Shown: one piece after another, positions 1 through 17,868 of the stretch
Layout of the letters: every line of letters begins with the position of its first letter
How positions within the stretch are numbered: the first letter of the stretch is position 1
Virus record (IMG/VR): IMGVR_UViG_2698536484_000013
Location: 1-17,868 of that record
From: a virus
Lineage: Duplodnaviria > Heunggongvirae > Uroviricota > Caudoviricetes
Reading direction: 5' to 3' (one strand)
DNA: 17,868 bases
Made by a program: the position numbers and the translations under genes
The notes under the pieces: generated by a model
The model's input: only the letters and a program-made list of their open reading frames with translations
What the model was told of the DNA's origin: nothing
Databases searched by the model: none

Positions 1-10911: not shown

Positions 10912-11585
10912 TGGAACCCACAATTTATCACCGTATCGACGGTACCAAATACAGGAATGTCTGGGTTGTTGGTGATCTGCATGGTTGCTACACCAGACTG
11001 ATGTCCGAACTCCATCGTGTGGATTTTGACCCGGCGCAGGATTTACTGATATCGGTCGGCGACCTTATCGATCGCGGTACTGAAAATGTCGAATGTCTGG
11101 AACTATTGCAGATGCCCTGGTTCAGGGCAGTGATGGGGAACCATGAGCGGTTGATGCTCGATGCGTTAAGTCCTGATGGCAACGTGAATAACTGGCTAAT
11201 GAATGGCGGACAATGGTTCTTCATGCTGGACACTGATCAGGAAATATTAGCCAGGGCGCTGGTGGAGCTGGTAAAGCGTCTGCCCTATATCATTGAGTTG
11301 AACACCGGGCAAGAAACTATCGTTATAGCCCATGCCGACTATCCGGATAATGAATACCAATTCGGTAAGGAGGTGCCGCTTTTCAACGTTGTCTGGGCGC
11401 GCGAGCGTATCAGTGATTCGATGGATGATATTGGTGGCGAAATTTCGGGCGCAGATCGTTTTATCTTTGGTCACACTCCGGTGAAAAGCCCGAAGACATT
11501 CTGGGATCAGCAGTATATCGACACTGGTGCCGTATTTTGCGGAAACCTGACATTGATGAAAGTGAAAGGTGATGGTGCAGCATGA
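10908..11585 (+). CDS. Ser/Thr protein phosphatase, lambda-PPase (NinI)-like metallophosphoesterase
   Basis: GDLHGC, GDLIDRG and GNHE metallophosphatase motifs; near-collinear with lambda phosphatase as recalled ([20 protein letters not shown]...[14 protein letters not shown]). Start ATG 10908 overlaps the upstream stop; the ORF track start 10893 is less likely. Would correspond to the P1 phosphatase gene if the P1-like context holds. Confidence 0.9.
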
Positions 11586-12283
11586 AGATTGCTTTAGTTT
11601 TTCGCTCTGGTGGTGACTATAACGCTTCCGATGTGCAGTGGCTGGTTAATCAACTGCCAAAAGGCTATGAAATTATTTGCCTGACAGACCTGAAGCGTTT
11701 ACATGTACCTGGCGTCAAAGTTGTCCCATTGATCAACCAGTGGCAAAAGTGCCGTGGCTGGTGGGCGAAAATCGAGTTGTTCCGACCGGATATAACCGAT
11801 GATCTGTTCTATCTGGATTTGGACACGGTTATTGCCGGTGATATACGCCCAATCCTAGAGCATCCACCAACCAGCTTCACCATGCTTAGGGATTTTTACC
11901 ATCCACAATATCGTGGCAGCGGTGCCCTGTGGATACCAAATAGTGTTAAAGCGCATATCTGGAGTTCATTCTGGCAAGATCCGGAAGGTTGGATTTCTCG
12001 TTGTGTCACTACTGAGTGCTGGGGTGACCAGGGGTTCTTACGAAAGGTTATGGGCGATGATACACCAGCATTTCAGGATCTGTATCCAGGATGGTTTGTA
12101 AGTTACAAGGCCGATGTTGTGGAACCTGGTTCAAAATATGCGAGCGCGCGTTACTCCAGGGGGAATGGGGCATTACCAAAAGACTGCCGAATAATCTTTT
12201 TCCACGGCAAACCGCGACCTCGCGAAGTGTCAGAGGATTGGCTTCCCCTTATCAGCTCATTTTTTGAGCGAGAATCAGAATAA
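11582..12283 (+). CDS. GT-A fold glycosyltransferase-like protein (GT8-like: DxD and HxxGxxKP motifs)
   Basis: 233 aa; N-terminal [21 protein letters not shown], DxD in [12 protein letters not shown]-terminal FFHGKPRP resembling the GT8 HxxGxxKPW motif; ATG overlaps the phosphatase stop (ATGA). Family assignment by motif only. Confidence 0.75.
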
Positions 12284-12284
12284 T

Positions 12285-12301
12285 ATTGCTCTAATAATTC
12301 C
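12285..12301 (+). promoter_or_regulatory. C1-operator-like 17-mer ATTGCTCTAATAATTCC (first 13 nt identical to the recalled P1 consensus)
   Basis: Directly follows the stop codon at 12283; forms the left arm of an inverted pair with the site at 12334-12350. Confidence 0.5.
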
Positions 12302-12310
12302 ATATTTTTA

Positions 12311-12339
12311 AAGCGTGATGTACACTCATCACGTTTTTT
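12311..12339 (+). terminator. Rho-independent terminator
   Basis: CGTGATG-tacact-CATCACG perfect 7 bp stem followed by TTTTTT; preceded by AAAG. Confidence 0.7.
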
Positions 12340-12350
12340 ATTAGAGCAAT
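12334..12350 (-). promoter_or_regulatory. C1-operator-like 17-mer in inverse orientation (reverse complement ATTGCTCTAATAAAAAA)
   Basis: Overlaps the terminator T tract; 14 bp upstream of ATG 12365. Confidence 0.5.
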
Positions 12351-12364
12351 CTACAAGGTGCACT

Positions 12365-12583
12365 ATGTGGCCATTCCGACGGAAATATCACTACTGGCTG
12401 ATCGCCTTTGTTACGCCGACCGGCGGTATCAGGCATGTCATCACCAGGTATCGCAACAAGAGACTCACCTTAGCCAGAATTTTACAGGCTGCCATAGGTG
12501 AGGGACTGGATACAAATTGCGTAGTCCTTCCTCCTTCATACTTAGGAAAAATGACCGAAGCACAAGCTAATACGGAACTTTGA
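12365..12583 (+). CDS. Hypothetical small protein (72 aa)
   Basis: AAGGTG 6-7 nt upstream of the ATG; stop is 1 nt before the next start (12585); no recognisable motif. Confidence 0.45.
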   Translation: MWPFRRKYHYWLIAFVTPTGGIRHVITRYRNKRLTLARILQAAIGEGLDTNCVVLPPSYLGKMTEAQANTEL

Positions 12584-12584
12584 A

Positions 12585-13847
12585 ATGAGCACTTCAGCAC
12601 AAAACCAATCAATCGAAAATGTATCTATCCCTGATGTCCTGAATGCCGGTATCCCGGCCATTATCCAGAACATCCGGGCCGCGCAACGCCGCGTTAGTTG
12701 TGATGACCTCACAGCACGTTTTTTTGATAATGCGGTTCAGTCAGCGGAGATGCTTCACGCACAGCTTATTGATGTTTATAACGCAGAAGCTGATAGCCAT
12801 AACTCCCTGGTAGATGCAGCTGAAAATATGCAGTTGGATCTCGGTCTGAAGGGTAAAGAAATTGAAGAGCTTCAGCTGCAAATTGAACATTTGAAACGCC
12901 AGCAACAGGACGCGATCGACGATGCGACGCATGACGCCAACCAGCGTGCTGATAATGCCGAACGTATAAGCATTGAGCTGGAAACAAAACTCAATGGAAT
13001 GACCGCGATGGTTGAACTGCGGAACTCACAGATTTCAACGCTAAAATCTCAATATAAAGAGATCATGAAACTTGATCCTTTTAACCTTGAGAAACGCTAT
13101 AACAAAGCTAAAAGCGAGCGACAGGAACTGCGTAAGCAGGTCGCCGACCTTAACCAACAGCTCAAAAAAACTATTAAAGATGCAAGCGAAGCGCGCGTGG
13201 CATTTGCTAATAAAAAAGCAGAGGTTACCGCGCTGGTTAATGAGAATGCCAAATTTGCGACGCTCAAGAAGGAAATGTATGGCATTACTGAGCGCCGTTT
13301 CCCTGCAAGCAAACTTCATCCGACGTTAGGGCAAATCTCCTTCTTCCCGCGCCTCCTGGCTTATGGGATCTCATCGCCTAAAGAGTTCAATAACGAGCGT
13401 CCTTATATCGTTTCTAAGCTGGACTTTGCTTATCAGTTCTGCTGCGACATGGGCTATGCCATTGATATCCGAATCAACGAATGGTTGATGCCAAACTTCC
13501 AGCCGCTGGCCATTTTCCGCGAGTTCCAGCCGGAAGGTTGGGTAGAGTTCTTCCATGAATTGATCTGTAAAGAGATGGAAAGCCGCCGCCCGGAACTGGT
13601 CCGCCGTGTCGAGTGGGCGCAAGAGGTTATGTTGGCAGATGCAGAGCTGCCGTTCGAACCGGAATTTATTGATGATCTGGCAGCTAAAGGGCTGCATACC
13701 CTGTTTGATGTGGTTACCCGCCGTCATGAGCAGTTGGTTGTCGAATTGGGTTTAGAGGAAACAGCGGCAAGAAGACTTCTCGATGTTTGCTATGCACGTA
13801 GCGATGCATGGGAAAAAGAGAACGGCGGCACTATTTACGTTCGCTGA
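12585..13847 (+). CDS. Coiled-coil protein with C-terminal globular domain (function unknown)
   Basis: 420 aa; residues ~60-230 are heptad-rich (LQLQIEHLKRQQQD..., RQELRKQVADLNQQLKK); C-terminal half aromatic/Cys rich; followed by a strong terminator. Confidence 0.85.
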   Translation: MSTSAQNQSIENVSIPDVLNAGIPAIIQNIRAAQRRVSCDDLTARFFDNAVQSAEMLHAQLIDVYNAEADSHNSLVDAAENMQLDLGLKGKEIEELQLQIEHLKRQQQDAIDDATHDANQRADNAERISIELETKLNGMTAMVELRNSQISTLKSQYKEIMKLDPFNLEKRYNKAKSERQELRKQVADLNQQLKKTIKDASEARVAFANKKAEVTALVNENAKFATLKKEMYGITERRFPASKLHPTLGQISFFPRLLAYGISSPKEFNNERPYIVSKLDFAYQFCCDMGYAIDIRINEWLMPNFQPLAIFREFQPEGWVEFFHELICKEMESRRPELVRRVEWAQEVMLADAELPFEPEFIDDLAAKGLHTLFDVVTRRHEQLVVELGLEETAARRLLDVCYARSDAWEKENGGTIYVR

Positions 13848-13867
13848 CAGTTACAGTGTCACTTTTA

Positions 13868-13900
13868 ATGCTGGTGGAGTGCGCCCACCAGCATTTTTTT
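13868..13900 (+). terminator. Rho-independent terminator
   Basis: ATGCTGGTGG-agtgcgc-CCACCAGCAT 10 bp perfect stem followed by TTTTTT. Confidence 0.75.
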
Positions 13901-13919
13901 CGTCCAATGAGGAGGGCAT

Positions 13920-14426
13920 TTGAGTATTTTCAATAAACATGCACACCAGGAACGTCCGTATATCGTCATAGTCGATATTGATGGAACAATATCAGAGGCA
14001 ACTGAAGACAGACTGCATTTGCTTCCGCCACCAGGTAAAGGTGCATTAACAAAGGACTGGAACGAGTTTAATCTCGCCTGTGACACCGATACTCCCATTA
14101 CTCCAGTTATTGATATGGTGCGCCAGTTATTTAACGTTTACACGGTCTGGTTTGTAACCGGGCGCTGTGAGATCGCAAGGGATAAAACACGAGCCTGGCT
14201 GCGGAAGTACGTAACAAACGGGGCTGAGCCTTTGCTATCTATGCGTCCTGCCACCGATGACACAAATGACGGCCCAGCAAAGATTGATCTCCTTAAGAAA
14301 ATTGGTCTAAGTAAAATCGCGTTCGCGCTGGAAGATAAGATTGAAGTGGCGCGTGTTTTCAGGAGGCACGGCGTGCTTACGTTAATGGTCAGGGAGTATG
14401 AAAATGCGCTTCTTCACCAACAATAA
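13920..14426 (+). CDS. HAD-superfamily phosphatase (DxDGT motif)
   Basis: 168 aa; motif I VIVDIDGTISE near the N-terminus, motif II VWFVTGR, downstream Lys and acidic motifs (DLLKK, LEDK). The only in-frame start upstream of motif I is TTG 13920, with GAGGAGGG SD. Confidence 0.75.
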   Translation: MSIFNKHAHQERPYIVIVDIDGTISEATEDRLHLLPPPGKGALTKDWNEFNLACDTDTPITPVIDMVRQLFNVYTVWFVTGRCEIARDKTRAWLRKYVTNGAEPLLSMRPATDDTNDGPAKIDLLKKIGLSKIAFALEDKIEVARVFRRHGVLTLMVREYENALLHQQ

Positions 14427-14442
14427 TTGCTCTAATAAATCT
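14426..14442 (+). promoter_or_regulatory. C1-operator-like 17-mer ATTGCTCTAATAAATCT (16/17 to recalled P1 consensus)
   Basis: Begins on the last base of the HAD gene stop codon; best of the four matches. Confidence 0.55.
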
Positions 14443-14524
14443 TGATTTTTAAAACAGAGAAAGTGAAAATAAAAACATGCCGCAAGGCGCGGCATGTATC
14501 CAATCAATCACAGGAGCTGAAAAT

Positions 14525-14611
14525 ATGAACACGGCATTCAAAATCATTATGGCCGCGATCTATTTCTGGCTGTTCTCTATCACTTTTGGCGGCATCGTCG
14601 CACATGGGTAA
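14525..14611 (+). CDS. Possible 28-aa hydrophobic micropeptide
   Basis: MNTAFKIIMAAIYFWLFSITFGGIVAHG; CAGGAG SD 8 nt upstream of the ATG; one predicted transmembrane helix. Too short to be confident. Confidence 0.3.
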   Translation: MNTAFKIIMAAIYFWLFSITFGGIVAHG

Positions 14612-14620
14612 GGGGGATGC

Positions 14621-15349
14621 ATGAAAGGCGAAGTGAAAGAGCGCGGCATGATTTTCAACGATGAGATGGTCCGGGCCATCCTCGAAGGAAGGAAAACGCA
14701 GACGCGGCGGATAATGAAAAATCAGCCTGCGGAAGTTGGTCCAGAAGCACCAGTGATGGTTAGAAAAATTGGTGCAGGTTTTCAGTGGTACGGGGCTGAT
14801 GGTGTAAGCAGTGTTTTCAATTGCCCATTTGGTATCGTCGGCGATCGAATTTGGGTTCGTGAAACATGGGCGATATTAGGCAATGAGGATGGTTGCAGTG
14901 TGGACTGGAACGACAACCTTTGTCGTGGCGATGAGAAGAACGCAGCAAGGATTTATCGGGCCAGTTGCGAGCAAAAACCTGGTGATTACGGCTTATGGTC
15001 GATACCCGATGATGCCGACTGGAAACCTCACACTGTGAATGAAAAGTTTGATGGTGGGTGGCGTCCATCAATTCACATGCCGCGATGGGCATCACGCATT
15101 CTGTTGGAAATTACCAACGTGCGCGTTGAACGGTTGAACGATATCAGCGAATGCGATGCAAGGGCTGAGGGCGTTCCGCCTGCTGGAAGTTTGCTTCCTG
15201 ATCACCCGGGAACATTCCTTACTCCCAAGGGGGATTTCGCAATGGCCAAGGTTGCGTTCCAGCGCCTGTGGGAATCCATCTATGGTGAAGAAAGCTGGAA
15301 CGCTAATCCCTGGGTGTGGGTAATCGAGTTTAAGCGCATTCAGGAATAA
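14621..15349 (+). CDS. ASCH (PUA-like) domain protein
   Basis: 242 aa; N-terminal MIFNDEMVRAILEGRKTQTRR fits the ASCH G-x-K...R signature; GGGGG SD 4 nt upstream. Confidence 0.75.
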   Translation: MKGEVKERGMIFNDEMVRAILEGRKTQTRRIMKNQPAEVGPEAPVMVRKIGAGFQWYGADGVSSVFNCPFGIVGDRIWVRETWAILGNEDGCSVDWNDNLCRGDEKNAARIYRASCEQKPGDYGLWSIPDDADWKPHTVNEKFDGGWRPSIHMPRWASRILLEITNVRVERLNDISECDARAEGVPPAGSLLPDHPGTFLTPKGDFAMAKVAFQRLWESIYGEESWNANPWVWVIEFKRIQE

Positions 15350-15432
15350 ACCGTGAGTATGCATCAAATCGTCAGTTTTTCAGGTGGACGAGCATCGGCC
15401 TGTCTCGTTCATCTGTTCGAAGAGGTAGTGGC

Positions 15433-15636
15433 ATGACAATCGTAAAAACCCATACCGGCACCGTGATCACCAAAGACGGTCCGCAGGTAAAAAAACTGCA
15501 CCAAACAGAGCGGATGTGGGGCGTCGGCAAAAATGAGTTTTACCACAAAGATACCGGACGCCGCCACTTTGCAGAAAATACGCGCCGTCGTCTGCTGTTA
15601 GACACCATCAAGCCTATCGAGGTGAAGCATGTTTAA
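15433..15636 (+). CDS. Hypothetical small basic protein (67 aa)
   Basis: GAGG SD about 8 nt upstream; overlaps the next ORF by 8 nt. Confidence 0.55.
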   Translation: MTIVKTHTGTVITKDGPQVKKLHQTERMWGVGKNEFYHKDTGRRHFAENTRRRLLLDTIKPIEVKHV

Positions 15637-15868
15637 ACAGAACGAAAAAGCTATCGCTCAAATTGCTGATTATATCCCGCGTGCGTGCCGGGGTATGCAG
15701 TTGCAGGAAGCCAAAGCGCGCCTGGAGAAAAAAATTGCGCTCTATATTGATGACGGCTGTGATGCTGCCGTTCTTAACGCGGCGTTCGCACCAGCTCTTA
15801 ACAGTCATACTCGGGAGTCTTTTTTTTCGTGCATCGAAGCGCAACTCCGCAAAGGAGGCAGCCAGTGA
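15629..15868 (+). CDS. Hypothetical small protein (79 aa)
   Basis: Start overlaps the upstream gene; stop overlaps the GTG start of the Ea22-like gene (GTGA). Confidence 0.55.
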   Translation: MFKQNEKAIAQIADYIPRACRGMQLQEAKARLEKKIALYIDDGCDAAVLNAAFAPALNSHTRESFFSCIEAQLRKGGSQ

Positions 15869-16362
15869 GCGAAATTAATTACCAGGCACTGCGTGAGGCG
15901 GCAGAACGTGCAACTCCAGCAATGGAACGCCTGTTAATGTTGCCAGTTGATGATGATTTGTTAAGTGAACAGGAACTTAAAGATTACGGTGTGGATATTG
16001 ATGCGCTCAACGCCTTCAAATTTCTGACCGGACCAGAAACCGTGCTGGCACTACTGGATGAACGGGAAGCAGACAAAAAGCGCATTGCAGAACTGGAAGC
16101 ACGGGAAATAAAACCAGCCAAAGGTGAAGTTCTTGTCGTTGTTTCTGGTTTTACTGGTTGCGGAAAAAGCGCCATTGCCGGGGAAATAGAAATCGCGATG
16201 AAGGCTATTGGTGTACCGGTTCAGTGGACTAATGGCGATGCGGAAAAGCGCATGACAGGAGCTGACTGGCTGACAGCGATTGAGATGTACAAACCAACAG
16301 TGCGCATCGTGGAAGTTAATGTGCCACGCGCCGCAGGCATTCGCATCAAAGAGGGTGAGTAG
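15865..16362 (+). CDS. Ea22-like family protein
   Basis: GTG 15865 with AAGGAGG SD 6 nt upstream; N-terminal SEINYQALREAAERA, central LLDERE...KRIAELEA, C-terminal AGIRIKEGE, matching the Ea22 pattern recalled from lambdoid prophages. The ORF track start 15829 is a non-SD upstream start codon. Confidence 0.8.
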   Translation: MSEINYQALREAAERATPAMERLLMLPVDDDLLSEQELKDYGVDIDALNAFKFLTGPETVLALLDEREADKKRIAELEAREIKPAKGEVLVVVSGFTGCGKSAIAGEIEIAMKAIGVPVQWTNGDAEKRMTGADWLTAIEMYKPTVRIVEVNVPRAAGIRIKEGE

Positions 16363-16367
16363 TGCGT

Positions 16368-16538
16368 GTGGCATGTATCGGTTTGTTACCGTACCCGACT
16401 CGTTTTTGGGCTTCTGCGCTAATTGCAAAGCCACATGTCCTGATGGCTGACAACATCATCCCGGCACCAAAGCGCCGCCATACCGGTATTGCAGCGGCAC
16501 GACGAGCAGCAAAGAGACGCAGGAGAGCAAAGCGATGA
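16368..16538 (+). CDS. Possible small protein with Arg/Lys-rich C-terminus (56 aa)
   Basis: GTG 16368 with GAGGGTGAG upstream; ends ...AAARRAAKRRRRAKR; stop overlaps the ATG of the next ORF (ATGA). Below the ORF-track size cut-off. Confidence 0.3.
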   Translation: MACIGLLPYPTRFWASALIAKPHVLMADNIIPAPKRRHTGIAAARRAAKRRRRAKR

Positions 16539-16711
16539 AAAACCGTAAGGCAAAACGACTTTTTTTACAGCGACCTGTGCGTGTGGTGGAGCTGGTTATT
16601 AGCAACCATAAGATAGCGGTACTCCATCCATTTGGTCAGGTGGCTTTTGCCGCAAAGCGTAAGCCTACTGCGTCACAGAACAGGCGGAAGAAAGGGTACG
16701 CAGTAAGATGA
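16535..16711 (+). CDS. Small basic protein, paralogue 1 (58 aa, MKNRKAKRL...)
   Basis: Begins with the same first 7 codons as the next ORF (ATGAAAAACCGTAAGGCAAA vs ATGAAAAACCGTAAAGCAAA) and shares KP(T/S)A(S/A)QNR near the C-terminus; stop overlaps the next start (ATGA). Confidence 0.5.
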   Translation: MKNRKAKRLFLQRPVRVVELVISNHKIAVLHPFGQVAFAAKRKPTASQNRRKKGYAVR

Positions 16712-16896
16712 AAAACCGTAAAGCAAAGATTCTGTTAGTTCGTAGAAACGCTCCTGGCGTCTGGCAGTGGGTGAGACTCAGCAACCGACGGATGGGGTTG
16801 ATGAAATATTACGGGGTGATGGATTGTGGTTTTTGCAAAAAGCCCAGCGCGGCGCAAAACCGCTGGAAAAACCACTTGCGCACTAAAGGAGAGTGA
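16708..16896 (+). CDS. Small basic protein, paralogue 2 (62 aa, MKNRKAKIL...)
   Basis: ORF in the track; tandem duplicate of the preceding small ORF; contains CGFC. Confidence 0.6.
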   Translation: MKNRKAKILLVRRNAPGVWQWVRLSNRRMGLMKYYGVMDCGFCKKPSAAQNRWKNHLRTKGE

Positions 16897-16897
16897 T

Positions 16898-17107
16898 ATG
16901 GCTATCGCTGCAAGTTACACCATGCATCTCTATTGTGATTGCCTCCAATGTACAGATGGCAAATATAAGTCGCCAGACTTCGGTGAGTATATAGGTACGT
17001 CATGGGCTGGCTGTGCAAAAGAGGCGCGCAAGGATGGCTGGCGAATAAGCAAAGACAAAACGCGTGCTTTTGCGCCCGGGCATAAAGTTTTGAGGATTAA
17101 CAAATGA
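16898..17107 (+). CDS. Small cysteine-rich protein (69 aa), probable metal-binding
   Basis: ATG 16898 with AAAGGAGAG SD 5 nt upstream; HLYCDCLQC...GC cluster. The track ORF start at 16826 lies inside the upstream gene. Confidence 0.6.
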   Translation: MAIAASYTMHLYCDCLQCTDGKYKSPDFGEYIGTSWAGCAKEARKDGWRISKDKTRAFAPGHKVLRINK

Positions 17108-17868
17108 CCACTATAACCAAAGATCGACTACTGACAATCAAGCAGTGGCGCGAAACATACGGACCGGGTAGCAACGTTGTACTGCCAGCAGAAGAAGCGG
17201 AAGAACTGGCACGGATTGCTCTGGCATCGCTGGAAGCAAAACCAATAGGTGCATTCCACATTGCAGAACAGCAAGTTGACGGCACAAGTGACTACCTCAA
17301 GGATGGAGAATGGCCTATTGATAATGGAATTATTGAGGTCTACGCCGCTCCCCCCGTTCCAGTAGTACCGGAAGAAAAACCAATGCCTAATCCTCTTAGC
17401 ATGTACGCGGTTGATGCTGTTGCCGCTATTGCAGAGGTGAGAGGCTGGAACGCCTGCCGTGCCGCTATGCTTCAGTCCGGAAACTTTCGGGAAAACAAGA
17501 ATTCGTCAACCAATAATTTTCGGGAAATCGCGGAAACGTCAACCAACTATCCGGTAATTCCTAGTGAGGTGTTGTCCGCAATCCAGAAGGTTGTCAAGAT
17601 TCGTGTCGATTTCGATGATTTTGACGGTGACAGGCGAGGTATCGGTGATTGTCTGGATGAGGCTGAGCAAGAGCTTATCGTTACCATTAACAAATATGCC
17701 AGTCAGTTGGCAGCAGAACCTATAGCGCCTAATGACGTTCGAGAGCAGACAGCCATTCCGCAAGTTCCGGTAACTCCGGATGGTTGGATAAGCTGTAGTG
17801 AGCGAATGCCGAATACCAAAACAGCCGTTCTTGTTGCCGTGGAGTTTGACAGGAAAGGTGACTGGCGA
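17104..17868 (+). CDS. Eaa-like protein with DUF551-type C-terminal region (3' end truncated by the window)
   Basis: Open frame from ATG 17104 (overlaps the upstream stop, ATGA) to the window end, checked codon by codon; PDGWISCSERMPNTKTAVLVAVEFDRKGDW matches the DUF551 pattern of lambdoid Eaa proteins; contains an in-frame 33-nt imperfect tandem duplication. Confidence 0.75.
   Translation, partial: MTTITKDRLLTIKQWRETYGPGSNVVLPAEEAEELARIALASLEAKPIGAFHIAEQQVDGTSDYLKDGEWPIDNGIIEVYAAPPVPVVPEEKPMPNPLSMYAVDAVAAIAEVRGWNACRAAMLQSGNFRENKNSSTNNFREIAETSTNYPVIPSEVLSAIQKVVKIRVDFDDFDGDRRGIGDCLDEAEQELIVTINKYASQLAAEPIAPNDVREQTAIPQVPVTPDGWISCSERMPNTKTAVLVAVEFDRKGDWR
17485..17550 (+). repeat. Imperfect in-frame tandem duplication, 2 x 33 nt
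   Basis: tttcgggaaaacaagaattcgtcaaccaataat / tttcgggaaatcgcggaaacgtcaaccaactat (25/33 identical), encoding FRENKNSSTNN / FREIAETSTNY inside the Eaa-like ORF. Confidence 0.7.

What the first reader, a model, noticed from the sequence alone, without database searches (positions are those of the whole stretch)
12284..12351. Composite element: two inverted operator-like sites flanking a terminator hairpin
Immediately after the stop at 12283 comes an operator-like site, then a perfect 7-bp-stem terminator whose T tract is itself the reverse-orientation operator-like site, 14 bp before the next start codon. The outer 13-bp arms (ATTGCTCTAATAA and TTATTAGAGCAAT) are a perfect inverted repeat, so the region could form a long cruciform or bind a repressor on both sides of the terminator. 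That is an arrangement suited to switchable read-through into the downstream genes.
Basis: seen in the sequence. Interest (0 to 1): 0.5.

Follow-up and report, generated by a model that had tools for sequence, protein, structure and literature searches.

The report
Phage P1 repressor operators Op86a/Op86b
This is the already-annotated control region of the phage P1/P7 pmgR-pmgS genes, where two binding sites for the phage's C1 repressor bracket a promoter and a terminator hairpin, so it is an ordinary if very compactly built feature.

Summary
The window is a P1/P7-like phage, 99.0-99.8% identical to P1, P7 and SJ46. The two 13-nt arms are the cores of two C1 repressor operators that the P1 and P7 GenBank records already annotate. 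They are OpmgRa/Op86a (12285-12301, +) and OpmgRb/Op86b (12334-12350, -), which control pmgR-pmgS. The perfect inverted repeat exists because two copies of an asymmetric operator face each other.

The hairpin between them (12310-12337, followed by T6) is not annotated in either record. It looks like a real intrinsic terminator for the upstream pmgL-pmgQ operon:
- Its stem keeps pairing through two compensatory double substitutions in two diverged lineages.
- The 66-bp block is better conserved than the flanking genes.
- Published P1vir RNA-seq shows a sharp change of kinetic class exactly at the pmgQ|pmgR junction.

The promoter's -35 lies in Op86a and its -10 in the left arm of the hairpin. 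The inferred start is in the loop, so pmgR transcripts would escape the terminator.

Verdict: already known, low interest.

The parts
11582..12283 (+). pmgQ (P7: hdmD), the last gene of the upstream pmgL-pmgQ operon. Its stop codon TAA is at 12281-12283.
   Evidence: ORF list. It is collinear with the annotated P1 pmgQ and P7 hdmD.
12285..12301 (+). C1 repressor operator OpmgRa (former Op86a; P7 Op(sht[a])), sequence ATTGCTCTAATAATTCC.
   Evidence: 14 of 17 matches to the consensus. It is annotated as protein_bind 'phage repressor C1' at the homologous position in P1 and P7. It is conserved in the diverged lineages L004 and JK004.
12286..12291 (+). -35 hexamer TTGCTC of the predicted sigma-70 promoter PpmgR, which lies inside Op86a.
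   Evidence: P1 annotation. The same position is used at other C1-controlled promoters.
12309..12314 (+). -10 hexamer of PpmgR, 17 bp after the -35. It reads TAAAGC here and TAAAAC in P1 and P7, and it overlaps the left arm of the hairpin.
   Evidence: P1 annotation. Positions 25-30 counted from the operator start carry a conserved TAAGT-like motif in most of the 16 P7 operators. It is a weak match to the consensus and was not listed by the promoter scan.
12310..12337 (+). Terminator hairpin. Left arm AAAGCGTGATG (12310-12320), loop TACACT (12321-12326), right arm CATCACGTTTT (12327-12337). The inferred PpmgR start site (about 12321-12322) lies in the loop.
   Evidence: RNA fold of -13.4 kcal/mol with z = -6.3. 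Two compensatory double changes in L004, L061 and JK004. It ranks 19th of 212 hairpin-plus-T-run candidates in 87.6 kb of P7. The start site is inferred only.
12334..12339 (+). T6 tract of the terminator. It is the same DNA as positions 12-17 of Op86b on the other strand.
   Evidence: Read from the sequence and the operator match.
12334..12350 (-). C1 repressor operator OpmgRb (former Op86b; P7 Op(sht[b])), sequence ATTGCTCTAATAAAAAA on the minus strand. It lies at about +13 to +29 of PpmgR.
   Evidence: 14 of 17 matches to the consensus. It is annotated in P1 and P7. It is conserved in L004 and JK004 apart from position 1. It lacks the T-rich/TAAGT promoter motif downstream in its own orientation.
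12355..12360 (+). Shine-Dalgarno-like AAGGTG for pmgR.
   Evidence: Read from the sequence. AAGG is kept across the lineages in alignment A1.
12365..13847 (+). The controlled operon, pmgR (12365-12583; P7 shtA) and pmgS (12585-13847; P7 shtB).
   Evidence: ORF list and annotations. pmgR is essential, with unjoined heads and tails in the knockout (PMC9024508). Both genes are early-expressed in P1vir RNA-seq.
13867..13895 (+). Strong terminator-like hairpin plus T7 that would close the pmgR-pmgS unit.
   Evidence: Terminator scan. RNA fold of -18.1 kcal/mol.

Best explanation
The 66-bp block at 12285-12350 is the regulatory junction between two co-directional phage P1/P7 operons.

**Operators.** The block holds two monovalent 17-bp operators for the P1 C1 immunity repressor, Op86a on the + strand and Op86b on the - strand. 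Because they face each other, they create the 13-bp perfect inverted repeat.

**Promoter.** Op86a contains the -35 of the sigma-70 promoter PpmgR. The -10 follows 17 bp later, inside the left arm of the central hairpin. Transcription is inferred to start in the hairpin loop.

**Terminator.** The hairpin plus T6 acts as an intrinsic terminator for transcripts arriving from the upstream pmgL-pmgQ operon, which is driven by a late promoter. Transcripts that start at PpmgR lack the 5' arm of the hairpin, so they are not terminated.

**Second operator.** Op86b overlaps the T tract and sits at about +13 to +29 of PpmgR. It is taken to be a second, downstream operator that tightens repression or acts as a roadblock.

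**Behaviour.** In a lysogen, C1 occupies both sites and pmgR-pmgS is silent. When C1 is inactivated the promoter fires early. The terminator keeps pmgR-pmgS insulated from the later burst of upstream transcription.

**Status of each step.**
- Shown: the identity of the operators, conservation of the hairpin structure, and early, independent expression of pmgR and pmgS.
- Inferred: the exact start site, the efficiency of termination, and the role of Op86b.
For: **Identity**
- The window is 99.0-99.8% identical to P1, P7 and SJ46 across this region.
- The P1 and P7 records annotate both arms as C1 operators that control pmgR/pmgS (P7: the sht operon). The P1 record also annotates PpmgR.
- The consensus ATTGCTCTAATAAATTT is quoted in PMC8546580. 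It matches 4 times in the window against 0.06 expected.

**Promoter layout**
- Sixteen P7 operators were aligned in their own orientation. They share a T-rich run and then T25 A26 A27 G28 T29, which is 17 bp after TTGCTC.
- Op86a fits this pattern. Op86b does not.

**Hairpin as a selected structure**
- Two lineages were found through PmgS protein homology, a search that did not use the DNA pattern. PmgS is 68.6% identical in the Salmonella plasmid L004 and 69.3% identical in Cronobacter phage JK004.
- Both lineages keep the same 66-bp span and both operators. They also keep a stem whose sequence differs by G-C to A-T and A-T to G-C double changes plus wobble changes.
- The block is 79-91% identical between lineages. 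The flanking genes are 66-78% identical and the spacer to the ATG is 43-67% identical.
- The fold is -13.4 kcal/mol (z = -6.3) and is followed by T6. It ranks 19th of 212 candidates in P7.

**Expression** (PMC8201110 Table S1; wild-type logFC at 10 and 30 min)
- Upstream genes: pmgQ 7.05 and 11.66, similar to pmgO, pmgP and ppp.
- Downstream genes: pmgR 9.02 and 10.81; pmgS 9.99 and 11.70.
- The upstream genes therefore rise by 4.0-4.6 log2 units and the downstream genes by only 1.7-1.8.
- The smaller rise matches other operons that carry an annotated C1 operator upstream, such as uhr-hrdC-dmt and pmgT-V.
Against: - No 3'-end or start-site mapping is available, so the terminator and the start in the loop are inferred.
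- The promoter hexamers are weak. TTGCTC matches 3 of 6 positions. TAAAGC matches 3 of 6 and lacks the usual final T. The consensus promoter scan did not list the site.
- The RNA-seq values are log fold changes that are not normalised for gene length. At 30 min pmgR and pmgS are about as high as pmgQ, so substantial read-through cannot be excluded.
- Within the P1 clade, several single sequences carry uncompensated stem mismatches.
- The compensatory changes are shared by L004, L061 and JK004. They may therefore represent only one or two evolutionary events.
- The hairpin loop keeps the form TAnnnT in all three lineages (TACACT, TATCAT). It lies at the same offset from the operator start (+36) as the -10 of Plpa lies from Olpa. 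The real -10 could therefore be the loop. That would move the start to about 12333 but leave the model otherwise unchanged.
- Whether the 2004 P1 genome paper already marks a terminator here could not be checked, because the paper is not held.
Confidence: 0.72

Rival explanations
1. C1 bound on both sides of the hairpin would change termination efficiency, so that expression of pmgR-pmgS is switched through read-through from the upstream operon.
For: - The T tract and Op86b are the same DNA, so a bound protein would sit exactly where termination occurs.
- Both operators and the hairpin are conserved together as one 66-bp block.
Against: - pmgR and pmgS are high at 10 min, when pmgQ is 4- to 8-fold lower in logFC. 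They also do not follow the late rise of pmgQ. Their expression therefore does not depend on read-through.
- Op86a carries the promoter layout shared by the other C1-controlled promoters and is annotated as such.
- By inference, a repressor bound at Op86a would stall an incoming polymerase before it reaches the hairpin. Binding would add to the block rather than relieve it.
- The upstream operon is itself under C1 control through the annotated operators O26 (former Op82) and Oppp (former Op83).
Confidence: 0.08
2. The hairpin is not a terminator. The inner palindrome would be a promoter element or a protein-binding site. For example, the loop TAnnnT could be the true -10 with the two operators at -35 and +1, or a dimeric factor could bind the 11-bp arms. 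The T tract would then be there only because it belongs to Op86b.
For: - The loop is TACACT in P1-type sequences and TATCAT in both diverged lineages. The A at position 2 and the T at position 6 are kept.
- The loop starts 36 nt after the start of Op86a. The -10 of Plpa starts at the same offset from Olpa.
- The annotated -10 is poor, and in JK004 it reads TGAAGC.
Against: - The stem sequence changes between lineages while pairing is kept. That fits a folded RNA better than a sequence-specific protein site.
- No acceptable -35 lies 16-18 bp upstream of the loop. The candidates TTCCAT, TTTTAA and TTTTAC match 2-3 of 6 positions.
- Op86b departs from the operator consensus at positions 15-17 (AAA in place of TTT), and this is exactly the change that makes an uninterrupted T6 on the + strand.
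- The RNA-seq discontinuity also needs insulation from upstream late transcription.
Confidence: 0.12
3. The outer 13-bp arms have a function as a structure in their own right. This could be a DNA cruciform, or a long RNA hairpin (13 + 11 pairs) in read-through transcripts that serves as a processing or stability signal, for example for RNase III.
For: The 76-nt RNA folds into the nested double helix at -26.9 kcal/mol with z = -8.9. The arms are invariant across lineages.
Against: - The arms are invariant, so they give no covariation evidence at all. Their conservation is already explained by C1 binding.
- The complementarity stops exactly at operator position 13. In L004 and JK004 position 1 of Op86b no longer pairs with its partner.
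- Twelve unpaired nucleotides lie on one side only of the junction.
- If the inner terminator works, few transcripts would ever contain both outer arms.
Confidence: 0.04

Closest known systems
Phage P1 operators OpmgRa/OpmgRb (former Op86a/Op86b) with promoter PpmgR, and P7 Op(sht[a])/Op(sht[b])
   Same: They occupy the same locus between pmgQ/hdmD and pmgR/shtA, with the same orientation and spacing. Both 17-bp operators are identical in sequence. The records are GenBank AF234172 and AF503408.
   Different: There is one base difference inside the block. The window has G at 12313 where P1 and P7 have A. This turns an A-T pair of the stem into G.T and changes the -10 from TAAAAC to TAAAGC. No terminator feature appears at this locus in either record, nor in the other stretches of them read here.
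P1/P7 bivalent C1 operators: Op(ban[a])/Op(ban[b]) in P7, and Oc1ab (former Op99a/b) in P1
   Same: They also consist of two oppositely oriented copies of the asymmetric C1 operator acting on one promoter.
   Different: In the bivalent operators the two copies overlap by 6 bp, giving a 28-bp unit. Here the copies are 32 bp apart and enclose the promoter -10, the start site and a hairpin. They are annotated as two monovalent sites.
Other single-operator C1-controlled early promoters of P1/P7, such as Op(rep)/kilA-repL, Op(c4), Op(dam) and Op88/pmgT
   Same: The operator sits directly after the preceding stop codon. TTGCTC serves as the -35, followed by a T-rich spacer and a TAAGT/TAAAAC -10 17 bp later. 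The controlled genes are expressed early in P1vir infection.
   Different: These promoters have no second inverted operator downstream. Where a terminator-like hairpin follows the preceding gene (ant, upstream of Op(rep)), it lies ahead of the operator as a separate element and is not interleaved with it.
Promoters flanked by two operators, such as E. coli gal OE/OI and lac O1/O3 (from general knowledge; not tested here)
   Same: A repressor binds both upstream and downstream of the core promoter.
   Different: Those systems use dimeric or tetrameric repressors on symmetric sites with DNA looping over 90-115 bp. From recollection of the 1980s-90s P1 literature, C1 binds asymmetric sites as a monomer. 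The centres of the two operators here are only 49 bp apart. No cooperativity or looping was tested.

Membership tests
P1-type C1 repressor operator (17-bp asymmetric site) | Match to the consensus ATTGCTCTAATAAATTT | tested here: met
   Both copies match 14 of 17 positions, with all mismatches at positions 14-17. Every position that is invariant among the 16 annotated P7 operators (T3, C5, C7, T8, A9, A10, T11) is present in both copies.
P1-type C1 repressor operator (17-bp asymmetric site) | Positional homology to an operator annotated in a reference P1-like genome | tested here: met
   The window is 99.0-99.4% identical to P1 and P7 here. The sites coincide with OpmgRa/OpmgRb and Op(sht[a])/Op(sht[b]).
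P1-type C1 repressor operator (17-bp asymmetric site) | Physical binding of C1 protein | not testable with these tools
   This rests only on the records' annotation, 'C1-controlled operator ... former Op86a/b'. The primary binding papers are not held in the library.
P1-type C1 repressor operator (17-bp asymmetric site) | A c1 repressor gene in the same genome | not testable with these tools
   The window corresponds to P1 positions of about 69.9-87.7 kb, and c1 lies at 93.2-94.1 kb, outside it. The nearest full genomes (SJ46, P7, P1) are P1-like phages.
Intrinsic (Rho-independent) terminator | Stable G+C-containing stem-loop followed immediately by a U tract on the transcribed strand | tested here: met
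   The stem has 7 perfect pairs (4 G-C) and extends to 11 pairs. The loop is 6 nt and the fold is -13.4 kcal/mol, followed by T6. On the minus strand the tail is CTTTAAAAA, so the element is essentially one-directional.
Intrinsic (Rho-independent) terminator | Placed at the 3' end of a transcription unit, on the same strand | tested here: met
   The hairpin starts 27 nt after the pmgQ stop codon, on the strand of the pmgL-pmgQ operon.
Intrinsic (Rho-independent) terminator | Stem pairing maintained by compensatory change in relatives | tested here: met
   Two pairs carry double changes (G-C to A-T and A-T to G-C) in L004, L061 and JK004. In the inner helix 97% of cells are paired. Few independent events are involved.
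Intrinsic (Rho-independent) terminator | Transcripts actually end there | tested here: inconclusive
   Gene-level RNA-seq shows a discontinuity at the junction that is consistent with insulation. There is no 3'-end mapping, and the values are not normalised for gene length.
Sigma-70 promoter (PpmgR) | -35 and -10 hexamers with 16-18 bp spacing | tested here: inconclusive
   TTGCTC-N17-TAAAGC gives only 6 of 12 matches and was not listed by the scan. The same layout recurs at most C1 operators, and the downstream genes are expressed early.

The most novel reading that the evidence does not exclude
The interleaving of operator, promoter and terminator may be more than compaction. C1 bound at Op86b, directly on the T tract, could act together with the hairpin as a roadblock-assisted terminator. 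Alternatively, the two C1 molecules 49 bp apart could bridge across the hairpin-forming DNA. Insulation between the two operons would then be tighter in lysogens than in lytic growth. That would be a repressor-tuned terminator not described for P1.
Probability: 0.08. Interest if true: 0.45.

Novelty: already known. Interest (0 to 1): 0.15.

Why it matters
It matters little beyond annotation. The two sites are long-known C1 operators of phage P1, so nothing new is learned about how immunity works.

The modest added value is threefold:
- The hairpin between the operators, which is not annotated in the P1 and P7 records, is probably a conserved terminator that separates a late operon from an early one.
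- The promoter appears to be threaded through the terminator, so that its own transcripts escape termination.
- pmgR is essential (PMC9024508), yet pmgR and pmgS behave as early genes preceded by a C1 operator rather than late genes.

These points could help anyone who engineers P1 phagemids or P1-like phage-plasmids and needs clean transcription-unit boundaries.

Tried and rejected
- **Genome-contig scan with PmgS.** It returned only two near-identical E. coli loci, so it added no diversity.
- **Exact-pattern scan of viral contigs.** It returned more than 119 loci, nearly all P1-type. They were useful for population variants, but the result is biased because the arms were fixed by the pattern. 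The unbiased diverged relatives came from tblastn with PmgS.
- **Phage D6.** Its PmgS is 19.6% identical and the gene order differs, since pmgR is not preceded by pmgQ. It has no equivalent block, so it was not used.
- **Rfam.** Nothing was found at gathering thresholds apart from a tRNA, and only chance-level hits appeared in 12200-12450.
- **Built-in promoter and terminator scan.** It listed neither PpmgR nor this hairpin. I traced the missing terminator to stem extension into the T run and checked it with my own scans.
- **The 2004 P1 genome paper and 'Op86' literature.** These are not held, so I could not check whether a terminator was already drawn at this locus or read the original binding data.
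- **Leftward promoter at Op86b.** Rejected, because its downstream sequence (CGTGATGAGTGT) lacks the T-rich/TAAGT motif shared by the other operators.
- **Wobble direction of stem variants as a test of which strand folds.** Seven transitions are wobble-compatible on the + strand and three on the - strand (hand count from the variants). That is too few to decide.
- **Termination efficiency from RNA-seq logFC.** Abandoned, because after length correction pmgR and pmgS give contradictory estimates.

Full report
**What the window is**

A megablast of 11400-13900 finds 19 phage records covering the whole query at 98.4-99.8% identity. They include Salmonella phage SJ46 (99.8%), P7 (99.4%) and P1 (99.0%). 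The window is therefore a P1/P7-like punavirus. From about position 1400 onward it is collinear with P1 coordinates 69.9-87.7 kb. The finding lies in the 81-nt gap between pmgQ (P7 hdmD, 11582-12283) and pmgR (P7 shtA, 12365-12583). pmgS (P7 shtB, 12585-13847) follows directly.

**Checking the observation**

- The stop codon TAA is at 12281-12283.
- The outer arms are ATTGCTCTAATAA (12285-12297) and TTATTAGAGCAAT (12338-12350). They are 13/13 complementary with 40 nt between them.
- The inner stem is CGTGATG / CATCACG, with loop TACACT. It extends to 11 pairs (AAAGCGTGATG / CATCACGTTTT) through one G.T and three A-T pairs.
- T6 lies at 12334-12339, and 14 nt separate the right arm from the ATG at 12365.

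None of this is expected by chance.
- A 13-nt perfect inverted repeat within 60 nt occurs 0.03 times per dinucleotide-shuffled window.
- A perfect 7-bp stem followed by T6 occurred in 0 of 300 shuffles.
- The hairpin RNA folds at -13.4 kcal/mol, with z = -6.3.

**What the arms are**

The 17-bp asymmetric operator consensus of the P1 C1 repressor is ATTGCTCTAATAAATTT (quoted in PMC8546580). It has four matches with at most 3 mismatches in the window, against 0.06 expected.
- 8661-8677 (-), annotated in P1 as O26 (former Op82).
- 12285-12301 (+).
- 12334-12350 (-).
- 14426-14442 (+), annotated in P1 as OpmgT (former Op88).

The P1 record AF234172 annotates the two sites of the finding as [quoted passage not shown] and "OpmgRb; former Op86b". 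It also annotates a predicted sigma-70 promoter PpmgR. In window coordinates its -35 is at 12286-12291 and its -10 at 12309-12314. The P7 record annotates the same pair as Op(sht[a]) and Op(sht[b]).

The "operator-like" sites are therefore known operators. The perfect inverted repeat follows simply from two copies of one asymmetric site facing each other. Complementarity stops at operator position 13 because the two copies diverge from each other at positions 14-17.

**The promoter**

I aligned the 16 C1 operators annotated in P7 coordinates 1-87648, each in its own orientation.
- Conservation continues beyond the 17-bp site. Positions 19-25 are T-rich, and then come T25 A26 A27 G28 T29 (12, 10, 10, 8 and 9 of 16).
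- This is a -10-like element 17 bp after TTGCTC at positions 2-7.
- Op86a fits the pattern. It reads TAAAAC in P1 and P7 and TAAAGC in the window, because of a minority A-to-G variant at 12313.
- Op86b does not fit. It reads CGTGATGAGTGT at those positions, so it is not the operator of a leftward promoter.

A start site about 7 nt after the -10 would fall at about 12321-12322, inside the hairpin loop. This is an inference, and no start-site data for P1 were found. On that reading Op86b covers about +13 to +29.

An alternative -10 is the loop itself.
- The loop keeps the form TAnnnT in all lineages (TACACT or TATCAT).
- It starts 36 nt after the start of Op86a. The -10 of Plpa starts at the same offset from Olpa.
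- No usable -35 precedes it.

With either -10, transcripts from this promoter would lack the left arm of the hairpin.

**The hairpin**

No terminator feature appears at this locus in the P1 or P7 record, nor in the other stretches of them that I read. I could not read the 2004 genome paper to see whether one is drawn there.

*Form and position*
- The hairpin has the form of an intrinsic terminator on the + strand. It starts 27 nt after the last stop codon of the pmgL-pmgQ operon, which P1 annotates as driven by the late promoter LPpmgL plus predicted sigma-70 promoters next to C1 operators.
- In a scan of 87.6 kb of P7 for a hairpin plus a run of at least five T, it ranks 19th of 212 by energy. 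It sits among clean gene-end hairpins.

*Conservation*
- Two diverged lineages were found by PmgS protein homology, without using the DNA pattern. They are Salmonella plasmid NZ_CP077703 (PmgS 68.6% identical) and Cronobacter phage JK004 (69.3%).
- Both keep the same 66-bp span, both operators and the T6.
- Their stem has a different sequence: ACATGGTG/CACCATGT in the plasmid and GCATGGTG/CGCCATGT in JK004.
- Counted on alignment A1, the inner helix has two pairs with changes on both sides (G-C to A-T and A-T to G-C), several wobble changes, and 97% of cells paired.
- The 66-bp block is 79-91% identical between lineages. The flanking genes are 66-78% identical and the spacer to the ATG is 43-67% identical.
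- Within the P1 clade the 5 nt just after Op86b (12351-12355) are highly polymorphic, whereas variants inside the block are rare, mostly seen once.

*Caveats*
- The compensatory changes are shared by the diverged lineages, so they represent few independent events.
- Some single sequences carry uncompensated mismatches.

**Expression data**

Table S1 of PMC8201110 gives log fold changes for every P1vir gene at 10 and 30 min of infection. The wild-type values are below.

| Gene | 10 min | 30 min |
|---|---|---|
| pmgO | 7.39 | 11.77 |
| pmgP | 6.99 | 11.32 |
| ppp | 6.95 | 11.49 |
| pmgQ | 7.05 | 11.66 |
| pmgR | 9.02 | 10.81 |
| pmgS | 9.99 | 11.70 |

- The dksA host shows the same pattern.
- The kinetic class changes exactly at the pmgQ|pmgR junction. 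The upstream genes rise by 4.0-4.6 log2 units, which is late behaviour.
- pmgR and pmgS are already high at 10 min and rise by only 1.7-1.8 units. Other operons with an annotated C1 operator upstream behave similarly (uhr-hrdC-dmt 2.4-2.6, pmgT-V 1.9-2.4).
- This supports an early promoter immediately upstream of pmgR. It is also consistent with insulation from upstream late transcription.
- It is not proof of termination. The values are not normalised for gene length, and my attempts to compute a read-through fraction gave contradictory answers for pmgR and pmgS.

The best-supported picture is a compact junction built in this order:
1. The pmgQ stop codon.
2. Op86a, which contains the -35.
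3. The -10, in the left arm of the hairpin.
4. The start site, in the loop.
5. The right arm of the hairpin.
6. The T tract, which is also the end of Op86b.
7. The Shine-Dalgarno sequence and then pmgR.

Upstream transcripts contain the whole hairpin and terminate. Transcripts from PpmgR do not contain it and continue. C1 on both operators keeps the promoter shut in the lysogen.

- The downstream genes are expressed earlier than the upstream ones and independently of them.
- A bound repressor would hinder an incoming polymerase, not help it.
- The upstream operon has its own annotated C1 operators, O26 (former Op82) and Oppp (former Op83).

A functional long cruciform or long RNA helix has no positive evidence. 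The arms never vary, so they cannot show covariation, and C1 binding already explains their conservation.

**Comparison and novelty**

The element is a member of the P1 C1 operator family, and specifically it is Op86a/Op86b.
- It differs from the bivalent operators at ban and c1, where the two copies overlap by 6 bp.
- It differs from the single-operator early promoters, which have no second operator downstream.
- Functionally it resembles promoters flanked by two operators, such as gal or lac. No cooperativity was tested.

The operators and the promoter are already annotated, so the finding is already known. The terminator reading and the escape of PpmgR transcripts are small refinements. Interest is low.

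Noticed in passing
window 12351-12355: The 5 nt between Op86b and the pmgR Shine-Dalgarno sequence are strikingly polymorphic among P1-like sequences (CTACA, CTATA, CCATA, ATACA, TTACA, CCAAA, CTGCA and others). The adjacent 66-bp block is nearly invariant.
   Followed up: partly
P7 operators in L129, L130 and L002; window 8661-8677, 12285-12314 and 14426-14455: C1 operators carry a conserved extension beyond the 17-bp site. It is a T-rich run followed by TAAGT/TAAAAC at positions 25-30, so operator and promoter form one unit of about 30 bp.
   Followed up: partly
window 14475-14497 (- strand) and 14525-14611 (+ strand): A terminator-like hairpin that faces leftward lies between Op88 and pmgT (ACATGCCGCG...CGGCATGT, then T-rich on the minus strand). 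Just after it is a 28-codon hydrophobic ORF, read by eye from the sequence as MNTAFKIIMAAIYFWLFSITFGGIVAHG, preceded by GGAG. No gene is annotated there in the P1 record.
   Followed up: no
window 211-1038: A 275-aa SPFH/Band 7 family ORF (Pfam E = 1e-30) occupies the place where P1 has tciA-tciB-tciC. The left end of the window therefore differs from P1 in gene content.
   Followed up: partly
window 1066-1141: There is a tRNA with anticodon CAT. ARAGORN calls it tRNA-Met, while the P1 record annotates the homologous gene as tRNA-Ile2, trnI.
   Followed up: no
window 12365-13847; PMC8201110 Table S1: pmgR (essential, with unjoined heads and tails in the knockout) and pmgS (called a putative prohead scaffolding protein in the D6 record) behave as early genes in P1vir RNA-seq, not late ones. 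That is unexpected for morphogenetic functions.
   Followed up: partly
window 9725-10387 and 10285-10911: pmgO and pmgP overlap by 103 nt. Both give sub-threshold hits to the MptE-like (6-hydroxymethylpterin diphosphokinase) family, and the RefSeq records label pmgQ as a glycosyltransferase. Several genes with the 'putative morphogenetic' label may therefore encode enzymes.
   Followed up: no
L008 (phage D6) 2400-2450: In D6 a strong terminator hairpin after the pmgR homologue is flanked by direct copies of ATTGCAT (TAATTGCATAAAAACCCGCC...GGGTTTTTTGTTTATTGCATC). This might be a D6-specific operator arrangement.
   Followed up: no

Follow-up and report, generated by a model that had tools for sequence, protein, structure and literature searches.

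The two open reading frames at 12585-14426 of the window (the whole stretch of 17,868 nucleotides analysed here) are, by sequence, pmgS and pap of a P1/P7-type phage-plasmid. Taken jointly, the evidence is probably best explained by a pmgR-pmgS-pap early operon of which both genes form the distal part, with Pap as a 3'-phosphatase of the T4 Pnkp type and PmgS as a DNA-transaction protein. Both genes are already catalogued (annotated 2004); the finding is real but ordinary and, since it mostly re-discovers known P1 genes, opens no new question. Whereas identities, domains, motifs, operon signals and gene contexts can be read directly, we infer the biological roles, the substrates, the binding of DNA and that the terminator attenuates transcription.

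Identity of the interval and gene organization

The window represents a Punavirus with 99.5 % DNA identity to Salmonella phage SJ46, 99.0 % to P7 and 98.3 % to P1. Both reading frames of a preliminary description made from the letters of the sequence are present at the positions given there, i.e., 12585-13847 (plus strand, 420 aa, ATG) and 13920-14426 (plus strand, 168 aa, TTG). The DNA shares 98-99.5 % identity with P1, P7 and SJ46 across 2256 bp, the matching stretch carrying the annotations pmgS and pap, and the counterparts in these phages (P1 PmgS and Pap, AAQ14063 and AAQ14064; P7 ShtB and Pap; the SJ46 homologues) are essentially identical (PmgS 99.3 % to P1 PmgS; Pap 98 % to Pap of P1 and P7). 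P1, P7 and SJ46 also share with the window the order pmgR-pmgS-terminator-pap-Op88, the TTG start and the C1 operators. Substitutions relative to P1 and P7 are few; Pap carries T115, where P1 and P7 have R115 and every relative has Arg. The preliminary description had missed both the identity of these known P1 genes and the helix-hairpin-helix (HhH) module of PmgS. The features of the region are as follows.

12285-12301, plus strand: C1 repressor operator (P1 OpmgRa/Op86a), 3 mismatches to the consensus, overlapping the -35 of PpmgR
12286-12314, plus strand: sigma-70 promoter PpmgR, predicted by transfer of the P1 annotation
12334-12350, minus strand: C1 repressor operator (P1 OpmgRb/Op86b), consensus match and P1 annotation
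12365-12583, plus strand: pmgR (P1 annotation; PMC9024508)
12585-13847, plus strand: pmgS, 420 aa, its ATG one base past the pmgR stop codon
12705-13280, plus strand: PmgS residues 41-232, coiled-coil-like helical arm (AlphaFold2 model, mean pLDDT 74.7)
13281-13634, plus strand: PmgS residues 233-350, alpha/beta domain specific to the family, in which helices follow three strands
13638-13823, plus strand: PmgS residues 352-413, (HhH)2 domain of the Rad51-N-terminal-domain/RpoA-alphaCTD/NusA-AR type, putative DNA-binding module
13867-13900, plus strand: intrinsic terminator separating pmgS from pap, with a stem of 11 bp, a loop of 7 nt and a T-run
13909-13916, plus strand: Shine-Dalgarno sequence of pap, GAGGAGGG, read from the sequence (AAGGAGGG at the same place in Cronobacter phage JK004)
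13920-14426, plus strand: pap, initiated at TTG, encoding a stand-alone HAD (DxDxT) phosphatase of 168 aa (T4 Pnkp type, Pfam HAD_PNKP)
14426-14442, plus strand: C1 repressor operator (P1 OpmgT/Op88), one mismatch, P1 and P7 annotation

Transcription and translation signals

Transcription of pmgR-pmgS-pap would begin at the sigma-70 promoter PpmgR, the region of which aligns with that of P1 free of gaps and with a sole difference within the -10 (TAAAGC in the window, TAAAAC in P1). In the prophage state, C1 repressor bound to the two flanking operators would silence PpmgR. The C1 operator consensus is matched 4 times in the window compared to 0.06 matches expected, and the most distal of the listed operators, OpmgT/Op88, overlaps the final base of the pap stop codon, where the next early operon begins. 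Since PpmgR is under C1 control, expression is to be expected on induction or infection rather than from a late (Lpa-dependent) promoter. In RNA-seq of P1vir, expression of pap and pmgS changes in the same direction (bioRxiv 10.64898/2025.12.28.696737).

The strong terminator proposed in the preliminary description, with a stem of 10 bp, was recovered with 11 pairs: the hairpin at 13867-13895 (6 G-C pairs) is followed by a T-run, and its folding energy when folded alone (dG -18.1 kcal/mol, z -4.9) was reached by none of 200 shuffled sequences. In Cronobacter phage JK004 (PmgS 69 %, Pap 74 % identical) the hairpin is kept by compensatory changes of the stem from GCTGGTGG/CCACCAGC to GCTGATGGG/CCCATCGGC; the Shine-Dalgarno sequence and the TTG start are likewise kept at this protein identity of ~70 %. 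Conversely, locus L090 contains neither pap nor the terminator. The G+C-rich hairpin, the U-run directly behind it and the conserved structure are those of a Rho-independent terminator, termination itself being predicted from the sequence. The terminator behind pmgS would thus pass only part of the transcripts on into pap by read-through.

A pap-specific promoter was not found in a crude consensus scan. A conserved GTGTCACTT behind the stop codon of pmgS was considered as the -22 box of a late promoter for pap and discarded, with 18 matches versus 24 expected and no -10 at the usual spacing.

The TTG start of pap is indeed obligatory, as had been proposed, because an in-frame TGA lies at 13908-13910 and no other ATG, GTG or TTG follows 13920 before the DIDGT codons are reached; the start is identical in the records of P1 and P7. 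Pap is probably formed at low level, since the TTG start is weak despite the strong Shine-Dalgarno sequence.

Pap, a stand-alone phosphatase of the T4 Pnkp type

The assignment of the second reading frame to the HAD phosphatases was based on a DxDGT motif, which is present as DIDGT at residues 19-23. Pap matches Pfam HAD_PNKP (PF25109; 43.3 bits at a gathering cut-off of 27.6, E 5.1e-11) as well as PHROG 415 (E 3.4e-56), and the Pap family profile aligns residue by residue with Capnocytophaga Pnkp1 (4xrp, 4.9e-6) and T4 Pnkp (5uj0, 1.7e-5; 1ltq, 1.2e-4). Pap thus has the DxDxT acylphosphatase family in common with the 3'-phosphatase domain of T4 Pnkp (1LTQ, 5UJ0) and with Pnkp1 (4XRP). The nucleophile Asp, the acid/base Asp, Ser/Thr-Gly-Arg, Asp-x3-Lys, the metal-binding Asp and a CDTD segment all align. 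Among the 11 sequences of the Pap alignment, 10 share the conserved motif I (D19-I-D21-G-T23; T4 D165-V-D167-G-T; columns of at least 90 %), the exception being P0043, the N-terminal region of which is unaligned. Motif II contains the invariant T80, with T80-G-R82 corresponding to T4 S211-G-R213 within V-(S/T)-G-R, and motif III the invariant K121 (T4 K258) together with D117 (T4 D254). In motif IV, the invariant E138-D139 correspond to T4 D277-D278, Glu replacing the first Asp; D278 is a metal ligand of T4 Pnkp (residue roles from PMC3592404). Since motifs I-IV all align by profile with T4 Pnkp and Pnkp1, the HAD assignment, which the preliminary description had made dependent on such an alignment of motifs II-IV, stands.

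By homology with T4 Pnkp, D19 would attack the terminal phosphate to form an aspartyl-phosphate, D21 would serve as general acid/base, T80 and K121 would hold the phosphate oxygens, and D139 together with D19 would bind Mg2+. Pap differs from T4 Pnkp in motif IV (E-D-K versus D-D-R), in an insert after motif I that is ~10 residues longer, and in being a stand-alone protein of 168 aa with predicted activity that lacks the 5'-kinase domain. Accordingly, it covers only positions 156-292 of the 295 positions of the T4-like PHROG 505 profile and, within 1LTQ, aligns with the phosphatase portion alone. As an N-terminal P-loop 5'-kinase domain is missing, pap is wrongly named "polynucleotide kinase".

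Two functions had been put forward for the HAD enzyme. Provision of the putative glycosyltransferases (PmgQ, PmgO/PmgP and the ORF at 2792-3790) by a sugar-phosphate phosphatase might be suggested by glycosyltransferase-like genes nearby: PmgQ matches PHROG 1962 ("glycosyltransferase"), and there are weak MptE-like and GT1 matches. However, Pap has no match at E <= 0.1 to Cof, HAD_2 or a similar sugar-phosphatase family and shows no evident large cap domain, and the four motifs together with the CDTD segment align with T4 Pnkp. Moreover, C1 operators and terminator place pap in an operon different from that of the glycosyltransferase genes, and L090 has lost pap while keeping pmgQ and ppp. This function is hence scarcely credible. 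The other one, a polynucleotide 3'-phosphatase, fits on sequence grounds: every family match is of the PNKP type, and homologues are found among genes for nucleic acid enzymes.

Stand-alone Pap homologues occur in 1054 phage records. Among them are "polynucleotide kinase" genes of T1-like phages (Drexlerviridae) and Autographiviridae, which belong to PHROG 415, encode ~150-165 aa and share 33-39 % identity with Pap. Genes adjoining phage Pap homologues encode exonuclease, endonuclease VII, metallophosphoesterase, DNA ligase and dNMP or P-loop kinases, and in one P1-like contig a gene for an Rv2179c-like 3'-5' exoribonuclease lies two genes ahead of the phosphatase. While the homologues of T1-like phages and Autographiviridae are thus situated in DNA-metabolism modules, P1 pap is the isolated last gene of an early operon, preceded by a terminator.

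Likeliest as substrates of Pap, by homology, are 3'-nucleotides or DNA or RNA ends carrying 3'-phosphate and possibly also 2',3'-cyclic phosphate. The resulting 3'-OH would be usable by polymerases, ligases or 3' exonucleases, and Pap may accordingly serve end healing or salvage as an accessory enzyme that the phage does not need in laboratory E. coli. P1, having neither a kinase nor a ligase gene adjacent to pap, lacks a complete repair pathway like that of T4. An RNA ligase partner is not evident in the window, and to our knowledge none is known in P1. The published literature searched contained no assay of Pap.

A possible, if less probable, reading is that Pap is a small-molecule nucleotidase for 3'-(d)NMPs and other 3'-phosphorylated or 2',3'-cyclic nucleotides and not a healer of polynucleotide ends, acting in salvage during breakdown of host nucleic acids or destroying a nucleotide-based signal. 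It draws on a weak match of Pap to class B acid phosphatases (PF03767, 0.019), which is stronger for the homologue of phage Shelby (2.4e-11), on the dNMP kinase gene following the Pap homologue in T1-like phages, and on the small size of Pap, which has no extra nucleic-acid-binding domain. The T4 enzyme acts on 3'-mononucleotides as well. Still, PNKP-type phosphatase domains are by far the best matches of Pap, and the neighbour in other phages is a DNA ligase or exonuclease gene. In addition, the basic residues R31 and R82 are retained, R82 aligning with T4 R213; in T4 Pnkp, R176 and R213 are required for the phosphatase reaction. Nor does Pap match any PADLOC or anti-defence family. The phage phosphatases recently reported to counter RES-type NAD+ depletion are Macro-domain and not HAD enzymes, and hence irrelevant to Pap.

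The element does carry two unrelated phosphatases, as described before, since Ppp, the Ser/Thr-type phosphatase encoded upstream (10893-11585), matches Metallophos (8.7e-16). A metallophosphoesterase is also encoded beside the phosphatase of phage Khlen. Since it has only the first metal-binding motif in common with Ppp, and since the neighbour of the Pap homologue in phage Shelby yielded no Metallophos match, a "Metallophos + HAD pair" is only a lead.

A functional link between phosphatase and coiled-coil protein is not borne out by the gene contexts. In related P1-like elements pap either does not occur or does not adjoin pmgS, other genes lying in between, and in the loci examined beyond the P1 group PmgS homologues are never adjacent to pap. 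pap thus behaves as a variable cassette, which argues against pmgS and pap being a functional pair.

Domain structure of PmgS

PmgS matches PHROG 1660 (PmgS-like) over residues 1-420 (E 2e-195), whereas it matches no Pfam family at threshold. Each of 42 diverse homologues matches this PHROG, too. The long N-terminal coiled coil noted earlier holds in so far as ~230 residues are predicted to form long helices, with a heptad periodicity only modestly above that of shuffled sequences (z 2.5). In the AlphaFold2 model, the arm consists of two helices (41-160 and 166-232), and its sole break coincides with the conserved L163-D164-P165, P165 being nearly invariant among 42 family members. Direct matches to Pfam, NCBIfam and PDB entries (TPR-like, SMC, keratin, L29) were sub-threshold and were dismissed as coiled-coil compositional noise. 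In PADLOC, PmgS matched only the LmuB coiled coil, and Pap, PmgR, PmgQ and Ppp had no match. A long helical arm with a conserved turn is also typical of SMC, Rad50 and LmuB proteins; however, PmgS lacks their ATPase head, hinge or zinc hook, and the weak similarity is confined to the coiled coil. Since this similarity is compositional, PmgS is not a member of these families.

The C-terminal part had been described as unassigned and rich in Cys and aromatic residues. The former still applies to residues 233-350, an alpha/beta domain for which neither a recognised fold neighbour nor a conserved acidic catalytic motif was found. A BFVD fold search gave no significant match. By contrast, the last ~60 residues form an (HhH)2 domain, i.e., two consecutive helix-hairpin-helix motifs, according to both sequence profile and fold. 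Nor is the region rich in Cys, with only 4 Cys in 188 residues, of which only C402 is moderately conserved (23/42). The best profile and structural matches of the (HhH)2 domain are the N-terminal domains of Rad51/RadA. Different from the Rad51/RadA/RAD51C N-terminal domain, the alphaCTD and the NusA acidic repeats, the domain is fused in PmgS to the arm and the alpha/beta domain, and an ATPase core or polymerase subunit is missing.

PmgS most likely binds duplex DNA, presumably independent of sequence. This binding could be weakened or lost in the P1 group, since its HhH hairpin is degenerate (V-E-L-G-L-E, with L-G-L-E for G-I-G), in contrast to the canonical K-G-I-G-E-K-T-A hairpin of distant homologues. 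Both this degenerate glycine motif and the match of 11 of the 42 homologues to Pfam RNA_pol_A_CTD would be compatible with an alphaCTD-like domain serving as protein-interaction mimic that docks to partners of the host alphaCTD (activators, NusA) without binding DNA, by which PmgS would redirect transcription early in infection. Such mimicry is very improbable considering that the Rad51/RadA domains are the better matches in sequence profile and structure, that distant homologues retain the G-I-G-x-K-T-A hairpin typical of DNA binders, and that the neighbouring genes encode DNA enzymes and not transcription factors.

Gene neighbourhoods and role of PmgS

Outside P1-like elements, PmgS homologues adjoin genes either for recombinases (RecT/YqaJ) or for orphan DNA methyltransferases. 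The Brenneria genes are arranged as RecT, YqaJ exonuclease, PmgS-like, Xis and Int, with RecT located upstream in four prophages; those of phiARM81mr are arranged as exoVIII, RecT, Int, PmgS-like and Dam. A gene for an MT-A70 methyltransferase follows the PmgS homologue immediately in two Vibrio phages, and a Dam gene is situated downstream of it in Enterovibrio. No conserved downstream partner emerged from two Aeromonas phages, the genes of which (151 and 141 aa) are unrelated to each other, and the small gene upstream of the PmgS homologue in phiARM81mr is not PmgR-like. A search of viral contigs for related loci yielded nothing with P0081 alone and only near-identical P1-like contigs with alignment A1. 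These neighbourhoods make the label "head morphogenesis" look like a misnomer.

Annotations of PmgS range from head scaffold or assembly factor (PHROG and the D6 record) to "sheath contraction" for ShtB of P7. In-frame deletions of pmgS and pap yielded viable P1 with normal plaques and normal anti-restriction (PMC9024508 Table S3), and both genes proved non-essential by CRISPRi (PMC10695390). PmgS was also absent from the 27 proteins detected by virion proteomics, PmgC and PmgG being the only Pmg proteins. According to these published data, PmgS is neither required for phage particles nor among their proteins.

PmgS could nevertheless be morphogenetic as annotated, acting together with PmgR in head completion and its phenotype being masked by redundancy. 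Such a role is conceivable because pmgS adjoins pmgR, which is needed for head completion, and because this pairing is conserved in P1-like elements, including the distant L003 and D6, where a pmgR-like gene precedes the PmgS homologue. Furthermore, long coiled coils are typical of scaffolds, and the scaffold protein of P1 has so far not been identified (PMC9024508). The role is unlikely, however, in view of the normal plaques upon deletion, the dispensability under CRISPRi, virions without detected PmgS, the C1-controlled early instead of late promoter, the C-terminal (HhH)2 domain, and the location of the homologue in phages without pmgR, where recombination, integration and methylase genes surround it and structural modules are distant. 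Rather than in head assembly, PmgS most likely acts in early DNA transactions, i.e., recombination, replication or modification/protection.

Implications for phage-plasmids and annotation

Lambda phosphatase, which Ppp resembles, opens 2',3'-cyclic phosphates to 2'- or 3'-monoesters, but cannot remove these (PMC2190708). One may speculate, albeit with considerable doubt, that PHROG 1660 as a whole is a misnamed family of early DNA-transaction proteins, all composed of a helical arm, an alpha/beta domain lacking known fold neighbours and an (HhH)2 domain like that of the Rad51 N-terminus, and that Pap, possibly acting after Ppp, completes a split 3'-end-healing route in P1. In temperate phages, the family would work together with orphan DNA methyltransferases or RecT/YqaJ recombination modules, and the healing route would act against host nucleases producing 3'-phosphate or cyclic-phosphate ends.

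For annotation, the widespread label "polynucleotide kinase" of stand-alone Pap-like proteins is wrong, the genes being phosphatase-only, and published genetics and proteomics, the (HhH)2 domain and gene neighbourhoods contradict the PHROG 1660 label "PmgS-like head morphogenesis", which has spread into RefSeq. If it is true that the PmgS family aids phage recombination or DNA modification, it would add a component to recombineering modules of the RecT/YqaJ type; if Pap indeed heals 3'-phosphate ends, it would represent a further accessory counter-measure of phage-plasmids to nucleolytic host defences.

Identity and organization of the pmgS-pap region

Positions 12365-14620 match Salmonella phage SJ46 (99.5 % identity), P7 (99.0 %) and P1 (98.3 %) over their full length (megablast against phage genomes), the genes annotated under the match being pmgR, pmgS (named shtB in P7) and pap. 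Both ORFs were found as in the preliminary description and, given the same layout in these annotated relatives, are genes on record since the P1 genome was annotated in 2004, i.e., features already known:

12365-12583 (+), pmgR
12585-13847 (+), pmgS, 420 aa
13850-13862, 13-nt element GTTACAGTGTCAC immediately past the pmgS stop codon
13867-13895, hairpin of 11 pairs with 7-nt loop and T-run
13920-14426 (+), pap, 168 aa, TTG start
14426-14442, C1 operator Op88

The P1 and P7 records share with the window (i) two C1 operators and a predicted sigma-70 promoter (PpmgR) 5' of pmgR, (ii) the start of pmgS one base past the pmgR stop codon, (iii) the TTG start of pap, and (iv) Op88 immediately 3' of pap. 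All three of these C1 operators are kept in the window (4 consensus matches versus 0.06 expected by chance). Upstream, the window runs collinear with P1 except for a single substitution within the predicted -10 of PpmgR (window 12313), which reads TAAAGC here versus TAAAAC in P1 and is thereby one step more distant from consensus.

An 11-bp hairpin followed by U6 (12310-12337; dG -13.4 kcal/mol, z -5.8), not listed by the consensus scan, is located between the two upstream C1 operators, shortly past the stop codon of pmgQ and close behind the -10 that the P1 record assigns to PpmgR. This hairpin probably terminates the upstream pmgN-pmgQ operon; PpmgR transcripts would begin inside it and so escape termination there. 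A further terminator-like hairpin with T-run on the minus strand (14475-14497; 10 pairs, dG -17.4 kcal/mol) sits between Op88 and the next plus-strand ORFs, and no minus-strand gene for it to terminate is evident nearby.

Terminator between pmgS and pap

The strong terminator proposed between the two genes was confirmed as the hairpin at 13867-13895, which folded alone yields -18.1 kcal/mol (z -4.9; none of 200 shuffles as stable). In Cronobacter phage JK004 (PmgS 69 %, Pap 74 % identity), the hairpin persists with compensatory stem changes, and so do its T-run and, for pap, the TTG start and Shine-Dalgarno sequence; this conservation argues for a functional terminator. The TTG start is indeed obligatory, as an in-frame TGA is present at 13908 and no alternative start codon precedes the DIDGT codons.

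P1-like elements whose PmgS is 52-99 % identical retain GTTACAGTGTCAC both with and without a pap downstream (contigs L087, 5267-5279; L088, ~5290-5303; L090, ~5255-5267). The sequence GTGTCACTT resembles the -22 boxes of P1 late promoters; such matches in the window are not above chance, and no -10 lies beside it at the usual spacing.

Upon loss of C1 repression, pmgR and pmgS would be transcribed by host RNA polymerase, most transcripts ending at the terminator after pmgS and the rest reaching pap, whose translation would couple a strong Shine-Dalgarno sequence with the weak TTG start. The attenuation that we infer here is consistent with P1vir RNA-seq data, in which pmgS and pap change in the same direction (bioRxiv 10.64898/2025.12.28.696737).

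Pap is a variable neighbour of pmgS

The place of pap differs from one P1-like element to another. One of them, from Salmonella, contains neither pap nor the terminator, the C1 operator following ~60 nt past the pmgS stop codon. In another element, a 101-aa ORF without family match separates pmgS from the phosphatase gene (L088, 5360-5665), and in a third an Rv2179c-like 3'-5' exoribonuclease (1.7e-48) is also present there (L091, 5262-5810 and 5823-6128). This suggests that the gap is a small variable island for genes that process nucleic-acid 3' ends. Since, in addition, none of the PmgS homologues outside the P1 group adjoins a pap in the loci examined, pmgS and pap are neighbours rather than a functional unit.

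Family and likely substrate class of Pap

HAD_PNKP is the sole Pfam family matched by Pap above threshold (43.3 bits versus a cut-off of 27.6), and PHROG 415 and PHROG 505 ('polynucleotide kinase') are matched in their phosphatase part only. A profile of 11 Pap family members aligns with Pnkp1 (4XRP, 4.9e-6) and T4 Pnkp (5UJ0, 1.7e-5; 1LTQ, 1.2e-4), equating the following residues:

Residues of Pap and T4 Pnkp equated by profile alignment
Pap D19 / D21: T4 Pnkp D165 / D167
Pap C54-D-T-D57: T4 Pnkp C184-D-T-D187
Pap T80-G-R82: T4 Pnkp S211-G-R213
Pap D117 / K121: T4 Pnkp D254 / K258
Pap E138-D139: T4 Pnkp D277-D278

In T4 Pnkp, D165 acts as nucleophile and D167 as general acid/base, while the phosphate is bound by S211 and K258 and Mg2+ by D165 and D278 (Das and Shuman, PMC3592404). 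Pap has a counterpart for each of these residues; thus, HAD motifs II-IV are supported by profile alignment and the assignment as HAD phosphatase stands. Since Pap has no kinase domain, the product name 'polynucleotide kinase', frequent for this gene, is wrong. Residue 115 (14262-14264) is Thr here and Arg in P1, P7, the representative of a 2547-member cluster and all more distant relatives aligned, corresponding to R252 of T4 Pnkp.

Stand-alone Pap homologues are common (1054 phage records), so that Pap is nothing unusual within its large phage family, and are located in DNA-metabolism modules:

Gene order around stand-alone Pap homologues
Phage Shelby: 'DNA repair exonuclease', phosphatase, dNMP kinase
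Phage Khlen: exonuclease, endonuclease VII, metallophosphoesterase, phosphatase
Phage Xp12: phosphatase, DNA ligase
Phage LAh1: exonucleases and endonuclease, phosphatase, P-loop protein

The gene contexts, together with the family assignment, speak for a 3'-phosphatase acting on nucleic acids or nucleotides and lend no support to a sugar-phosphate phosphatase, one of the two roles initially considered. Overall, the preliminary description is confirmed in its observation and partly supported in its interpretation. Pap would strip terminal 3'-phosphates by aspartyl-phosphate chemistry. The upstream Ser/Thr-type phosphatase Ppp is 64 % identical to lambda phosphatase (as stated in the P1 record), which opens 2',3'-cyclic nucleotides and cannot take off the resulting monoester (PMC2190708); one may therefore speculate that Ppp and Pap could act sequentially on cyclic-phosphate ends.

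In T1-like phages and Autographiviridae, the gene immediately before a stand-alone HAD_PNKP phosphatase encodes a putative metallophosphoesterase or 'DNA repair exonuclease', and a P-loop kinase often comes after the phosphatase (loci L092, 2350-4588; L093, 2468-3974; L095, 1979-4142). This looks like Pnkp split into separate genes; the neighbour matches Metallophos weakly in one of these phages and not at all in another.

A putative glycosyltransferase set, judged from family matches, surrounds ppp: PmgO (9725-10387) and PmgP (10285-10911) with weak MptE-like (DUF115) matches, PmgQ (11582-12283; PHROG 1962 'glycosyltransferase'), and the ORF at 2792-3790, following the DnaB-like helicase, with weak GT1 matches.

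Domains, context and role of PmgS

PmgS alone matches PHROG 1660 only. Exhaustive profile search yielded a family of 122 representatives at 50 % clustering; all 42 members scanned belong to PHROG 1660, with Pfam HHH_5 in 13 and RNA_pol_A_CTD in 11 of them. A PDB search with this family's profile hits the RAD51 N-terminal domain (8e-8) and the RpoA alphaCTD (1.9e-7). AlphaFold2 models show two helices (residues 41-160 and 166-232) joined by a turn at P165, which is nearly invariant, an alpha/beta domain (residues ~233-350) and a helical C-terminal domain (pLDDT 90.9 for residues 228-420). Describing the C-terminus as Cys/aromatic-rich was overstated, with 4 Cys in 188 residues and C402 alone moderately conserved. 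The (HhH)2 module would contact DNA, and the helical arm would give reach or oligomerisation.

P1-like elements carry a PmgR-like gene upstream of pmgS. Outside this group, the neighbours are early-region DNA enzymes: RecT is encoded upstream in four enterobacterial prophages, an MT-A70 methyltransferase directly downstream in two Vibrio phages, and Dam downstream in an Enterovibrio prophage. Gene orders are exoVIII, RecT, Int, small ORF, PmgS-like, another ORF, Dam in Aeromonas phage phiARM81mr, and RecT, YqaJ exonuclease, PmgS-like, three small ORFs, Xis, Int in a Brenneria prophage. A 480-aa E. coli protein (P0002), to which PmgS is 94 % identical across its full length, bears the signature (PF00145) and name of a DNA cytosine methyltransferase; it may be a fusion or mis-assembly, and is of some interest as PmgS homologues of Vibrio and Aeromonas phages adjoin DNA methyltransferases.

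Phages with an in-frame deletion of either pmgS or pap are viable and show normal anti-restriction (PMC9024508, Table S3), and both genes were scored non-essential by CRISPRi (PMC10695390). PmgC and PmgG are the sole Pmg proteins detected in virions. The adjacency of pmgS to pmgR, a gene required for head completion, leaves a morphogenetic role of PmgS as a minority reading; in view of the gene contexts, the non-essentiality, the lack of detection in virions and the early C1-controlled promoter, the label 'head morphogenesis' is unsupported, and PmgS is better read as an accessory protein that binds DNA. What is added to these catalogued genes is thus limited to the domain assignment and context analysis of PmgS, which question its current annotation.

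Follow-up and report, generated by a model that had tools for sequence, protein, structure and literature searches.

Near its 3′ end, a viral DNA sequence of 17,868 nucleotides (positions 1 to 17,868 of the IMG/VR record IMGVR_UViG_2698536484_000013; hereafter, the window) contains a chain of four very small, tightly packed open reading frames, orfA to orfD (A–D below). Do these ORFs form a functional set whose products are made in a fixed ratio, possibly similar to a toxin–antitoxin system, as the original prediction suggested, or are they separate genes? Comparison with homologous loci makes it likely that each is a small accessory gene, mobile on its own, of the type found in the early "exo-xis/ea" (sometimes "nin") regions of lambda-like phages, and that all four reside here in a P1-like phage-plasmid.

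Genomic Context

The window belongs to a P1-like phage-plasmid. The P1 reference aligns to positions 1057–15315 with 99.1–99.2% identity, 97% of the window is covered by P1-like plasmids at 99.3% identity, and the DNA of phage RCS47 and plasmid pTB423 is 98.6% and 99.5% identical to that of the window, respectively. An Rfam search over the whole window gave a tRNA at 1066–1138 as the only match, and none at the micro-ORFs. The features surrounding the four ORFs are as follows:

14426..14442, + strand: P1 C1-repressor operator OpmgT (Op88), ATTGCTCTAATAAATCT, one mismatch to the consensus, 0.01 chance matches expected
14621..15349, + strand: pmgT-like gene (P1 annotation); homology to P1 stops at about 15315, within the 3′ end of the gene
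15433..15636, + strand: small ORF (67 aa) from the ORF list, opening the non-P1 module
15629..15868, + strand: second small ORF (79 aa) from the ORF list, at the opening of the same module
15865..16362, + strand: Ead/Ea22-like gene (Pfam PF13935, E = 2.6e-20, match beginning at SEINYQ)
17104..17868, + strand: DUF551-domain gene (Pfam PF04448, E = 1.3e-7), open at the window end

The two small ORFs overlap by 8 nt (ATGTTTAA) and have no match in Pfam or NCBIfam. The probable start of the Ea22-like gene is the GTG at 15865, which forms a GTGA overlap with the ORF before it. The gene at 17104 also carries the DUF551 annotation in RCS47 and pTB423. A "variable region 8" (pmgT...humD) of P1-like phage-plasmids has been published (PMC9603915), and here a lambdoid exo-xis/ea-type module occupies the variable region that follows OpmgT, the C1 operator. 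Apparently, this module, which runs from the Ea22-like gene through A, B, C, and D to the DUF551 gene and further, displaced the 3′ end of pmgT and the sequence beyond it.

The operator is located in a position homologous to that of the annotated OpmgT/PpmgT in P1 (NC_005856); judging by the operator match and the P1 annotation, a C1 operator overlapping a promoter precedes the genes. The + strand operon to which the micro-ORFs belong is probably controlled from this operator. Between 14428 and 17590, a simple consensus scan of the + strand revealed neither terminator-like nor promoter-like sites, and no + strand terminator-like site was predicted by a simple scan from OpmgT to the window end; the scan for promoters and terminators gave no more sites than in shuffled sequence. 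Upon loss of repression, A–D would be co-transcribed from the C1-controlled pmgT promoter, as the P1 annotation and the terminator scan suggest, and expression linked to induction would be consistent with the presence of this operator upstream.

Organization of the Four ORFs

The chain consists of the following ORFs:

16362..16538, + strand: orfA, 58 aa, GTG start, pI 12.0 (PHROG 13831, E = 8.6e-42, full-length match, residues 1–58 of 58)
16535..16711, + strand: orfB, 58 aa, pI 12.0, upstream paralog (PHROG 1380, E = 6.5e-23, residues 1–58)
16708..16896, + strand: orfC, 62 aa, pI 11.3, downstream paralog (PHROG 1380, E = 2.3e-40, residues 1–62; PHROG 12350, E = 7.2e-42)
16898..17107, + strand: orfD, 69 aa from ATG, pI 9.2 (PHROG 926, E = 1.5e-36, residues 1–69 of 69)

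All four predicted ORFs are thus present, and their products are, as expected, small and very basic. The start of orfA had been placed at 16368; the most likely start is at 16362, since the homologs have ATG or GTG at exactly that codon. The ATGA overlaps proposed for the whole chain link A to B and B to C, whereas C and D are separated by a 1-nt spacer (TGAtATG) and do not overlap. The Ea22-like gene and orfA share one nucleotide (TAGTG), and orfD is connected to the DUF551 gene by ATGA. In this series, the stops and starts overlap or abut (TAGTG, ATGA, ATGA, TGAtATG, ATGA), and the micro-ORF junctions are conserved across loci. Such junctions are, however, usual throughout the window, P1 structural genes included, so the micro-ORF chain is not unusual in itself. 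A Shine–Dalgarno (SD) sequence precedes every start in A–D. Together with the stop/start overlaps, this makes translational coupling plausible; at the same time, since each start has its own SD, independent initiation is possible, and translation of A–D may be a mixture of direct initiation and termination–reinitiation coupling. The description of the products as cysteine-containing holds for A (one Cys), C (two), and D (four); B has none. The Cys pair of C is not conserved in its family, and three of the four Cys residues of D are invariant.

Coding Capacity

The comparison of homologs indicates that A–D are genuine protein-coding genes whose frames are under purifying selection. The pN/pS values, based on 11–23 unique sequences per family, are 0.34 for A, 0.33 for B-type, 0.50 for C-type, and 0.26 for D, and in all four ORFs variable columns are most numerous at the third codon position. 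The frames are intact in 77 of 77 loci for A, 38 of 40 for B, 83 of 84 for C, and all 51 for D, which in itself is weak evidence because most loci in the sample are closely related. Conservation of the reading frames had been named in advance as one of the checks, and it is accompanied by a constant A–D gene order in all homologous loci surveyed. Gene calls differ between the records: B and D are annotated in RCS47 (RefSeq), C and D in pTB423 (PGAP), and only D in 933W.

The MKNRKAK Family: orfB and orfC

orfB and orfC are true paralogs, in agreement with the tandem duplication proposed earlier. Their products are 37% identical over 54 aa, and this likeness is beyond chance given the BLASTP E-value of 1e-9 and the shared PHROG 1380. 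Both carry all the motifs of this PHROG, namely, the N-terminal MKNRKAK.L, the central SN[RH][RK], and the C-terminal KP[ST]A[AS]QNR, and in the alignment of the MKNRKAK family these columns are invariant or near-invariant. The KP(T/S)A(S/A)QNR motif is indeed common to B and C, with codons that differ synonymously between the copies; it is also preserved between tail types via synonymous changes, which indicates a constraint at the protein level. The direct repeat at the beginning of the two genes is real, but it comprises 21 nt with one mismatch (16534–16554 versus 16707–16727) and not 20 identical nucleotides; the MKNRKAK codons of B and C differ at two synonymous sites (Lys5, AAG versus AAA; Lys7, AAA versus AAG).

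The B product contains the B-type core ISNHK.AV..FG.V.FA and an internal-type tail, QNRRKKGYAVR. orfC, with 60 database homologs, ends in a terminal-type tail, KPSAAQNRWKNHLRTKGE. Cores of the B type are also found in two diverged loci, L084 (about 50% diverged, again in the upstream copy) and L087 (in the sole copy), and the tandem MKNRKAK pair of phiV10 is made of two other core types. The family is confined to phages of E. coli, Salmonella, and Shigella, and a contig scan of 185,579 species-representative genomes revealed no relative.

In the MKNRKAK genes, the DNA is almost invariant at the first 7 and the last ~17 codons. Nucleotide identity amounts to 95% in codons 1–7 (seven core types), about 45% in the core, and 90% in the terminal-type tails, the cores of the copies with such tails being 44% identical; when orfB of RCS47 is compared with the first phiV10 copy, the tail is 94% and the core 30% identical. 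The type of C-terminal tail follows what comes after the copy, not the core type it carries, and there are hybrid proteins (e.g., P0019) that fuse two core types at the SNRR motif. Two conserved segments of this kind are located in the window:

16506..16554, + strand: A/B junction linker found in the junction survey, with SD AGGAG, the ATGA overlap, and codons 1–7, ATGAAAAACCGTAAGGCAAA, which are near-invariant
16849..16900, + strand: 3′ tail of orfC with its linker, AAAGGAGAGTGAtATG, the linker being the SD and start codon for the next gene

The latter sequence was found before at least six different downstream genes.

Several other candidates in orfC were rejected. The similarity to a C2H2 zinc finger (Pfam zf-C2H2_jaz) scored 13.4 bits against a cut-off of 22.6, without a second His; even weak matches occur in only 2 of the 31 family members, and a zinc finger in C is rejected because its Cys residues are not conserved. 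The alternative-frame ORF at 16767–16886 (GETQQPTDG...) is represented only by calls over-extended at the N terminus or by frame-shifted variants from single contigs. The 5′ arm of a 12-nt inverted repeat (16826/16864) lies within the non-conserved core. The AlphaFold model of the orfC product is of low confidence (pLDDT 71, pTM 0.34).

orfA and orfD

The 85 database homologs of orfA are all hypothetical proteins. In their alignment, the N-terminal half is variable and the Arg-rich tail TGIAAARRAAKRRRRAKR is conserved. The start is TAATG in 46 loci and TAGTG in 25, with an SD of the GGAGGTGA type upstream; a single base change sets both the ATG or GTG start of orfA and the TAA or TAG stop before it. 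orfA of 933W has an in-frame deletion of 7 codons. The Arg/Lys-rich tail predicted for this ORF is present, but it is partly a by-product of reading a purine-rich, SD-containing junction, across which its codons are AGA CGC AGG AGA GCA AAG CGA TGA. In other loci, the same junction DNA in a different frame encodes the Ea22 tail ...DAGEQSDEKP, and in loci without orfA the end of Ea22 leads straight into the junction preceding MKNRKAK. The orfA cassette is bracketed by a direct repeat found in the repeat search:

16343..16353 (left) and 16506..16516 (right), + strand: 11-nt direct repeat GCAnCAAAGAG

The N terminus of the N proteins of lambda and P22 is an RNA-binding peptide with an arginine-rich motif. 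By sequence, orfA resembles such peptides in having a short, very Arg-rich, and probably helical segment, AAARRAAKRRRRAKR. Unlike that of N, however, this segment is C-terminal, and the SD-containing junction, read in other frames elsewhere, supplies part of the coding sequence of the tail. A search near the micro-ORFs for a boxB-like hairpin found none.

The orfD product contains the LYCDCxxC ... GW ... AP.H signature of PHROG 926; a 93-aa reading extended to a GTG at 16826 is also open. Close homologs all share C13, C15, C18, G47, and H62, and in 55 distant relatives C13 and G47 remain invariant and Y12 and W48 nearly so. The family is large, with 394 clusters found by profile search. The predicted structure (pLDDT 77.8, pTM 0.61) and the invariant C13, C15, C18, and H62 suggest that this is probably a small alpha/beta protein that binds zinc or is stabilized by it. 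Uncharacterised phage proteins were the only matches in a Foldseek search against BFVD. Kinship with the homeodomain/zinc-finger proteins similar to lambda Ea8.5 was considered and dropped, as the similarity to the solved Ea8.5 homologs was not found. A 697-aa match (P0226) was rejected as a relative of orfD: it is a protein with fibronectin type II repeats, and the match is a false positive due to composition. orfD also occurs away from A–C, including Kosakonia and Pantoea prophages that have no MKNRKAK gene.

Combinations Across Loci and a Proposed Cassette Model

In the 84 loci compared, the combinations are ABCD (13), ABC (27), ACD (25), ACCD (1), AC (10), CD (5), and C alone (3), and whatever the combination, the order of the micro-ORFs is the same. 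In 933W and in P22-like/lambdoid prophages, homologous modules separate the recombination genes from xis/int; in phages of the phiV10 type, they follow the replication genes. The distribution indicates that each of A–D is acquired, lost, or duplicated independently of the others. In the window, A is bracketed by the two copies of the 11-nt repeat and B by those of the 21-nt one. The nearly invariant DNA ends of the MKNRKAK genes around a hypervariable core fit cassette exchange at conserved linker junctions.

In the modular evolution of lambdoid phages described by Susskind and Botstein, short conserved sequences at gene boundaries, the mosaic "linkers", flank interchangeable segments. In the MKNRKAK genes, the first 21 and the last ~50 nt are similarly conserved around divergent cores, as are the SD–stop–start junctions. 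The difference is that the MKNRKAK linkers are located within the coding sequence of a 60-aa protein, so that exchange alters the core and leaves the protein termini as they are; we infer recombination at these sites. The conserved junctions may serve twice, as ribosome-binding sites and as short regions of homology, and recombination at them could insert, delete, swap, or duplicate cassettes, the B–C pair being a possible example of duplication.

Functional Interpretation and Alternatives

Nothing above threshold was found for A–D in Pfam, NCBIfam, and PADLOC scans, and neither searches of PDB sequences, with single sequences and profiles, nor fold searches gave a significant match. The products of A–C are very basic (pI 11.3–12), with polar or basic residues (K, R, N, Q, S) at their conserved positions. 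Judging by this composition, their most likely activity would be the binding of nucleic acid, or of an acidic partner of host or phage origin, early after induction.

Alternatively, A–C, and perhaps D, could be anti-defence or host-takeover factors, in which case the hypervariable MKNRKAK core would be the result of an arms race against a variable target in the host or a rival phage and not of nucleic-acid binding. An early, repressor-controlled accessory region, the independent presence or absence of each ORF, several very different core types within one conserved scaffold, and the restriction of the MKNRKAK family to phages of three enterobacterial hosts would all suit such a role. However, there is no homology link, the A–D sequences do not appear in the supplementary tables of two phage accessory-gene screens, the conserved residues are typical of nucleic-acid contacts, and pN/pS is below 1 overall. 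We regard this explanation as unlikely. An equally doubtful, bolder reading is that the MKNRKAK protein is a polymorphic effector, whose fixed ends provide a scaffold or shared activity and whose core, swapped as a cassette by recombination at intragenic linkers of invariant DNA, sets specificity, and that orfD is the founder, in this window, of a large unrecognised family of zinc-binding phage proteins (~394 clusters at 50% identity, no Pfam model). If so, the candidate targets would include rival phages, defence proteins of the host, and sites on DNA or RNA, and tandem MKNRKAK copies would widen the target range.

Another question is whether orfB arose when orfC was duplicated by accident and is now decaying, with no function of its own. 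About half of the loci lack it, a frameshift truncates it in 2 of 40, and it does not have the terminal-type tail and Cys pair of C. Nevertheless, its core represents an old lineage, as the diverged L084 and L087 loci indicate, the B-type pN/pS is 0.33, and the phiV10 pair combines two other core types, so decay of B is quite improbable.

It is still less probable that some or all of the ORFs are untranslated, their frames being incidental and their conserved ends being DNA or RNA elements, such as a regulatory RNA, linkers for recombination, or sites at which ribosomes load for the larger neighbouring genes. The almost invariant silent sites of the first 7 codons and the tail around the divergent cores, the reading of the same junction DNA in different frames, the retention of the ends in rare frame-shifted variants (P0054, P0060), and the inconsistent annotation of the micro-ORFs could be understood in this way. 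On the other hand, third-position bias and pN/pS below 1 are characteristic of all four ORFs, variable cores included; core positions keep their hydrophobic or polar character across core types; the QNR motif is preserved although the tail types differ in the synonymous codons used for it; the loci keep their start codons and SD sequences; and no Rfam family was found here. The RNA fold of 16480–16920 is no more stable than shuffled sequences (z = 0.29), and for this reason the RNA-element reading was dropped. The near-invariant silent sites at the MKNRKAK ends could nevertheless reflect an unrecognised DNA or RNA function instead of recombination.

Finally, a fixed-stoichiometry complex or a set similar to toxin–antitoxin modules, with equimolar synthesis ensured by overlapping translation, is extremely improbable despite the tight stop/start overlaps, the small basic products, and the fixed gene order, because the ORFs occur independently in the 84 loci, D is present in prophages without MKNRKAK genes, B and C are paralogous, unlike toxin–antitoxin pairs, Pfam, NCBIfam, and PADLOC gave no match to toxin–antitoxin or defence families, and overlapping junctions are general in this genome. 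The likeness of A–D to type II modules lies in their being small, adjacent, and joined by stop/start overlaps; in contrast to the obligate co-occurrence of such modules, the components are found apart, in at least seven combinations, and neither a toxin fold nor an antitoxin DNA-binding domain was detected. The comparison of loci thus argues that A–D are not a toxin–antitoxin unit.

Known Relatives and Significance

In line with the preferred reading, A–D are ordinary accessory genes, already catalogued in PHROG families and uncharacterised. Direct homologs are p49–p52 of phiV10, p08/p07 of VT2-Sakai, L0068 of 933W, and gp057/gp056 of RCS47 (PHROGs 13831, 1380, and 926), and the records bearing homologs belong to lambdoid, Stx, epsilon15-like, and P1-like phages, with hypothetical products. 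The order in phiV10, VT2-Sakai, 933W, and RCS47 is the same as in the window: the Ea22-like gene, A, one or more MKNRKAK copies, D, and the DUF551 gene. The records differ in the number of MKNRKAK copies, in core types, and in whether A and D are present, but not in anything substantive. The paralogy of B and C is already on record, as the phiV10 entry notes a resemblance between p50 and p51. A–D are also similar to the small genes of the lambda exo-xis region (orf60a, orf61, orf63, orf73, ea8.5, ea22) in being early, repressor-controlled, small, tightly packed, and adjacent to an Ea22-type gene. A variable downstream gene set with duplications has been described for Stx phages in a review of this region (PMC8614690). 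The exo-xis literature that was examined does not treat A–D, and the string MKNRKAK was not found in the literature searched.

Some part of the block is carried by 1042 of 5426 complete E. coli genomes (about a fifth), and among its carriers are Shiga-toxin phages and also P1-like plasmids through which resistance genes spread. For biology at large, the confirmation of inconsistently annotated micro-ORFs as real conserved genes is of little import. Invariant ends combined with a swappable core represent a tidy small-scale case of modular phage evolution, and this pattern could guide the choice of constructs in functional screens. If the function of A–D were found, it would have a bearing on the early events after induction in Stx phages and P1-like plasmids.

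Genomic Context of the Module

The sequence of the window identifies it as a P1-like E. coli phage-plasmid. Plasmids of the P1 type cover 97% of it with an identity of up to 99.3%, and the reference P1 genome matches positions 1057–15315 (99.1–99.2%). The P1 homology ends at about position 15315, in the 3′ end of pmgT. Downstream of this break are two small ORFs, an Ead/Ea22-like gene (Pfam, E = 2.6e-20), the four tiny packed ORFs orfA–orfD (A–D), and a DUF551 gene. Such a module (exo-xis/ea-type) is what lambda-like phages typically have in their early accessory regions, so a P1-like phage-plasmid has taken up lambdoid early accessory genes. The module occupies 'variable region 8' (pmgT...humD) as published for P1-like phage-plasmids, in which pmgT is known to be replaced by clusters of genes without known function (PMC9603915). 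The features are as follows:

1066–1138 (+), tRNA gene (Rfam RF00005, 62.3 bits), at the start of the P1-reference homology
14426–14442, P1 C1-repressor operator OpmgT/Op88 ATTGCTCTAATAAATCT, upstream of the module, directly after the pap gene
15433–15868 (+), two small ORFs (67 aa and 79 aa, 8-nt overlap) preceding the Ea22-like gene
15865–16362 (+), Ea22-like gene
16362–16538 (+), A, 58 aa, GTG start
16535–16711 (+), B, 58 aa
16708–16896 (+), C, 62 aa
16898–17107 (+), D, 69 aa counted from ATG (93 aa in the alternative GTG-extended reading from 16826)

For the Ea22-like gene, GTG 15865 (GTGA overlap) is the probable start rather than 15829; the two ORFs preceding it have no match in Pfam or NCBIfam. 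A P-loop-like GFTGCGKS motif lies in the C-terminal portion of the Ea22-like product, together with weak, sub-threshold Pfam matches to APS_kinase and AAA_16.

The OpmgT site has one mismatch to the consensus (0.01 expected by chance), and a scan found no + strand terminator-like site downstream of it. From this and the P1-like context, we infer that the A–D module belongs to a repressor-controlled early operon. In 933W, the corresponding module lies downstream of pL, between exo/bet and xis/int, likewise in P22-like prophages, and the position of the module in the window appears to mirror that place.

Several other signals can be noted. A weaker operator-like site with two mismatches is located at 8661–8677 (−), and a strong terminator-like intrinsic hairpin at 13867–13895 (+), after pmgS. 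The hairpin at 14475–14497, after pap, has a T-run on the − strand only, so + strand transcription from PpmgT should not stop there. The best promoter-like match of the region (17137–17110, − strand, TTGTCA-16-TATAGT, 10/12) is antisense at the D/DUF551 junction; promoter-like sites are no more numerous than in shuffled sequence. The interval from the C1 operator to the pmgT-like gene contains a strongly hydrophobic 28-aa ORF (MNTAFKIIMAAIYFWLFSITFGGIVAHG; 14526–14612, +) with an AGGAG Shine-Dalgarno (SD) sequence, which could encode a small membrane peptide; P1 (NC_005856) has no CDS annotated at the homologous place.

Junctions and Gene Content

The junctions are TAGTG (Ea22-like/A), ATGA (A/B, B/C, and D/DUF551), and TGAtATG with a 1-nt spacer (C/D). 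The chain of four small ORFs in the original prediction is real with small corrections: A most probably starts at GTG 16362, and the ATGA links hold at A/B and B/C but not at C/D. TAATG, ATGA, GTGA, and 8-nt overlaps are found all over the window, P1 structural genes included, and junctions of this type are not peculiar to the A–D stretch.

Synteny, proposed as a check, holds for gene order, which is constant in 84 sources (Ea22 > A > B > C > D > DUF551), but not for content. The MKNRKAK gene (B, C, and their homologs, named after the N-terminal residues) is single in about half of the loci and an overlapping pair in about half; in some loci, D is also found elsewhere.

Gene content of the surveyed loci
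ABCD: 13 loci
ABC: 27 loci
ACD: 25 loci
ACCD: 1 locus
AC: 10 loci
CD: 5 loci
C alone: 3 loci

Junction DNA is conserved regardless of the genes joined. The sequence ...GCAGGAGAGCAAAgCG-ATGAAAAACCGTAA lies upstream of every first MKNRKAK copy and ...AAAGGAGAGTGAtATG downstream of every last one, and the AAAGGAGAGTGAtATG junction gives an SD and start codon to six or more different genes that follow it. An 11-nt direct repeat (16343, 16506) brackets A, and a 21-nt repeat brackets B. In loci without A, the Ea22-like gene reads through the junction in another frame, ending ...DAGEQSDEKP at a TAA inside ATGAAAAACCGTAA; some A variants also carry this tail. Part of the Arg-rich end of A, the poly-basic tail noted originally, is thus the SD linker, which is rich in purines, translated in one of its frames.

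Some prophages differ in the slot directly before the last MKNRKAK gene: in L088 (2825–3004) it is occupied by another small gene, encoding a 59-aa DUF7446 protein, and in L084/L085 (2828–3004) by a B-type (upstream paralog) copy. An identical 4-nt overlap joins either of them to the next gene.

Anatomy of the MKNRKAK Family

The predicted tandem duplication is borne out: B and C share the MKNRKAK N-terminus and are paralogs (BLASTP, 37% identity, E = 1e-9). The residues are the same in both, but the codons, described as identical, differ synonymously at two of seven; at the DNA level, the repeat spans 21 nt and contains one mismatch (16534–16554 vs 16707–16727).

Seven types of core, the variable middle of the gene, were compared at the DNA level. 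Codons 1–7 have 95% DNA identity, four-fold degenerate sites included, the core 45% among core types, and the tail (the conserved 3′ end) 90% among last-in-array copies. The tail type goes with array position, not with the core: upstream copies end in QNRRKKGYAVR, overlapping the next ATG, and last copies in QNRWKNHLRTKGE. Comparing RCS47 B with phiV10's first copy gives 94% identity in the tail and 30% in the core, locus L087 combines a B-type core with a last-copy tail, and hybrids fused at the central SNRR motif exist (protein P0019). The motif previously noted in B and C, KP[ST]A[SA]QNR, is kept between both tail types via synonymous changes, which points to protein-level constraint too. 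Modular patterns with exchange at short conserved linkers are classical in lambdoid phages. The MKNRKAK pattern can be read as such cassette exchange by recombination at linkers, and the B–C pair as one of its products.

Both the location of the genes and the hypervariable core are compatible with an anti-defence role, which we consider a rather unlikely but not negligible reading. Decay of B as a duplicate is improbable, since the B-type lineage is old and conserved.

Evidence That A–D Are Genes

All four ORFs have full-length matches to existing PHROG families without known function: A to 13831 (E = 8.6e-42), B and C to 1380 (E = 6.5e-23 and 2.3e-40), and D to 926 (E = 1.5e-36). Their database homologs are only hypothetical or 'prophage' proteins. 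The frames, whose conservation had been proposed as a check, are intact in 77/77 (A), 38/40 (B), 83/84 (C), and 51/51 (D) loci.

pN/pS and variable columns at codon positions 1, 2, 3 (unique homologous DNA sequences drawn from 94 loci)
A: 0.34; 8, 6, 15
B-type: 0.33; 22, 17, 36
C-type (downstream paralog): 0.50; 36, 30, 49
D: 0.26; 37, 32, 62

Each start is preceded by its own SD, that of A being of the GGAGGTGA type. The start codon of A is ATG (46 loci) or GTG (25 loci), and this start and the upstream stop (TAA/TAG) are switched together by one base change; the 7-codon deletion in 933W A is in frame. That A–D are non-coding is very improbable: the substitution patterns and the conserved starts and SDs oppose it, the RNA fold is unremarkable (z = 0.29), and there is no Rfam match. 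Annotation is uneven: the phiV10 record has all four and remarks on p50/p51 similarity, RefSeq RCS47 has B and D, PGAP on pTB423 has C and D, and 933W has D alone, as N-extended L0068.

A 39-aa open frame (GETQQPTDGVDEILRGDGLWFLQKAQRG...) at 16767–16886 (+) overlaps orfC in another frame. Its translation is seen in database proteins as an N-terminal over-extension of the following gene and in rare MKNRKAK variants with a double frameshift (P0041, P0054, P0060); these occurrences are probably gene-calling or assembly artefacts.

Predicted Properties and Distribution

A–C are extremely basic (pI 12.0, 12.0, and 11.3; D, 9.2), and the conserved residues of B/C are K, R, N, Q, and S. Judging from composition alone, A–C would bind nucleic acid or an acidic partner, and D may have a zinc-stabilised fold. 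In close homologs of D, C13, C15, C18, and H62 are invariant, and distant members usually have an extra Cys four residues before the His; the family consensus (P0193–P0332) is MIxxGYxLxLYCDCxxC...GW...C.AP.H. P0316, a member of the family, also carries a fused HTH_17 DNA-binding domain. The D family has no Pfam model, and its profile matched only plant ZF-HD homeodomains in the PDB, marginally (E = 0.028). For C, a weak, below-threshold match to zf-C2H2_jaz was rejected; its two Cys are not conserved in the family. The suggested toxin–antitoxin-like or fixed-stoichiometry set is the least credible reading, because the ORFs occur independently, B and C are paralogous, and Pfam, NCBIfam, and PADLOC gave no family match.

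The region is matched by 303 phage records (RCS47 is 98.6% identical) and, in some part, by 1042 of 5426 complete E. coli genomes, at 949 chromosomal and 343 plasmid places; in only 47 genomes does the match extend over 80% or more of the four-ORF block. A search of 185,579 species-representative genomes gave no member of the MKNRKAK family. The D family is far broader (394 clusters at 50% identity in a profile search), with members in Enterobacter, Pantoea, Kosakonia, Buttiauxella, Aliagarivorans, and a Klebsiella myovirus.

Significance of the Module

We consider it probable that A–D are genuine early accessory genes that move independently of one another. They would be transcribed together from the C1-controlled promoter, their translation may be coupled, and the conserved junctions would have two roles, binding ribosomes and providing linkers for recombination. 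Among characterised genes, those of the lambda exo-xis region come nearest, in position only; neither in sequence nor in fold do they show detectable similarity to A–D. The nearest relatives are on deposit as hypothetical genes of phiV10, VT2-Sakai, 933W, RCS47, and many plasmids, and a review of the exo-xis region had already pointed to downstream genes that vary and are duplicated in Stx phages (PMC8614690). The chain, accurately described originally, is therefore an ordinary feature, already catalogued and uncharacterised. What is added is modest: evidence that all four ORFs are genes, a description of how linkers and cassettes are arranged in MKNRKAK genes, and the extent of the D family.

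Follow-up and report, generated by a model that had tools for sequence, protein, structure and literature searches.

An in-frame, apparently old 33-nucleotide tandem duplication in the inter-module spacer of an Eaa-like, DUF551-containing gene of a P1-like phage-plasmid

Introduction

Two similar stretches of sequence placed head-to-tail inside a gene raise several questions: whether the resemblance is genuine, when the second copy arose, whether the number of copies still changes, and whether the copies do more than fill a gap between two parts of a protein. Such a pair is located near the right end of the window, i.e. the whole stretch of DNA that was analysed here, which comprises 17,868 nucleotides of the tailed phage record IMGVR_UViG_2698536484_000013 of IMG/VR. 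A preliminary description of this DNA attributed the pair to slippage or duplication in a linker that precedes a DUF551 domain, and suggested that copy number may vary between related phages. The repeat is examined below together with the gene that carries it, its homologues in other phages and prophages, and the explanations that could account for it.

Genomic setting

The window is a segment of a Punavirus (P1-like) phage-plasmid and is 98-99% identical to P1-type phages over about 90% of its length. Besides a putative serine-protease gene (Table 1), it contains a tRNA-Met gene, ban/dnaB and dbn, the tail and baseplate genes 5, 6, 24, 7, 25 and 26, and further pmgL-S, pphA and pap, after which comes a string of small accessory genes on the same strand. 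The string is headed by a site resembling an operator of the P1 C1 repressor. In the phage P7 record, the equivalent site is annotated as Op(hea), bound by the phage repressor C1. By analogy with this annotation, and from the position of the operator-like site after pap, the repeat-bearing gene is probably part of an accessory operon that is repressed by C1. In the sister plasmid described below (locus L001), an Ead/Ea22-like gene is situated three to four genes upstream.

Table 1. Positions of the repeat and of other features in the window
Feature	Position	Strand	Remarks
Putative serine-protease gene	211-1038		Annotation of the window
P1 C1-repressor operator-like site, ATTGCTCTAATAAATCT	14427-14443	+	Right after pap, heading the accessory string
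Mosaic Eaa-like / DUF551 gene	17104-17868	+	First 255 codons; open from the ATG at 17104 to the window end
Conserved junction motif, RGWNACRAAMLQSGN	17440-17484	+	aa 113-127; bounds the shared linker island on the left
Repeat unit 1, TTTCGGGAAAACAAGAATTCGTCAACCAATAAT	17485-17517	+	33 nt, encodes FRENKNSSTNN, aa 128-138
Repeat unit 2, TTTCGGGAAATCGCGGAAACGTCAACCAACTAT	17518-17550	+	33 nt, encodes FREIAETSTNY, aa 139-149
Identity block A, TTTCGGGAAA	17485-17494 (unit 1); partner 17518-17527 (unit 2)	+	Unit positions 1-10
Identity block B, CGTCAACCAA	17504-17513 (unit 1); partner 17537-17546 (unit 2)	+	Unit positions 20-29
Conserved middle module, PVIPSEVLSAIQKVVKIR...NKYASQL	17551-17721	+	aa 150-206; without a Pfam family
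Start of the DUF551 domain	17782-17868	+	aa 227-255; Pfam PF04448 match at aa 227-254

The repeat pair

The two units follow each other without a gap and are identical at 25 of 33 nucleotides (75.8%). Most of this identity is held in two 10-nt blocks, A and B, and most of the eight mismatches fall in the central part of the unit. The open reading frame (ORF) starts at the ATG at 17104, which puts 17485 at the first position of a codon and both units in frame. The pair is the sole adjacent pair in the 17.9-kb window that has a period of 21-60 and an identity of at least 75%. A comparable pair with a period of 33 was obtained in none of 200 dinucleotide-preserving shuffles of the sequence, and one with any period of 21-60 in 7 of 200; the binomial expectation for a period of 33 is about 3e-5 per window. 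A separate repeat finder scored the pair as 32 nt with 78% identity and a spacing of 33. Tandem Repeats Finder (TRF), applied to the whole window with a minimum score of 30, reported four arrays but not the pair at 17485-17550, since a mere two copies with 76% identity score under its threshold. The pair is thereby confirmed as a genuine in-frame tandem duplication, at the position, unit length and identity that the preliminary description had given for it.

The gene and its modular architecture

The gene continues beyond the window. Its full-length copy is a 296-residue ORF found at positions 4001-4891 of locus L001 in the P1-like plasmid NZ_CP075059.1, which is 99.5% identical. The PGAP annotation of this sister plasmid breaks the intact 296-residue ORF into fragments. 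Protein P0001 is 100% identical across the part covered by the window and, like other full-length homologues, carries the DUF551 domain (PF04448). The match of PF04448 to the window protein scores 32.8 bits compared to a cutoff of 22, and its restriction to profile positions 1-27 of 68 is due solely to the end of the window. Close homologues are named 'Eaa protein' by several sources. The earlier naming of the gene as Eaa-like and DUF551-containing thus holds.

DUF551 was the sole match in a Pfam scan at E <= 1, in which Ead_Ea22 (PF13935 / IPR025153) did not match. The scan of NCBIfam and the search of PDB sequences with the window protein gave no match either. Membership of the Ead/Ea22 family is consequently ruled out by profile, as Pfam assigns only DUF551 and NCBIfam nothing. 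PHROGs returned unknown-function families only, of which PHROG 14306 covers residues 94-227. Literature searches on DUF551 and on 'Eaa protein' found no functional study of the window protein or of the repeat.

The architecture of the family emerges from a comparison of 150 of the 50%-identity representatives together with more than 200 loci in phages. The relatives possess varied N-terminal modules that end in the sequence ...(G)WNACRAAMLQ(S/A)GN and are succeeded by a variable linker. The linker in turn leads either to a module without a Pfam family (PVIPxEVLSAIxKVAxIR...) or to DUF551 at once (PVTPDGWISC...). The search of the representatives returned 551 proteins, many of which align from query position 40-45 onward only. 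The middle module is common to hundreds of mosaic relatives with differing linkers. Since this modular build is seen across representatives and loci, the repeat is placed in an inter-module spacer. In the window gene, it is bounded by the conserved ...GWNACRAAMLQSGN junction upstream and by the Pfam-less module of about 57 residues (PVIPSEVLSAI...) downstream.

The linker position assigned to the repeat earlier is therefore correct insofar as the repeat is in a spacer between modules, but the spacer does not directly precede DUF551. The domain begins 77 residues past the repeat, and the middle module and a second spacer intervene. The repeat adjoins DUF551 in some relatives only, where the sequence reads STNYPVTPDGW.

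The 22 residues of the repeat include five Asn, three Ser, three Thr and three Glu. In the AlphaFold2 model, the pLDDT is about 30-33 over residues 121-150, the lowest in the model, whereas the module that follows reaches about 55. The model is poor as a whole, with a mean pLDDT of 41, and it draws a helix over residues 138-148, inside the repeat; it is thus of too low quality to demonstrate disorder or to warrant fold searches. The peptide may be no more than a flexible spacer.

Prevalence and age of the two-unit state

Two units are present in 119 of the 120 closest protein clusters. The two-unit peptide pattern is found in 79 of the 80 best IMG/VR loci, and the exception (L022) has two units as well, with an in-frame stop codon in unit 2. 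The fetched loci contain 161 two-unit arrays, with many different sequences upstream of them and, downstream, modules of at least two kinds (PVIPSEVL... or the PVTPDGW of DUF551). The two-unit cassette was found in 139 phage records, including those of Stx phages, P7 and Salmonella phage SEN22, and the sequence identical to that of the window is carried by thousands of E. coli prophages and by phage P7. Two units are also kept in the homologues from Salmonella and Symbiopectobacterium prophages.

Within a haplotype, units 1 and 2 are 8-12 nt apart, whereas like units of different haplotypes are separated by only about 2-3 nt. As a unit resembles the corresponding unit of other sequences more than the one next to it, and as both units are present in Salmonella and Symbiopectobacterium, the duplication predates the spread of the cassette. 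These comparisons of sequences show an old duplication and a two-unit state that is close to fixation. The attribution of the pair to slippage or duplication was consequently right with respect to a tandem duplication, but a recent slippage product does not agree with the near-uniform presence of two units in the clusters and with the greater similarity of units across sequences than between neighbours.

Variants in unit number

The number of units does differ among related phages, as was suggested earlier: comparison of homologues yielded relatives with 0, 1, 2 and 3 units. Change in copy number is rare. A number other than two was found in 1 of the 120 clusters, and the 5,426 complete E. coli genomes include about 17 with a single unit and one with three.

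One-unit alleles are of two kinds. The first is exemplified by locus L085 (protein P0088), taken from a short-read Logan assembly, which has 97.9% identity to the window gene and a deletion of exactly 33 nt. Its junction is inside CGTCAACCAA, and its single hybrid unit reads FRENKNSSTNY. The same hybrid unit is present in four of the 50%-identity representatives (P0143-P0146), which have differing N-terminal modules; a search of IMG/VR for the hybrid one-unit junction did not find it. If the hybrid form were the ancestor, it would have to be, with respect to the eight differences between the units, a clean single-breakpoint chimera, which applies to 9 of 256 possible patterns by our count. This, together with the near-identical background of L085, favours loss of a unit from the two-unit state.

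In the second kind, only unit 2 is present and the sequence reads GN-FREI(A/S)ETSTN (protein P0158 is an example). This is the form present in about 17 of the 5,426 complete E. coli genomes. Six IMG/VR contigs were matched by its junction pattern, and in the tally of arrays two of the six proved to be single-unit. In the lambdoid phage mEp460_4F5, which carries a unit-2-only allele, the unit adjoins DUF551. Block A is the likely crossover site of these alleles. Many other relatives are devoid of any unit and have the sequence GNSPVIP at the same spot.

The three-unit allele was found in an isolate-derived IMG/VR viral contig (L086), in a metagenome contig (L087) and in the complete genome NZ_CM129862.1 of E. 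coli SW070917, where it matches with 100% identity; O157-type genomes hold the matching two-unit allele. The order of the units is unit 1, a hybrid composed of the body of unit 2 and the tail of unit 1, and unit 2. In sequence, the hybrid middle unit corresponds to the reciprocal product expected of an unequal exchange in block B. The gene that carries this allele is disrupted by a TAG codon and a 1-nt deletion, so that the expansion observed is one in a broken gene. When proteins were searched with a three-unit construct as query, only 57 short candidates came up, and an intact protein with three units was not among them.

When artificial one- and three-unit constructs were compared with complete E. 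coli genomes, the best 40 matches contained two-unit loci only. The ranking of such searches is unable to separate the variants, and the genome counts given above were obtained with real variant alleles as queries. A scan of GTDB species representatives with the cassette protein returned one short contig of a Segatella copri MAG, which matched the first 30 query residues and is uninformative on copy number. The sole match in IMG/VR for three copies of TTTCGGGAA at 33-nt spacing (L003) is an unrelated non-coding array of five 33-bp repeats, which is not homologous to the repeat described here.

The spacer as a mosaic junction

The conserved junction motif in front of unit 1 is preceded, in different relatives, by at least 6-10 sequences that are unrelated to each other. 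Of 202 related loci, 140 become homologous to the window at 17440-17459, and in 61 the homology stops at 17560-17569. This clustering of breakpoints is partly due to ascertainment, as possession of the cassette was the ground on which the loci had been chosen. The motif and the two units constitute an island of about 125 nt of DNA that is common to genes otherwise different from each other. With N- and C-terminal modules swapped on either side of it, the island represents an intragenic mosaic junction, and it may promote the exchange of modules. Other types of linker present at the same position are internally repetitive too, such as NAESRCT...IAESRCS and GNSPAQ...PAQ...GNSPVIP.

Origin and possible function of the repeat

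It is quite probable that the pair represents an old in-frame duplication of 11 codons in a polar spacer between two modules of a mosaic accessory protein. The 11-codon unit would have been doubled in frame anciently, within a spacer rich in Asn, Ser, Thr and Glu and probably unstructured. The middles of the two units would then have diverged, while the blocks TTTCGGGAAA and CGTCAACCAA stayed identical. These blocks may allow occasional slipped-strand mispairing or unequal recombination, by which exactly one 33-nt unit is lost or gained; the positions of the variant junctions are consistent with slippage or unequal crossover as the mechanism. The spacer and the preceding GWNACRAAMLQ motif would provide the shared homology at which modules are exchanged.

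That the similarity of the units is fortuitous, a matter of chance or low complexity with the variants being assembly artefacts, is hardly credible. TRF makes no call at this place, the segment is A-rich and encodes an N/S/T-rich peptide, and the one-unit L085 comes from a short-read assembly, but the shuffles at period 33 argue against chance, and the variant junctions are exactly as predicted from recombination between the units. Furthermore, the three-unit allele was recovered from a complete genome, an isolate-derived contig and a metagenome contig, the single-unit allele occurs in a sequenced phage and in about 17 complete genomes, and an assembler would hardly collapse units of only 76% identity. 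Somewhat more can be said for the view that the repeated peptide (F-R-E ... S-T-N) has a function, for instance as a short linear motif that is recognized by a partner from the host or the phage, and that selection maintains its two copies. FRE and STN are held in both units in the homologues from E. coli, Salmonella and Symbiopectobacterium, with variable residues between them, and the two-unit state is nearly fixed; the peptide could on these grounds be more than a passive spacer. In addition, when the window is compared with the Symbiopectobacterium homologue (L212), each of the nine nucleotide differences within the units alters the amino acid, and these differences are clustered in the middle and the tail of the unit. 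Many relatives with the same flanking modules, however, have no unit, one unit or quite different linkers, and the motif must therefore be dispensable for the family. Neither a family nor a structure nor any literature found assigns a role to the motif, and its conservation among E. coli phages is no greater than that of the adjacent module. Such a function is on balance unlikely.

A signal at the level of DNA within the coding sequence is the more elaborate possibility. The direct repeats are 33 bp apart, or about three helical turns, and could be recognized by a protein or serve in recombination. The repeated peptide would then be a by-product, and TTTCGGGAA and CGTCAACCAA would drive the swapping of modules among P1-like, lambdoid and P22-like phages. 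It speaks for such a signal that TTTCGGGAA and (T/A)CGTCAACCAA are invariant in both units, synonymous sites included, in Symbiopectobacterium and Salmonella, while the flanking codons change synonymously. Between the window and L212, none of the 17 unit codons that specify the same amino acid is changed synonymously, compared to five of seven flanking codons; the contrast has a hypergeometric p of about 5e-4, by our own calculation, made post hoc on a single comparison that a recombination patch could explain. This result counts against the plain spacer model, which does not predict it. TTTCGGGAA occurs at only two places in the window compared to 0.2 expected (two matches were reached in 6 of 200 shuffles), and the mosaic breakpoints cluster at the cassette edges. 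On the other hand, the diversity at third codon positions in 40 E. coli-phage haplotypes is the same in the units (0.024) as in the downstream module (0.023). There is no stable mRNA structure (z = +1.2), and Rfam finds nothing at the repeat, its scan yielding a tRNA only. The lone promoter-like match that overlaps the repeat is weak (9/12, on the minus strand), and neither the promoter scan nor the terminator scan gave more matches than expected from the shuffles. The existence of one-unit and zero-unit alleles also argues against a DNA signal, and we consider it very improbable.

Two other classes of element were considered and rejected. Iteron or operator repeats do not agree with a repeat that is in frame inside an intact ORF, nor with the occurrence of TTTCGGGAA in the window without a third copy. 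The variable and template repeats (VR/TR) of a diversity-generating retroelement do not agree with adjacent units of 33 nt, and at three of the eight mismatched positions unit 1 does not have an adenine; no reverse transcriptase is listed where the homologous region is annotated in P1-type phages.

Relationship to known systems

The closest known system is Upf89.5 of phage P7 (AAQ07565.1, AF503408), a product of the hea operon. Its gene occupies the same position as the window gene, downstream of pap and Op(hea). Upf89.5 likewise has the N-terminal start, the GWNACRAAMLQSGN junction and the middle module of the window protein, and the units FRENKNSSTNN and FREIAETSTNY, located at residues 126-147, are identical in the two. 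It differs in its length of 432 residues, in having other C-terminal modules in place of DUF551 and in an N-terminal module that is partly distinct. It is annotated as 'unknown protein function'.

The EaA/Eaa proteins of P22-like and lambdoid phages (Shigella phage Ss-VASD, Salmonella phage SEN22 and homologues in Stx phages) resemble the window protein in their C-terminal DUF551 and mosaic build. They are encoded among the early accessory ('ea') genes, and many of them contain the same two-unit cassette. Unlike the window protein, they are built from other sets of modules, and the cassette often adjoins DUF551 (STNYPVTPDGW) without the module of about 57 residues. The sources searched contained no demonstrated function for these proteins. 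Ea22 of lambda and of Stx phages (IPR025153, Ead_Ea22) is, like the window protein, an early accessory protein of temperate coliphages assembled from portable domains. DUF551 has been described as a portable C-terminal domain of unknown function that is present in the Ea22 V2 of Stx phages and likewise in YfdS of prophage CPS-53 (PMC10834534). The window protein differs from Ea22 in having no Ead_Ea22 match, and the pro-lysogenic role of Ea22 is not transferable to it.

With respect to the repeat itself, the pair shares with VNTR or minisatellite repeats in linkers the head-to-tail arrangement, a unit length that is a multiple of three, the location between domains, the gain and loss of whole units and the presence of junctions in shared blocks. 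The copies are adjacent and not due to chance, and their number varies, although rarely, among relatives. In contrast to VNTR loci, the window has two diverged copies (76% identity) in a nearly fixed number, its polymorphism is far lower, and the pair remains under the TRF score and thus escapes detection by that program. The feature is an ordinary in-frame linker duplication of low polymorphism, a known kind of thing. Literature searches found no paper that describes the repeat at 17485-17550.

Implications

The repeat matters little in itself, being a small old duplication in the spacer of an uncharacterised accessory protein. A DNA-level signal, if it were true, would explain why the blocks are without synonymous change even in a Symbiopectobacterium prophage. 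The alleles with one, two and three units and their reciprocal hybrid junctions constitute a clean natural example of units being lost and gained through exchange between 10-nt blocks. Moreover, the cassette marks a mosaic junction, which makes it a convenient landmark for delimiting the modules of the badly annotated Eaa/DUF551 genes.

Alleles and annotation of the repeat-bearing gene

The only three-unit allele found occurs in an IMG/VR sequence (L086), a metagenomic sequence (L087) and a complete E. coli genome (NZ_CM129862.1). In the gene that hosts it, CAG has changed to TAG shortly upstream of the linker (AAML*) and unit 1 has lost 1 nt; as a result, the DUF551 part is read as a 127-aa ORF from an alternative upstream ATG. 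The gene may be either a pseudogene or a re-started gene.

In the 99.5% identical plasmid NZ_CP075059.1, the equivalent frame is open throughout. RefSeq/PGAP splits this 296-aa ORF into two 'incomplete' pseudogene fragments and a 62-aa DUF551 CDS; the split is apparently an artefact of annotation that stems from the gene's mosaic structure.

Coordinates of the alleles and neighboring features
Feature	Sequence	Position	Remark
Three-unit allele	L086	5828-6372	
Three-unit allele	L087	420-660	
Three-unit allele	NZ_CM129862.1	3149707-3149877	
296-aa ORF	L001 (locus of NZ_CP075059.1)	4001-4891	equivalent to window 17104 onward
First small ORF	window	16535-16711	58 aa
Second small ORF	window	16708-16896	62 aa
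C1 operator-like site, ATTGCTCTAATAAATCT	window	14427-14443	directly after pap
tRNA-Met (anticodon CAT)	window	1066-1141	ARAGORN and Rfam agree

Repeats in the linker and elsewhere

When the two-unit Symbiopectobacterium homolog (L212, 3001-3390) is compared with window 17461-17553, the repeat blocks prove nucleotide-identical, with all synonymous sites included, and each difference within the units is an amino-acid change; the eight flanking codons (AAMLQSGN) contain five synonymous differences. The identity of the blocks could reflect either a recombination patch or constraint at the nucleotide level. Four protein representatives (P0182, P0184, P0193 and P0195) have different linker types at the same junction that are likewise internally repetitive, examples being AENAESRCTIQTAPxLDSLPKxAESRCSNSPVIP and GNSPAQSGFRPAQNCIPPAQCGNSPVIP. 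Across the family, this spacer seems to have acquired small duplications repeatedly.

Five 33-bp tandem units (GTTTCGGGAAACGGGTAGAAAAGGCAATGGTAG), apparently non-coding, are present at 3348-3490 of a 99.9-kb sequence (L003, IMGVR_UViG_2675903675_000001). This array is unrelated to the window repeat, TTTCGGGAAAC being the only sequence common to both, and may be an iteron-like array belonging to a different large phage or plasmid. In a Segatella copri MAG, a 3.3-kb contig (L004, JAJXBQ010000292.1) encodes at 624-713 a segment with 97% identity to residues 96-125 of the enterobacterial phage protein; its presence in a Bacteroidota MAG is probably due to mis-binning or contamination.

Neighboring features of the window

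The two consecutive small ORFs both open with ATGAAAAACCGTAA(G/A)GCAAA (MKNRKAK), and their terminal motifs, K(R/K)KP(T/S)A(S/A)QNR, are alike, but their overall identity is only about 56%. They may stem from an ancient tandem duplication affecting a gene for a small basic protein. The second is annotated in L001 as a hypothetical protein; the first has no annotation there. The tRNA-Met is placed as in P1-type phages, between a putative serine-protease gene (211-1038) and ban.

A single base separates the operator-like site from Op(hea), annotated in P7 as a C1 operator. The match suggests that the whole string of accessory genes, up to the end of the window, would be C1-repressed.
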